From contig CAVOHZ010000010.1 of NCBI GenBank assembly GCA_963695855.1, forward strand, positions 384,001-448,000: a DNA stretch of 64,000 nucleotides, read 5' to 3'. Each line of letters opens with the position of its first letter. Position 1 is the stretch's first letter. Source of the stretch: an uncultured Nitrososphaerales archaeon (lineage in GTDB: Archaea > Thermoproteota > Nitrososphaeria > Nitrososphaerales > Nitrososphaeraceae). This document shows, piece by piece, positions 1-64,000 of the stretch. Below the pieces are notes generated by a model. The model ran no database searches and was not told where the DNA came from. It was given only the letters and a program-made list of their open reading frames with translations. Position numbers and translations under genes: made by a program.

Positions 1-1030
1 CAGCTAATCCTGATACATCTATTTGAAGAATATTCATTCCCAATAAAACGGCTGAAAGATAAATGTATGCAGCAGCAAGTCCATTTGGAGATTTACCGTC
101 AGCCAATAGATTATTTAAAGTTTTATGAGCTAAATCAATAGCTAATCGCTCTATTCGTGTATCGAGTTTTGCTAGATTAATTAATTTGGCTATATAATTA
201 TCTATAGATAAGGTACATGGAATAATTGTGGTTTTTTTTCCATTTTTATTGTCTTCATATTTTGATTTATTAGTATGGGTATCAAGTTTGGTTTGAATGA
301 AGTTACCACGCATAAACGCCAAGCTATCCGAATTATCAATTTTAATGGCTTTATCATAAGTATTGTTTTCATATGAAAAATTATTGTGATATATTCCCAA
401 TTCCATAGACATAACCCGATAATATTTTGAGGCAAGTTTTAGGCACGACCTGTCATTTGGAGATGCGCCTGTGGCATTTACTATTTCTTCAATAGATCTT
501 ACAATGGAACATCTTTTACACGCAAGATAGATCGTTGCCGAAGCTATACAAGAAACTGATTTTCCTTTTGCTTCATTATTCTTTTCATAGGTACGATATA
601 TCATTGCAGCGGTTTCAATTAGAATCTTGGGTAGTGACAGATTTGAACAAATCTCGCTAATCTTTGACAAAACATTAGAAAGTCTCCTTTCTTTGGATGA
701 TGATACACGTATTCTTGAATGCCATTTCCTAATATTGGTCATTTGTTCAGCTACTGTGTAATTGATTAACTTCCCTCCATAATCCTTTGAAGCATTGCCT
801 ATCTCGGTTCTTAAACCATAATCGTGTTGAGAAAAACTCATTGCTCCGCTTGCCCTTGTGTTACGATTTTTTTCTTCAAAATCTTTGGCTATGGATTCTG
901 GTCCATAATCATTCACTTCATCCAATACTACGTAACCGCAATTCTGACACAAAAATTCACCTTTACTAAAATCGTGAATCAAATTAGAATGACATTCTGG
1001 ACAATTATTGCAATATTCTAGACACACCAT
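1..1030 (-). CDS. tfb: Transcription initiation factor IIB (TFB), runs off the window start
   Basis: Manual translation from ATG at 1030: MVCLEYCNNCPECHSNLIHDFSKGEFLCQNCGYVV (Zn ribbon), DYGPE, RKWHSRIRVSSSKERRL, KGKS..IASATIYLAC and DGKSPNGLAAAYIY cyclin-repeat motifs. Absent from the ORF track because it is truncated. Confidence 0.95.
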   Translation of the reverse strand, partial: MVCLEYCNNCPECHSNLIHDFSKGEFLCQNCGYVVLDEVNDYGPESIAKDFEEKNRNTRASGAMSFSQHDYGLRTEIGNASKDYGGKLINYTVAEQMTNIRKWHSRIRVSSSKERRLSNVLSKISEICSNLSLPKILIETAAMIYRTYEKNNEAKGKSVSCIASATIYLACKRCSIVRSIEEIVNATGASPNDRSCLKLASKYYRVMSMELGIYHNNFSYENNTYDKAIKIDNSDSLAFMRGNFIQTKLDTHTNKSKYEDNKNGKKTTIIPCTLSIDNYIAKLINLAKLDTRIERLAIDLAHKTLNNLLADGKSPNGLAAAYIYLSAVLLGMNILQIDVSGLA

Positions 1031-1034
1031 TTTA

Positions 1035-1361
1035 TTATTTTCTACCTCTCGTATTTCTTTTTTTAAACGTCCTTGACTTTGCACCAACTTCGAGATTCCT
1101 TAGATTAGACTTGTATATTTTATCACCTTTAACAACTTGAAATTTGTCATTTGACATAATTATGGAGGCATATGGAGATCGAACTGGTCCTATTAGTTCA
1201 TTAATACTTCCTATTTTCATACAGTTAGAATTAAAAAGTAAATCCCCGGCATTGACTAGATTTTTTTCATCAACTTTTACAATCAACCTTCCACTTCTTG
1301 CTTTATGAGCAATTTCACCGACTTCTGTCAACGCAAATTTATTTGTTTTACTCATTTTCAT
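1035..1361 (-). CDS. gar1: Gar1/Naf1 family H/ACA RNP protein
   Basis: HKARSGRLIVK and IGSINELIGPVRSPYASI motifs; conserved position next to tfb. Confidence 0.85.
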   Translation of the reverse strand: MKMSKTNKFALTEVGEIAHKARSGRLIVKVDEKNLVNAGDLLFNSNCMKIGSINELIGPVRSPYASIIMSNDKFQVVKGDKIYKSNLRNLEVGAKSRTFKKRNTRGRK

Positions 1362-1419
1362 GTTATTCGGTCAATAATAATTTATTAATTTGATAAAGAA
1401 TTAAAACTATATTTCTTTT

Positions 1420-1737
1420 TCATGAAGTTCTTTTGTTCTTTGTTCTTCTTGCACTGATTTTTGAAGCGATTGTTGAGATTAATTCAAATTTCTTTTTATT
1501 TTCTATTTTTGGGATCATGATATAACCTGACCTTACAAAAGATCGTCGCGGATATCTTGCATGGTCACTAGAATTCTCTGCAGTAGCATTTAATCCACAA
1601 TCTATTGCAGCATCAAACAATTCAGAAAAAGTCGGGTCGAAAACAGCATGATCCCTTTTTATTCGTCTTCCCTTCCTCCTAGAGAGATTCTTATTTAAAT
1701 AGTCTAACCAAATAATTACATGCTCATAATCTTTCAA
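1420..1737 (-). CDS. srp19: Signal recognition particle protein SRP19
   Basis: IIWLDYLNKNLSRRKGRRI, RYPR motifs. Confidence 0.92.
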   Translation of the reverse strand: MKDYEHVIIWLDYLNKNLSRRKGRRIKRDHAVFDPTFSELFDAAIDCGLNATAENSSDHARYPRRSFVRSGYIMIPKIENKKKFELISTIASKISARRTKNKRTS

Positions 1738-1847
1738 TAAGTTAAATAGAAAGATTCTTCTTATTTTAATATTAATATTCTAACTAAATATTAAAATTCT
1801 TATTTCACATCTAAAGATGTACAGGAGATAAAATTGAAAATTTTATT

Positions 1848-2240
1848 TTAATTAGATTCCTTTACTAATATACCGTTCATGGTACCGTTCTGTCCTGGTC
1901 GCGAAACTATCCTTACTGAGCCTAATTCAGTCTCTACAACGGCACCTTTAGAAAGGACTCCCCGTCTTTCATAATCCTTATTAGCAGAATTCTTTAAGGC
2001 CCTTATAATTTTAGTTTTGACTGTTTTTTTATTTTCTTTATCGTTTACATTGATGAAATCAATAGTCTTTATTGCCGTTTTTTGATTATTACCTCTAACC
2101 CGTCTTGTTTTAGTAATTTCTGGGCCCACAACCGGTTCGTTGGGATATCTATCAATTTCGTATTTTCTTCTCGTTCTTGAAGCATTTAGTCTTCCCCCTG
2201 TATATTTTCTTCCGCTTAGATTCTCAATTGACTTTCGCAT
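1848..2240 (-). CDS. rps8e: 30S ribosomal protein S8e
   Basis: RKYTGGR, RVRGNN, SRPGQNGTMNG motifs. Confidence 0.97.
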   Translation of the reverse strand: MRKSIENLSGRKYTGGRLNASRTRRKYEIDRYPNEPVVGPEITKTRRVRGNNQKTAIKTIDFINVNDKENKKTVKTKIIRALKNSANKDYERRGVLSKGAVVETELGSVRIVSRPGQNGTMNGILVKESN

Positions 2241-2275
2241 TAAAATGAGATTGAATTACTCTAATTAAGACTTTT

Positions 2276-2791
2276 CTAGGATTTAGAAATAATACTTCCT
2301 TTCATCCTGTTGATATCAGAAATTCCGAAGTAGTCTTGAAATTTTTTCGTTGTCTTGTACACTCTCAACCTTCCTAAATTTTCATGTTCTACAAATGATA
2401 GCTGTTCGAGATATTTTACATGAGTGTATGCCTGCGTTCCTCTTATGTATACCAACCTTTTTGACGTGATAGGTTGCTCATATAGAATATATGATAATGT
2501 CTTTAGAGTGGCAGATGAAAGAAGTGGTTGTTTAGCAAATTTTTTAATCATAGGTATATAGCTAGATTTTAATTGAAATACGAACTTCCCGTCATCTAGT
2601 TCTCGTATTTCTAGTGCGTAAAATATAGAATTTACTTTTTTCATAATATCAAGGAGAATTTTTCTAATTTTTTCATTTGAATTAATACCAGTTGCCTTGC
2701 TTAATTCTTCAAGTGTCATTGGCCTACCAGAAGAATAGAGTGCAGCTTCTATCCTTGCTATAACTTCTTTATCTGGAAGAAATTTGTCCAA
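2276..2791 (-). CDS. scpB: SMC-Scp complex subunit ScpB
   Basis: IEAALYSSGRP, LKTLSYILYEQPIT, YKTTKKFQDYFG. Confidence 0.92.
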   Translation of the reverse strand: MDKFLPDKEVIARIEAALYSSGRPMTLEELSKATGINSNEKIRKILLDIMKKVNSIFYALEIRELDDGKFVFQLKSSYIPMIKKFAKQPLLSSATLKTLSYILYEQPITSKRLVYIRGTQAYTHVKYLEQLSFVEHENLGRLRVYKTTKKFQDYFGISDINRMKGSIISKS

Positions 2792-2830
2792 AGCTAGGTT
2801 CTATTATTAACGGATTTATATTAACATTAA

Positions 2831-3511
2831 CTAATTCCATATTTTTCTTACTGAAATATCGTAGGAATCCTCATTTTGTACCAATTCTATTTCATTTTTC
2901 ATTGCTAGATGTAATAATGCTATAAAAAACCTGGCTACCTCGATTGGTTGCATTCTATCAACAAATTTGCTGAAAATAATAATTTCGTTACTATTTAAGG
3001 AATTTAATATATAATCTTCATGTTCTTCCAATATTTTTTCAAATTTAACAAAATACTGATCGAACTCGAAATCACCTAAAGGTTCCAATTGTATTTGATT
3101 TCTACTTTTATGATTAGGATTTGACAAATCTGCAATCATATTTTGAAGAACTCCTAGAAGGTCTTCAAGAGATACTGGATAAGTTGATGACAATCTAAAT
3201 GGAAATTCAATTGGATTGATAATTGGAATTTCCTTTTCTTCTGCAATCTGCTGATTGTGTTTTTCCATGGCAATTTTTTCAAGTTTAAAAATACTCTCTA
3301 CTTTTAATCGATAAATTAAAGACGATGTCCATGCAGCTATTCCACAAATACGCAGGTCTTTTTTTCCATTTGAATTTATTAACTTTAAAAGTACTTCAAG
3401 CAAGTTTGAAATATCTATTTCCCACACATTTTGCTTTCCAAGCAGAGATGGGTTAAATAGTAGGTTAAGTGGAGGTTCAGATAACGACTGATTTGTTTCC
3501 TTAGAATTCAT
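2831..3511 (-). CDS. scpA: Segregation/condensation protein ScpA (kleisin)
   Basis: VWEIDISNLL N-terminus, FIALLHLA..EIELVQ C-terminal winged helix; adjacent to scpB. Confidence 0.85.
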   Translation of the reverse strand: MNSKETNQSLSEPPLNLLFNPSLLGKQNVWEIDISNLLEVLLKLINSNGKKDLRICGIAAWTSSLIYRLKVESIFKLEKIAMEKHNQQIAEEKEIPIINPIEFPFRLSSTYPVSLEDLLGVLQNMIADLSNPNHKSRNQIQLEPLGDFEFDQYFVKFEKILEEHEDYILNSLNSNEIIIFSKFVDRMQPIEVARFFIALLHLAMKNEIELVQNEDSYDISVRKIWN

Positions 3512-3579
3512 TTATATGTTTCTTGTTTTAGATATTTCAATGAAAAACATTGATATTTTAAAGTAATTTCTCAAAAAAA

Positions 3580-4140
3580 TTAAGATGTCATCCAATCTAA
3601 AGGGATATCCTGATACAGACCATTAGGCAAAATTCGTCTAATCGAGATAGGTAATGCTTTTTTCTCGAGCTCCTCTATGGCAAGTGCAATGGAACTCTTA
3701 TTAAAAGCATCTTCCACTTTTATCATTATGGGGGCACCAAAAGAAAGTTGCAATGCTCTTGCTCCTGTTATTCTTGCCTTTTCAAATCTTGTAAGCCTTC
3801 GTGGACCTATTAGAATTTCTTTATTTCTGGAAATTAGTTCTTTCAATTCATATTCAGGTTCATCATATTCAACGAATTGTTCAATCCTGGTACTTTGATT
3901 TTCAGTTTCCTCTGCAGATTCTTTATCTAGTTTTTCGCTCTTTTCTTCTTCGGAAGATTTTTTTGAAGATGCCGAGGCCTTAGATTTTTTAGCTTTGGAT
4001 CTCGATCTGGCATTTTTCGATTTCGATTTTGAGTCGGATACATCGGAAACGATATTATCTCCTTCGTGATTTTTAAGTGTTAATTTACCAGTATCATCTA
4101 TTTCATCTTTATTATTATCATTTGCTTTCTTGTCAACCAA
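3580..4140 (-). CDS. rpo6: RNA polymerase subunit Rpo6 (RpoK) with charged N-terminal extension
   Basis: LTRFEKARITGARALQLSFGAP, LPISIRRILP. Confidence 0.95.
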   Translation of the reverse strand: MVDKKANDNNKDEIDDTGKLTLKNHEGDNIVSDVSDSKSKSKNARSRSKAKKSKASASSKKSSEEEKSEKLDKESAEETENQSTRIEQFVEYDEPEYELKELISRNKEILIGPRRLTRFEKARITGARALQLSFGAPIMIKVEDAFNKSSIALAIEELEKKALPISIRRILPNGLYQDIPLDWMTS

Positions 4141-4224
4141 GAATAGTCAAAAAGCTTATTAGAATATAATTAAACGTTACGAATTTAAGCAATTAGGATA
4201 AGATACAGGTGAATAGAAAGAATC

Positions 4225-4635
4225 ATGTATGATACAAGTAGTAAAAGTTCCTTCTCAGTTTCAAGAATCCAGATTGAAATAATTGTAGGAAACAAAGGAC
4301 GAATAAAAGCAGAACTTGTACGTCACTTAGCTCCATTAACCATTTCAGAAATATTAAAACGTCTTCCCTTAAGTGGAAGAGTTCACTATAATTTAGATAA
4401 TTTCTGCTACATACAAACACAATTAAATCTTGGACCAGAGAAACAAAAAAAGCATTTCAAAGCGAATGATATAGCATATTTAACTTTAAATGGTTCTTTC
4501 TGTTTTTTTATAAAAGAAACTACAACAGCTCCAATGAATCATATTGGAAAAATGATTTCAGAAATAGATCCCATCAAGAGAGTAGAACCAACAGATATTT
4601 TAACTTTAAAACAAATGGTAATGGAATATAAATAA
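4225..4635 (+). CDS. Cyclophilin-like fold protein (DUF369/TM1367-like)
   Basis: LVRHLAPLTI..ILKRLP, DIAY..NGSFCFF, MNHIGK. Confidence 0.65.
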   Translation: MYDTSSKSSFSVSRIQIEIIVGNKGRIKAELVRHLAPLTISEILKRLPLSGRVHYNLDNFCYIQTQLNLGPEKQKKHFKANDIAYLTLNGSFCFFIKETTTAPMNHIGKMISEIDPIKRVEPTDILTLKQMVMEYK

Positions 4636-4639
4636 TTAT

Positions 4640-4963
4640 TTATTTTTTGGAGATGCAATAAACTTTATGTCCACTGTATCCGCCTGCAATTTTGATTATC
4701 CCCTTGGATTCTAAATTTTTTAGATAATTGTTGGCTACAGAAATCTTTATTCCCAATGTTTTTGCAACGCCCTGCACAGTTATAGCTTTCATACCTTTTA
4801 TAATTCCAGGATCATTAATATCATCAATCAAAACAGAAGATTTCTGTTTTTGAGATTTAGAAGGTGCCTTTCCTTCGTCCTTTTTCAACTTAGTAGAAGA
4901 TTCTCCAGGCTGTTGTGCATTAGATTTTGATGAACCCACTGGTTTCTTCTTGACTCCACCCAT
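4640..4963 (-). CDS. rps25e: 30S ribosomal protein S25e
   Basis: MGGVKKK basic N-terminus; ITVQGVAKTLGIKISVANNYLKNLESKG winged helix. Confidence 0.85.
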   Translation of the reverse strand: MGGVKKKPVGSSKSNAQQPGESSTKLKKDEGKAPSKSQKQKSSVLIDDINDPGIIKGMKAITVQGVAKTLGIKISVANNYLKNLESKGIIKIAGGYSGHKVYCISKK

Positions 4964-5074
4964 TATATTATTAGAATTGCAGTTAATCCAATTTATAAGT
5001 TATAATGATGAAAATATAACAAATAGGTTGTTACCTCAAAAATGCTTAATACCCCTTGCAGGTTATTTTTTCCG

Positions 5075-6826
5075 TTGGATTTTTCTCTGGTTGCAGAAAC
5101 CTTTCAAGAAATGGAAAAGACAAATAGTAGGATATCATTAACAGATCATCTTGTTAGTTTACTTAAGAAAACTCCGCATGATGTAATAAAAAGGATTGTT
5201 TACCTGATACAAGGAAAATTATATCCAGATTATGAAGGAATAGAACTTGGGGTAGCAGAAAAATTAACAACAAGATCAATTGCAGATTCGATAGGAATCT
5301 CTATAAGGGAAGTCGAGGATGTTTATGCCCAATTAGGGGATTTAGGAGAAGCGGCCGCCAAAATATCTATGAAAAAATATCAACAAACATTTTTTAGTGA
5401 AAAGATCACTGTTAATAGAGTTTACAAGACCTTCGAAAAGATAGCAAAGACAGCCGGTCCAAGATCACAATTAACAAAATTAAGGTTAGTTATTAGTTTG
5501 CTAAATGATGCCACTCCTATTGAAAGTAAGTACATTATTAAATTCTTGTTAGGAATTCTAAGGCTTGGAATAGCTGATTTTACAATTATTGATGCTTTAT
5601 CGATAACCTTTACAGGTGACAAAAGTAGCAGAAAGATTATTGAAAATAGTTACAATATCTGCAGTGATCTGGGTACTGTCGCGGAAATATTAGCTCTAAA
5701 GGGAATCAATGGGTTGAAGGAAATTAAAATTACACCGCTGAAGCCAATACGACCGATGTTGGCAGGAAGAGTTTCCGGCCCTGAGGAAGCACTAGAAAGG
5801 GCAGGAAATATTGTTTCCGCAGAATTCAAATTAGATGGAGAAAGAGTGCAAATACACAAAGACAATTCTAAAATAGAATTATTTTCTAGGAGTTTGGAAA
5901 AAATAACATCGCATTATCCAGATATTGTTGATCCTATAAAAAATTTAAAGGTGGATAAATTGATTTTGGAAGGAGAAATCGTTCCAATCAATATTTTGAA
6001 CAATAAAATTCAACCCTTTCAGGAATTGATGCATAGAAAAAGAAAATACAATATAACAGAAATTGTAAAAAAATATCCTATAAATCTATACTTATTTGAC
6101 ATTTTGTACTATGATGACATTGATTGTACAAAATATGAATACATTAAAAGAAGAGAGATTTTAGAAAATATCCTAAAAAACAAAATGGAGGGAATAATTG
6201 ATTTGGTCAAACAGAAAACAGTGAACAACTCCAAGCAAATTAAACGTTTCTTTTCTTTGGCAACGAAAAATGGATGTGAAGGTTTAATGTTAAAACAATT
6301 AAATAGCCAGTACAGGGCAGGTGCAAGAGAATACCTCTGGATGAAATTGAAGAGGGAGTATGACAGTACAATGGGTGACTCGTTTGACCTTACTGTCGTA
6401 GGGGCACTTTTGGGAAAAGGAAAAAGAACAGGATATTACGGCGCATTGTTACTCGCTGTCTATGACAAAGAAACAAACACTCTTCAGAGTACCTGTAAAG
6501 TGGGAACTGGATTTTCTGATGCAAATTTAGAATTACTTTACAATGAACTGAAGAAAGACATAATTAAAGAAAAGCATCGTAATGTGATCACAAATATGAA
6601 GATGGATATATGGTTTAAACCAAGAATAGTTCTCGAGGTAATAGCTTCGGAGATTACTCTTAGTCCATCACATACAGCAGCTATACACTCGATTCGAGAA
6701 AATTTTGGTTTGGCGCTTAGATTTCCAAAATTTTCTGGTAAGATTAGATTGGACAAGAATCCGGAAGATTCTACCACTGCTCAAGAACTAATAGACATCT
6801 ATAAGATGCAAGTAAAGAAAAGCTAA
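5075..6826 (+). CDS. lig: ATP-dependent DNA ligase (likely start TTG 5075; ORF open from 5042)
   Basis: Motif I EFKLDGER, EGLMLK, WMKLK, KVGTGFSD, LRFPKF. Confidence 0.97.
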   Translation: MDFSLVAETFQEMEKTNSRISLTDHLVSLLKKTPHDVIKRIVYLIQGKLYPDYEGIELGVAEKLTTRSIADSIGISIREVEDVYAQLGDLGEAAAKISMKKYQQTFFSEKITVNRVYKTFEKIAKTAGPRSQLTKLRLVISLLNDATPIESKYIIKFLLGILRLGIADFTIIDALSITFTGDKSSRKIIENSYNICSDLGTVAEILALKGINGLKEIKITPLKPIRPMLAGRVSGPEEALERAGNIVSAEFKLDGERVQIHKDNSKIELFSRSLEKITSHYPDIVDPIKNLKVDKLILEGEIVPINILNNKIQPFQELMHRKRKYNITEIVKKYPINLYLFDILYYDDIDCTKYEYIKRREILENILKNKMEGIIDLVKQKTVNNSKQIKRFFSLATKNGCEGLMLKQLNSQYRAGAREYLWMKLKREYDSTMGDSFDLTVVGALLGKGKRTGYYGALLLAVYDKETNTLQSTCKVGTGFSDANLELLYNELKKDIIKEKHRNVITNMKMDIWFKPRIVLEVIASEITLSPSHTAAIHSIRENFGLALRFPKFSGKIRLDKNPEDSTTAQELIDIYKMQVKKS

Positions 6827-7019
6827 AACTGAGAACTAAGAATAACCATATAATGTATATTTATTATTGTTCTTAAGAAGGTAACATCACACAAAATAAT
6901 ATTTAGAATGATGATAACAAATGAAAATACAATGGTTATTGATTAATTGAAATTAAAAGTTTTCTGGCCCACAAGGATCCGTAATTCAAGACATAATAAC
7001 CTTCTTGAAGTCGAATTCA

Positions 7020-7625
7020 TTATTTGTTGTATAATAATACATACCTACAAGAATTATATCGAGTTGTGTATTTGTAACACAGCATATTTTTCTTGTCCTT
7101 CCCCGTGGCAAATACATGGGTAGCAACGTTAACTATGCAGATACATCCTTGGAATACTGATTAATATCTTCAATTATTCTTTCTCAAATTTTGAATGTGG
7201 ATAGTTTTCTATACTATATATTACAACTTCGGAATATCATGTACGGTCCCTCATAAATTCCGTTTCTTTTTCCATTTTTTTACTAATCAATCAAAAATTT
7301 CCTAGTAACAAAAATATTTTGGTTCATTAAAGATATGGTTTCAGAGAAACTCATATTAATTAGTTCAATACCATACTATGACCAGTTATGAATATTTTAA
7401 ATCTGAATAACAATTTCATTTATAATAAATAAGGAAACTATTTCTTTGTAAAATTGATAATACATAAATCTCTAAATGCTATTCCATGCAAATATGTAAC
7501 TTTTTTCTAATCTCTAAACATCCTTAATGCTTTAGACGTGTAATGTAGACTCAACAAGAAAATACAAATTCAAACAATATACTACTTTAATCAAGTGTGC
7601 TTCATTTCTTTCAAATCTAATAACC
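7020..7625 (-). pseudogene. Highly decayed IS6-like (DDE) transposase, near full length
   Basis: Collinear broken peptides on minus strand: IRFERN, LYFL.LSLHYTSKAL, SYIFAWNSI*RF, FIINEIVIQI*NIHNWS*YGIELI, DRT*YSE, HSKFEK, NQYSKD, PC, IHNSI*FL; similar to the relics at 36.2 and 37.3 kb. Family assignment is from recalled motifs. Confidence 0.65.
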
Positions 7626-7971
7626 TTGGAATACAGATAGAATCTCGAGATAAATCAAATTAGAAAGATACAACCAAAAAATATTGGTTCAAAACGATGT
7701 TATCATAGCAACTACTGGAGGCAAAATAGATTAGAGAAAGGAAAATAAGAAAAATTGATTCAAAACTATCTATGAAAGAGTGCTTATTATGGGAAATAAG
7801 TTGGGTTTTAAAAAGTTTTATTTTCTATTAAAAGAAAATAGTTAGATATTAAGTACAAAATTAATTAACTAATGTGTCAGGGTATCACCTAAAATTAGAA
7901 CATATAGTCACATATAATTCGTTCTTATAATAATCTAGTCATTCTGTAGAACTAAACAGGTTAAGATCTTT

Positions 7972-8121
7972 TTAATTCGAGGTATCTCTATTACTTTTCA
8001 GTGGTTTCAAAGGCGGAGGTAATTTCTCTAATTTATGAGAAGGGTTAGCAAGATAATGACGAGAAGCGCCTTCTCCAGAAAGTACAATATTACATATTAA
8101 ACATTTGTATTTAATAGCCAT
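7972..8121 (-). CDS. 49-aa putative C2H2-type zinc-finger micro-protein
   Basis: MAIKYKCLICNIVLSGEGASRHYLANPSHKLEKLPPPLKPLKSNRDTSN*; YKCxxC..H..H; below the ORF-track cutoff. Confidence 0.6.
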   Translation of the reverse strand: MAIKYKCLICNIVLSGEGASRHYLANPSHKLEKLPPPLKPLKSNRDTSN

Positions 8122-8223
8122 ATCCCAATCCAGTAGTATGTAAATAAACTACCCTAAAAAGTCTACTATTTAAAAATATGCCAAGGAGAAAAATAATAAC
8201 AAATATGATTTCTAAGCGGATAT

Positions 8224-10407
8224 TTATCTTAGTTTTATTATTTCTCTATTATCCGGCACACTAGAACGAATTCCTAGCTTATTATATATGGTACTTGCGA
8301 CGTTCTCTGATTTTGTTCTTTCACCATGATTTACTAGCACACGCTTAGGCTTGACTCTTGATACAAAATTTAATATCTGATTAAAGTCACTGTGTCCACT
8401 AAATCCGTCTATTTTTTGAGTTTGACATCTAAGTGGAATGACTTTCACTTTACCTAGTTTATCCATCATTGTTACTTCATTTGTCGTTCCGTCGAGTACA
8501 CGTCTTCCCAAAGTTCCGTTAATTTGATAAGACACAAAGATTATCTTGTTATTCACAGATGTTGCTATTTCTTTGAAATATTCCACTGAAGGACCACCTT
8601 CTAGCATTCCAGAAGTAGCCATAATTATCGCAGGATTCTGATCGTTGAGCACTTCATCCCGTTTTCCATATCCATTTACTACAGTAAAATATTCTGATTG
8701 AAACGGATTAATTCCTTGTGCAACAGAACGTCTTACTTCTTGCCCCAAATAATGAGCGTAAGACATATGTATTCCACTTGCCTCAGAGATCATCCCTTCT
8801 ATATAAATTGGAGATTCTACTAATCTTCCCTCTCTCATTTCTTTATCAATAACGAGCATAATTTCTTGAGCTCTTCCAACAGCTGGTACTGGGATGAGCA
8901 CTTTTCCACCAGTCGTCAAGGTTCTGTTTATACTTTCAGTAAAGTTATTGTATACAGTGTACTGTTCAGGCATAATATCTGTTGATCCTCCATAGGTACT
9001 TTCTGTAATCAATGTCTCTACTCGTGGATAATTAGTGATTGCACCATCTAAAAGCTGTGTTTTAGCATACTTATAATCTCCAGAATATAATATATTATGT
9101 ACTCCAGATACATTCATATGAACAGTAGCACTTCCCATTATGTGTCCGGCATTATTCATAGTAATAGTGATATCCGGAGAGATATCAGTCGGTTTTCCAT
9201 ATGGCAAAGGTATAGTATGTTTAATAACTTCGTTAATATCCCTAGTTTCATATGGACAATAAACTCCATTATTTTGGGCAACTTTAACAGAATCCATTTG
9301 TAGAAGAGACATCAGAGGAAGTGTAGGTTCAGTACAATATACCGGACCATCATAACCGTATTTAAATAAAGTAGGCAGAAATCCCTGATGATCTATATGA
9401 GCATGACTAATTACTACAGCATCTAAATCTTCGAGTCTAAAATTAAACCAGTCAATCCTAGGATAAGCGTCTATACTATTATTTTCTCCGGGATTAATTC
9501 CACAGTCAAGCATAATCTTACTTTCAGAAGTGACTACTATAAAACAGGACCTCCCCACCTGCTTAACTCCACCTAAACAGAAAATTAATACTTCCTTAGA
9601 ATTATTCCACGATTTGATTGGTTTTCCTAGCGCTCTATTAGAAAGTTTTGTGTTATTATTATTAGAAATACTATTGCTATGATTACCATTCTCCTCTACT
9701 TTTTTAATTAAAGGTTCACGAAAAATTCTTTTTCCAAGATCTCTAAGGAAATTAGACCTTTCTTTAGAAGAACTTTTTAGAATTGTATGAATATTAGTAA
9801 TACTTTGCGATGAAATATGAGAAGATCTTCTTAAATGCGCTATCCAGCCAGTAGAATGTGCGATATTTATAAGTGTATCAGTATCAATTACTTCAGGTTT
9901 GTTAACTTCAAGAATAACTTCTCCGGTTGCATCATCACAAAAGACTGCAGAAACGGTTACATTTTTAGTCAATATTTTAGAAATTAGGTTTCTTGTCTCA
10001 TCTTCACGTAAACGAATAGAGGGATCGGTCCTCAAGATGAATCGTTTTTTCAACGTTTTAGATAGTGAAGAAAGATAAAAAGTTAATTCAGTTAAAGAAA
10101 ATTTGGGATTTTTTGTGTATAAGGCGATATTAGGTCCTTCAAATCTGGCTATGGTAATTTGTGACTCTTTTGGTATTGAATTCAGTACTTTTTTAGTGAT
10201 GTTTTCCTCATCTTTACATGATATTGTAGTATTCTGATTGGAGTTTCCTTTTTCAGAATGATGGTGGACTAACGGATTCGATTGATATAAATTGGGATCA
10301 TATTTTTTGATATTAGACAAAGTAATACTGTTATTATTGGGTGGCGGAACTGGAGTTAATAACTCATCATTAACACTAATTTTACTATTATTTCGTTTTT
10401 TATTCAA
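8224..10407 (-). CDS. fttA: beta-CASP ribonuclease aCPSF1/FttA (KH + MBL)
   Basis: FEGPNIALY KH region, GGVKQVGRS, ISHAHIDH, AGHIMGSA, GFSGHSD, NHGE. Confidence 0.95.
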   Translation of the reverse strand: MNKKRNNSKISVNDELLTPVPPPNNNSITLSNIKKYDPNLYQSNPLVHHHSEKGNSNQNTTISCKDEENITKKVLNSIPKESQITIARFEGPNIALYTKNPKFSLTELTFYLSSLSKTLKKRFILRTDPSIRLREDETRNLISKILTKNVTVSAVFCDDATGEVILEVNKPEVIDTDTLINIAHSTGWIAHLRRSSHISSQSITNIHTILKSSSKERSNFLRDLGKRIFREPLIKKVEENGNHSNSISNNNNTKLSNRALGKPIKSWNNSKEVLIFCLGGVKQVGRSCFIVVTSESKIMLDCGINPGENNSIDAYPRIDWFNFRLEDLDAVVISHAHIDHQGFLPTLFKYGYDGPVYCTEPTLPLMSLLQMDSVKVAQNNGVYCPYETRDINEVIKHTIPLPYGKPTDISPDITITMNNAGHIMGSATVHMNVSGVHNILYSGDYKYAKTQLLDGAITNYPRVETLITESTYGGSTDIMPEQYTVYNNFTESINRTLTTGGKVLIPVPAVGRAQEIMLVIDKEMREGRLVESPIYIEGMISEASGIHMSYAHYLGQEVRRSVAQGINPFQSEYFTVVNGYGKRDEVLNDQNPAIIMATSGMLEGGPSVEYFKEIATSVNNKIIFVSYQINGTLGRRVLDGTTNEVTMMDKLGKVKVIPLRCQTQKIDGFSGHSDFNQILNFVSRVKPKRVLVNHGERTKSENVASTIYNKLGIRSSVPDNREIIKLR

Positions 10408-10618
10408 ATTTTATCGTCCATTTTTTTATAATTCAATCATATGTCTATTTAATCAAGTTTACAAATATAACCAATAGACATAAATTGATATAATGATCTA
10501 ATATTCAGTGAATCCATTAATATAGTTTTAGTTAATTAATCAAAAAATCCTTGTAAATTCACTATACTTGACTTGGTTATTTCACTTTAATAAAATAATA
10601 GGAAATATGAAAATTAAA

Positions 10619-11845
10619 TTACCAAGGAATCCACGGTAATACAAATGCCATTATAACTATTGATAACATTACAAGTGTTAGAATAGTCGAAGGACTAAGC
10701 CTAGTATTCTTAGTTTTGATCTTTTTTTCAAGTAGCGATCCGTACCATTGTCCTCCATCTAACATTGCAATTGGTAGTGCATTGAAAATTGCCACATTAA
10801 AATTGATAAACCAATTCCAAAACAAAAAGTTAGATATGATGGGAAAGAAATTTCCAAAAAGACTCGAAGTATAATAGGGTGCCATTAGGTCAGAAAATGG
10901 GACTATACCTTGTTGAATGGTAGGAGGCATAAGTATAGCTAATGGAGAAGACGTAAATGCATTCTTATAAATATCCAATACTAAAACTGGGTCTGGATTT
11001 AAATTCGTTAAGGAAACACCCAATATAACGTTATTTGCAGGCGAAACATCAGGAAGTTTTAAGGAACTAGAACGATTTTGATTGTCCGTCGAAGTCCACT
11101 TGATCTCAATGTAAGAACCTAAATTGTCCTTCAAAATCTCGCGGAATTTTGAAACGTCATTCATAGGTTCTCCGTTAATTGATCGCAAAACTGAGTCCTT
11201 TTCTAGTCCTATGGATTGAGCTAATGACTTATCATTAACACCCAGAATTTTTAAACCTATGTCAGTTGGCTGAGTGTTAGGAACAGGTGTAAGTGTTGAA
11301 ACTACAAAAAATAATAACAGAAGCGAGATTCCTGCCATTATCATATTATTTAGAGGTCCCGCAGTAAGAATTGCACTCTTTTGTTTGAAATTTGTTTTAT
11401 TCAATTCATCTTGCTGAATATTTACAAATGCACCAACAGGAATACCAAGAAATAGTACTATCCCAGTAGATTCAACTTTTGTATTATAGACACGTGCAAC
11501 TATTCCATGACCTGCTTCATGTATTACAATAGTAACTATCAAAGCTGCCCAACCATAGGTCCAAGGCAATATAGGGTTTAGACCAGGAATCAAAATATTG
11601 CTTTGAGGCCCGAGTTCTCTGGCACCAGCTCTCGCTGAATCATTGGAAAAGAGGATAACAATAGAACTCAATATCAAGAAAATTGCTAATGCGGTAATCA
11701 GAGGCATTAGATAAGTATTAAAATCTGCATAAATTTTTCCGATCTTTGTTTTTGCTATTTTATCAAAAAAATTTAAACCAAATGGAGTATGAATAAGTAT
11801 TAGAGGTAACTTGAGCTCGGTTTTAATACCCATATTTGTTTGCAA
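10619..11845 (-). CDS. Site-2 protease (M50) with PDZ domain
   Basis: HEAGH, AGPLNN, NALPIAMLDGG; multiple TM segments. Confidence 0.93.
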   Translation of the reverse strand: MQTNMGIKTELKLPLILIHTPFGLNFFDKIAKTKIGKIYADFNTYLMPLITALAIFLILSSIVILFSNDSARAGARELGPQSNILIPGLNPILPWTYGWAALIVTIVIHEAGHGIVARVYNTKVESTGIVLFLGIPVGAFVNIQQDELNKTNFKQKSAILTAGPLNNMIMAGISLLLLFFVVSTLTPVPNTQPTDIGLKILGVNDKSLAQSIGLEKDSVLRSINGEPMNDVSKFREILKDNLGSYIEIKWTSTDNQNRSSSLKLPDVSPANNVILGVSLTNLNPDPVLVLDIYKNAFTSSPLAILMPPTIQQGIVPFSDLMAPYYTSSLFGNFFPIISNFLFWNWFINFNVAIFNALPIAMLDGGQWYGSLLEKKIKTKNTRLSPSTILTLVMLSIVIMAFVLPWIPW

Positions 11846-11945
11846 ATATGATTGTTTGATCTAAATCCTATTTAAATCAATCACAGAGCTAGGATAGATA
11901 TATTTTAATATGAACATTTCATTATTTTTGCCTAATTGATTTTCT

Positions 11946-12596
11946 TTGATATCTAATATTCTAAAAAGATCATTTTTTGAAAGAGATACTTGCATAGTTG
12001 CCAAAGAACTCGTAGGAAAATGTCTTATCAGAAAATTGCAAAGAGAAGAGATTTTGAAGTTATCCGGAATAATAGTTGAAACAGAAGCTTACGGATATAT
12101 TGATGACGAGGCTAGCCATGCTTTCATTGGTTTAACTAAGAGAAACAGTGTAATGTTTGGAAGGGGAGGATTTGTTTATATTTATTTTACTTATGGGAAC
12201 CATTATTGTTTTAACATTTCGGCACATGCCCCTGAAATGAGCGCGGGAGCAATTCTGATCAGAGCAATTGAACCTGTCAATGGGATCGAGCAAATGAAGA
12301 TATTTAGAAATAAGAATGAGTTGTTAAATTTGGCTTCTGGTCCAGGAAAATTAACTCAAGCATTTTCTATTAATGCAAAAAACAACGGAAATGACGTAAC
12401 TAATTATAATAGTGATATTTACTTACAAGAAAATCAGAGTCAAGCAAGCATAGTAATTTGTACTAAAAGAATAGGAATACGAAAGGACATAGAAAGAAAT
12501 TGGCGATTTTTATTAGCCGAGAAGGAAGGAAATAGTATATGTATAAATAAATACGTTTCAAAGAAAAAAGAAAATCAAGATTACAAAATCTGCTAA
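11946..12596 (+). CDS. mpg: 3-methyladenine DNA glycosylase (MPG/AAG family)
   Basis: IVETEAY, DEASHA, YIYFTYGNHYCFNI, ILIRAIEP, GPGKLTQA. Confidence 0.93.
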   Translation: MISNILKRSFFERDTCIVAKELVGKCLIRKLQREEILKLSGIIVETEAYGYIDDEASHAFIGLTKRNSVMFGRGGFVYIYFTYGNHYCFNISAHAPEMSAGAILIRAIEPVNGIEQMKIFRNKNELLNLASGPGKLTQAFSINAKNNGNDVTNYNSDIYLQENQSQASIVICTKRIGIRKDIERNWRFLLAEKEGNSICINKYVSKKKENQDYKIC

Positions 12597-12608
12597 TTTT
12601 GGTACTTC

Positions 12609-13823
12609 TTAAAGAGGGCTTTGATCCGATGAGATTAAATATTTTCTGTCTCGCCAACTCACTAATCCGTTCCTGTATGATTTACTTATCCCTTTGATAA
12701 ATCCGAAAATAATAATTAAAGCACCTAAGGGGGCACCTAGAGAATAAATCTTGTCCAAAAAAAGAGTTTTCTTTGTATGTATGATGTTTGTGAATGTGAT
12801 TAGAGAAGCGACAATAACAGAAATCATAGAAACAACTAAATTTAAATTGTCAAAAGTTAACAAATAAGAAATAAGAAAATACGGGAAGAAAACAAACGGC
12901 GACAATAACAGAAAAAACAGAGATATGGATAACATTAATGCTTTTATCTTATTTTCCTTAAATAAGGGTAAAACTAATCTGTCTATCGCATCTATTAATT
13001 CCTGAGAATTACGCGCCCAAACTGCATTAACAAAATTTTCACCTCTAATCATCATCATTTTATAATTTCCTTCCTTCACTTTTTTGCCAAGGGCACCATC
13101 CTCGATTATCTCATGTTTTACAGACTGATGCGATCCTATTTTTTGATACGTGTCTCTTGTTATTATGAAATAACTTCCAAAAAAATATCCTAAGTTTGAA
13201 TGTGGGTCATTTACTTTTAATGGTGAATATCTAGTATGCAAAAAAGTAATAAGTATTGGTAAAGTAATTTTAGTGAAGAAATCATTACATAATAACTTTG
13301 GCATCAGTGTTATTGCTTGTAAATCATTATCGATCATATTTTCTACAGCTATTTTCAATGTATTTTTAGAATGGTACGAATCAGCGTCCGTAAAAAGTAA
13401 CAAACTTCCACTCGACTTTATATATCCATTAAAACATGCCCAGTTTTTTCCGATCCATCCTTCAGGTCGTGGGGGGGTAGTGCATATAATAACATTAGGA
13501 TTATGTTCCATATAGTAATTCATAATATTTAATGTATCATCATATGACTCATCATTAACTATAATAATTTCGTAATTTGGATATGTTTGTTTCAAAAGGC
13601 TATCAATACAAGAGCTTAGATATTTTTCCTCGTTTCTTGCTGGCAATATAATACTTACTTTTGGATATTTATAAGATTTATTTCTATTATGATCAATAAA
13701 ATCTTCTAACTTTGGTGATTTGGATATTGAATGTAACATAAAAATAAGAAAATAAACCCAGGTGCTCAATACACCGGCCATTATAAATATCAAAATAAGC
13801 ATACAAATAAATAATTCATACAT
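12609..13823 (-). CDS. Membrane glycosyltransferase family 2
   Basis: SIILPARNEE, VNDESYD, GWIGK, FTDAD, IIED; N- and C-terminal TM helices. Confidence 0.9.
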   Translation of the reverse strand: MYELFICMLILIFIMAGVLSTWVYFLIFMLHSISKSPKLEDFIDHNRNKSYKYPKVSIILPARNEEKYLSSCIDSLLKQTYPNYEIIIVNDESYDDTLNIMNYYMEHNPNVIICTTPPRPEGWIGKNWACFNGYIKSSGSLLLFTDADSYHSKNTLKIAVENMIDNDLQAITLMPKLLCNDFFTKITLPILITFLHTRYSPLKVNDPHSNLGYFFGSYFIITRDTYQKIGSHQSVKHEIIEDGALGKKVKEGNYKMMMIRGENFVNAVWARNSQELIDAIDRLVLPLFKENKIKALMLSISLFFLLLSPFVFFPYFLISYLLTFDNLNLVVSMISVIVASLITFTNIIHTKKTLFLDKIYSLGAPLGALIIIFGFIKGISKSYRNGLVSWRDRKYLISSDQSPL

Positions 13824-14013
13824 CGCGATTGTTAAACTTTAAGTAGAATGAACCAATAAAAAATTTTACTGAATTTAATTTAATTATATTTATTCAAATA
13901 CACTTTATTATAGAAATTATGACTACAATAAAAATTCATAAATTATATACTAATTTTTGTTTATTTATTAACTTTTTAAATAATTATCAGCTAAACTTTT
14001 TATATCGAAGACA

Positions 14014-14700
14014 TTGTGGCTAAAGCAAATACCTATGCTAATAATCTTTGATGTGGAAGGAGTTTTGCTTAATGCAGAATATCTTCCAGTTTTGGCTCAA
14101 GTATTTGGTCCGGAAAAAGAAAAAGAAATCTGGGATATAACTAAACAGGGCATAAGGGGAGATATTAATTGGGAAGAGGGTTTAATAAAGAGAGTTCGTG
14201 CATTAAGAGGAATAAAATATGAAGATGCGAGGATATTAGCTGAAAATTTGGAAATTATGCCTGGAGCGAAAGATCTCTGTTCTTCGTTAAAAAAAGCAGG
14301 ATGGAAAATGATTGCCGTCTCTGGGGGATTTAGCATAATTACAGATAGGTTAAAAAATGAATTAGGACTGGATTTGATCTTCTCAAATGAGCTTATTTTT
14401 AAAGATGGAAAATTAGATGATATCGACCTTAGAGTAACTTCTGACAAGTCATTACTAGTAAGGCCGTTCATAAAACAATTCAATATTAAGAAGGAAGAGA
14501 TTGTTGTGGTAGTCGATGGGGCAAATGATTTAAAATTGTTCGACTTGGCCTCATATACTGTGGGTTTTTGTCCTGTAGACATGGTAAAAAAGAAGGCTAA
14601 TGACGTAATAGAAATAAGAAACTTATCTTTACTTAAAGGCCTCTTAGAAAAAAGATTTGGCAGGTCAATTCTAAATACAGTTCAGAGAAAAGTTTCCTGA
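14014..14700 (+). CDS. serB: Phosphoserine phosphatase SerB (HAD; start probably ATG 14035)
   Basis: FDVEGVL, VSGGF, DGANDL. Confidence 0.85.
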   Translation: MWLKQIPMLIIFDVEGVLLNAEYLPVLAQVFGPEKEKEIWDITKQGIRGDINWEEGLIKRVRALRGIKYEDARILAENLEIMPGAKDLCSSLKKAGWKMIAVSGGFSIITDRLKNELGLDLIFSNELIFKDGKLDDIDLRVTSDKSLLVRPFIKQFNIKKEEIVVVVDGANDLKLFDLASYTVGFCPVDMVKKKANDVIEIRNLSLLKGLLEKRFGRSILNTVQRKVS

Positions 14701-14703
14701 AGA

Positions 14704-15480
14704 TTGCCAGTTAGCAAGTTAGAAATAATTCCTATTTCAATTCTCTCGGAAATCAAACCAAATGACAATCTTATAGACATTATTTTAAGTTCACTGCATA
14801 AAAGTAATAGTTTGGGCATAAAAATAAAAAATAAAGATATCCTGGTTATTGCTCAAAAAATAATATCGAAACAAGAAGGAATGTTCGTGGAATTGGCACG
14901 TGTCATACCCTCCAAACAGGCACTTGAAATTAGAAAAAGTGTAGATAAAGATCCCAGGCTAATAGAACTTATTTTACAAGAATCACGGAAGATAATAAAA
15001 ATTTTTAATAAAACTATGATAGTCGAAACAAATCAAGGATTCATTTGTGCCAATGCAGGAATAGATCAGAGTAACGTGAGTAAGTATCAAGATAGAGTTT
15101 TACTTTTACCAAGAAACCCAGATCAAACAGCAAGCCAGATCAGAGAAGAAATCAAGAGAAAAACTGGAAAGGAGATAGCTGTCATTATTTCAGATACATT
15201 TGGTAGACCCTTTAGGAATGGTCAAACTAATGTAGCAATAGGTGTATCGGGAGTCAAACCTATCAAGAGTTATATTGGTAAGAAGGATATGTATGGAAAC
15301 GTCCTAAAAGTAACAGAAATTGCTATTGCTGACGAAATTGCTGGGGCTTCTGAACTAGTCATGGGAAAATCTAACAAAATTCCTGCTGTGATTATACGAG
15401 GTTTTAATTTCACTATTGCAAGAAAATCTAATATTAAAGATTTGAATAGAAAGGAAAAACTAGATATATTTAGAGGATAA
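14704..15480 (+). CDS. cofE: Coenzyme F420-0:L-glutamate ligase
   Basis: QKIISKQEG, CANAGIDQSN, SDTFGRPFR. Confidence 0.95.
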   Translation: MPVSKLEIIPISILSEIKPNDNLIDIILSSLHKSNSLGIKIKNKDILVIAQKIISKQEGMFVELARVIPSKQALEIRKSVDKDPRLIELILQESRKIIKIFNKTMIVETNQGFICANAGIDQSNVSKYQDRVLLLPRNPDQTASQIREEIKRKTGKEIAVIISDTFGRPFRNGQTNVAIGVSGVKPIKSYIGKKDMYGNVLKVTEIAIADEIAGASELVMGKSNKIPAVIIRGFNFTIARKSNIKDLNRKEKLDIFRG

Positions 15481-15693
15481 AAAATGAATTCCGCCTTAAC
15501 AATTTATCTTTTTTCTCATCAGAAAAATTTTTAGTCAAAAACGAATTCTAACAATGTTTCTTAAAATATATTAAATCTTTTATTATTTGTATGAAATGCC
15601 TTTAATATAGTAAAACTATTCTTTTTAGTATTGCACTTCCTAAAAGTCATAAACATTTTATATTACATTTAGTGTTTTATTTGTGATTACCAG

Positions 15694-15936
15694 TTGATTG
15701 ATAATATGGAATTTAAAAAGATTATCGATGTAAGAGGTCTTTATTGTCCTGAACCAGTATTTAGGACAAAGATAGAAATGGAAAAAATGTCCATCGGAGA
15801 AAAATTGAAGGTCGTTGCTGATGATCCTCAATCTGAAGAAGACATTTCTAGATGGGTAAACAGAAATGGTCATGAATTACTTTCTATTGATAAGAAAGAA
15901 CAAGATCTAGAGTTTGTAATTAAGAAGGCTAAATAA
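15694..15936 (+). CDS. tusA: TusA/SirA family sulfur carrier
   Basis: IDVRGLYCPEP, DDPQSEEDI. Confidence 0.9.
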   Translation: MIDNMEFKKIIDVRGLYCPEPVFRTKIEMEKMSIGEKLKVVADDPQSEEDISRWVNRNGHELLSIDKKEQDLEFVIKKAK

Positions 15937-15940
15937 CAAA

Positions 15941-16942
15941 ATGACTATATCTTCTACTACAGAAACGGAAATAATTCAAAGAATAGGTAATACGCCTTTG
16001 ATAGAGTTACCTAATTTTTCAGTAAAAGATGTAAGACTTTTTGCAAAATTAGAGTGGTACAATCCTTTTGGTTCTGTAAAAGATAGAGCGGCTTATTGGA
16101 TGATAAAGGATGCTGAAAAAAATGGAAAATTACGAAAAAAGAAGAGCATCATAATAGAACCATCATCAGGAAATACTGGAATCGCTTTAACTGGAATCGC
16201 TTCGTCAATGGGATATACGGTAGAAATTGTCATACCTGACAAAGTGAGCGACGAAACTAAAAAAATTTTAAGAAATTTAGGTGCAACAGTTCACGAAACA
16301 TCTGATGATTTGTGCCCTAGAGTAGGAGCAGGAACTGATCAAAGTATTGCCTTAGCAAGAGCTATATCAATTCCTAGACCTGATATTTACTATATGCCAA
16401 ATCAATACGAGAATGATGCAAATTATCTAGCGCATTATGAAAGTACCGGACCTGAGATATGGAAGCAAACAAATGGATCGGTAACACATTTTTTGACTGG
16501 ATGCGGTACTGGTGGAACCATTACTGGAACAGGAGTGTATTTAAAAGAGATGAATCCGAATATAAAAGTCATCGCTATTCAAGCACAAAAGAATCATTTG
16601 TTACAGGGCTTGAGAAATTTTGAAGAATCAGCAATGCCTGAACTTTTCAAAAAGCGAGAAAGTGTGGTAAATGAATGGTTTACTGCAACAAACGATGAAT
16701 CCTTTAACATGGTAAAAGAAGTGGCATATAAAGAAAAGCTTCTAGTTGGTCCATCTTCGGGATCCGTAATGGCTGCAATGATAAAACAAAGAAACAAGAC
16801 GGAAAAGGGAGTGATAGTAGGTATTTTTGCCGACGATGGAAGAAAGTTCAAAAGTTTGTATTTACAACAAAATATATTCTCAGAAGAAGAATATGATAGA
16901 AACCTAAAATATGCAGGTTATCTGCCAGATCTATATTATTAA
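15941..16942 (+). CDS. PLP-dependent cysteine synthase family protein (CysK/CysM/O-phosphoserine sulfhydrylase)
   Basis: IGNTPL, NPFGSVKDR, SSGNTG, GTGGT. Confidence 0.92.
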   Translation: MTISSTTETEIIQRIGNTPLIELPNFSVKDVRLFAKLEWYNPFGSVKDRAAYWMIKDAEKNGKLRKKKSIIIEPSSGNTGIALTGIASSMGYTVEIVIPDKVSDETKKILRNLGATVHETSDDLCPRVGAGTDQSIALARAISIPRPDIYYMPNQYENDANYLAHYESTGPEIWKQTNGSVTHFLTGCGTGGTITGTGVYLKEMNPNIKVIAIQAQKNHLLQGLRNFEESAMPELFKKRESVVNEWFTATNDESFNMVKEVAYKEKLLVGPSSGSVMAAMIKQRNKTEKGVIVGIFADDGRKFKSLYLQQNIFSEEEYDRNLKYAGYLPDLYY

Positions 16943-17019
16943 TAATTATTTAATCGTTATTTCCTCCAAATTTTTCATATACCATGGTACCGAAACTTTT
17001 CATTGTAAAATATATATTA

Positions 17020-18000
17020 CTATTTTTCATTTAACCATTTTTCGACATCCAAAGCAGCCATGCACCCGTAACCTGCTGCAGTAACTGCCTGTCTATAACG
17101 ATAATCATGGACATCGCCGGCAGCAAAGACACCTTCGACACTAGTTTTCGTATTTTCTTTCAACTCAATATACCCATGTTCATCCATGTCTACCTGACCT
17201 CTAAAAATTTTGGTGTTGGGTTCATGACCGATAGCAACGAACAAGCCACCAATATCTAGTTCAGTTTCTTCAGACGTTTTCAAATCTTGTATCAGTAGTT
17301 TTGATATTTTTTTTTCGCCTGTGATTTTTTTAACATTAGTATTCCAAATGAAGTCAATTTTAGGATTTTCAAACGCCTTTTCCTGAAGGATCTTACTTGC
17401 ACGAAGACTGTCCCTCCTATGAATGACTTTGACGGATTTACCGAATTTAGTCAAAAATGTCGCCTCTTCCAATGCCGTATCTCCTCCTCCCGCGACAACT
17501 ATATCCTCTCCTTTAAAAAATGGTCCATCACAGGTAGCACAATATGATATTCCTCTACCTGCAAATTTTTCTTCGCCATCTACACCTAGTTTTCTTGGCG
17601 TTGCACCTGTACAAATAAGAACAGATCTAGAAAGATATTGATTTGAATGGGTTTTGACCAAAAACGGTCTGTCTTGGAAATTGACTTCAATGGCTTCTTC
17701 ATCAATGATATTAGATCCAAACCTTTCAGCTTGTTGTCTCATATTCATCATCAATTCGGGACCAAAGATTCCATTTGGAAAACCCGGGTAATTTTCAACT
17801 TCGCTAGTAGTCATTAGTTGACCTCCTGGAAGTGAACCTGTAATAATCAAAGTATTAAGTTTAGCTCTCGATGTATAGGTAGCTGCAGTATATCCTGCTG
17901 GGCCAGACCCTATAATAATGACATCAAAGTAGTTTAGATTATTGCCAGAATGATCTTCGAAAGTCGTGTTATTGATATCATCATCCTCGTCTTTTTGCAT
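17020..18000 (-). CDS. trxB: Thioredoxin reductase
   Basis: GSGPAGY, CATCDG, GGGDTA, HRRD, RQAVTAAG. Confidence 0.97.
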   Translation of the reverse strand: MQKDEDDDINNTTFEDHSGNNLNYFDVIIIGSGPAGYTAATYTSRAKLNTLIITGSLPGGQLMTTSEVENYPGFPNGIFGPELMMNMRQQAERFGSNIIDEEAIEVNFQDRPFLVKTHSNQYLSRSVLICTGATPRKLGVDGEEKFAGRGISYCATCDGPFFKGEDIVVAGGGDTALEEATFLTKFGKSVKVIHRRDSLRASKILQEKAFENPKIDFIWNTNVKKITGEKKISKLLIQDLKTSEETELDIGGLFVAIGHEPNTKIFRGQVDMDEHGYIELKENTKTSVEGVFAAGDVHDYRYRQAVTAAGYGCMAALDVEKWLNEK

Positions 18001-18142
18001 TGTTATTATTAAGAAAATAGACTGATTAATAATTTGTTCGCGTAGAATAAAAAAATACGCTAAATTCTATTATAATCAACAATGAAAATAAAAATTGAAA
18101 AAAAATTGATTGATAAAATCTCCTTAAATCGATTATTTTTGT

Positions 18143-19006
18143 CTAGATTTTATAATCTCTTAAGATATATGTGTGTTTTTTACAGAAAGTTTTGCTTTTG
18201 CTCAATCTCATTAGATCTTCTTGCCAATGAGAATTAAAAAGCCTACAATTAGTATCTTCACAAAAAGCCTCACCATCTTTGAAAAAATAAATGGATTGTA
18301 TCACTAGGTTTTCGATTATTTCATTTATCATCCAATCGTTATATTCGATAAATCTTCCTTTATATTGCTCGTCAAGTTTTTTAGCTACTTCAGGATCTGG
18401 AGAAAATTGTACCAACTTTAAGTAGTAGTCCTTAGGTTTGGCGGGCCCTTCTAATATTCCTGATGTGGATATAATTGTTGGATTTCCTAATATAATATAC
18501 CTTGCATGATATCTCCAATCCGTTTCTTCAAAAGTACATATCAACTTATCAGTTATAACGATAAACAAATTTGAAAGATCCAATTCCAAGCTTTTATTAT
18601 TGAGAATTTCTTGATAGATTTTTTGTAAAATAAAACCATCATACATCAGTGGTTCTTTGCTATCATTTTTAAAATTTTCCTTGTCAATTTCAATACTATT
18701 GGGTTGACCAATCCCTAGATCTTTTTTATGGTGACTCGTTTTCAGTTTGTTGTTATCGACATTTAATATATTGTATATATTCAATTCATTTTTCAAATTT
18801 TGAATAATCGATTGGTTTTCAATATTGTTTATTTCATCTTGTATAAGTATTCGAAGAGGTATTAAAAAAAAATCATCTTTAAATTTTAGTTTTTCAAAGG
18901 ATATACTTGAAAATATTTTCTTTAAAGAAAGCAGAATTTCATCAATATTTATTTTTGTCCACTTCGATTCGTTATGAATGAAAATATGAGTATAGAAATC
19001 ATTCAT
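18143..19006 (-). CDS. Conserved hypothetical, archaemetzincin-like putative metallopeptidase (DUF6775-like)
   Basis: TFEETDWRYHAR, ISTSGILEGPAKP, C-terminal CEDTNC...FCKKH metal-site pattern. Confidence 0.6.
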   Translation of the reverse strand: MNDFYTHIFIHNESKWTKINIDEILLSLKKIFSSISFEKLKFKDDFFLIPLRILIQDEINNIENQSIIQNLKNELNIYNILNVDNNKLKTSHHKKDLGIGQPNSIEIDKENFKNDSKEPLMYDGFILQKIYQEILNNKSLELDLSNLFIVITDKLICTFEETDWRYHARYIILGNPTIISTSGILEGPAKPKDYYLKLVQFSPDPEVAKKLDEQYKGRFIEYNDWMINEIIENLVIQSIYFFKDGEAFCEDTNCRLFNSHWQEDLMRLSKSKTFCKKHTYILRDYKI

Positions 19007-19055
19007 TCTTTACAATAACTTTTAAAAAAGGTAATAAAAAATGGTTCTCAGGGAC

Positions 19056-19865
19056 CTAATTCTGGATTTGAGGTAATTCTTTTAATTTGTTTGCTGCAAT
19101 TTCTGCTGCCTTTTTACCTGACAGTAACATGGATCCAAAGGTTGGGCCCATTCTTGGCAATCCGTGTGTTTCAGTTACAGACATGCCCGTTGCAATCAAT
19201 CCAGGAAAAACTTCCCCAGTATAATTCACAACTGCATCTTCGCTTGTATCTACCCACATTGGATCCATTCCTTTCCACTTTACATAACCTCGTTCCATTA
19301 ATCTTTTTACTGCAACCGAATCATGACCAGAAGCGTCAATGACTATCTTACTCTCAAATGCTATGGGATCGACACAGGTAATATTTCTTGGTAAGGCAGA
19401 TACTGGCATCCAATTAACTACTACACCGCCTACCCGTTTATTCTTTATAATCAGATCATCAAATTTTGTCAACTGTAAAAATCTAACTCCTGCGTCACAT
19501 GTAGCTGCTATTAATTTAGAACATGCATGGGGTCCCCATGTCGCATACAATCCTTCTCTTATAGTTCTATATGGTACTCCTAGTTCATCCCATATCTTCT
19601 GAGCAGGTGCTCGTACTGTAACAGGATTCATCATATATCCACCTACCCAGTATCCCCCCCCGATGTAGTTATTTTGTTCAATGATTAGTGTTTTAATTCC
19701 GAGTCTTCCAAGTTCTCTTCCTGCCGACAAACCAGCAGGTCCTGCTCCAATAATAATTACTTCAGAGTCGGTATACTCGTTCATAGTCTCCATAAACATT
19801 CCAGCAATTGATCTGCTAATTTCTTTCTCGCTGACGTCAGCAAAAATTTTTGGCATAAAATACAT
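19056..19865 (-). CDS. thi4: Thi4 thiazole synthase
   Basis: GAGPAGL, TCVDP, DASGHD, RMGPTFGSMLLSG. Confidence 0.95.
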   Translation of the reverse strand: MYFMPKIFADVSEKEISRSIAGMFMETMNEYTDSEVIIIGAGPAGLSAGRELGRLGIKTLIIEQNNYIGGGYWVGGYMMNPVTVRAPAQKIWDELGVPYRTIREGLYATWGPHACSKLIAATCDAGVRFLQLTKFDDLIIKNKRVGGVVVNWMPVSALPRNITCVDPIAFESKIVIDASGHDSVAVKRLMERGYVKWKGMDPMWVDTSEDAVVNYTGEVFPGLIATGMSVTETHGLPRMGPTFGSMLLSGKKAAEIAANKLKELPQIQN

Positions 19866-20028
19866 CCATAAATAGATTATATATTATTAATGCACAATAT
19901 GAAATTATTTTATCACAAATTAATATGAAACAAAATAAACAGAATCATAAATATAATAAAGAATAATCATTATTGTTTACCTGTTTTCTAGCCTCTTGGG
20001 TATTGAAACTATATAATCTTTAAGAGGG

Positions 20029-21318
20029 TTAGTTAGTACTGTTCAACATATCATCAGAAACATGATGTCCACGGATTTTACTATCAATCTCGTTTATCAT
20101 AGATATGAAATCAGTTTTGTGCGAATTGAGATATTCTTGTCCTTTGTCCTTTAATCGATTTTGGTAAAGTCTGAGATCACGATGTTCATTAAAGAATTTT
20201 TCGATCATCAAACTTCCATGAACTGTTGGATTGATTAGCTGATCGAAATACTCCATAGTAAGATGAACATCCCCATTTTCAACCGAATTTCTTACCCTAT
20301 TTAGTAACTCGGAAATATCTTTTAGTTGTTGCATTGGAGGAGTTATTTCTCTCGATTTACCCATAAAACCGGATCTTTTTACTGTACCTACTTTTGTGGC
20401 AAGTTCCTTTGCCACTTCATAATATTCTTCTTTGCTGAAGAGATTTTTCTTTACCTTTCTGATTACCAACCCCTTCATAGTTAATTTTAGTAGAGCATCA
20501 TCCACTTCGACTTTGTCCATACCCGTTATCCACACTATCTTTCCAGAATAATCATAACCAAGGCGAATTGCTTCTAGGACCACAACCTCAACAATTCTTC
20601 TAAATCCTTCCTCAGCTTTTGCATTTTCAAAATCTTTATCCCGTACCGCTCTTTTTGAATAGGATATATCTATCTCTATAGAGCGTTTTAAAGCCTCAAT
20701 ACCATCATCTACTCTTCCATCTAATACAAGAAAACAAGCGAGATTATACCATGACATACCATCGTTATGATTGATATCTAACGCTTTTTCACAGCATTCA
20801 ACAGCTTTTTGTAGATTATCCATTCGATAATATGCTAGACCTTTCAGATTCCATGTTTCTGAATTATTTATATCCAAATCAAGGGCTTTATCATAACAGG
20901 AAATAGCAACTGTAAATTCATTCATATGAAAATGAGAATATCCTTTTTTCATCCATGCATTTGCAAATTCTGGATCTATTCTTATTGCCAATTCAAAGCA
21001 TCTGATAGCATCAACTAGCTTTTCATTCGACATATGATTAATTCCTGTGTTATAAAGGTCAAATTTCTGAATATCTACAACATTATTGATAGGTTTATGA
21101 ATAGGACTTTCAGAATCTTCTTTCCCAGATTCGGCACTCCTTTTTATTGTATTTTCTAAAGTTTTACCCTCTTGATTATCAGTATTTAGATCATGATCAT
21201 TGATAGCAGTATCTTCATTACTGATACTTTTTTCTAGTTTGGAAGGTGCTTCTCCTAGGTTAATTTTTTTTAAAATTCTCCTTCCTAAAAATCTATTCAT
21301 ATATACATATTTGATCAC
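20029..21318 (-). CDS. TPR-repeat protein with C-terminal winged-helix-like region
   Basis: AW..KG..YDKAL, WNLKG..EKAL, WYNLAC repeats. Confidence 0.85.
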   Translation of the reverse strand: MIKYVYMNRFLGRRILKKINLGEAPSKLEKSISNEDTAINDHDLNTDNQEGKTLENTIKRSAESGKEDSESPIHKPINNVVDIQKFDLYNTGINHMSNEKLVDAIRCFELAIRIDPEFANAWMKKGYSHFHMNEFTVAISCYDKALDLDINNSETWNLKGLAYYRMDNLQKAVECCEKALDINHNDGMSWYNLACFLVLDGRVDDGIEALKRSIEIDISYSKRAVRDKDFENAKAEEGFRRIVEVVVLEAIRLGYDYSGKIVWITGMDKVEVDDALLKLTMKGLVIRKVKKNLFSKEEYYEVAKELATKVGTVKRSGFMGKSREITPPMQQLKDISELLNRVRNSVENGDVHLTMEYFDQLINPTVHGSLMIEKFFNEHRDLRLYQNRLKDKGQEYLNSHKTDFISMINEIDSKIRGHHVSDDMLNSTN

Positions 21319-21432
21319 TGACGAAGATAAATAGATTATGATTAAATTAATATGGTGTCCAAAATATAGAATTTGATAAAGGAATAAAATAGAAAAGATA
21401 TTGAATTAAAAACCGAAAAAAATTATTATCTC

Positions 21433-21900
21433 GTGCAATTAATATATTTCCAAGTGTCAGATTATTATGAAATTCTTGGGTTAGGTAAGGATGCAACTCA
21501 AAACGAGATTAAAAAAGCTTTCAGAAATTTAGCGTTAAAATATCATCCAGACAAGAACAAGAATTCAGAAGACTCAAAGCATAAGTTTATGCAACTAATT
21601 GAAGCGTACGAAGTACTGTCTGACCAAAATTCGAAGGAAAAATATGATTATTCATTATTTAATAAGAGATTCATGAACAAAAATGAATATGCTTATAAAT
21701 CAGGATTCAACTGGGTTCCGTCAGCAGATTTTGAGCATTTCTATAGTTACGAGAATCTCAAAAGACGATATAAGCAGGAGAATTTTAGAGGAGGTATGTG
21801 GGATATTAATGAGAATGTCAATATGGGTTTGTGGAAGGCGACAATGATCTTATTTGGTGCGCTTGGTTTGTTAGCAATCTTCATAATATTAATAAATTAA
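21433..21900 (+). CDS. DnaJ-domain protein with C-terminal membrane anchor (start probably GTG 21454)
   Basis: DYYEILG, YHPDKN, AYEVLSD; hydrophobic C-terminus. Confidence 0.9.
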
Positions 21901-22377
21901 GATTATCAAGTTGAAAAACTGCTTCCTTCTAGATAATATTAGAAATTAAAAAATTAAATATTCTAACCCAAAGGATAAATGTTCAAAAAAATAGGGATGC
22001 AAATTGCGTTGATCTTTCTGCATTACTGGTTAGACTTGCACAGCAATAAATAAGATTATTTGTAATTAACCATATTGTACATTTAAATTTCATATCCAAA
22101 AATTAGATTTATTAATATTGAAATAATAAAATTCAAAAATATTTCTCGTGTAATTGTTTTCCAAACTTACTCTATATATTCATAAATATTAAAACAACTA
22201 TCAAAATCATCATAATCTTTCTTATTTACAATATATGGAAAATTAAGAAAATAAATAAGTATAGCAGAAAAAGATTAAAGTGGATAACGAACGAAAAAGG
22301 TTTTTTATACAATTTTATATAAAATATAAAAAAATATAAAAATATAAAATTATATTTTAACTGGAAAATAGTATCAT

Positions 22378-23724
22378 ATGGAGATGAAATCTGTTTTGAC
22401 CATTGCGGGAAGTGATCCTATTTCAGGTGCAGGTATACAGGCAGACCTAAAGACCTTTTCTACACTCGGAGTTTATGGATTTACTGCAATAACAGCAATA
22501 ACCGTCCAAAATACAAAAACTATTTCAAGAATTTTTCCTTTACCTTCTTATCTGATAGCAGAGCAGATAAAATCAATAATTAGCGATTCAAAACCAAACG
22601 CAATAAAGGTGGGGATGGTATATAATCGATCAATCATTTTTCAATTGCAAAAAATTCTAAAAGATATTACAGATATTCCGATTATAGTAGACCCCATTTT
22701 GATTTCTTCTACAAATACAAGATTGTTGATGAAAGAAGCATTGAATGATTTTGTAAAAAAATTGTTACCAATTTCAAATATTATCACACCAAATATTGCA
22801 GAAGCAGAAGAGATAACCAAGATAAGAATACGAAAAGAACAGAATCTAATTGAAGCACTGAAAATGATAAAGGAAATGGGTGCGAAGAATGTAGTAATAA
22901 AAAGTGCTCAACTAAAAAATGACAAGGTTATAGATATATTAATTGATAATGACAATATAATTTATAAATTTTCTAATCCAAAAAAACAAATACCCGAAAA
23001 TCATGGTTCTGGATGTAATTTTTCAGCAGCCCTCTCTGCGTTTACTGCAAAGGGTTATAGAGTCGATAAGGCATGTAAATTGGCAAACAAGTTTATCCAG
23101 CAAGTTTTTGAAAAAAGCATTCTAGTAATTGGTAAAGGATTGCCTGTTGCAGACGCTGGTTTTGCCAACTATTATGATTCAATGAAATATAACGTTTTAG
23201 TAGAATTATCCAAGGCAGTGCGGGATTTCGAGAATATTAAGAACGTAGGTGTATTGATCCCTGAAACGCAGACTAACTTTGTTTACGCATTACCTGATGC
23301 TGAGAACATAGGAGATGTGGCAGGAGTCAAGGGTAGAATAGTGAAAATAGACTCTGCAGCTAAGGCTTCGTCTTGTGTAGAATTCGGTACTTCAAGACAT
23401 GTTGCGACTGCAGTCCTAACATATATGCAGATAGACAAATCAATTAGATCTGCAATCAATTTAAGATTTAATGAAAAAATTATAGATATAGGTAAATCTT
23501 TTTTAAAAATTGTCCAATATGATAGAACTAAAGAACCGATAGAGATTAAAAGAAAAGAAGGATCTTCAATCCGATGGGGAATACAGTCCTGCTTATTACA
23601 AGAAAAAGATGCAAGGATGATATTTCATCAAGGGGATATTGGAAAAGAGCCCATGATAATTTTATTTGCAGATAACCCAAAGAAGATTATAAAATATATA
23701 AAAAAAATAATTAATGAATACTAA
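22378..23724 (+). CDS. thiDN: Bifunctional HMP/HMP-P kinase - thiamine-phosphate synthase (ThiD-ThiN)
   Basis: IAGSDPISGAGIQAD, HGSGC; ThiN part IPETQTN, VKGRI, FGTSRHVA, GKEPMI. Confidence 0.93.
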   Translation: MEMKSVLTIAGSDPISGAGIQADLKTFSTLGVYGFTAITAITVQNTKTISRIFPLPSYLIAEQIKSIISDSKPNAIKVGMVYNRSIIFQLQKILKDITDIPIIVDPILISSTNTRLLMKEALNDFVKKLLPISNIITPNIAEAEEITKIRIRKEQNLIEALKMIKEMGAKNVVIKSAQLKNDKVIDILIDNDNIIYKFSNPKKQIPENHGSGCNFSAALSAFTAKGYRVDKACKLANKFIQQVFEKSILVIGKGLPVADAGFANYYDSMKYNVLVELSKAVRDFENIKNVGVLIPETQTNFVYALPDAENIGDVAGVKGRIVKIDSAAKASSCVEFGTSRHVATAVLTYMQIDKSIRSAINLRFNEKIIDIGKSFLKIVQYDRTKEPIEIKRKEGSSIRWGIQSCLLQEKDARMIFHQGDIGKEPMIILFADNPKKIIKYIKKIINEY

Positions 23725-23963
23725 TAATCATTGATTGCAATTAAAGCTTCAGACAGAAATAGATCACATTTTTTAAAAATTATTATATTTTTGAGATAGG
23801 AACTGATTTTATATCTTTAATTATCTCTTTTACGATTTATCATTCATTCATAATAAATTGTATTAAATGTTCCGCTGCTCTCTTTTGTTTTAATTCTCTC
23901 TTCTCTTATTGAAATAATATGTTAAAAGTATATTAATTTAGTATTTACTAAAGTTACTAAAAA

Positions 23964-24671
23964 ATGCAGGCCGTAATACTTGCTGGTGGCCTTGGCACCA
24001 GATTGCAACCCTATACCTTCTTTATTCCTAAGCCAATGTTACCACTAGGAAATAAACCATTATTAGAACATCTCGTAGAATGGGTTGCAAGTACCAAAAT
24101 TATTGATGAAATAATTATCTGTGTTAGTTATTTACATAGAACTATTGAGGATTATTTTGAAGACGGTGGAAGGTTGGGAATAAGAATTTCATATGCACGT
24201 TCTGAAAGGCCTCTAGCAACAGCTGGTCAGTTAAAGACAACTGAAAAATTACTTAAGGGTAGGTTTGTTTGTTTATACGGAGATTCTATTTATGACTTTA
24301 ATTTAGAACAAATGATAAACGAACATGAACGGTCCAAGGCCTTTCTTTCGATGGCCTTAATGCAATATAAAACTAGGTTGAAATATGGATTTATTGAAGT
24401 ACAAAAAAAAAATAAAATAGTTACAGGATGGAGAGAGAAACCAGAAGTAGAAGGATTGATAAACATTGGATGTTATGTCATGGAAAAGGAATTTCTAAGT
24501 TTTATTCCAAAATCAAGTACCATTGGAATGGACAAAATTGTTCAAAAAATAATAAGAAAAAATAAATGTATAAAGGCCTTTACTATAGACTCTGGATTTA
24601 TTGATATTGGGGATAAAAGATCATATTTAGAAACTTACAAAGAGTTTACAAAGAAATTAGGAAAGATATAA
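23964..24671 (+). CDS. Sugar-phosphate nucleotidyltransferase
   Basis: ILAGGLGTRLQP..PKPMLP, FIDIG. Confidence 0.92.
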   Translation: MQAVILAGGLGTRLQPYTFFIPKPMLPLGNKPLLEHLVEWVASTKIIDEIIICVSYLHRTIEDYFEDGGRLGIRISYARSERPLATAGQLKTTEKLLKGRFVCLYGDSIYDFNLEQMINEHERSKAFLSMALMQYKTRLKYGFIEVQKKNKIVTGWREKPEVEGLINIGCYVMEKEFLSFIPKSSTIGMDKIVQKIIRKNKCIKAFTIDSGFIDIGDKRSYLETYKEFTKKLGKI

Positions 24672-24847
24672 TGCTAAATTTACAGCAATCAAAATTTGTC
24701 CTAACATTTTTTTTATTTTATGGAGGTAATTTGCTAATAATCCCATTTTGTTTCTATTTTAATAAAAACAAACATGAAAGTGCAAAAAGAATTATTAATA
24801 TACAACCAAGATGTTATATTTTTTACAAATAAAGAAGGGGAATTGAC

Positions 24848-25204
24848 TTGTTCAAAGAAAATGATAGCCATTTTGATAAGTCTGGCTCAGATATTAGCCC
24901 ACAATATTACGTAAGAAAAATGCGTTATCAAGGATCATTAATGATAAATATTTGTGATGAAAATTTGTTGGGAAAGACAATTAAAGATGAATCGGTAAAT
25001 ATTGAGATTACAAGAGATTTTTTTAATGAATTAATGAGTGAAGAAGACATTCAATATTTACTTAAAAGATGTTCCATAGCGAATTTAATTGGCGAGAACG
25101 TAATTAAAAAGACATTAAAGTTAGGATTAGCAAAGAAAGATAGTGTCAAGGTTATTTCAGATATACCTTTTTTAATGATTTACACATTTCAGGGAAACTA
25201 CTAG
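24848..25204 (+). CDS. DUF424 family protein
   Basis: NICDENLLGK, SIANLIGE, ISDIPF. Confidence 0.85.
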   Translation: MFKENDSHFDKSGSDISPQYYVRKMRYQGSLMINICDENLLGKTIKDESVNIEITRDFFNELMSEEDIQYLLKRCSIANLIGENVIKKTLKLGLAKKDSVKVISDIPFLMIYTFQGNY

Positions 25205-25317
25205 ATAAAATTATATATCCTGAAAAAAAATTTAATAAAAATCACATATTTTTAATACATCCAAATAAATGAATATTTTATAAGTAATATTTTATTAATT
25301 TATCTAGGGGAAAAATA

Positions 25318-25875
25318 GTGAGTTATCAAAGAAGTATCAGAATTCAGAAGGATAGAATTGGAGCCATAATTGGCAAGAAAGGATCTACAAAACAAGAAAT
25401 TCAAAAAAAGTTTAACGTAGAAATAGAAATAGATGGCGATTATGGTGATATTACCCTAAAATCCAAAGGAGACGATTTAAACGTTCTAGACATAAACAAG
25501 GCAATGGAAATAATTACTGCTATATCAAAGGGTTTTTCTCCAGAAAGGGCATTCAATCTATTTAATGAAGACAACATACTTGAGGTTATTGATCTCAGAA
25601 ACTTTGTGGGAAGATCAGAAAATGGCTTATCTAGAATAAAAAGTAGATTAATAGGAGAGAAAGGAAAATCGAGAAGAACCATAGAAGAGTTGTCGGAAGC
25701 ATATATTTCAATTTATGGTCATACAATTAGTTTGATAGGAACCTCCGAACAAATAAGACTTGCCTCAGAGGCTATAAACATGATATGTTCTGGAAGATCT
25801 CACAAAATAGTCTATAATTTCCTTCAGGAAACAAGGAGAAAGGCAAAGATCGAAAGGATGAAACTATGGGAGTAA
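25318..25875 (+). CDS. KH-domain rRNA-processing protein (Dim2/Pno1)
   Basis: RIGAIIGKKG, GFSPERA, RLIGEKGKSRRTIEE. Confidence 0.93.
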   Translation: MSYQRSIRIQKDRIGAIIGKKGSTKQEIQKKFNVEIEIDGDYGDITLKSKGDDLNVLDINKAMEIITAISKGFSPERAFNLFNEDNILEVIDLRNFVGRSENGLSRIKSRLIGEKGKSRRTIEELSEAYISIYGHTISLIGTSEQIRLASEAINMICSGRSHKIVYNFLQETRRKAKIERMKLWE

Positions 25876-26111
25876 AAGTTTATGTAAAACTGTATCAGTT
25901 TCAAGGTAAACATAAATTAGAGTTTTGAAAATTGAAAGGGCTATAGGTGTATAATTAACCAAGTACACAGATAGACGAATATACAATCTGAAACGCATAT
26001 TTTACATGATACATGAATTCATAAATATTCAATATATGAAAAAATTATTAACCGTCTTGTATTGTTTATTTGCCTCATTATATGGAAACATTTAAAACGT
26101 TAAAATTATAA

Positions 26112-26690
26112 CTACACAATTTCACTATTTGATTTTTTGTTGCCCCATCTTTTGAACAAATTATGTTCGATGTTAAATTGATCCAACACTTTTCCTACTA
26201 TATGAAAAATGATATCGTCCAATGAAGAAGGTTTGAAGTAGAATCCTGGCATCGCTGGCAAGACAGTAACACCCAATGCTGAAAGTTTGACCATGTTTTC
26301 CAGGTGAATTTTTGAAAGAGGGGTTTCTCTTGGCACTATAATCAATTTTCTATTTTCTTTGATACAAACATTTGCAGCTCTGGAAATCAAAGTATCATCA
26401 AATCCATTTGAAATGCTTGCAAGGGTTTTCATGCTGCAAGGAATTATTACCATTCCATCAGTTCTAAAAGAACCGCTTGAGATTGGAGCGGCCATATTTT
26501 TATTATCATAACAATAAGTAGCTAGGGTTTTTACCTTGCTAGGATCTGTCTCAGTCTCTATCTTAATGGTATTTGCACCCCATTCACTTAATATCAGGTG
26601 TGTTTCAATGTCAAGTAAACGTAAAGATTCCATTGTCTTGATTCCATAAATTACTCCCGAGCTACCTGTGATCCCGACTATTATCCTCAT
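26112..26690 (-). CDS. ubiX: Flavin prenyltransferase UbiX
   Basis: GITGSSG, ISSGS, PCSMKTL, PRETP, PAMPGFY. Confidence 0.95.
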   Translation of the reverse strand: MRIIVGITGSSGVIYGIKTMESLRLLDIETHLILSEWGANTIKIETETDPSKVKTLATYCYDNKNMAAPISSGSFRTDGMVIIPCSMKTLASISNGFDDTLISRAANVCIKENRKLIIVPRETPLSKIHLENMVKLSALGVTVLPAMPGFYFKPSSLDDIIFHIVGKVLDQFNIEHNLFKRWGNKKSNSEIV

Positions 26691-26792
26691 TATAACTTGA
26701 AAGTTAGAAGACCTATGATATGTACCTATCTTAGTTGCATAGAAGAATTAATTTTTATAATCCCCATATACCAAGATAAATCTATAATAAGG

Positions 26793-27689
26793 ATGCTTAC
26801 AATTTTTGGCACAATTGCTCTTGATACAACAAGAACTCATACAAGAACTGTAACAAGAATAATGGGAGGTGCTGCTACGTATTCATCTCTATCTGCATCG
26901 AAGTATGTGTCTACTAATATAGTTGGGATAATCGGTTCCGATTTTCCAATGAAATATAGGAAAATTTTGAATAATAATGTCAATACAAAAGGGATTGTGA
27001 TAAAAAAGAATGGAAAGACTTTCCATTATGATTCGTCATTTGACGAAACATTGACCATTAGAACATCAAACAAGACTGAATTGAATGTGATCGAAAATTT
27101 TCAACCTGTAATTCCAGAAGAATATATTGATTCAAAATTTATTTTTCTTGCCAACAACGATCCTGTTCAAAATATGAAAATGCTTGATTTATTTAGTGAC
27201 CCACAAATGGTTGTATGTGATACTATTGAATATTGGATTCATAATAAATTTGATGAAGTCGTGGAAATGATGAAAAGGGTAAATGGAATTATAATAGATG
27301 CACAAGAAGCACGTTTGCTCACTAAAGAGCATAATTTGATAAAATGTGCGAAGAAAATAAGAGAGATGGTAAGAGATTTTGTAATTATCAAAAAAGGAGA
27401 ACATGGTTCCATGTTGTTTTATAATGATATCATTTTTTTATCACCCGCATTTCCGATCGAAATCGTGGTCGACCCCACAGGCGCAGGTGATTGTTTTGCA
27501 GGTGGATTTTTAGGTTATCTTGCAAAGAATAGAAAGATAAGTGAAAAAGCCATGAAAGAGGGTGCGGTTTATGGAAATATAATGGGATCGTTCGTTGTAG
27601 AAGATTATGGAGTGAACAGAATGATAGACTTGACAAATAAAGATATTGAGGAAAGAGTTTATTTGTATAAGAGGTTTGTCGATCTGTAA
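26793..27689 (+). CDS. PfkB/ribokinase family carbohydrate kinase (start ATG 26793)
   Basis: GGAATY, KKGEHG, DPTGAGDCFAGG. Confidence 0.92.
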   Translation: MLTIFGTIALDTTRTHTRTVTRIMGGAATYSSLSASKYVSTNIVGIIGSDFPMKYRKILNNNVNTKGIVIKKNGKTFHYDSSFDETLTIRTSNKTELNVIENFQPVIPEEYIDSKFIFLANNDPVQNMKMLDLFSDPQMVVCDTIEYWIHNKFDEVVEMMKRVNGIIIDAQEARLLTKEHNLIKCAKKIREMVRDFVIIKKGEHGSMLFYNDIIFLSPAFPIEIVVDPTGAGDCFAGGFLGYLAKNRKISEKAMKEGAVYGNIMGSFVVEDYGVNRMIDLTNKDIEERVYLYKRFVDL

Positions 27690-27781
27690 TAACAAGTCTT
27701 TCGTTTTTAAATTGTTTTTATTTTTTACCTTTTAAAATTACAAAATAAATTCTATCAACTAGTCTGAATTAATTTACGTAC

Positions 27782-28624
27782 TTAGTTTGTCACATGTGTA
27801 TATTGAAATCGTTTGTTTTTTCTAATTTCTTTTAAAAGATAATCAGTTTTTTGTATGGGACTTTTAGAGTGCAAGATGAATCTGCCCACGATTAAATAAT
27901 CGGCTCCGGAATTGATTGTCTTGGTTAGATTTCCTCCTTGATTTAATAATCCTGGAGAATAAATTGGTATTTCTGCTCTGTCTAAAGTTGATATTTCCTT
28001 TATTATTTCCGTTCTCGTAGCACCAATAACAAACCCATCAGCATTGCTGGATTTACCATAATTATAAAATAGATTATAAATGTACATAAATTTATTTTTG
28101 TTTGAATGTTTTTCACATTTATGGAATATCGAATCGGGCAGATTTGAGGTTACGATCTTTAACCCATATCCTTCTATTGCACCGGGATGACTCATAAACA
28201 ACAGACAGATAACACCGAAGTTAGAAGAATGAGCATAATCAATGAGAGATTTGGTCTCGGTAATTCCTATAAATGGATTCATTATTACTGCGTCAAATCC
28301 CAAATCGCATAATCTGTTAACCGTTATCTTATTAGTATTTTCAATATCATTTAGTTTTATGTCTGCGATTACCTGAAGATTATTTTCTCGTGCAAATTTG
28401 TTTAAATCTAATATCTCTTTCCTTGATAAAGATAAAAGTAAATGAAAATTGACTTTCAGTGCACACAACTTTTCCCCTAAGTCTGAAATTAAAATATTGC
28501 ATCTTTGAAATAATGAATCATCAATACCCTCAAAATCTAATGCAAGGATAAGCGGACTTTGCTTTTCTAAAGATGAATAACGTATTCGAGATCGATATGG
28601 TTCTGAATAATTATTCATCATCAT
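27782..28624 (-). CDS. pyrF: Orotidine-5'-phosphate decarboxylase
   Basis: ILALD, ADIKLNDIENT, IGAT, SPG..QGG, IVGR. Confidence 0.9.
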   Translation of the reverse strand: MMMNNYSEPYRSRIRYSSLEKQSPLILALDFEGIDDSLFQRCNILISDLGEKLCALKVNFHLLLSLSRKEILDLNKFARENNLQVIADIKLNDIENTNKITVNRLCDLGFDAVIMNPFIGITETKSLIDYAHSSNFGVICLLFMSHPGAIEGYGLKIVTSNLPDSIFHKCEKHSNKNKFMYIYNLFYNYGKSSNADGFVIGATRTEIIKEISTLDRAEIPIYSPGLLNQGGNLTKTINSGADYLIVGRFILHSKSPIQKTDYLLKEIRKNKRFQYTHVTN

Positions 28625-29315
28625 TAATCACAAGAGGGTGTTCTTGGACTAGATGTACTACTTTTAGATATATGTATCCGTGTTCTTCTGTGTTATTTGT
28701 AAATATTGGTTTTTCAGATTTCTGGCTAGAATATTTTAGAAAATTGCCAGGTTCAAATTCTATATCCAAGTAATAATAATAAGTTAAACTATCATTATCC
28801 ATAAAATTTAATGATGACCCAATTGAGTATTTTCCATTCTTTTTATTCCTGAATGCAAAAATGGGCAATGGCGGTTCGTCATAAATAGTCTTATACGCGG
28901 CAACTTTTGCGAGGCTTGACAGGTCACGTAATTTTATTTTTGTATATGCCAGCTTTTTGCTCTTTCTTGAACTCTTTTCCATAACTGAGGGTAATTTTTC
29001 TATGTTAATGATTGGAGAATAAACATAGAGTGGATTTGAGGCAGTTTCAACTGGAAAGACAGTTTCAGTTGAACTTGTACATCTATATGCAAGGTACTGA
29101 TATGATGGTGATTGTACGCTACTTTGATCCTCAGGATATTTTACAAAATAGATTACAGGAATACCGCCAATGAATTCGGTTTGTACAGAAAAAATATGTA
29201 CATCCTTAAGATGAACGGAAAATAAAGGTAGAGGAGAGCGCTCTAAAGCGCAAACAAGTCTACCAAAATTATTTAAATTTAATATTTCAACGTAGAACGG
29301 TGATTTTAATTCCAA
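28611..29315 (-). CDS. Conserved hypothetical protein with internal two-fold duplication
   Basis: 234-aa ORF overlapping pyrF by 14 nt; two similar halves (see findings). Confidence 0.75.
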   Translation of the reverse strand: MELKSPFYVEILNLNNFGRLVCALERSPLPLFSVHLKDVHIFSVQTEFIGGIPVIYFVKYPEDQSSVQSPSYQYLAYRCTSSTETVFPVETASNPLYVYSPIINIEKLPSVMEKSSRKSKKLAYTKIKLRDLSSLAKVAAYKTIYDEPPLPIFAFRNKKNGKYSIGSSLNFMDNDSLTYYYYLDIEFEPGNFLKYSSQKSEKPIFTNNTEEHGYIYLKVVHLVQEHPLVINDDE

Positions 29316-29599
29316 GCAACTATCTTCAAAGATGTAGGTAATTAATATTTATGCAAAATTTCCTAGTTGAGATGAAATTTACTCCTGGTCAGCCATTCGC
29401 AGAATTTTTTCTCTGTTTATGATTTACTTATTTAAATTTATCTAAATTTTACTATTGCTCTAGAATATTAAAATTCAAAATTTAGAATGGATCAGAATTT
29501 TACAATCAATTTCTATCTTTGTCAGATGAAAATGGTCAGAATTTTAGCTTTAGTTATCTATTAAAAGTATAAAGTACCTAATACGATAAGGAAATAAAC

Positions 29600-29944
29600 T
29601 TGAAGTGCCAACTACTAGATATGACAAATTGTAATGATTGTGGTACTGAACTTCCTTTAAACTCAAAATTCTGTCTTAATTGCGGAACACAAATAGGAAT
29701 AAAAAAAGATGTCTACCAAGTCTCAGGAGAAAATCTTATCGGAAAGGTTAAAGAGATGATGCAGGCTGCAAATGTTAGGAAAATTATAGTAAAAGATGAA
29801 AAGGGTAAGGTAATGCTTTCCATTCCAATTACTTGGGGTACAGCTGGTATCGTAGCAACAATTGCGTTGGCACCGTGGCTTGCTGCATTAGGGGTTATTG
29901 CAGGTTTTGTAACGAGATGCACAGTAGAGGTAGAAAAAGCCTAA
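29600..29944 (+). CDS. Zinc-ribbon plus DUF4342-like membrane protein
   Basis: CNDCG..KFCLNCG; ANVRKIIVK..IP..G..LAPWLAALG..CTVEVEK. Confidence 0.8.
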   Translation: MKCQLLDMTNCNDCGTELPLNSKFCLNCGTQIGIKKDVYQVSGENLIGKVKEMMQAANVRKIIVKDEKGKVMLSIPITWGTAGIVATIALAPWLAALGVIAGFVTRCTVEVEKA

Positions 29945-30100
29945 ATGTTAGGATAAAAGTGGAATTTCTTTTTAAAGATTAAATCAAAAAGAGACAGTAT
30001 TATTATCCTCATATGATCTTATGATATATTTTTGAGTTTATAAGCAATTAAATGATTATCAATATATTGTTGGCTTGTAGATTTATCAACGATATTTATA

Positions 30101-30661
30101 ATGAATGGTGGTGGCGACAATGACGGTAGGATCAGAGAAATTATAAATAACAGTATCCAATATCTTCAAATTTATCTTGACAACTTAAATGATGGTCAAA
30201 AAATTGCAAGTTCCAAAAATATGGAAAATAATAAAAAACCAATTATAAAACAAAATGAGAAAAATGAAAAAAATAAAAGTTATTGTAATTATCAACATGC
30301 AATTCAAACTCCAAAGACAAAGACAAAGACGAACAATCCCGTAAATAATAAAATAATATATGAACAAGAAAAAACTGTGAATGAGAATGAATACAATATA
30401 TGGAAAGCATACAGCTGGATTGAATATTCTATACTGCAGCTCAGATTAAAAAAATACAATTTAATGGATACTTATTCCACTGATAAGATCGCTAGTAAAA
30501 AAAATAGTAGAAAGATTGTAGATAATAAAAAGGTGGTTATCGAATTAAAGCAACACTTGCAAAATTTGGATTATGATAATCATGAATCTCTTTTAAATAA
30601 TTTAAGAGAAATCAGAAATAATTTAAAGATAATCGTAAAAAAAACAACGCTTAAAAGATAA
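30101..30661 (+). CDS. Hypothetical protein
   Basis: 186-aa ORF with helical IWKAYSWIEYSILQLRL segment. Confidence 0.6.
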   Translation: MNGGGDNDGRIREIINNSIQYLQIYLDNLNDGQKIASSKNMENNKKPIIKQNEKNEKNKSYCNYQHAIQTPKTKTKTNNPVNNKIIYEQEKTVNENEYNIWKAYSWIEYSILQLRLKKYNLMDTYSTDKIASKKNSRKIVDNKKVVIELKQHLQNLDYDNHESLLNNLREIRNNLKIIVKKTTLKR

Positions 30662-30787
30662 ATTGGTTGGTATTCCTATTTTTCAAGTTTATTATTAATT
30701 AGGCCGGGACGCTATTCTTTTTCTATAGATAACACGTATAGTATAGATTGTTGAAGTATGTCTGAATTATTGAATAATTTTGTAATC

Positions 30788-31792
30788 CTATTTCCTTCTA
30801 TCTATCACAGCATTTACGTCCGCACCGGTTCCAATTAGAACTACCTTAAGACCCAGTTCTGACTCGATGTTTTCAATAAAATTTCGTGCATCGATTGAAA
30901 GTTTTGTATATTCCGTAATTCCTGCAGTCTGAGGGTATAAAACATCCATTTTTGTTATAGCAAGACTAGTTGCACCATTGAGACGAATCGCTTTCTTTGC
31001 CATCTCGATATTAAAGGGTGACGACCTCCGTTCCCGTCCAGTAACACTTCCAAATTCCAACCATCCTCGCTTGACAGCCTCATCTCTATTCAATTCATTT
31101 TCTAATGGACCTGCACCTACTCTGGTAACATAAGATTTGAATACGACCAAGACGTCATCTACATTTTTTGGACCAATGCCCACATCCGCACATATAGAGG
31201 ATGCAGTTACATCTTTTGATGTGACGAATGGATAGCCACCGTGAAATAGTGAGAGAAAAGTTCCTTGTGTCCCTTCTATAAGAACATCTTCTTTTTTGTC
31301 CAAATGGTAATGGATCATCGAGCTAACATCAGAAATATAATCTTTTAATTCATCCTGATCCTTGGCTAATGTTAATATTCGTAAAGCTCTGTCGGAATTT
31401 GCAGGTCCAGTACCTGTACCAGTCGTTCCTATATTATTTTTCAAATGGTTTGTAGAAAGATCCTTTCGAATATGTTCTTTGGAAATTATACCGCAATTTC
31501 CATCAATAAAGGTTCTTTTGTGTGCATTAAATGATGTAATTTCTTGAATCAATACTTCGGGATTAACTAAAACCCCTGCACCAATTGCCAATTTCGTCTT
31601 TGTATTGAGAGCAGCACTAGGCAGCATCCTAACTTTGAATGTCTTGTCACCCACTACAAAGGTATGACCGGCGTTGGGTCCCACTCCACCTCTTGCTGCA
31701 AGACTAGTATTATCCTTATTTACAATATAAGCTACAATCTTTCCTTTACCTTCGTCGCCAAAAAATCCGCCGACAACTACAATACATCCCAT
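30788..31792 (-). CDS. purA: Adenylosuccinate synthetase (short archaeal type)
   Basis: FGDEGKGK, GPNAGHT, EGTQG, YPFVTS, TRVGAGP, VTGRERR. Confidence 0.97.
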   Translation of the reverse strand: MGCIVVVGGFFGDEGKGKIVAYIVNKDNTSLAARGGVGPNAGHTFVVGDKTFKVRMLPSAALNTKTKLAIGAGVLVNPEVLIQEITSFNAHKRTFIDGNCGIISKEHIRKDLSTNHLKNNIGTTGTGTGPANSDRALRILTLAKDQDELKDYISDVSSMIHYHLDKKEDVLIEGTQGTFLSLFHGGYPFVTSKDVTASSICADVGIGPKNVDDVLVVFKSYVTRVGAGPLENELNRDEAVKRGWLEFGSVTGRERRSSPFNIEMAKKAIRLNGATSLAITKMDVLYPQTAGITEYTKLSIDARNFIENIESELGLKVVLIGTGADVNAVIDRRK

Positions 31793-31930
31793 AAAAGGTA
31801 GTAAAAATCTTCTATATTTATTTCATGATTTAAAGGACAGAAGATATATTCTTCGTAGCATACCGGCTTTTTATTTTCAAAAAGCCTTAAAAGGAATTAC
31901 ATATATTAGCAAAGGCAGTTAATATTTTTA

Positions 31931-32392
31931 GTGTCTGCAACTCCCCAAACAACTGAAAATGTTATAGAGATTCTAGCTAATCTGCAAGTTTTTTTACGAA
32001 AACCAATAATAAAAAATAAACTAATAGATTTTTATAAATTAGAGAAAGATGATCAAATCGAAATAATTGATTTAGTATTGGAATCCATACCAAATGTAGA
32101 TGTCAATAAAATTCAAGAATTAATTACAACGTGGTTCGAAGTTCTCTCAAAGTTTGATAATAAAAAAATTACATATATGATGCAGATCTATCTTGAAGAA
32201 ATAGTCAAAAGATCTGATCTGATTTCTAAATTAATTCCGCCTGTAATTAAAGCAATAAAGAATTTGAAGGAAGATGAAAAAGAGATACTAAGAATTTGCT
32301 TCTTGGAAACATTATTTACTATTAGTTTTCGAAAAGAGATTATTAAAAGCCTTGATATTTCGTCACTTGATTTATTAAAGATTGCAAAATAA
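31931..32392 (+). CDS. Hypothetical helical protein
   Basis: 153-aa ORF divergent from purA. Confidence 0.65.
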   Translation: MSATPQTTENVIEILANLQVFLRKPIIKNKLIDFYKLEKDDQIEIIDLVLESIPNVDVNKIQELITTWFEVLSKFDNKKITYMMQIYLEEIVKRSDLISKLIPPVIKAIKNLKEDEKEILRICFLETLFTISFRKEIIKSLDISSLDLLKIAK

Positions 32393-32477
32393 AGATTCTA
32401 AATTAACTAAACTAACTGCTAAATATCATATATACATAAATTTTTTAAAAAAAGATAAAAAAAGTGAGAAAGGTTGT

Positions 32478-32858
32478 CTATGGTTGAAGCAGTTTTATTG
32501 CTTCATTGGCATGCATTAATGCAGAATCTTTGTTTCCGTCTTTTACCATTTTAATAGCCGCTTCTACTCTCTTTTCTGCAGTTTTATCTGTCATATCCTC
32601 CATCAAGCCCTCAACTTGAATAAGAAGTTTTTTTGCCTGATTTGTATCATCATTATTTATTGCCGCAATCGCATCTTGTATTAATTTAATTTCTTCAGAA
32701 AATTGGCCACTTTGAGCCACATCAACTGAATTGGTTGTGTTCTCATTTTGGGAGAATGAAGGTACAGTATTGTTTGCTGATAGCAAAAATGCAAATGCTA
32801 ATACTGTTGCACTTATTCCTGATAAAATTTTTTTTGTATACATAAAAAAAGGGTACAT
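32478..32858 (-). CDS. Secreted helical-bundle hypothetical protein
   Basis: Signal-peptide-like N-terminus (KKILSGISATVLAFAFLLSA). Confidence 0.7.
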   Translation of the reverse strand: MYPFFMYTKKILSGISATVLAFAFLLSANNTVPSFSQNENTTNSVDVAQSGQFSEEIKLIQDAIAAINNDDTNQAKKLLIQVEGLMEDMTDKTAEKRVEAAIKMVKDGNKDSALMHANEAIKLLQP

Positions 32859-33046
32859 ATAATCGATATATATACATTTCTCATTTCATAGATTATTGTT
32901 ACCATTTGATCGATAATTAACAACATATTAATATATTTATTAATGGCGTTATATTTTCTACAGTTACAAAATAAAATAAGGATAAAAAATGATCCTGGAA
33001 CACTATCGTTGTTACACCATTGTCTTGATCCAAGACACATAGTAAG

Positions 33047-33499
33047 CTATTTTCTAGCTTTGATATCGACCAGTTTCCTTTCCTTACCTCGCTGTATAGA
33101 ACATATCAGATAAATGGACAATCCTGATATCAATACTTGCAAAATCTTACTTGTAATATCCATTTTTCCAATATAGTACTCTATTCCTATTGGAGGAACT
33201 CCCACAGTTCGTGAAGCAATATAAATTCCTATCAGGGTGATCGAACCCGCTGTCAAAACTATATATGGTAATACTGATGACAGTTTTTTCTTTAACATCC
33301 AAATCACAGTAAGAATATAACCTGCTCCAGTAGTCAAGAACAATGTCATCTCGATCTGCTTTTCCTGTATTTCACCCATTACGCCAGCATCAATAAAATC
33401 GATGTAGTCCGAATACTCGCCAGAAGCCACATAAAAATACACGATGGCAGTAGATACCACTATCCCAGCAAGAAGATATACTAATATTTTTGAAAGCAC
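33047..33499 (-). CDS. 4-TM membrane hypothetical protein
   Basis: Four hydrophobic segments; YIASRTVGVP..G.E..GKMDITSKILQ. Confidence 0.75.
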   Translation of the reverse strand: MLSKILVYLLAGIVVSTAIVYFYVASGEYSDYIDFIDAGVMGEIQEKQIEMTLFLTTGAGYILTVIWMLKKKLSSVLPYIVLTAGSITLIGIYIASRTVGVPPIGIEYYIGKMDITSKILQVLISGLSIYLICSIQRGKERKLVDIKARK

Positions 33500-33536
33500 G
33501 TTACTATTTTCTTAAGATATTATAATAACACTGAAG

Positions 33537-33568
33537 TAACAAAGTTCAGAATACATAGAACTTTGTTA
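33537..33568. promoter_or_regulatory. 11-bp perfect inverted repeat (operator-like) upstream of the membrane-protein promoter
   Basis: TAACAAAGTTC-N10-GAACTTTGTTA just upstream of the TATA-like box (~33520-33527) of the gene starting at 33499. Confidence 0.5.
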
Positions 33569-33579
33569 TATGGTTTTGG

Positions 33580-33684
33580 TAAGAGAAACTTATATTTCTA
33601 TAATTTTGTTATATAAAACATAAATATAACAAAATAAGAGAAACTTATATTTCTATAATTTTGTTATATAAAACATAAATATAA
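33580..33684. repeat. 50-bp perfect direct repeat, period 55
   Basis: TAAGAGAAACTTATATTTCTATAATTTTGTTATATAAAACATAAATATAA at 33580-33629 and 33635-33684. Confidence 0.9.
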
Positions 33685-34917
33685 TAATACTTTTGTTTGA
33701 AAAAATTCTTGATATAACTATGGTAATTAACAATCACTGTTACAATCAATGGATTATTCGTATATGCCGATCTTTGGTATTTTTGGAAATTTTATTATTA
33801 TATATTTTCGTAAGTTATTATTTTTCAATAATACAGATTTATTACAATAAGGTAAATTTACAAATTTCCGTCAAATTCTCATAACCAAAAATACTAGATT
33901 TTGAAGGAAATATTGGCGTGAATCATTTTGGTATTTACAAATACTAGATGACAACGAAGAGAGGTCAAATTATAATTTTCTATGACTGATATCAATGCAC
34001 ACAGCAGCCAATAGATTAACAGTAAGATTACCAATTGGATTGTAAAGATACATGTAAAAAATAATATATTATATTATTTTGTCAAAAATCAATACTAAAA
34101 ATTTCAAAACCTTTCCACATTTCTATTCGTGTTCATATAGAGATTCTATGTTTCTAAAAACTTTTGATTGGACATTCAACACTTTTATCATATCAAATCT
34201 CTTATACATAATCTTAGATTGGGTTTTTTCATCTTGTTTCTGCATTCCTATTATATTTTTCATATTATTACCTCAATATTAATAGCATAATACTCGAACT
34301 TTGTATTTTACACATTACTGAAACTTGAGTTCACTATAATATCTGTTAGTCATATTTATCCAAACTCCTTTCTAATTTTGATCCCTTTAGTTCAATGTTT
34401 TTAAAAATTTATTTCCGTACTTACTATTATTGATAACTTGTCATCTTATCAGTACAGACTATTTTTTTAGACTGCTTCTTTTCGAATTTATTTCAACTAA
34501 TATATGTCTTTTATAACTAACTTTAATGAGAGATGAAATGATATTTCTGGCATTGAACTATTGTTTTTATTAATAAATTCCTGTAATATCTTATAGAAAC
34601 AAGATCATTGATGACCATAGAAAGAGGTGCAAATTATATCTCAGTACTTCTTTTCGAATCATGTTATTTTTGTTTCAATATTCTATTCTGGAGCGACGAT
34701 TATTTGTGACCCATTGTGTTGATATGATTGTTTTTTCTTATATGCAAACATGAGGAGAGTATAGAAAGTCATATAACATGATAATCAATCGTCCTAATCT
34801 AGATTTTCGATTAATTTATTTAATATCATATAAAGTTTCTCTCATTTTTTTGAAACTTTTGGACCAAATAGATGTATATATATGTCAGTGTAAACAATAT
34901 TGCTCTAGCTTTATTAA

Positions 34918-35223
34918 TTGGGAAAACCGAAAAGATTCTCCGCTGAATATACAATGCTCACAATATTGGAGTATTTATGCCTGAATTCCAAGAATACTCC
35001 GGTTAGTAAATACCACATAATGACCAAAATTCAAGAAATAAAACAACAGCGTCCAGACAGGATCTCTATCCTTTTAAATAAATTAGAACAAAATGGTTAT
35101 GTTTCCTCGATAGAAACATCAAATGCGAGATTTTATACAATAACCCAGAAAGGAATATCTGAATATTTGAAGTGGGTTAAGGATTTTCTCTTGTTTGTAA
35201 GAACTAACAATGAAATGACTTGA
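34918..35223 (+). CDS. Winged-helix transcriptional regulator (PadR/MarR-like)
   Basis: ISILLNKLEQNGYV...FYTITQKG. Confidence 0.8.
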   Translation: MGKPKRFSAEYTMLTILEYLCLNSKNTPVSKYHIMTKIQEIKQQRPDRISILLNKLEQNGYVSSIETSNARFYTITQKGISEYLKWVKDFLLFVRTNNEMT

Positions 35224-35247
35224 GTAGTTGAAAGATACTTGAAGCAG

Positions 35248-36027
35248 TTAAATTACAATAGTAGGTTTTTCAACTAAGATAATTTTTTTGACAACGTCAT
35301 CAGTCGATAAGTGAACAAAATCATACACATCGCTAGAAATCTCTTCTGAAACGATTAAGGCAAGACCAATTTTATTTTTATAAGAATACTCCTTTAGCGC
35401 CTTCGTAAAAGAATTGAGGATTTTGGTATCAACCAAATCATCATAAATATTAATAATTATTGCACCGTATTCTTGCATGGAACGAGAAAGATCGTTATCG
35501 TCTTTTACGGTTGTATTATCTACCAATATATTAAATACATTTCCACCAAAATTGACGTCGAAGAATTCATCATGTACAGGTCTTGTTTCCAAGTAATTTT
35601 GCAGAGAGACGTTTATTGGTTCAAGAATTGATGATACAGAAGATAAAACTTCATCCTTGTTTCTGTTAGAAATCATCATTTTAATCTCTGCAGTTAATGA
35701 ATTTTTTTCGAAAAGATTGGCCCATTTTTCCAATAATCGCTCAAATTTATATAGAGGTCTAAGAACGATTGTTAAAATGACAAGCATGATTAAAGATAAA
35801 GAAATAATCAACATATCAATAGATTTATCTGCGATAAACAATTTTAATCCCATATCAGCCGACAAATCTAGCACAGTTAATGAGATTAATCCAATAATAG
35901 TTGCGATAAGATATGGAAATTTTTTAGTAATGCATTTTATAAAGATTGACGCTTCATGTCCGTATCTAGTTGGCAAGGTAGGAGAATCCGAATCAAAATA
36001 CCGTGAATTACCACTTGTATTTACCAT
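35248..36027 (-). CDS. 2-TM membrane protein with C-terminal restriction-endonuclease-like alpha/beta domain
   Basis: Two TM helices, then FNILVD..GAIIINI..VDTKILNSF..GLALIVSEEISSDV..IILVE (Mrr-like pattern; inference). Confidence 0.55.
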   Translation of the reverse strand: MVNTSGNSRYFDSDSPTLPTRYGHEASIFIKCITKKFPYLIATIIGLISLTVLDLSADMGLKLFIADKSIDMLIISLSLIMLVILTIVLRPLYKFERLLEKWANLFEKNSLTAEIKMMISNRNKDEVLSSVSSILEPINVSLQNYLETRPVHDEFFDVNFGGNVFNILVDNTTVKDDNDLSRSMQEYGAIIINIYDDLVDTKILNSFTKALKEYSYKNKIGLALIVSEEISSDVYDFVHLSTDDVVKKIILVEKPTIVI

Positions 36028-36179
36028 ATTTTCTTGATATTTCTTTATGAATTTTTAACTATTTAAGCAGTAATAGAACTATTTTACTGTAGTACAGGTA
36101 AAATAACTATTTTTTGGCTGTCCTAAGTTAAACCACTTTATCTATGTTAGACCCAAAATTAGAATAATTATTACCGCTT

Positions 36180-36430
36180 ATAGGGCCATCATACATACAA
36201 ACAAAGGTTTGTACCCGGTTATTTACATATAATAAGATCATTCAATTTGCACACATGGACGGTACTTATCAAGATTTTCTATTCTATCATAGAAATGTTG
36301 ATTGATTTTTCCCATCTGATATTTCTTTAAAGGAGGATGTAGATGAGGTTTAAATTCTAAGACATCGCATCCTTGATCACATACCATATACTTCCTTTTG
36401 TTTTGTATCTGTATGTTTAGAACGTTTTTC
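36180..36430 (-). pseudogene. IS6-like transposase C-terminal relic
   Basis: Minus-strand GCDVLEFKPHLHPPLKKYQMGKINQHFYDRIENLDKYRPCVQ..RVQTFVCMY; nucleotide similarity to 37380-37460. Confidence 0.65.
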
Positions 36431-36621
36431 GCCTAAAGTAAAAGTCCAAAATTTAAAATTAAATTTAAAAACTAAATTGTGACTGTAAAAAGAAAATTTC
36501 TTATTAGAATGTGAATAAGACACAACGAAAGGTAATAAAAAACATCAACTTTCTACTGTAGATATATTTTTAGAATACTAAAAATTACTAACCATGATAA
36601 ATGTTAGAAGATAAGTACATA

Positions 36622-36870
36622 TCACGGATTATCTGGGTTCTTTTGTATTTCTTCGCCCTGTTCTAGACCAAAGAATATCCTCTCGTGTTTTTTCAGTGCT
36701 TTTCTATGTTCTGCTAGTGACATATCTAATCTCATTTCATTTATAACCATAACTGCATAAGCTGTCCACTCCTTCCAACATTCAGGACAGGATGAATATT
36801 TTTGTGCCCCTGGGTCATTGACTAAATTTTCGTCAAAAGTTTTTTTACATTTAGAACATGTTTTAGCCAT
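36622..36870 (-). CDS. Fe(2+)-trafficking/oxidative damage protection protein (YggX-like)
   Basis: ECWKEW...MVINEMRLDM..EHRKAL...FF. Confidence 0.75.
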   Translation of the reverse strand: MAKTCSKCKKTFDENLVNDPGAQKYSSCPECWKEWTAYAVMVINEMRLDMSLAEHRKALKKHERIFFGLEQGEEIQKNPDNP

Positions 36871-36954
36871 CTGATTTTAAATATATAAATTAGACTATAT
36901 TTTATTCTTCTGGATTTCCATATATTGGATTCTTATCTATCTATTTATGATGTG

Positions 36955-37170
36955 TTATTTCTTTTTCATAACGTTGTACGAATGCGATTTTTTTATATGA
37001 TCTCGCATTTGTTCCATCCCATCAAAACTCATGTTGCATTTGTTGCATGTGTATGATCTACCGGTTCCATGAATTACCTGTTGGTGCTGCATAGATTCTT
37101 CTATCTTTCTAAATTTTTTTTTACATATTTTACACTCATATCTTCTGAAAACTTTTTCAAAAGAAATCAA
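36955..37170 (-). CDS. Double C2H2 zinc-finger protein
   Basis: YECKICKKKF..HQQVIH and YTCNKCNMSF..HIKKSH. Confidence 0.88.
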   Translation of the reverse strand: MISFEKVFRRYECKICKKKFRKIEESMQHQQVIHGTGRSYTCNKCNMSFDGMEQMRDHIKKSHSYNVMKKK

Positions 37171-37294
37171 TAGTTGAGTAGTGCTTGAAAAAATATAAAA
37201 ACATTTGGTCTGCAGAGTAATATAGATGCAAAAAGGATCTGTTCATTTAAGATAACATTCAGCTTCTTCAACTGTAAATTATTATCATTTCTTA

Positions 37295-37880
37295 TTGTGT
37301 AATATACATCCAAAAAACAAAGAATTGTATCCACTTACGTATATGAATTAAATTTCAATAATCTTTTAATCTTTCTCTCCTCTTCACACATGGATAGTAG
37401 TAGTCATCAAGATATCCTATTCTATCATTGAAATATTGATTGATTGATTGATTTTTTCCATGACACTCCTAAATGAATGTAGTTTGTTTTCAATCCCTAG
37501 ATGTTGCATCATTCGTCAAACCCCGTATCGCCTTTATGTCTACTTATCCATACCTTTGAACCAGATATCTAATGAATTTTTCAGCAACACGTTTGCTTTA
37601 GCTTGGGACGTCAATTCGAACAATTGAATTGGTTATTGTTTCTATACTAACCCATTGCCAGAAATCTTGATAACAATTTTGAATAATGATTCATCCATCT
37701 ATAACGAGGACTGTTAGTCTTTTTCTGTGTTTTACAGACATCACCTGACCGTCTCTGGATCCAATTCTACGCAGACATGTAAGTTCTTTCTTCTGGCTAT
37801 ATTCAAAGAGTATTAACGTTTTGGACGTGCTATGTAACCTTAAACGAGACAATATAGATTTAAACATTGCATTAAAGCAA
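37295..37880 (-). pseudogene. Decayed IS6-like transposase
   Basis: Minus-strand LRLHSTSKTL, ERTYMSA*NWIQR, VLVID, QDFWQWVSIE, YFNDRIGYLDDYYYPCV, HIRKWIQFFV with many stops and frameshifts. Confidence 0.7.
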
Positions 37881-38200
37881 GGCTGGATTATCTATATCAT
37901 TCATTTAATTTTTATATCATGCATAAGTAGAACGTTCTCTTCTATCCGTTTTTTTGCCTTAATAGACCATGAAAAACAGAAAAATAAGAAATACGTCACG
38001 AGATAACTTTAACTCCAGTATCTGAATAAGTAAGAGTAAGGATACGGATCTGATAAAATAGAATAAAAGATTTATCGATAATGCCTTAACTAGGATTTCA
38101 AATAATGTGGGCATTAATGAAAAACCCTGGTTGTTCATTCTATTCTTCGTTTTACATAAAAATAAATACAAAAAATATTGTAGACCTCTGGCAGCATAGC

Positions 38201-38362
38201 CTAATGGGCTCGAATGACCTGTTCACAATTATTTGCTAGAATATCGCCGTCGTCAGAATCGTAGTCGAGCACTTTATCATAGTTTTCTCCGCAATCAAAG
38301 TAATCTGCTCCTGGACCACCTTCAAGCATATCTTCTCCAAAGTCACCATACATCTCGTTGCT
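38201..38362 (-). pseudogene. C-terminal fragment of an RTX-type Ca-binding protein paralog
   Basis: NEMYGDFGEDMLEGGPGADYFDCGENYDKVLDYDSDDGDILANNCEQVIRAH* aligns with the C-terminus of 38666-39382. Confidence 0.75.
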
Positions 38363-38665
38363 TTGTGATCGGATTGGCGAAAAACAACAAAATATTAAAA
38401 TCTTATTTTAGCAAGTCTATACTGTACAAAAATAAAAAAGTTATTTATCTTGTTATATACCTATCAAATATAATTATATATTTTTTCATCTTTGTTACAA
38501 GAACAACAAAGTATTTTGTTCAGATCAAGCCATGAATTCTTGTATATCCTGAAAGTGTATAAATAATTAGGATGGCGCGATAGCTTCAAAGCGATTGATC
38601 AGAATTTCAGGCCAAAAGATAATTGTAGCTAATAGCAGAGGACATTTTAAAAAATAATACGTCTA

Positions 38666-39382
38666 TTAGTCGATTTCCTTTCCTATATCTTCTATATCTG
38701 TCTTGTCTTGAGAGGATCCAATGCCAAATTTTTCTAGATGAGATTTAAGCTTGGTTGGTTGGGCGAAAATTTTCATATCATCATGATAACTTTCAATTAC
38801 TTCACAATTGATATTTTGAATATCGCCATCATCGAGATCGAAATCGATTATAATATCAAAGTTTTCACCACAATCAAAAGTGTCCGCTCCTTTTCCTCCA
38901 ATCAATACGTCAGTACCCAGGCCTCCATAAAGTTCATCATCACCTTTTCCTCCCACTAATAAGTTTGAACCTATACTAACCTTTAGAATATCATTACCAG
39001 GACCTCCGAATATTTTATCGTCGCCTCCCGCGCCTGAAATTTTATCATTTCCGTCATCGCCATATAGTACATCATTACCCTCTGCCCCTTGGATAACATC
39101 GTCTTTTTCAAGCCCTCTCACAAGATCCCCTGCATTACAACCACCAGGTCCTGTATTAAGTGGTGAAAATGGGCAACCCACAATTACGTCATTACATTTT
39201 GACCCAATAGTTGTAGTACCAGTACCTATTATGACATTGGCATCCTTCTTATCACAATCTTGCTTGGCTACTACGTAGACTACAAGTTGCTCAGAAAATA
39301 TCATAAAAGAAAATATTGGTGCAATAATTACTATTGAAATCACAATTTTATAAAATGACATTAAAGGAATAACATTAATCAA
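38666..39382 (-). CDS. Secreted RTX/hemolysin-type calcium-binding repeat protein
   Basis: Tandem GGxGxDxLx nonapeptides (GAEGNDVLY, GGPGNDILK, GGKGDDELY, GGKGADTFD); hydrophobic N-terminus. Confidence 0.9.
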   Translation of the reverse strand: MINVIPLMSFYKIVISIVIIAPIFSFMIFSEQLVVYVVAKQDCDKKDANVIIGTGTTTIGSKCNDVIVGCPFSPLNTGPGGCNAGDLVRGLEKDDVIQGAEGNDVLYGDDGNDKISGAGGDDKIFGGPGNDILKVSIGSNLLVGGKGDDELYGGLGTDVLIGGKGADTFDCGENFDIIIDFDLDDGDIQNINCEVIESYHDDMKIFAQPTKLKSHLEKFGIGSSQDKTDIEDIGKEID

Positions 39383-39608
39383 GCAATCTCTCTTTTGTTA
39401 GTAGGATCATATTTAAAAAGTATTCTCAATGTTATTCTATCAAAAAAATAGCTAAAAATTATCATTATCTTTATAAAATATTTCCGAAAAAAGAGTGTAA
39501 TGAATCTCGTACAATTACACTAGATTGAATTTTATTCTAAAATCCTGTTATCGGTTTATGTCAATAGTATAGCGCAAAAGTAAAAAATAGACATTACCTT
39601 GAAATATT

Positions 39609-39764
39609 CTATGAAATTGAGTTACCCTTCCTAGTTGCCTCGGCCGTAACTGCCGATATAGTTCCGATACTCACATTCATTAATTTGTGGATTTCAAGAG
39701 TCGAAAACCCTTCTAAATATTTTGTAATAATTTCTGATTTTGTTGATTCGGGAACAGGTCTCAC
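39609..39764 (-). CDS. 51-aa helix-turn-helix ORF, probably a truncated gene
   Basis: MRPVPESTKSEIITKYLEGFSTLEIHKLMNVSIGTISAVTAEATRKGNSIS* (GTG start). Confidence 0.5.
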   Translation of the reverse strand: MRPVPESTKSEIITKYLEGFSTLEIHKLMNVSIGTISAVTAEATRKGNSIS

Positions 39765-40565
39765 TTAAAACAAGAATGGGAATTTATTTAAAACATTTAC
39801 ATGTATTTAAAAAAATGTGAATTTAAAAGCTATTAAATTCTAATATTCGAGGTCCTAGTATTCGAGGTGATTTACACTAAATTTTAATTTTTTTTAGATT
39901 AATTATTCGAATAAACATATCTATTACTTTTTTGGATGACCTAGCTTATTAAATATATATCCGTAAAAAATTCAAATGATAACGCCAGGTAAATACCAAT
40001 CCATAAATAGGATACATCAATTTCTTATTCTAGTATTGCCATAGTGATATATCTATATGAGCACAAAATAGCTGTTTTGAACAGTACTTGAAAGGCATTT
40101 GAAAATTATATGAAAGCTAAAAAATACTTAATTGAAAAGCTCATGAAACGTATTTGAAAATGACCTGAAAACCACTTGAAATATTTTGTTAATATATTTA
40201 TCCAGTCATAATCTTTGAATCTCTTTTAGAATGCAGATAAAATAAAAGATTTGTAGTATAACATTTGTACTAGTCAAATGTTTAACCAATCGATGATATT
40301 TGGACGAATTAGACTAATCAAATGGAAAGGGATGATTATTTAGTATTTATAGATTAGGTATAAACCGGTCAAAATGGTTAAAGTGGTATACAACAAATAC
40401 TAATGATGGAAAAGTTAAACGAACGCCCCTGCCAAAAAATAACCTCCGATAAATAATTATGCTGTTATCCGATTATACGAATACCAATATAGTTTCTTGC
40501 ACATTAAATAACTATCAGCTATCTTTAACCTATTCTAAAAATATAAAAATTAAAATAAAAAGAAC

Positions 40566-40700
40566 TTACCTTTTTGATTTGAATGCTAACTTCTCTATGG
40601 CTTGACTATAATTAGTCATCCCCATTTTCTTTGCATACTCTTCAATAATTAACAAGTCATCTGGTTTAAAACATATAGGCATACTTCTCTTCTCACTCAT
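40566..40700 (-). CDS. 44-aa ribbon-helix-helix-like protein
   Basis: MSEKRSMPICFKPDDLLIIEEYAKKMGMTNYSQAIEKLAFKSKR*; beta-strand, helix, G-turn, SxAI helix; directly downstream of aIF5A. Confidence 0.7.
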   Translation of the reverse strand: MSEKRSMPICFKPDDLLIIEEYAKKMGMTNYSQAIEKLAFKSKR

Positions 40701-40793
40701 ACTTTAAGAGACGAGTCTGTACTTTTTATGTGTTTCCAAAATTTTTATCCATTTTCAATTATAAAGATTATAAATTAAATTAAAATAAATTAT

Positions 40794-41186
40794 TTATCCC
40801 TTAGCTCTCACTATCTTGACTCTATCAAGAACCTTCCAGTATTCAATTTCTCCTCCTTGCACAATCTTATCTCTTACCTCTTCCTCGACCGAAGAAGTTT
40901 CAAATACCTCAAACGTATCCAGATCCATTATTTGTAATAAAGAACCTGTTATAGAAACTATTTGACCACTTCTTTTGTCTATCAATGGAACTTCCACATT
41001 AGCAGAAACAGGTGAAACCATGCTATGCTTGGATCCGTCAAAAACACCTATTGCTGAGACTCGAGCTTTTGCAGATCCATGTTTTCCCGGTTTGCTATGA
41101 TCATAAGAAACTATTCTACAAGGTTCATTATCAATAATAATGTAGGATCCGACTTTTAAACTTCCAAGATCCATTGGTTTACTCAT
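40794..41186 (-). CDS. eif5a: Translation factor aIF5A
   Basis: SKPGKHGSAK hypusine loop. Confidence 0.98.
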   Translation of the reverse strand: MSKPMDLGSLKVGSYIIIDNEPCRIVSYDHSKPGKHGSAKARVSAIGVFDGSKHSMVSPVSANVEVPLIDKRSGQIVSITGSLLQIMDLDTFEVFETSSVEEEVRDKIVQGGEIEYWKVLDRVKIVRAKG

Positions 41187-42283
41187 AATTATTCAAAGAG
41201 GAAACATGTTGGTATATAATATTTCTGTTTCATCTTGAATATTCTAAGCGAATTTTACTTTTTGACAATATTTCTAAATAGACTTGGAAATATCGCCAGA
41301 GTCATCAACCGAGTTGAAGAAACATAAAACCAAAAAAATTCTAAGCTCAGTCCGTTGATCAAGTACTGGCTATTGTACTAGAGAGTTGAATAAGTTATTT
41401 TGTTGTTCCATGATTATATTGGGTATCTTTCCCATATCGCCTTATACTTTCTCAGATTCTTCTGGGTTACTTTCTTTCTCGGAGAAATTCCCATATTTGT
41501 ACAATTATTTATGCTTGCTCAGAATTATCGAATATGAATTATTGTCGTAATGGTCCCAGATGTGGTGTAGAGCATCTATCCCATCTTCCAAGCTCTTTGT
41601 CATCTGGAGGGCTAACTTTTATCTGTTTGTTTATTTTTATATTTAGACATATATTTACCAGCGGTATATTGAAGTTTATTCTATCTCAAGGTCTGTTACG
41701 GTTTAAAGTATATGGTTTACCATCGTGATTTGGGCCTTCTGCTGCTAATATATCGCTATGTCCTTGAAATATCTCGGTAATATCTATTCTATTAATGATT
41801 GTTGGTTGGTAATCTCTCCGGGGTTCGGTAAAATGTTGACAATTCTTTATGAATTAATTATTGTATAATATCACCACAGTAATGATAGAATAATTAATTT
41901 ATTTTTTTAACGAAAAATACTTATTTTAACATAGACATATAGAAACTCGATACGCTTGCTCTTACTCCACAGCAGAGAAAGTAAGAGGCCAAATCTAGAT
42001 AATAGTTTCACTATAACAGACTCTATACAAGATAGTAAATAATTATAATGATGGAAGAGGGATTTCAGGGCGATGACTTAAAGCAAACTACCGCGAGGTA
42101 AAATCCTCTGACTCAAATTAAACTATTAAACTCAATACGTTTAGATAATTGATACCAACAACACTACCAACACACAATGAGATAAATAGATAAAAAATGA
42201 ATGAGACGTAGCAGAACATAAACAAAATATGCTAAAAAAATAAACAAATGACTTTTAATATATAAAATAACAGGAACCGGATT

Positions 42284-42421
42284 ATGAATAATACGTGTTG
42301 CTACGGCTGTAATACTCCCATATTCTGGCATACCATCCGAGGAGAATATTGGGAGCTATACACAAACAAGAAACATAAATGTCCCTTTCTGCAGAAACAA
42401 CAACTACAAGAAATAAAATAA
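42284..42421 (+). CDS. 45-aa putative zinc-binding micro-protein
   Basis: MNNTCCYGCNTPIFWHTIRGEYWELYTNKKHKCPFLQKQQLQEIK*; CxxxC..HxC; TATA-like TTTTAATATA ~25 nt upstream. Confidence 0.55.
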   Translation: MNNTCCYGCNTPIFWHTIRGEYWELYTNKKHKCPFLQKQQLQEIK

Positions 42422-42559
42422 TGAAGATATTATTATAATCTTCTTGTGTGGTTATTGTTGTTATAGGGATATTATTATGAGATCAGTAATATTTTGAAAT
42501 ATGTAAGTTTCTGTTTCAATTGTTAGTACCTATGAACGTATATAATGACAGCAAAAAAT

Positions 42560-43436
42560 CTATCTCTTGGTGCTTTTTGCTACATACCACTTGGCAGAAG
42601 AAATTTTTTTTGAATATCTCATTTCATAATAAGGTATGAACATGTAACAATAGATGGTAGATAATCCACCAACCGGATCCTTTAAAAAACAACCAATAGT
42701 TGCTTTTAAATTCACGCTTGTTGACAGTTCTTCTCCCTTGTAAGAAGAGATCTGTCTGTGACCAGATCTCAGCTCGTAAGACTTGAGACAAAAAATCGTA
42801 AAGCGTAGATGGGGACTTGAAAAATACCTTTGCATCATCATTATACCATATCTTCTCATCTAATTCAATAAGCTTATTTTGTAAAAAAAGATCAATTGCA
42901 ATCAAATCTTCAGGGATGATTATCTTTTTTGCCAAGTCATTACGTATTGCAAGTCCTCTTCCCATTACAGTATACCTGCTCAGAGTCGATCTCCGAATTT
43001 TCCGCAACCAATTAGAAATGAATTTGGTTGCTCTGCCGTATATGTTAGAATATTTGATTGGTTGTGGATTAGAAGCACAAAGTCCGATTCCTTTTCCAGA
43101 AATGGATTTGACCAAGTTACAAGTACAGTTCTTTTCCAATCTTATATCAGCATCATAAAGAACTAGGATATCTCCACTGGATTCCCGAAATATTTCGTTC
43201 CATCCTGAAGCGGCACCCCTTCTAGTCTCTGAATGGAAAAGTCGAATAGATAGATTGCGATTTGCTATTGTAAAATCCCTTATCAAATCAGGAGTACCAT
43301 CAGAAGAGTCATCAGAAATGATTATTTCCTTTAACAGAAAGGGAACGGGAATATTTTGTGATTTTATAGAATTTAGTAAGGCAATAATATTTTTTTCCTC
43401 GTTATAAGAAATAATACCAATAGAAATTTCCTTCAT
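42560..43436 (-). pseudogene. Glycosyltransferase family 2, frameshifted near 42765
   Basis: ISYNEE, DDSSD, YDAD in ORF 42624-43436; the natural C-terminus GHRQ...WYVAKSTKR continues in the other frame (ORF 42560-42859). Confidence 0.8.
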
Positions 43437-43731
43437 TATTAATAAATCTGAAATATTATCGTAAATTTCGATAATATTAACTTTTTATAATAAGAAATAC
43501 AAAACTTCATTTTTTATAAGTCAAAATTTTTATATCTAATATTCTACTATCAAAAATAGTATTGATATATGTACGCAGAAATCCCTATAGAATTTTGATG
43601 TAATAAAATTCAAAATTAAAAAGCAATAATACTTTTACCTTTCTTAATTTTTGATATTTTAATAATTATAATTTTATATTCCTTTTAATCATTCATGTTA
43701 AAAAATAAACGCACTCTTATATATTGAAAAT

Positions 43732-45303
43732 ATGGAAAAAGGTATTATTTTTAATTTCGGAAATAAGTTCTTGATTTCAATTATTTTTCTCTCCTTATTA
43801 ATAGGTGTCCTTGGAAATGGATTGGTTTTGGGTCAAGTATTTGCAAAAGGACATAATCCACAGAATGATGTTGACACAGAAAGCATCGAAATATATCCTC
43901 TTTCATACAAGAAATCGGATGGTAATAATGTTTTTCATAATGACAAGATACTTTCATTAAAATTGCAGGAACAAAAACAAGAGAATACAGATCTCAATAC
44001 ATTATCAAAATCAAAGCAGCAAAAGATTGCTGAAAAAAACTTTGGAGAACAGGAAGATGATGCCATTATCATGAAAGGACCGGTCCATTACGAAGAAAAA
44101 GAAGATTATCAAAAAGACATGAAGAATGAAGATTATGGGTATGAAGGTAAGTACTCCAAGTATACAAGCGATGAAGAGGCAAGGGATGATAGTAACAGAG
44201 ATTCAGACATAGATACAAGCGATGAAGAGGCAAGGGATGATAGTAACAGAGATTCAGACATAGATACAAGCGATGAAGAGGCAAGGGATGATAGTAACAG
44301 AGATTCAGACATAGATACAAGCGATGAAGAGGCAAGGGATGATAGTAACAGAGATTCAGACATAGATACAAGCGATGAAGAGGCAAGGGATGATAGTAAC
44401 AGAGATTCAGACATAGATACAAGCGATGAAGAGGCAAGGGATGATAGTAACAGAGATTCAGACATAGATACAAGCGATGAAGAGGCAAGGGATGATAGTA
44501 ACAGAGATTCAGACATAGATACAAGCGATGAAGAGGCAAGGGATGATAGTAACAGAGATTCAGACATAGATACAAGCGATGAAGAGGCAAGGGATGATAG
44601 TAACAGAGATTCAGACATAGATACAAGCGATGAAGAGGCAAGGGATGATAGTAACAGAAATTCAGACATAGATACAAGCGATGAAGAGGCAAGGGACAGT
44701 AGAGATTTCGTTGATGATTCCAAAGAAAATCACTCCAATATAAATGACAAAAATCAATCAAATATAACTGAAAAATCTAATCAAGAGTTTAAAAAGATTG
44801 AAGAAGATGTAATTGAAAACGAAAATAGTAGACTAATCTCAGAAGCGAGTCAAGAAGAACAAATTTCTTCAGATATACTACCAGCAAATATCAATTCAAA
44901 AAACAAATACCATGGATATGAAATTCTTATCGCAAATGCAGGATTAGATCAATCTATATCAAAAGAAGAAAGAATAGTTCTTGATGCGTCCAATAGTTTC
45001 TCTAAAGACAATTCGATAACAGGATTTAATTGGGAACTAATTGGTGACTCAGATATTGAAATAGATCCTAGCAATCTAGAGGTCTATACAATTGATGTTC
45101 CAAATCACATGAAAGGTAATACTTTGGAATTCCAACTTACTGTAACAAATGATGATGGACTAACAGATAGCGATACAGTAAAAGTATTGATAAATGACGA
45201 ACAGGATGACGATAATGACGAACAGGATGACGATAATGACGAACAAGATGACGATAATGACGAACAAGATGACGATAATGACGAACAAGATGAAAGAAAA
45301 TAA
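43732..45303 (+). CDS. Secreted acidic tandem-repeat protein with PKD-like domain
   Basis: Signal peptide; 17-aa repeat; ANAGLDQ..IVLDASNS..FNW..FQLTVTNDDGLTDSDTV PKD signature. Confidence 0.88.
   Translation: MEKGIIFNFGNKFLISIIFLSLLIGVLGNGLVLGQVFAKGHNPQNDVDTESIEIYPLSYKKSDGNNVFHNDKILSLKLQEQKQENTDLNTLSKSKQQKIAEKNFGEQEDDAIIMKGPVHYEEKEDYQKDMKNEDYGYEGKYSKYTSDEEARDDSNRDSDIDTSDEEARDDSNRDSDIDTSDEEARDDSNRDSDIDTSDEEARDDSNRDSDIDTSDEEARDDSNRDSDIDTSDEEARDDSNRDSDIDTSDEEARDDSNRDSDIDTSDEEARDDSNRDSDIDTSDEEARDDSNRDSDIDTSDEEARDDSNRNSDIDTSDEEARDSRDFVDDSKENHSNINDKNQSNITEKSNQEFKKIEEDVIENENSRLISEASQEEQISSDILPANINSKNKYHGYEILIANAGLDQSISKEERIVLDASNSFSKDNSITGFNWELIGDSDIEIDPSNLEVYTIDVPNHMKGNTLEFQLTVTNDDGLTDSDTVKVLINDEQDDDNDEQDDDNDEQDDDNDEQDDDNDEQDERK
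44162..44696 (+). repeat. 51-bp coding tandem repeat, about 10.5 copies
   Basis: Unit encodes TSDEEARDDSNRDSDID; copies identical except one G>A in the 10th unit. Confidence 0.97.
45193..45293 (+). repeat. 21-bp coding tandem repeat, about 4.8 copies
   Basis: AATGACGAACARGATGACGAT encoding NDEQDDD. Confidence 0.95.
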
Positions 45304-45307
45304 TTAA

Positions 45308-45337
45308 TCCTAAAACCTCACTTGGAGGTTAATAGGA
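45308..45337 (+). terminator. Hairpin just after the stop of the repeat-protein gene
   Basis: TCCTA-A-AACCTC / GAGGTT-AA-TAGGA inverted repeat followed by an A/T tract. Confidence 0.3.
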
Positions 45338-45378
45338 AAATTTAAATTTTCTATATTTTTTAATTATATCGATAAAAA

Positions 45379-46527
45379 ATTCCCATACTTTATCAAAAAT
45401 ACACTGGATATTATGCGAAACTAGTATTGGAAAATGGTAAATCTTTTTCTGGGACAGGATTTGGTTATCCCATGCCGAGCTCTGGTGAAGTCGTTTTTAA
45501 TACAGGAATGGTTGGATATACTGAGAGTTTAACGGATCCATCTTATAGTGGTCAAATATTATGCATGACCTACCCTCTTGTTGGCAATTATGGAGTCCCA
45601 CAGAAAGACATTTTAGATGAATTTGGTTTACCCAAATTTTTCGAGTCAGAAAGAATACAGGTCAAAGGATTGATAATTCATTCATTATCAAATATAGCAA
45701 GTCATTGGAGTTGTGTAAAAACACTAGATGAATGGTTATATGAAGAAAAAATTCCGGGAATATACGGAGTTGATACAAGAGAACTGACAAAAATAATACG
45801 CCAAAAGGGAGTAATGATGGGAGTTTTATCCGTCTCTGAAAAACCACTTCAAAAAATAGACATATCTCAAATTGTTAAAAATGAGGATTATGACAATAAA
45901 AATTTCATGTCTACAGTAAGTTCCAATGAAATTAGAACGTATGGCAATTCCAACGAAAAGATTATTGTATTATTAGATACAGGAACTAAGTATAGTATTA
46001 TTAGAAATTTACTGAAGAGGGGTTATAGGGTAGTACAACTTCCTTGGAATTCATCGTATGATAAAGTAATATCTTACGATCCAGATGGGGTTGTAATTAG
46101 TAACGGTCCTGGAGATCCAAAGATGTGCAATGCAACAATCGAGACGGCAAAAAAATTGCTAGATAATTCAATTCCAACACTTGGTATATGTCTTGGCAAT
46201 CAGATTTTGGCCCTATCAGCAGGAGCAGACACGTATAAATTAAAATATGGTCACAGGGGACAAAACAAATCATGTATAAATATTAAGAATGAAAATTCCT
46301 ATATCACCAGTCAAAACCATGGATATGGAATAGAAGCCAAAAGTCTAGAAAAGACGGGATTCGAGCCATGGTTTTATAATCCAGATGACAAATCTATAGA
46401 GGGTATAATACATAAAGATAAACCTGCAATAGCCGTACAATTTCACCCAGAGGCATCACCAGGACCTTTTGATTGTACATTTGTTTTTGATAAATTTAAA
46501 GAAATTATTAATTTAAATAAGAGATAA
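45379..46527 (+). CDS. carA: Carbamoyl-phosphate synthase small subunit (start uncertain: ATT 45379 or TTG 45427)
   Basis: AKLVLENG, GEVVFNTGMVGY, SNGPGDP, GICLG, QNHG, QFHPEA. Confidence 0.95.
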   Translation: MPILYQKYTGYYAKLVLENGKSFSGTGFGYPMPSSGEVVFNTGMVGYTESLTDPSYSGQILCMTYPLVGNYGVPQKDILDEFGLPKFFESERIQVKGLIIHSLSNIASHWSCVKTLDEWLYEEKIPGIYGVDTRELTKIIRQKGVMMGVLSVSEKPLQKIDISQIVKNEDYDNKNFMSTVSSNEIRTYGNSNEKIIVLLDTGTKYSIIRNLLKRGYRVVQLPWNSSYDKVISYDPDGVVISNGPGDPKMCNATIETAKKLLDNSIPTLGICLGNQILALSAGADTYKLKYGHRGQNKSCINIKNENSYITSQNHGYGIEAKSLEKTGFEPWFYNPDDKSIEGIIHKDKPAIAVQFHPEASPGPFDCTFVFDKFKEIINLNKR

Positions 46528-46586
46528 AAATTACCATATTAAACCTATATAAAAAAAATGTAAAAATAGAGTGAGAGGTGAAAATA

Positions 46587-49500
46587 ATTCCAAGAAATAA
46601 TGATATAAAAAAAGTTGTTCTGTTGGGTAGTGGGGCAATAAAAATCGGAGAAGCAGGCGAAAGTCATTAGAAGATGACCGCTAATTTGATTACTCTGGTT
46701 CACAATGCCTCAAAGCTCTGAAGGAGGAGGAAATTGAAACAGTTCTAATTAATCCCAATATTGCTACTATTCAGACGGATACCAGGTTTTCTGATAAAGT
46801 ATATCTTTTGCCTATAACTCCTGATTATGTTTCCAATATTTTAGAAATTGAAAGACCAGATTCTATAATGCTATCATTCGGGGGACAAACTGCCCTAAAC
46901 TGTGGTACATCATTATTCAAAAACGGAATTCTTGATAAATACGGAATAAAAGTCCTTGGAACACCAATTAACGGAATAGAAAGAACTGAAGATAGACAAC
47001 TTTTCAAAGAGGCCATGCAGACAAGTAATGTTCCTGTATTACCTAGTTCTCCAGCATATTCTGTTGAAGAATCAATTCATATTGCAAAAAAAATTGGTTA
47101 TCCTGTAATCATTAGGGTTGCATACACTCTCGGAGGAAAGGGAGGAGGAGTTGCCTATAACGAATATGAATTACAAGAGATAGTACATAGAGGCCTTTCA
47201 GTCAGTATGACCGGTCAAGTTTTAATAGAAAAATATGTTGGTAATTGGAAACAAATAGAATACGAAGTAATGCGAGATTATAAAGGAAATTCTATAATTG
47301 TTTGCAATATGGAAAATATTTTGGCTATGCGAGTTCATACAGGGGATAACATTGTAGTGGCTCCATCTCAGACTCTTAATAACTACGAATATCATATGTT
47401 GCGTTCTGCAGCGATCAGAGCAACAAAAGAAGTAGGTATTATTGGTGAGTGTAATATTCAGTTTGGACTCGATCCGAAAAAAGAGGAATATTGTGCAATA
47501 GAGATAAATGCAAGACTCTCTAGATCATCGGCACTTGCTAGCAAAGCAACTGGATATCCGCTAGCATATATGGCTGCAAAATTGGGTTTGGGATATTCAC
47601 TAAACGAGTTAGTAAATAAAGTTACCAAGAAAACTACTGCATTTTTTGAACCATCTTTAGATTATGTAGTAGTAAAGATGCCTAGATGGGATTTTAATAA
47701 ATTTGAGAATGTTAACCGTAGACTCGGAACTGCTATGAAATCAGTTGGAGAAGTAATGGCTATTGGAAGAACTTTTGAGGAATCAATTCAAAAAGCAATA
47801 AGAATGTGTGACATTGGAAAGAAAGGACTGGTTGAAAACTATGAATTCAATGAGCCCAACGAAGAAGAGTTAGAAAATATTGAACACGCACTTTTGTATC
47901 CCGATGACAACATCCTTTTTGACGTTGTGAGAGCAATATACAGCGGTATCACCATAGAAAAGATAAATGAATTATCCAGCATAGATCCATGGTTTCTTGT
48001 CAAAATAAAGAACATAATAGACATGGAAAGAAGGTTGAAAAATTCGGGAAATGATTTTGATGAAAGCCTCATAAAAGAAGCTAAACAAGCAGGGTTCTCT
48101 GATATACAATTATCTTCTTATTTAAAATTGGATGAAATAACAGTTAGAAAACTTAGGAAAAAATTTGGAATACAACCAGTCATAAAACAGATTGATACCT
48201 TGGCTGCCGAATGGCCTGCTCAAACTAATTATCTTTATCTTACCTATGGTGGTGATACCGATGATATCAAAATTAGAAAGAAAGATAAGAATGCAATAGT
48301 TCTGGGAGCAGGTCCGTATAGAATTGGAAGTAGTGTAGAATTTGATTGGGGTACTGTTAATATGGTTAGAGGTTTGAAAGAAAATGGAATAAATGAAGTA
48401 TCAATAATAAACTGTAATCCCGAAACAGTTTCTACAGACTTTGATATTTCTGACCGGTTATACTTTGAGGAGATTACCTTTGAAAGAGTTATGGATATTT
48501 ATGAAAAAGAAAATGATGCTGAAATAGTAACCTGTGTGGGCGGTCAAACTGCTAACAATCTAACGTTAAAACTGGCCCAAAATGGAGCAAAAATAATAGG
48601 AACAGAAAGCAAAGATGTGGACAGGGCTGAAGACAGAGAAAAGTTTGGGAAATTACTTGATTCATTAAAGATTAAACAGCCTCCTTGGAAAAAATTTACA
48701 AGTCTAGATGAGGCAATTATCTTTTCTCAAGAGGTAGGATATCCCGTGCTTGTGCGACCGTCATATGTATTAAGTGGAGCAGCAATGAAGGTAGTATGGG
48801 ATGACAAACAGTTGGAAATATTTATAGAAAATGCCACAGAGGTCAGCCCGGATCATCCAATAGTTATTAGTAAGTTCTTTCAAGATGCTGCAGAAGTAGA
48901 GGTGGATGGAGTAAGCGGGAAAGACAAAATAATTATTGGATCCATTATAGAACACATAGACAACGCCGGAATACATTCAGGTGATGCGATGATGTGTATA
49001 CCTCCATGGAGATTAAATAGGGATATAATGGATACAATAACAGGCTATTCAAATAAAATAGTCAAATCTCTCAATGTCATTGGACCATTTAACATTCAGT
49101 TTCTTGTAAAGAATGACGAAGTACTTGTAATCGAGGCAAATATCAGGGCATCAAGGTCAATGCCTTTTGTTTCTAAATATGTAGGGATAAATCTGATGAA
49201 TCTTGCCGCAAAAGCGATGTTAGGTAAACCTCTACCAGAGATAAAGGATGTATGGTTGAAAACCAGCGGCTTTGGTATTAAAGTACCTCAATTCTCTTTT
49301 ATGCAACTAGAAGGTGCCGATATAGTTTTAGGTGTAGAGATGCATTCTACTGGAGAAGTTGCGTGTTTTGGAACAAGCTTTTATGATGCTCTAAGTAAAG
49401 CCTTCCTAGCCGCAGGATATTCGCTGCCGTTACGTGGAACTTCTTTAATCACAATAGGAGGCCAAAAAAATAAGGAAAAATCACTTCCTCTTCTGTCTTT

Positions 49501-49882
49501 GATTTCGTCAATGGAATTTAATATTTTAGCGACAGAACATACTGCTGACTTTTTGGAAAATAATGGTTTTAACGAAGTCCAAAGGGTTTATAAAATAAGT
49601 GAGCCTGACAGGAAACCAAACATCACAGAATTACTGTATGATCATAAAATTGATTTTATCATAAATATTCCTGCAACTGTAACTGTGGAAAAATATTTGG
49701 ATATGTTAAATGATGAATACCATATAAGGAGGAAAGCGGTCGAGATGGGTATTCCGGTAATGACAACTATTGAGGCAGCAATATCGTTTGTAAAAACGTT
49801 ACAATGGCTCAAAAGCAATGCTCCAACAATAGTTCCATTGAAGAATTACTTAAAAGAAAACTCAATCAGTGAAAAAAATTAG
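46587..49882 (+). CDS. carB: Carbamoyl-phosphate synthase large subunit, join(46587..46661,46685..49882), about 1090 aa
   Basis: Exon 1 PRNNDIKKVVLLGSGAIKIGEAGE; exon 2 FDYSGSQCLKALKEEEIETVLINPNIATIQTD, in frame with ORF 46808-49882 (HTGD, EINARLSRSSALASKATGYP, MGS domain). Start ATT 46587 (after SD GAGGTGA) or GTG 46578. Confidence 0.93.
46662..46684 (+). other. 23-nt bulge-helix-bulge pre-mRNA intron in carB
   Basis: AGTCATTAGAAGATGACCGCTAA; central helix GGCG/CGCT, bulges AAA and AAT, inner stem GTCAT/ATGAC; removal restores GE-FDY. Confidence 0.85.
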
Positions 49883-49891
49883 TGAAACTTT

Positions 49892-50674
49892 TCAATTCTT
49901 TACATCACCTATAACAGAACCTTCCAAAGTAAATAGCAGTCCGGATAAAATTGCATTTTGTTCTAAAAATAATTTAATAATTGGAGAGGGAGAAGATGTC
50001 GATTTCTTAAACTTGTGGGTTGATACCAGAGAGGAGTAAAAATATTTGTTAAATGTTGGAATAATTATAATCTCCAAAATTCCCTTCTTTTTCAATCCAT
50101 AAAGAATTTCTTTTTTTACCTTAAGATATATCCATACTCTCTTTCCATGAACGGTACTCTTTGGATCTATAAATATAGGATGAAGATGACCCATTATTAT
50201 CTTGCTAATATTTGATTTTATTTTATTTGGAAGAGTATGACCGTGTATTAACAAAGTATCGTCAATAATAAGTCCACTAGTGTTGCATGTAATCACTGAT
50301 TCCGGAACGAGTAGGTGAATATTTCCATCGTGGTTTCCAGGTATTAAGAAGACATCTAGATCTTTTGATAATTTATCCAAAAAATAAGGAACAATATCCC
50401 ATTCAATTTTGGTAATATGAGTGATGGAGCTCTTGAGGTCTCCTAAAATTATAATTCCATCTATTCTTTGAGATTTTCTTATTTCGTTAATCTCATCTAA
50501 AATATCATTTACTATTTGATTTGAATCAATGTTAATTCCCTTCTGAATTAGAGAGGATTCAAATCCCAAATGAAGATCTGATACTACAATGAATATTTTT
50601 TTTTTATTTTCCCTTTTATCGATGTACTCCAAAATAAGAGCTGCATGAGGATTTATAGGATATGCCTTAGTCAC
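49892..50674 (-). CDS. Calcineurin-like metallophosphoesterase
   Basis: SDLHLG, LGD, GNHD, HGH, GHLHP. Confidence 0.92.
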   Translation of the reverse strand: MTKAYPINPHAALILEYIDKRENKKKIFIVVSDLHLGFESSLIQKGINIDSNQIVNDILDEINEIRKSQRIDGIIILGDLKSSITHITKIEWDIVPYFLDKLSKDLDVFLIPGNHDGNIHLLVPESVITCNTSGLIIDDTLLIHGHTLPNKIKSNISKIIMGHLHPIFIDPKSTVHGKRVWIYLKVKKEILYGLKKKGILEIIIIPTFNKYFYSSLVSTHKFKKSTSSPSPIIKLFLEQNAILSGLLFTLEGSVIGDVKN

Positions 50675-50974
50675 AACATAAATATAATGATACTTGATCT
50701 ATTAATTATTTTACTCGATATTCTATAAAACTAAAAAATGTCTTCCTTTGACATCTTTCAATAGATTGTAGTTGATTAAATGTGAATAAATGTTTTTTTA
50801 TTGATTAATATTTATGCTAAGATACTGAAAAATGGCACAGTTACATTCCAGATTATAATAAAGTATGTATTTATCTTGTAAATATTAAAGAATAATCTGT
50901 AAATACAAAATATTTAATGATTCTATCAAGATATCGATTTATAAATAAATTAGTGATTTTATTATGTAATTTAT

Positions 50975-51814
50975 ATGATCATTAGCGGAGTCGAAGTCTC
51001 GACCAAATTAAAATCTGAATTAATACAAAAAGTTAAAATTCTGAAGAAAAAAGGAATTGATCCGTGTTTAGCTACCATTTTGGTGGGCAATGATCAGGCT
51101 TCTGCAATTTATATTAGAAATAAACATAAAGCCTGTTCTGAATTAGGAATTAAGACGAAAGACAAGACGATGCCATCTTCAATTGAAGAAGAAAAACTGA
51201 TCGAATTGATAAATTCATTAAACAATGATCTATCTGTTCATGGAATATTATTACAGTTACCTCTTCCCAGTCATATAGATCAATTCGAGGTAATAAATAA
51301 AATTAAACCTACAAAAGATGTTGATGGATTAACATACCAAAATGCAGGATTACTATTAAACAAAAAATCATCTTTGATACCCTGCACACCTCTAGGAGTT
51401 ATGGAATTATTTAATTACTACAAAATAGAACTAAAAGGAAAAGATATCGTAATAATAAATCGAAGTATTCTAGTTGGAAAACCACTTTTATTGCTGTTAT
51501 TGGAGAAGGATGCAACCGTAACAATATGTCATTCAAAAACTAGAAATTTGGAGCTAAAATTGAGAAGGGCAGATATAATAATCACTGCAGTTGGAAATAG
51601 AAAACTTTTTACTCTAAAACCAGAACATGTTAAAGAGGATGTAGTGATAATTGATATCGGAATATCAAGAGAAAATGGAAAGATAATCGGTGACACAGAT
51701 TTTGAAAAAGTTGCACCAAAAGCTTCTTGGATAACACCAGTTCCAGGAGGAGTTGGTCCAATGACTATTACAATGTTATTAAACAACACTATAAAAGCTG
51801 CATCAAATTTTTAG
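50975..51814 (+). CDS. folD: Methylene-THF dehydrogenase/cyclohydrolase
   Basis: GILLQLPLP, KDVDG, PCTP, RSILVGKP, TPVPGGVGPMT. Confidence 0.97.
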   Translation: MIISGVEVSTKLKSELIQKVKILKKKGIDPCLATILVGNDQASAIYIRNKHKACSELGIKTKDKTMPSSIEEEKLIELINSLNNDLSVHGILLQLPLPSHIDQFEVINKIKPTKDVDGLTYQNAGLLLNKKSSLIPCTPLGVMELFNYYKIELKGKDIVIINRSILVGKPLLLLLLEKDATVTICHSKTRNLELKLRRADIIITAVGNRKLFTLKPEHVKEDVVIIDIGISRENGKIIGDTDFEKVAPKASWITPVPGGVGPMTITMLLNNTIKAASNF

Positions 51815-51838
51815 AACCTTATTAGTGTACACTAAAAA

Positions 51839-52444
51839 ATGTCATACCAATCTTCTAAGCAGGAAATTCGAAAAAAAACATTAAACAAAAGAAATCAATT
51901 ATCTGAGAAAGACCGAGTTATGTTCAGCAAGATAATATTTGACAAGTTAATAGAATCACAAGAATACAAAAAAGCAGATCGAATCGCAGTTTATTATCCA
52001 GTAGGTTCTGAGGTACAAACTTTGGAGATTATAAGAGACGCATTAACAAACAAAAAAAAAGTTGGTCTTCCAAGAGTAATTAACGATGATGAAATAAAAT
52101 TTTATCAAATCATGGAAAAATATTTAGAAGAAGTTGAATTTACTAAAGGGAAATACGGTATTATGGAAAATATAGATTCAACAGTCGAATTGGATCAGAT
52201 CGATCTTTTGATAATACCAGGGGTGGCATTTGATGTTGAGTGCAACAGAATTGGATATGGCAAAGGATATTATGATAGATTTCTGGGTCAGAATGATATT
52301 GGATATATAGTAGGATTAGCATTTGAAAATCAGATAGTCAAGTACATTCCCATAAATGAATTAGATCAAAAAGTTGATTGCATTATAACAAACAAGAATA
52401 ATTATTATCATAAAATCAATAGAAAAAGAATTAAAATTTTATGA
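51839..52444 (+). CDS. 5-formyltetrahydrofolate cyclo-ligase
   Basis: KQEIRK, IPGVAFD..RIGYGKGYYDRFL. Confidence 0.95.
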   Translation: MSYQSSKQEIRKKTLNKRNQLSEKDRVMFSKIIFDKLIESQEYKKADRIAVYYPVGSEVQTLEIIRDALTNKKKVGLPRVINDDEIKFYQIMEKYLEEVEFTKGKYGIMENIDSTVELDQIDLLIIPGVAFDVECNRIGYGKGYYDRFLGQNDIGYIVGLAFENQIVKYIPINELDQKVDCIITNKNNYYHKINRKRIKIL

Positions 52445-53707
52445 GAATCTTTTTCCAATATCATTTCTATAGTACTGATAATTGTGCCCCCAATGAATCA
52501 TTTTTACTGCTGAATAGGCATTTATTCTGGCTGCATTGAAATTCTCGCCTAATGCGGTAACACCTAAAATCCTGCCACCATTGGTGAGAACTTTATAATC
52601 CCTTAAAATAGTTCCTGCGTGAAATACCATAACATTATCATCAAATTTACTATCCAAACCATAAATTACATTCCCTGTTTCGTTCTTTATGGGATATCCT
52701 TTCTCTGCCATAACTACGCATATAGCAGGTTTTTCAGACCACTCAATGTCAGGTAATATATCCAAATTTTCATCAATTGAAGCATCAAGATATTCATATA
52801 AATCTGATTTCATACGCATCATTATAGGCTGGCATTCTGGGTCACCCATTCTTGCGTTAAATTCAAGAACATAGGGTTTAGATGTTTCCCTGTCTATCAT
52901 CACACCTGCATAAAGAAATCCTTTGAACGCATTGTTATGATTTTGCATTGAATTAATTGTCTTTTCCATAATATTTTTCATTATATCATTAAAGAGAACG
53001 TCATCAACTAGTGGCGAAGGAGAAAAACTACCCATTCCTCCGGTGTTAGGACCTTTATCATCATCATATATCCTCTTATGATCTTGACTGGTAGCAACAG
53101 GAATAATTTTTTTTCCATCAGAAATGCCAATGAAAGAAACTTCATTTCCATAAATCCTTTCTTCAATCACTACTTTATCCCCGGAATCTCCAAATTCTTT
53201 CTTGATCATGATTCTATTGATAGCATCTATAGCCTCGCTTTGAGAATCGCAAACGATCACACCTTTTCCAGCAGCTAGTCCATCTGCTTTGATGACCAAT
53301 TGTTTTTCAGTGTTACGTATGTATTCCATTGCATTTTCTGGATCTGTAAAGATTGAAAAATCTGTAGTAGGGATATTATTATTTTTCATGAATAGTTTTG
53401 CGAATGACTTACTTGATTCTAGCTGTGCTGCCTCTTTTGTTGGACCAAATATCTTAACACTGTTGGACAACTCATTAACTATTCCCTTTGTTAAAGGTTC
53501 TTCCGGACCAACTACAATCATACAATCGTTCTGTAATGCATACGATCTAATTTTTTCAAAATCACTAATTTTGAAATCTAGGTTTTTTGATGTCCCTCCA
53601 TTGCCAGGAGCGAAAAAAACATTTTGTACTGATTTGCTCTTGGAAAGTTTCCATCCCAATGCATGTTCTCTCCCTCCAGAACCAACGATCAATACGTTTT
53701 TGTTCAA
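52439..53707 (-). CDS. purD: Phosphoribosylamine-glycine ligase
   Basis: GSGGREHAL, KADGLAAGKGV, QDHKR, GPNTGGMG, EFNARMGDPE. Confidence 0.97.
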   Translation of the reverse strand: MNKNVLIVGSGGREHALGWKLSKSKSVQNVFFAPGNGGTSKNLDFKISDFEKIRSYALQNDCMIVVGPEEPLTKGIVNELSNSVKIFGPTKEAAQLESSKSFAKLFMKNNNIPTTDFSIFTDPENAMEYIRNTEKQLVIKADGLAAGKGVIVCDSQSEAIDAINRIMIKKEFGDSGDKVVIEERIYGNEVSFIGISDGKKIIPVATSQDHKRIYDDDKGPNTGGMGSFSPSPLVDDVLFNDIMKNIMEKTINSMQNHNNAFKGFLYAGVMIDRETSKPYVLEFNARMGDPECQPIMMRMKSDLYEYLDASIDENLDILPDIEWSEKPAICVVMAEKGYPIKNETGNVIYGLDSKFDDNVMVFHAGTILRDYKVLTNGGRILGVTALGENFNAARINAYSAVKMIHWGHNYQYYRNDIGKRFS

Positions 53708-54227
53708 TTATAGTTGGTAAATAGATCGCACATAATATTTCTTACATAATGATTTTTATAATTTTTCTATTAAAATTGAAATGATGAAATTTCAATTTCA
53801 TGATACACAAAAAAAAGATATTTAATGAAGAGGCAGGTTAACAATTGAAAAATATTAGTACCGAGTAAAAAACGTATGATTGCCATCAACTACAAAAAAT
53901 CTAGATGGTATTGACTTTTAAGAATGAAAGTAAGAAGTAGAAAGTAGAAAATTATACATTTAAAAATACTCATTTAAGTGTAGATTTAATTTTCACGATC
54001 CTTACTTTTTCCATAAGCTGTTCCTCAAAAGATGTCCAGAAAGCAAAGTAAATTGAAAATCATTACAAAAAAATCATTTTTCAGTCTGACGTGACAAAAG
54101 AGAGATAGCAAATACTCTTCAAAAGGAGATATAATCTTCTTATCTGTTCAAAATTAACATTTTTGATTGGTGTTATTCAGGATTATTTCAGTAAGACATT
54201 TAAAAATTTAAATAAAATTTTAATAAA

Positions 54228-54539
54228 TTATCTGCTTAAGGTATAGTTCCAAGATAGGACATCTTTGAGAAGGGATGTAAGAAAACCAACATATTCATCA
54301 TCTTGAAATTCTACCTTATCATATTCTTTTAATCTTAATGCCTCAGCCAATGATTTTAAATGGATACACCTATCCTTGCCAGAGAGAGTTTTAAAGAAAT
54401 AATATTTACAAGTACAATAATCTAAATCCAGATCTAACCAATATTCATTGTTCTTACTAACTATTGTCCAAATTTTTCTATTGCTTGGAAGAAAAATATG
54501 AAGTTTTATCCTACTGTACGAATTAACAGCATCTGTCAT
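54228..54539 (-). CDS. SWIM zinc-finger protein
   Basis: YCTCKYY...CIHL (CxC..CxH). Confidence 0.8.
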   Translation of the reverse strand: MTDAVNSYSRIKLHIFLPSNRKIWTIVSKNNEYWLDLDLDYCTCKYYFFKTLSGKDRCIHLKSLAEALRLKEYDKVEFQDDEYVGFLTSLLKDVLSWNYTLSR

Positions 54540-54586
54540 TTGAATATGATATATACAATTTTGACATGCCTAAAATTCCTTTTGAA

Positions 54587-55204
54587 TTACAAAATAATTA
54601 CTTTTCTACCTTCCACCTTTAATCTGTTTTCTGCAAATAACTTTACTGCCTGAGGATACAATTTATGTTCCAACTCTAATATCCTATTTGAAATATCTTC
54701 TTCAGAATCAGTTGTGTAAACATTAACTGCTTGTTGAAGAATAATTGGTCCCGTATCAACCTCATCATCAACAAAATGAACAGTACATCCGGACACTTTA
54801 ACACCGTAATCCAGTGCCTGTTTCTGTGCGTGTAATCCCTTAAATGAGGGTAGTAACGCTGGATGAACATTCATTATTCTAAATTTATATTCATTTACAA
54901 ATTCCGTACTAATAATTTTCATATATCCTGCAAGACAAATCAATCCATTTGATGGAAGAACATTATATGACCGTAATATTGATACTATCTCTTTATCATA
55001 ATCCCATCCTTTCTTCCCATTACCTAGAACAATTTCAGTAGGAATATTAAAATCATTTTTAGCGATTTCTAGTCCAATAGCATCTCCCCTGTTTGAGATA
55101 ACTACAATCGGGTTCACATTCTTTATATTGCCACTAAAGATAGAAGAAAGGATGGCCTTCATATTACTGCCCCTGCCAGAAATAATGATTGCGAGATTTA
55201 TCAT
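54587..55204 (-). CDS. purN: Phosphoribosylglycinamide formyltransferase
   Basis: SGRGSN, LAGYM, NVHPALLP, GCTVHFV..DTGPII. Confidence 0.97.
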   Translation of the reverse strand: MINLAIIISGRGSNMKAILSSIFSGNIKNVNPIVVISNRGDAIGLEIAKNDFNIPTEIVLGNGKKGWDYDKEIVSILRSYNVLPSNGLICLAGYMKIISTEFVNEYKFRIMNVHPALLPSFKGLHAQKQALDYGVKVSGCTVHFVDDEVDTGPIILQQAVNVYTTDSEEDISNRILELEHKLYPQAVKLFAENRLKVEGRKVIIL

Positions 55205-55486
55205 TATGTTTTGAGATTATAATTACTAGAAAATATATTAAAAGTTTCGAATTCAACAAATAAAATCAAAATGGAAAAAAATTGGGCAGTAAATTTGTAA
55301 AAACTTATTTTATTGAAATTTATGGGTAGAAATTATACACAATATATGTAAAGTAAAAATTATGAAGAGTCTTCTTAAGACTATAAATATTGAAAAATTC
55401 GCTTATATGCTATAAAGAATGTGAAATTGAAGTATTATTAATCGTAACAGAAATAAATGAATATTGATGTTACAGAACGTATTTAA

Positions 55487-56125
55487 TTGTCAAATAAATG
55501 GTTATCCTGGGTTCGGACAAACGATAAGGACATCCTTGACAGTTTGGAAAGTCAAGGTTCTAATCTTGTTAAGTCAACCACACTTTTAGTAGAAATTTTA
55601 ACCGATTACGAAAAATCTCTGGAAGAAAAAAAACAAAAAATAAGAGAATTAGAGCATACTGGGGATGAAATTTCACATCGGCTATTTACCATAATTTCCC
55701 AAACATTTGTGACTCCAATAGATAGAGAAGATATATCCAAACTTACCAGCTCTATAGACGAAGTTCTTGATTATGTTGATGGAATTTCTGAGAGATTTGT
55801 TCTTTTTAAGATAAAGAAACCGACACAATACATGATGGAATTGGGAAAAATCATTTTATCAGCTTCACAGGAGATATATATTTTAGTAACTATGTTAAAA
55901 AGAATAAAAGATCATCAAGAATTACGCAACCATTGTGCGAACATTAAGAAATATGAGCATGACGCAGATAAGATTTATAGAAAGGCGATTGCAGAATTGT
56001 TTGAAACGAATGATCCAATAGAGATTATCAAACTTAAAGAAGTGTATGATAACCTTGAAGAAACTCTTGATAAATGTCAGGATGTTGCAGATATCGTAGA
56101 GGATATCTCTTTGAAATACGGATAG
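55487..56125 (+). CDS. DUF47/PhoU-like phosphate transport regulator
   Basis: EHTGD, FVTPIDREDI, EHDAD; upstream of pit. Confidence 0.92.
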   Translation: MSNKWLSWVRTNDKDILDSLESQGSNLVKSTTLLVEILTDYEKSLEEKKQKIRELEHTGDEISHRLFTIISQTFVTPIDREDISKLTSSIDEVLDYVDGISERFVLFKIKKPTQYMMELGKIILSASQEIYILVTMLKRIKDHQELRNHCANIKKYEHDADKIYRKAIAELFETNDPIEIIKLKEVYDNLEETLDKCQDVADIVEDISLKYG

Positions 56126-56161
56126 CTCATTTTGATCAAAAATGGTAGTTGCTGAATACTG

Positions 56162-57169
56162 ATGGTCGATAGCGGGATAGTGCTAGTATGTGGCATATTG
56201 ACAGCTTTATTCTTTGATTTTGTAAATGGATTTCACGATTCAGCAAATGCCATTGCAACAGTTGTAGGTACTCGTGTTCTTAAGCCAATTCAAGCAGTTT
56301 CTATGGCTGCTCTAGCTAACTTTGCAGGTCCTTTTGTATTCGGTACAGCAATTGCAGCTACGGTCGGAAAGGGAATAATACAAGCAGAATTTTCAACGTT
56401 TGAAGTAATTATTGCAGGTCTTATAGGAGCTATTGTATGGGATTTGTTAACCTGGTACTTTGGTTTGCCATCATCTAGCAGTCATGCCTTAATAGGAGGT
56501 TTAATCGGGTCTGCATTAGTGGCTGGTGGTATCCAAGCACTTGTCTTTGGCGGCATAGAAAAAGTACTTACTTTTATAGCAATTTCACCTATATTGGGAT
56601 TCATAGTTGCTTTATCCTTTGCAATAGTTATAATGTATTTTTTAAGGAAGTATCGACCAAATAAAATCAATAAGGTATTTGGAAAATTGCAGATCGTTTC
56701 TTCTGTATTCTTTTCACTTACTCATGGCGCAAATGATGGACAAAAAACAATGGGAATCATTACAGCATTACTAATTGCTGGCGGACTCTTAGATGCTAAA
56801 TCATTTGTTGTACCAACATGGGTTATTTTCATATCTGCCACAGCTATTGCCTTGGGGACGTTTCTAGGTGGCTGGCGAATAGTAAAGACTATGGCTTTCA
56901 GAATTACAGACCTAAAACCTTTCCAAGGATTTTGTGCTGAAACTGGAGGAGGAGTAATACTAACCACAATGGCATGGCTTGGAATTCCCGTCAGTACTAC
57001 GCATGCCATATCAGGTGCCATAATGGGTGTCGGTTCGACAAGAAGACTTTCTGCTGTAAGATGGGGTATTGGGAGAAGAATAGTCTATGCTTGGTTAATT
57101 ACTATTCCAGCTAGTGCAGCAGTTTCTGCAATTGTTTTAGTAATTATAAAAACTATTAGTGGAAATTAA
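56162..57169 (+). CDS. pit: Inorganic phosphate transporter (PiT family)
   Basis: NGFHDSANAIAT, PSSSSH, HGANDGQK, PVSTTH. Confidence 0.95.
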   Translation: MVDSGIVLVCGILTALFFDFVNGFHDSANAIATVVGTRVLKPIQAVSMAALANFAGPFVFGTAIAATVGKGIIQAEFSTFEVIIAGLIGAIVWDLLTWYFGLPSSSSHALIGGLIGSALVAGGIQALVFGGIEKVLTFIAISPILGFIVALSFAIVIMYFLRKYRPNKINKVFGKLQIVSSVFFSLTHGANDGQKTMGIITALLIAGGLLDAKSFVVPTWVIFISATAIALGTFLGGWRIVKTMAFRITDLKPFQGFCAETGGGVILTTMAWLGIPVSTTHAISGAIMGVGSTRRLSAVRWGIGRRIVYAWLITIPASAAVSAIVLVIIKTISGN

Positions 57170-57199
57170 ATAGAATTTGCAAATATTGAAAACTAAAAA

Positions 57200-57397
57200 T
57201 TAGACTTGTTTTGGAAGACAGTTTTCACAGCATCTTTTTAGAAACAGAATGCCTTCGATATTACTGGAAATATACAAGTCGTACGAAGCTAATTCCTTTT
57301 TGCAGTTATCACAATGTATTACCTGCAGGCCTAGTATCGATTGTGAAATTGGTTTTATCTGCTTTATATCAGCGGCAAACGTTTCTTGATATTTCAT
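57200..57397 (-). CDS. Small Cys-rich putative zinc-binding protein
   Basis: CDNC...KRCCENC. Confidence 0.6.
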   Translation of the reverse strand: MKYQETFAADIKQIKPISQSILGLQVIHCDNCKKELASYDLYISSNIEGILFLKRCCENCLPKQV

Positions 57398-58161
57398 TCA
57401 TAGAATATAGCCACCCTCGTTTTAATATACTCTTTACATATAATCTATTTAGATATCGTAAACTATATAGAATAGCATAGATTTGTTCAGAAATCATGTT
57501 GTAACTTTCAATAATATTTGTCAAGTAAACTTTACCTCCTATAGAATTTTTTAACCGTAACTATGGGAAAGATTGTTTCATTGTCACACTAATATAACCT
57601 TTTTAACGAATGCTTTAAAGTGGAAAAAATAACAAATGACAATTTAGTAAATACAATATAAAATTTTAATAGATATTTTCTCCTTGTGTTGCTTCTCCTA
57701 ATAACAGTTTAAATTTAATGAGAAAACATGAAATAAAAATATAAAAAACAAATCTGCCCTAATTTTCTATTTATATATTGCTAAAAATTCAACCCTTCCA
57801 CTAAAATTCGTGTGACCCATAATTTTTAATATCTTTAAAAGATGTAATGTCTGAAACTCAGAGATTGGAGATTGAAAGTATAAATTAAAAATATCTAACT
57901 ACAAATGTATGTATCCTATTTCTTGTAAATATGATTATTTATTCGAATACCATATTCAGGAAGGGATTTTACGACTATAATTATCAGTACCAAACTAGTA
58001 GATCGTTTGACGTTTGCAGCTCATATTTTGCTTTTACAAAATTTCATTCTAAAATGTCTTACCCAAAGCACATAAAAATTCTTCGATTTTTTAGATATTT
58101 TCATAATATTTGAACAGCGAATCAATTTTCATCGAAAATAAATAGATGTTTATATCATGCC

Positions 58162-59295
58162 ATGAATGAAAAAACAATAATTAAAATAATAGATTTAAAA
58201 ATCCATAGTATGGTTTCTGGCGTGAAGTTTACTAGTGAAGGTCTCTCAATTGAAAATAGTAAATCAAAAATATTGCTAGATCCAACAAAAATCAATAATC
58301 ATGATTTTGTATTTGTTTCCCATGCTCATTCAGATCACGTTTATAGGAAACCAAAAAATAAAAAAAATATTCAAACTTTAGTTTCTCAAGAGACAGAAAT
58401 GATTGCAAATGCAAGAGGATATGATATTACTAATCCTATTTATGATAAAAAAGATTTTGAACTAATAGACACTGGTCACATATTAGGATCAAGAGGGTTA
58501 CTTGCCTATAACGATGTATATTACACAGGAGATATATCTTTAAGAAAAAGAGGATTTATGAACCCATCAAAGAAGATTCCCAAGGTCGACATATTAATAA
58601 TAGAATCTACATTTGGAAAAGCTGAGTATATTTTCCCTAACCCAAACGATATAATACATCGAACAAACAATATTATCTCAAATGCATATGAAAAGGGAAT
58701 TCCAGTTATCATTATGGGATACCCGCTTGGAAAGGCTCAGCTATTAATGGATTTTTTCAGTCATTGGGATCCTTTTTATGTATTTGATTCTATAGAGACA
58801 ATGAATTCTGTATATAGAGAAATGAATATTCCCTTAAGGGATGTTATAACTTATGGTAAAGCAGAAAAAAATAATTCTTTATCTAAAAAACCGTGGATAA
58901 TGTTATCATCATTAATGAACGGAAGAACAAAATTACTCAAAAATATTAAAGAAAAATATAAGGCTATCACTATAGGTTTTAGCGGTTGGGCATCTAATCC
59001 AAGTTATAAATATATGATGGATCTTGATTATGCCATGCCTTTAAGTGACCATTGTGATTACAAAGAACTTTTACATGTAGTTGAAAAGAGCGATCCAAAA
59101 AAAGTATTTACATTTCATGGTTTCGCAGATGAATTCGCTAGATCTTTAATAAATTTAGGATATAATGCCGAACCCATTAGGAATGGATATAGAAAAGTTA
59201 GTAACAGAGCAAATCAAAAGATAAAGGAAAATAAACATCTGAGATCAAAAATAACAGAAAAGAAAGATCGATCATTGGATTCATTTTTAAAATAA
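58162..59295 (+). CDS. MBL/beta-CASP-type exonuclease
   Basis: SHAHSDH, GHILGS, YTGD, ESTFG, LGKAQ, SDHCD, FHG. Confidence 0.9.
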   Translation: MNEKTIIKIIDLKIHSMVSGVKFTSEGLSIENSKSKILLDPTKINNHDFVFVSHAHSDHVYRKPKNKKNIQTLVSQETEMIANARGYDITNPIYDKKDFELIDTGHILGSRGLLAYNDVYYTGDISLRKRGFMNPSKKIPKVDILIIESTFGKAEYIFPNPNDIIHRTNNIISNAYEKGIPVIIMGYPLGKAQLLMDFFSHWDPFYVFDSIETMNSVYREMNIPLRDVITYGKAEKNNSLSKKPWIMLSSLMNGRTKLLKNIKEKYKAITIGFSGWASNPSYKYMMDLDYAMPLSDHCDYKELLHVVEKSDPKKVFTFHGFADEFARSLINLGYNAEPIRNGYRKVSNRANQKIKENKHLRSKITEKKDRSLDSFLK

Positions 59296-59395
59296 AAAAT
59301 TTATTTTAAACTATACTTTTTAATAAAATAGATCTTGAATAGGCATTAATATCAGATAAAAAAGATGAAAATTATTAAAAAAGTGTAACCTTATT

Positions 59396-60478
59396 TTATT
59401 TCTTTTCCTGTTCTCTAAAGTATGGGATTACTTTTTTACCAAACATCTCAATATTTTTGAAATATCCATCACCCCAGAACCTGATAATGAAATGATTCAC
59501 TCCAGACTTAATAAAACGCTCTAGCATTTCAATTACATCATCAGGTTTACCCACTCCTATAGCAGTTCTCGCTATACTGTCTGGGATGGTTAATGCAGCC
59601 TTTTTCATTTGTTCCATAAGTTCTGGTTTATCCATCGTATATTCAGTAAAGTATTTTCGAAAATCAAATTCAGAATCCTGCTGAATATTATGAACTTTCA
59701 ATAATTCCGGTTTGTATAGACTTACTTTCACAGCATTTTTCATTTTATTCCATGCTTCTTCTCCATCTTCTGTAAAATAGATATCGACATCGTTTGCAAA
59801 TTGGAAATCAATCAAATCTCTACCAAAAGTTTTTGCATGTTCACGTATTACATCTGCATGAGCTTTAAATAATTCAGGAGTATACCCTATTGGAATCCAA
59901 CCATCACCATATTTAGCACATAATTCAAGCGTCTTTGGTGCCCCCGCAGCAATATAGATAGGAGGTCTTGGTTTTCGAATACTCCTAGCTTGCAAACAGG
60001 CATTAATTAGTCTATAATATTTACCTTCATAATCTACTCTATGATTTGGATCTGATTGAAAGAGCTTATCAATAAGTTCTAGTTGTTCCTTTAATTTGGT
60101 AACAGGTTTATTAAATTCAATCCCAAAATCAACAACATTCTGAGCTTCACCTGCACCAATACCAAGCATTCCTCTGCCATTAGTTATTCTATCCAGGGTT
60201 ACGGTTGCCAAAGCTATTGAAGACGGATGTCTTCTAATTGCATCTGTGACACATGTACCTAATTCAACTTTATTTGTTAATGCACCTATAGCTGCTAGCA
60301 TTAACCAAGCGTCATTTACAACTGCATTTTTCCATTGAGGAACGTTAGTGTGATCCATTGCCCATATGGAATCATAATCTAGTCTATCAGCCATCTGGCA
60401 TGCAGTAATAATTTGTGTTTCATCTAAGCCAAGTCTCGCTACATTGAGTCCTTGAGTAAAACCAAATTTTGTCCTCAT
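59396..60478 (-). CDS. LLM class (probably F420-dependent) oxidoreductase
   Basis: WAMDH, LGTCVT..RRHP, GRGMLGIGAGE, PPIYIAA, DGWIP. Confidence 0.9.
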   Translation of the reverse strand: MRTKFGFTQGLNVARLGLDETQIITACQMADRLDYDSIWAMDHTNVPQWKNAVVNDAWLMLAAIGALTNKVELGTCVTDAIRRHPSSIALATVTLDRITNGRGMLGIGAGEAQNVVDFGIEFNKPVTKLKEQLELIDKLFQSDPNHRVDYEGKYYRLINACLQARSIRKPRPPIYIAAGAPKTLELCAKYGDGWIPIGYTPELFKAHADVIREHAKTFGRDLIDFQFANDVDIYFTEDGEEAWNKMKNAVKVSLYKPELLKVHNIQQDSEFDFRKYFTEYTMDKPELMEQMKKAALTIPDSIARTAIGVGKPDDVIEMLERFIKSGVNHFIIRFWGDGYFKNIEMFGKKVIPYFREQEKK

Positions 60479-60912
60479 GATTATATTATCTCCCCGCTTT
60501 TCAAGATATTAAAGATTACTAAAAAGTTGTTGACAACCACAATTGTTGAAAAGAACTTCAACCATATTTATGCATTTTCAAATAGAATAGAAAAAAATAT
60601 ATTAAAATATGAATAAATTTCAAATATCAATTGAATTGTTATAAAATTTATACTATAAAAGCAAGGGGAATTTTGTAAAATAGTCCGAAAAAATGTCAAG
60701 AACATAACACAATAATGCAAAAAAATAAAGTTAGAAAAAAGTACATTACAAAAATATAACAAATTAAAAATGTTTATCGGGTGTGATTTTTATCTAAATG
60801 GTTCAAATTGCTGGTATTAAGAAAATTTAATTTATTTGATTAAACGATTTTTATTATTTAAAAGGTACCAGAATAACATTAAGTTATATATAAGATAGTA
60901 ATAAGAATCGAT

Positions 60913-61335
60913 ATGTCTTACAAAATAAAAGGCATCTCAATATTGGTTTCTGATACTAAAAAATCTTTAGAATTTTACAAGAATGTCTTGGGAATAAATG
61001 TAAATCAAATAGATGACAATAGAATAGAATTTTCGTATAAAGGATCAGACAGTATCAACTTTGTGTTAGAAAATAAAAATTCAGAAGAAAACAAAAACAC
61101 TCAGCTCTCGGACAATGGAAACATAATGATAACGTTTCTCATCAATAATTTTGATGAAATTCACAATAATCTCATTCAAAAAAATGCTAAAATTCATAGT
61201 AAAGCAACACAAGGAGAAAATTCAAAAAATGTCATAGTAATGGATCCTGATGGCTATCTGATCTCACTCGTTGAGACCATTCCAAAAGATGAATTCCGAC
61301 AAATACCATATTACCATGGTTTTGCTCCAGATTAA
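60913..61335 (+). CDS. VOC/glyoxalase family protein
   Basis: VSDTKKSLEFYKNVLG, DPDGYLISL. Confidence 0.88.
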   Translation: MSYKIKGISILVSDTKKSLEFYKNVLGINVNQIDDNRIEFSYKGSDSINFVLENKNSEENKNTQLSDNGNIMITFLINNFDEIHNNLIQKNAKIHSKATQGENSKNVIVMDPDGYLISLVETIPKDEFRQIPYYHGFAPD

Positions 61336-61568
61336 TCATATTTTTGATTATTATTTAATTCTTCAATAAGATGATAAAATTTTTTTATAATATTTTTAGA
61401 TGTTAAAACATTTGAAAAATATGTTTAACTAGCTGTGTTAAATAACAACAATAAAAAGAAAACAGGCGCAAGCAGTGATATAAATATCTGTTTATTAAAA
61501 AATCACTAAACAAGAAAGATATTGTTCAAGTAATCAAGAACAATCGTAGTTTGTTATATTTTTCAAAC

Positions 61569-63050
61569 CTATTTACTTTGGTTCAAATTAGAATTATCCT
61601 TATTTCTGTCAGTTAGCTCTTTTAGCATATCATAAAATTTTTCAATTAGTATTGTATATTGATCTTTAGTTATTTTTCCTCTAATGAATTCATGTTTAAT
61701 AATCTCTATAGCATTCTTAACATTATGTATCGATTCAGGGACATTATTTTCATCATAATTTTTATAAATTTTTCGAAGGTAGCTGCTGGCGACACGCTTT
61801 TTATTGTAATCATTAACCAGACGCGAAACCGATGGAATGAATATAGTAAAGAGAGCTGTTAAAATAACTGCTATATAACTAGCGGGGATTTCAGGCAACG
61901 AAAATAAGAATGGGGAAGATTTTTGGACATTCAAACTCAAATAAAGAATTTTTGAATAATTATGTACTTGAGTTAATGGACTAGTTTGATTATAATCAAG
62001 ACTTTGTGAGTCGAGGATACTATAGGATAAATTTAATGGTACAATATAATTTTTAAAGTCGATTTTTGGATCTATATTAAAATCAACCGGTATTGACCCC
62101 GATCCGCCAAATAAGTTTAGTTTGTTTCCCTGAGGGAAGTTTATATTAATTTCCTTCGGATAAGTTTTATTAGATATATTCACATCTACAAAGAGATCGT
62201 TATTGGATGTACTGTTGAAAATTAAAATATCAGAATGTTTTCCAGGATATACATTTATGACTTTATTGCCAATTGACAGCCCTGGAACAGGAAAATGAAG
62301 CTGTCCAACGGTATCCATTAGCTTGTAATACTTCGATTTTGCCCCTAATTGAAGTAATATAGAATAACTGTTTGGATAATTCATTTGTTTTAAATCAATT
62401 ATGACCTTAATTCCGTCAGGAATAAAGGACAAATATTTATAATCAGCGGCTGAACTAAAAAATAATGGTTCGTAATTATAGTCAATTATTTCGTACCCAG
62501 CAATTGTCCAATTAAAGTAATCAAATGATTCTGTGAATTCAAACTCAATAGGATGTGAAGTATTTTGAAAATCTTGATCGGATACTAGACCGTAGTCATA
62601 TAGCGATTTGCCTGTACCTGTTGTATTTGATTTTAAATCTAAATTCTTATTTTCTAATGTTTTTGAATTATTGTCATTTATTAAGTATCTATAATCATAT
62701 CCTAAAAACCCCGTATCAACATCATCATCCGAATTTATCAAAACGTTAATGAAAAATTCGTTTGAGTTATTGTTCTTTAAAAATTGAAACACTTCTGAAG
62801 GTAAATCTTCGGAAAATATCTTCATCTCTAAATGAGTTCCGTTACTTGAGATTGAAGCAGTTTCTATGTTAACCAGTGATTTAATTCTTGAAAGTTCACT
62901 ATCGTCTGTTAAATTTTCATCTAATACTGTTACATCACTAGTTTTATCCTGAATTATCGTTCTACTGAATGTTGGAGAAATTGCATAGATATCAGAGGTA
63001 TAAAACACAAAAAATATGCTAATCAAAAGAAAACAGATCAAATGATTCAA
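61569..63050 (-). CDS. Signal-peptide surface protein with C-terminal TM anchor
   Basis: Signal peptide, INSDDDVDTG..GYDY, many NxS/T sequons, TM followed by cytoplasmic GKITKDQY. Confidence 0.75.
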   Translation of the reverse strand: MNHLICFLLISIFFVFYTSDIYAISPTFSRTIIQDKTSDVTVLDENLTDDSELSRIKSLVNIETASISSNGTHLEMKIFSEDLPSEVFQFLKNNNSNEFFINVLINSDDDVDTGFLGYDYRYLINDNNSKTLENKNLDLKSNTTGTGKSLYDYGLVSDQDFQNTSHPIEFEFTESFDYFNWTIAGYEIIDYNYEPLFFSSAADYKYLSFIPDGIKVIIDLKQMNYPNSYSILLQLGAKSKYYKLMDTVGQLHFPVPGLSIGNKVINVYPGKHSDILIFNSTSNNDLFVDVNISNKTYPKEININFPQGNKLNLFGGSGSIPVDFNIDPKIDFKNYIVPLNLSYSILDSQSLDYNQTSPLTQVHNYSKILYLSLNVQKSSPFLFSLPEIPASYIAVILTALFTIFIPSVSRLVNDYNKKRVASSYLRKIYKNYDENNVPESIHNVKNAIEIIKHEFIRGKITKDQYTILIEKFYDMLKELTDRNKDNSNLNQSK

Positions 63051-63147
63051 TTATTTCATTAGATTATCATCCTTTTATAATTTTTATTTTGAAGATCAAT
63101 GTTTAGAAAGTCGACAAAGTTTTATAATAAATTGTATTGGTAAATTT

Positions 63148-63654
63148 ATGAAAATAATAGTATTAACAATTGGAGCTCTAATTTTGTTTCTCGGCACATT
63201 CTCGCCCTTAAATTTCAATAGCCTCATTTTTGCACAAGATGAAGAATTAGGAAATGAAAAATCGACCGTAAGTTTGATGACCAATACGCACAGTATAGAA
63301 TCTATTTCAAGCTATTCAAGTATAGTTGATTTTGCCACTAATTTCACAGTTACAGGACCCAATAGTAATATAATCAACGAGACAGATTTAATAAAAAACA
63401 CAATAATAGATAATTTTAATAAGTCACCTACAGTAGGATATATAAAAATTCAAAATGGCACTGATCATGCAAACAATACTACTTTATCAAACCCGTTTGC
63501 AAATAAAGAACAAATAGATGATAAGATTTCAATCGAATTCGATAAGGCTATAAAAGAATCTGAAAATTCAGACACTGTATCAGGGATAATAAATTGTGAG
63601 TTTCGTATGTATTTAGCTAATTTTCGATGTTCTTTTTCCGAATTGCTCGAGTAA
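63148..63654 (+). CDS. Secreted hypothetical protein
   Basis: Signal peptide ending IFAQ; C-terminal C..C pair. Confidence 0.7.
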   Translation: MKIIVLTIGALILFLGTFSPLNFNSLIFAQDEELGNEKSTVSLMTNTHSIESISSYSSIVDFATNFTVTGPNSNIINETDLIKNTIIDNFNKSPTVGYIKIQNGTDHANNTTLSNPFANKEQIDDKISIEFDKAIKESENSDTVSGIINCEFRMYLANFRCSFSELLE

Positions 63655-64000
63655 TCTGGTTCAAATTACATATTTTTTGTATCTTTTTTTGAAAACTTCT
63701 CTAAACGATAATAGAATGTTTTATTGCCTCAGATAAATTTTATTATTCGAACGATTTGTTAAGTTTTCCAAATTTACACCATATCATCAAGATGACAAGC
63801 AGTGATTCTATAATCAAACGTAGATCAACTGGCATAACTTATTAAATGAATTCTTATTGGATATCATATACAATGAAATGAAAAATTTGCAAGATATGAG
63901 TAATAATTACTGCTTATAATGCTTTATGTTATCCATTGTTGGGGATACTTTAATTTCTTTGTTTGACTTCAAGCGTACTTTTCCAGATATTCATATGCCA

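What the first reader, a model, noticed from the sequence alone, without database searches (positions are those of the whole stretch)
46643..46699. Candidate bulge-helix-bulge (BHB) intron inside the carB mRNA
Seen in sequence: the conserved CarB N-terminal motif LGSGxIxIGxAxEFDYSG is split exactly between E (GAA, 46659-61) and F (TTT, 46685-87) by 23 extra nt, AGTCATTAGAAGATGACCGCTAA. The locus folds as GGCG (46656-59), 3-nt bulge AAA, stem GTCAT, loop TAGAAG, stem ATGAC, CGCT (46679-82, pairs with GGCG as a 4-bp central helix), 3-nt bulge AAT, closed by an imperfect exon-exon helix (ATCGGAG/CTCTGGT). Established: the archaeal splicing endonuclease EndA cuts after the 2nd nt of each bulge in BHB or relaxed BHL motifs. 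That rule removes exactly 46662-46684 and gives GGC GAA TTT GAT TAC (G-E-F-D-Y) and an intact protein of about 1090 aa. Both frames are blocked inside the insert (TAG 46668-70 in the exon-1 frame; TAA 46682-84 in the exon-2 frame), so a single ribosomal frameshift cannot rescue the gene. The rest of carB and carA show no decay. Archaeal BHB introns are mainly known from tRNA/rRNA, with crenarchaeal cbf5 the classic protein-coding case. Inference: an EndA-spliced mRNA for a central nitrogen enzyme (pyrimidine/arginine supply) in an ammonia oxidiser, possibly a splicing-gated switch, since unspliced RNA yields only a 27-aa peptide. Annotation pipelines would call carB truncated or a pseudogene.
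Basis: partly seen in the sequence, partly recalled or inferred. Interest (0 to 1): 0.95.

Follow-up and report, generated by a model that had tools for sequence, protein, structure and literature searches.

The report
tRNA-type intron inside archaeal carB
The only gene for the large subunit of carbamoyl-phosphate synthase in this ammonia-oxidising archaeon is interrupted by a real 23-base intron of the kind archaea normally cut out of tRNAs; many relatives carry it at the same spot and soil RNA lacks exactly those bases, so a core metabolic mRNA is spliced.

Summary
Confirmed. The 23-nt insert (46662-46684) splits the genome's only carB after Glu25 and blocks both frames; removing it restores a 1090-aa CarB. 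A same-site insert of 17-52 nt occurs in 95 of 146 parsed carB loci (79 distinct sequences), almost all from the window's order, Nitrososphaerales. They keep the 4-bp central helix and intron stem with compensatory changes, and all 40 frame-preserving ones carry a stop. Synonymous exon sites that build the fold are frozen only where the intron is present. Two RNA-library contigs lack exactly these 23 nt and match a sister genome whose DNA has them. Best reading: a relaxed bulge-helix-bulge mRNA intron, cut by EndA and joined by RtcB; enzyme identity is inferred. A regulatory switch is not shown: the intron state changes at least 7 times on the tree. Closest known case: the crenarchaeal cbf5 intron. 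I found no paper on a carB intron (7 searches). This scan noted it before on other DNA (e1-6508612, e1-2594751, e1-3172232). Public protein records for the gene are truncated or carry wrong N-termini.

The parts
45427..46527 (+). carA, small subunit of carbamoyl-phosphate synthase, intact 366 aa
   Evidence: PF00988, PF00117
46575..46580 (+). Shine-Dalgarno-like site upstream of the likely ATT start; holds an in-frame GTG at 46578
   Evidence: role inferred
46587..46661 (+). carB exon 1, 25 codons from a likely ATT start, equal to E. coli CarB residues 1-25
   Evidence: aligns 1-24 to 1bxr_A 1-24; 64% identity to intact relatives
46644..46650 (+). exon-exon outer helix, 5' strand
46656..46659 (+). 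central 4-bp helix, exon strand
46660..46662 (+). 5' 3-nt bulge; predicted cut between 46661 and 46662
46662..46684 (+). 23-nt intron: stem 46663-67, loop 46668-73 (TAG stop at 46668-70), stem 46674-78, central-helix strand 46679-82, TAA stop at 46682-84
46683..46685 (+). 3' bulge or loop; predicted cut between 46684 and 46685
46693..46699 (+). exon-exon outer helix, 3' strand
46685..49882 (+). carB exon 2, 1065 codons, all CPSase large-chain domains present

Best explanation
The insert is an obligatory mRNA intron of the archaeal tRNA type. The carAB transcript folds around carB codon 25 into a relaxed bulge-helix-bulge motif, braced by an exon-exon helix. The (alpha-beta)2 splicing endonuclease EndA cuts after the second base of each bulge, releasing 23 nt, and RtcB joins the exons, giving a 1090-aa CarB. 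Stop codons or a frameshift inside the intron keep unspliced RNA from making a long CarB. Shown: insert, fold conservation, single gene copy, RNA lacking exactly these bases in a sister species. Inferred: that EndA cuts and RtcB ligates, the ATT start, and an early gain in the order followed by repeated loss. The intron most likely persists as a tolerated, constitutively spliced element.
For: Single carB in a 99.87% complete genome that also has two carbamoyltransferase genes and amoA; exon 2 differs from sister genomes mostly by synonymous codons (23:2 and 29:3 in 250 codons). Insert present in all 22 loci of the genus (own genome included) in which both flanks were read. 95 of 146 parsed loci have it (4 of 150 unparsed), 79 distinct, 17-52 nt. 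Central-helix pairs kept in 64, 79, 79 and 79 of 79; intron-stem pairs 1-4 in 79, 79, 78 and 74 of 79, shuffle maxima 69, 68 and 61 for pairs 2-4. On 18 chosen sequences 94.4% of cells pair and 31 change on both sides, 0 of 500 shuffles reach this, slid controls 25-49%. Exon third positions in the helices are near-fixed in 92 intron-bearing loci (Gly24 GGC 89, Tyr28 TAC 92, Gly21 GGA 86) and free in 25 intron-less ones of the group; control sites do not differ (1.89 vs 1.90 bits). All 40 distinct 3n introns hold an in-frame stop, against 2 and 12 in the other frames and a shuffle mean of 19.4. Five more distant same-site introns have 4/4 central helices, three of them with other letters. RNA runs X5 and X7 each give a contig with a 23-nt gap at the site; its 8 listed differences all match genome G019, whose DNA has the identical intron. 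endA (TIGR00324, above cut-off) and rtcB are present.
Against: RNA evidence is from assembled contigs, not raw reads; X5 and X7 belong to one study; no matched DNA run was laid and the tool did not give the joined form in other runs. Run X8 holds an unspliced contig identical to the window, which may be precursor or DNA. The outermost central-helix pair is a G-A mismatch in 15 of 79 introns. The 3' site is not a canonical bulge. The beta-like EndA gene of this genome is itself split by a frameshift at an A run, so a working enzyme needs recoding or another arrangement. Kin are not independent, so the shuffle and Fisher figures overstate significance.
Confidence: 0.92

Rival explanations
1. The intron is real and also works as a regulatory switch: the spliced fraction changes with growth state or nutrient supply and so gates carbamoyl-phosphate synthesis through EndA/RtcB capacity. 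This adds to the best explanation; it does not replace it.
For: Kept across many families with an obligatory stop or frameshift; sits 25 codons into the gene; an unspliced contig exists in one RNA run; a negative-regulator role was proposed for the cbf5 intron (PMC2738675, section 8).
Against: At least 7 and at most-parsimonious 11 changes of state on the tree; 74 of 150 listed order-level matches are intron-less (hand count); loop sequence and length vary freely, with no conserved ligand-binding element seen; gapped contigs carry most of the local depth in X5 and X7 (14.2 of 17.3, 6.93 of 9.73), though contig depth is a poor measure. The stop is equally explained by selection against faulty protein.
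Confidence: 0.2
2. The gap in RNA contigs is a reverse-transcriptase skip over a hairpin, or comes from an intron-less strain; the insert is handled in some other way, such as ribosomal bypass.
For: The insert is a hairpin and RT can skip hairpins (PMC8240250, passages). Intron-less carB exists elsewhere in the order. Only contigs were available.
Against: RT skips were reported with direct repeats of 3-16 nt in 35 of 57 cases; here the repeat is 2 nt, and 0-3 nt across all 79 introns. The gap coincides with the cut sites predicted from the fold. The contig matches G019, which has the intron, and none of the 22 readable genus loci lacks it. Bypass would not need a 4-bp helix with 3-nt bulges kept at fixed spacing.
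Confidence: 0.06
3. carB is a pseudogene or assembly artefact, or the functional protein is the N-terminally truncated or wrong-start product that gene callers predict.
For: Databases hold a 1024-aa product for this very gene, and 110 of 120 top hits have a foreign N-terminus read through the intron.
Against: Same-site insert in 95 loci from independent assemblies; exon 1 is conserved as protein and equals E. coli residues 1-25; purifying selection on exon 2; no second carB; in the window the exon-2 frame has a stop directly before Phe26.
Confidence: 0.02

Closest known systems
cbf5 pre-mRNA intron of Desulfurococcales and Sulfolobales (PMC2738675; passages and all of section 8 read)
   Same: Short (16-44 nt there, 17-52 here), inside a coding sequence at a conserved motif, relaxed BHB cut between the second and third bulge bases, variable interior, patchy presence with secondary loss, missed by annotation.
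   Different: Host gene is a central metabolic enzyme, not an RNA-modification enzyme; host lineage is Nitrososphaerales; falls between codons, not inside a catalytic codon; every 3n version carries a stop; scattered same-site and near-site introns occur in distant lineages. EndA cleavage was shown for cbf5, not here.
BHB intron in the 5' UTR of Haloferax volcanii HVO_1309 mRNA (PMC7714728; passages read)
   Same: mRNA substrate of the splicing endonuclease.
   Different: Lies in the 5' UTR, not the reading frame; halophile enzyme type.
Non-canonical (HBh', BHL) introns of archaeal tRNAs cut by (alpha-beta)2 EndA (PMC5829648; passages read)
   Same: Same relaxed motif; the paper lists the (alpha-beta)2 type for Thaumarchaeota.
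   Different: Substrate is an mRNA and the exon-side helix is built from synonymous codon choices.

Membership tests
Archaeal BHB (EndA/RtcB) intron | 4-bp central helix between exon and intron | tested here: met
   4/4 in the window; 64 of 79 distinct introns 4/4, the other 15 with one terminal mismatch; compensatory changes
Archaeal BHB (EndA/RtcB) intron | Splice sites after the second base of 3-nt bulges flanking the helix | tested here: met
   Rule gives 46662-84, which restores the frame and equals the gap in RNA contigs within a 2-nt ambiguity
Archaeal BHB (EndA/RtcB) intron | Strict canonical form: both bulges closed directly by helices | tested here: not met
   Intron side closed by a covarying stem; exon side has a 3-4 nt bulge or loop before a 7-bp helix. 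Fits the relaxed class described in PMC5829648
Archaeal BHB (EndA/RtcB) intron | Removed from the RNA in vivo | tested here: met
   Two RNA-library contigs (one study) lack exactly 23 nt and match intron-bearing G019; contigs only, no raw reads or matched DNA
Archaeal BHB (EndA/RtcB) intron | Host encodes EndA able to cut relaxed motifs, and RtcB | tested here: inconclusive
   Catalytic-type endA (184 aa) and rtcB (493-aa frame) are open; the beta-like gene is split at an A run; the specificity loop was not examined
Archaeal BHB (EndA/RtcB) intron | Cleavage by EndA and ligation by RtcB shown biochemically | not testable with these tools
   needs in vitro assay or knock-down
Mobile BHB intron with homing endonuclease | Endonuclease gene within or beside the intron | tested here: not met
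   Intron is 23 nt; five neighbouring ORFs are carA, a PKD-repeat protein, a phosphoesterase, FolD and a glycosyltransferase; no PF14528 match in the genome; other endonuclease families not searched
Described RNA family (Rfam) | Match to a curated model | tested here: not met
   0 matches at E up to 1 in 43000-51000

The most novel reading that the evidence does not exclude
carB splicing is a regulated checkpoint: pyrimidine and arginine supply in ammonia-oxidising archaea is gated by EndA/RtcB capacity, and in part of this genus the endonuclease's structural subunit is itself made only by slippage at an A run, giving a two-step recoding cascade; carB is one of many overlooked spliced mRNAs and a repeated target of intron gain across archaea.
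Probability: 0.15. Interest if true: 0.93.

Novelty: new member of a known kind. Interest (0 to 1): 0.8.

Why it matters
The papers I could read name cbf5 as the only archaeal coding sequence with a confirmed spliced intron (PMC7714728; PMC2738675). A second gene family, in core nitrogen metabolism and shared across ammonia-oxidising archaea with cultured mesophilic relatives, shows mRNA splicing is not a crenarchaeal curiosity. It makes EndA necessary for CarB production and makes questions of intron gain, loss and regulation testable. It also means many CarB records for these organisms are wrong at the N-terminus (110 of 120 top hits).

Tried and rejected
Second carB copy: none; tblastn gave only two weak ATP-grasp hits. 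Assembly artefact and pseudogene: rejected. Single ribosomal frameshift: both frames stop inside the insert. Homing endonuclease near the site: not found; a motif check on the flanks of five distant same-site loci and L184 flagged none, but flanks were short and no HMM was run. Other mRNA introns in this genome: a motif scan gave 110 candidates joining open frames, carB second by coding score; the rest were not tested for homology and none looked convincing by eye; the scan misses mismatched helices and stop-less 3n introns. RNase HII and cbf5 matches lie in open frames here. Rfam: nothing. Metagenome pattern scan: 119 stretches, only 3 were carB introns, the rest did not parse as carB; the G439 row is a pattern artefact. 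Loose ends in X5, X8 and X9 that run from exon 1 straight into exon 2 fit spliced relatives but could come from intron-less lineages, so they are weak. Run shares were not used as habitat evidence. A role of Glu25 in the carbamate tunnel is recalled only; searches did not confirm it. Look-up of earlier findings by sequence returned nothing. Literature searches without a carB intron report: 30 of 39 listed; 0; 2; 0; 11 of 12; 25 of 167; 15 of 177; subscription journals are mostly outside the library and no supplements were opened.

Full report
Observation. The window shows carA (45427-46527) followed by carB. The carB frame opens at about 46587, aligns to E. coli CarB residues 1-24, and is interrupted after Glu25 by 23 bases (46662-46684) before Phe26. 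The exon-1 frame stops at TAG 46668-70 and the exon-2 frame at TAA 46682-84. Of 50 placements of a 23-nt deletion only three equivalent ones restore the motif, giving 1090 aa. Exon 2 has all CPSase domains and aligns directly after residue 25 or 28 of two intact relatives. It is the only carB in the 3.55-Mb genome, which is 99.87% complete and has amoA and two carbamoyltransferases. A random genomic 23-mer would give the helix plus a 5-bp stem in 0.015% of draws.

Distribution. Of 30 loci from 41 related genomes, 28 parsed at first pass and all had an insert at the same codon boundary, including all 22 readable loci of the genus. Adding 80 named GTDB loci and 40 stretches I picked (26 with, 14 without), 146 of 150 loci parsed: 95 with insert, 51 without, 79 distinct inserts of 17-52 nt. 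Named carriers include Nitrosopumilus, Nitrosarchaeum, Nitrosotenuis, Nitrosotalea, Cenarchaeum, Nitrososphaera, Nitrosocosmicus and Nitrosopolaris records; Bathyarchaeia, bacteria, a Nitrosocaldus record and several Nitrosopumilaceae lack it. In 401 genomes of the order 335 matched the site pattern; of 150 listed rows 76 have an insert and 74 do not (hand count; 189 rows not shown; inserts over 30 nt are missed). Outside the order, 2 of 95 matching genomes of the phylum have a same-site insert, and 3 of 119 metagenome stretches were further same-site carB introns. On a tree of 138 exon-2 proteins the state changes at least 11 times, 7 forced by well-supported branches. The tree cannot tell gain from loss; an early gain with repeated loss is my inference, because the outgroup rows lack the intron.

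Structure is what is conserved. Across the 79 distinct inserts the four central-helix pairs are kept in 64, 79, 79 and 79 cases, with two compensatory U-A for C-G changes, and intron-stem pairs 1-4 in 79, 79, 78 and 74, above every one of 2000 shuffles for pairs 2-4. An 18-sequence alignment gives 94.4% paired cells and 31 double-sided changes, against 25-49% for slid registers; the structure was drawn from one of these sequences, which favours it. All five distant same-site introns have 4/4 central helices, three of them using other letters matched to their own exon codons. In 92 intron-bearing loci the third positions of codons in the helices are near-fixed, while in 25 intron-less loci of the group they vary freely; downstream control sites do not differ; the exon-exon duplex averages -10.4 against -4.2 kcal/mol. 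All 40 frame-preserving inserts contain an in-frame stop, using TAA, TAG or TGA at several positions; the nine stop-less inserts all shift the frame. These counts include close kin and overstate significance, but the pattern spans many families.

RNA. Four of 22 listed runs were laid. In X5 and X7 (one study) a contig of 348 aligned letters with 9 differences lacks exactly 23 nt at the site. The 8 differences that were listed all match genome G019, as does the upstream loose end, and G019's DNA carries the identical intron. X8 holds an unspliced 152-nt contig identical to the window. X5, X8 and X9 also have contigs of more distant relatives running from exon 1 directly into exon 2. Limits: contigs only, no matched DNA, no count of the joined form elsewhere. 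A reverse-transcriptase skip is unlikely, since the terminal repeat is 2 nt here and 0-3 nt in all 79 introns, whereas such artefacts were described mostly with repeats of 3-16 nt (PMC8240250, passages).

Mechanism. The genome encodes a catalytic-type EndA, a beta-like subunit and RtcB, and PMC5829648 (passages) places the (alpha-beta)2 enzyme in Thaumarchaeota and states that this type cuts relaxed motifs. I infer cleavage after 46661 and 46684 and ligation by RtcB (0.92 for a spliced BHB-type intron). One complication: the beta-like gene is split by a -1 shift at an A run in this genome and in 9 of 21 genus loci, and open in 12. A regulatory role is possible (0.2) but unshown; frequent absence in relatives argues that the intron is dispensable. 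No homing endonuclease was found beside it here.

Comparison with what is known. It works like, and by every testable feature but the strict two-bulge form belongs with, the EndA-type mRNA intron of cbf5 (PMC2738675; passages and section 8). PMC7714728 (passages) names cbf5 as the only earlier mRNA case and adds a 5' UTR intron. Passages of PMC13149111 and PMC12397907 added no further mRNA case. Seven searches showed no report of a carB intron; several lists were cut, subscription papers are mostly absent and supplements were not opened. PMC2738675 mentions that putative introns in other protein genes had been predicted; I did not see those papers. Databases do not model the intron: the window's gene is held as a 1024-aa truncated protein, and of 120 top hits 110 have an N-terminus read in the wrong frame through the intron, 9 are intact and 1 is truncated (one intact row was mis-sorted by my filter and is corrected here). 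This scan's earlier notes describe the same intron on other DNA; they are unchecked leads, and my verdict rests on the calls above.

Verdict. A real, conserved, spliced mRNA intron in a core metabolic gene: new member of a known kind, apparently not in print. Interest 0.8.

Noticed in passing
L032:1190-1812 (G000:C3, A run near L032 1430-1440): The EndA beta-like gene is split by a -1 shift at a run of 9-11 A in 9 of 21 genus loci (own genome included) and open in 12. Candidate transcriptional slippage or programmed frameshift in the splicing endonuclease itself.
   Followed up: partly
L184:1456-1477 (= L104; record titled Aenigmatarchaeota): A different 22-nt insert in carB, inside codon 18, seven codons upstream of the site studied here, with a 4-bp helix, two 3-nt bulges and a 5-bp stem; removing it by the same rule restores the motif (read by hand). 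Suggests an independent gain.
   Followed up: partly
L188, L189, L225, L264, L273: Same-site carB introns of 19-40 nt in other lineages (two outside the window's order, three from unplaced metagenome contigs), each with a 4/4 central helix and an in-frame stop.
   Followed up: partly
window 46575-46592 and relatives: carB often lacks an ATG/GTG/TTG start: none found in 52 of 92 intron-bearing loci against 6 of 25 intron-less ones; CTG, ATT and ATA stand at the Met1 position. May be a clade effect.
   Followed up: partly
G055:C141:560-585: Intron-less carB that still has the codon choices typical of intron carriers, as expected after a recent precise loss.
   Followed up: no
window 43732-45303: 523-aa ORF just upstream of carA with about a dozen tandem 14-residue acidic repeats, a PKD-like domain and a second short repeat at the C-terminus.
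   Followed up: no
L059: Record titled Heimdallarchaeota, but its carB and intron nest inside Nitrosopumilaceae; probably a mis-binned contig.
   Followed up: no
P0001-P0120: In lineages where the exon-2 frame is open across the intron, gene callers produce CarB with a spurious 17-22 residue N-terminus.
   Followed up: yes
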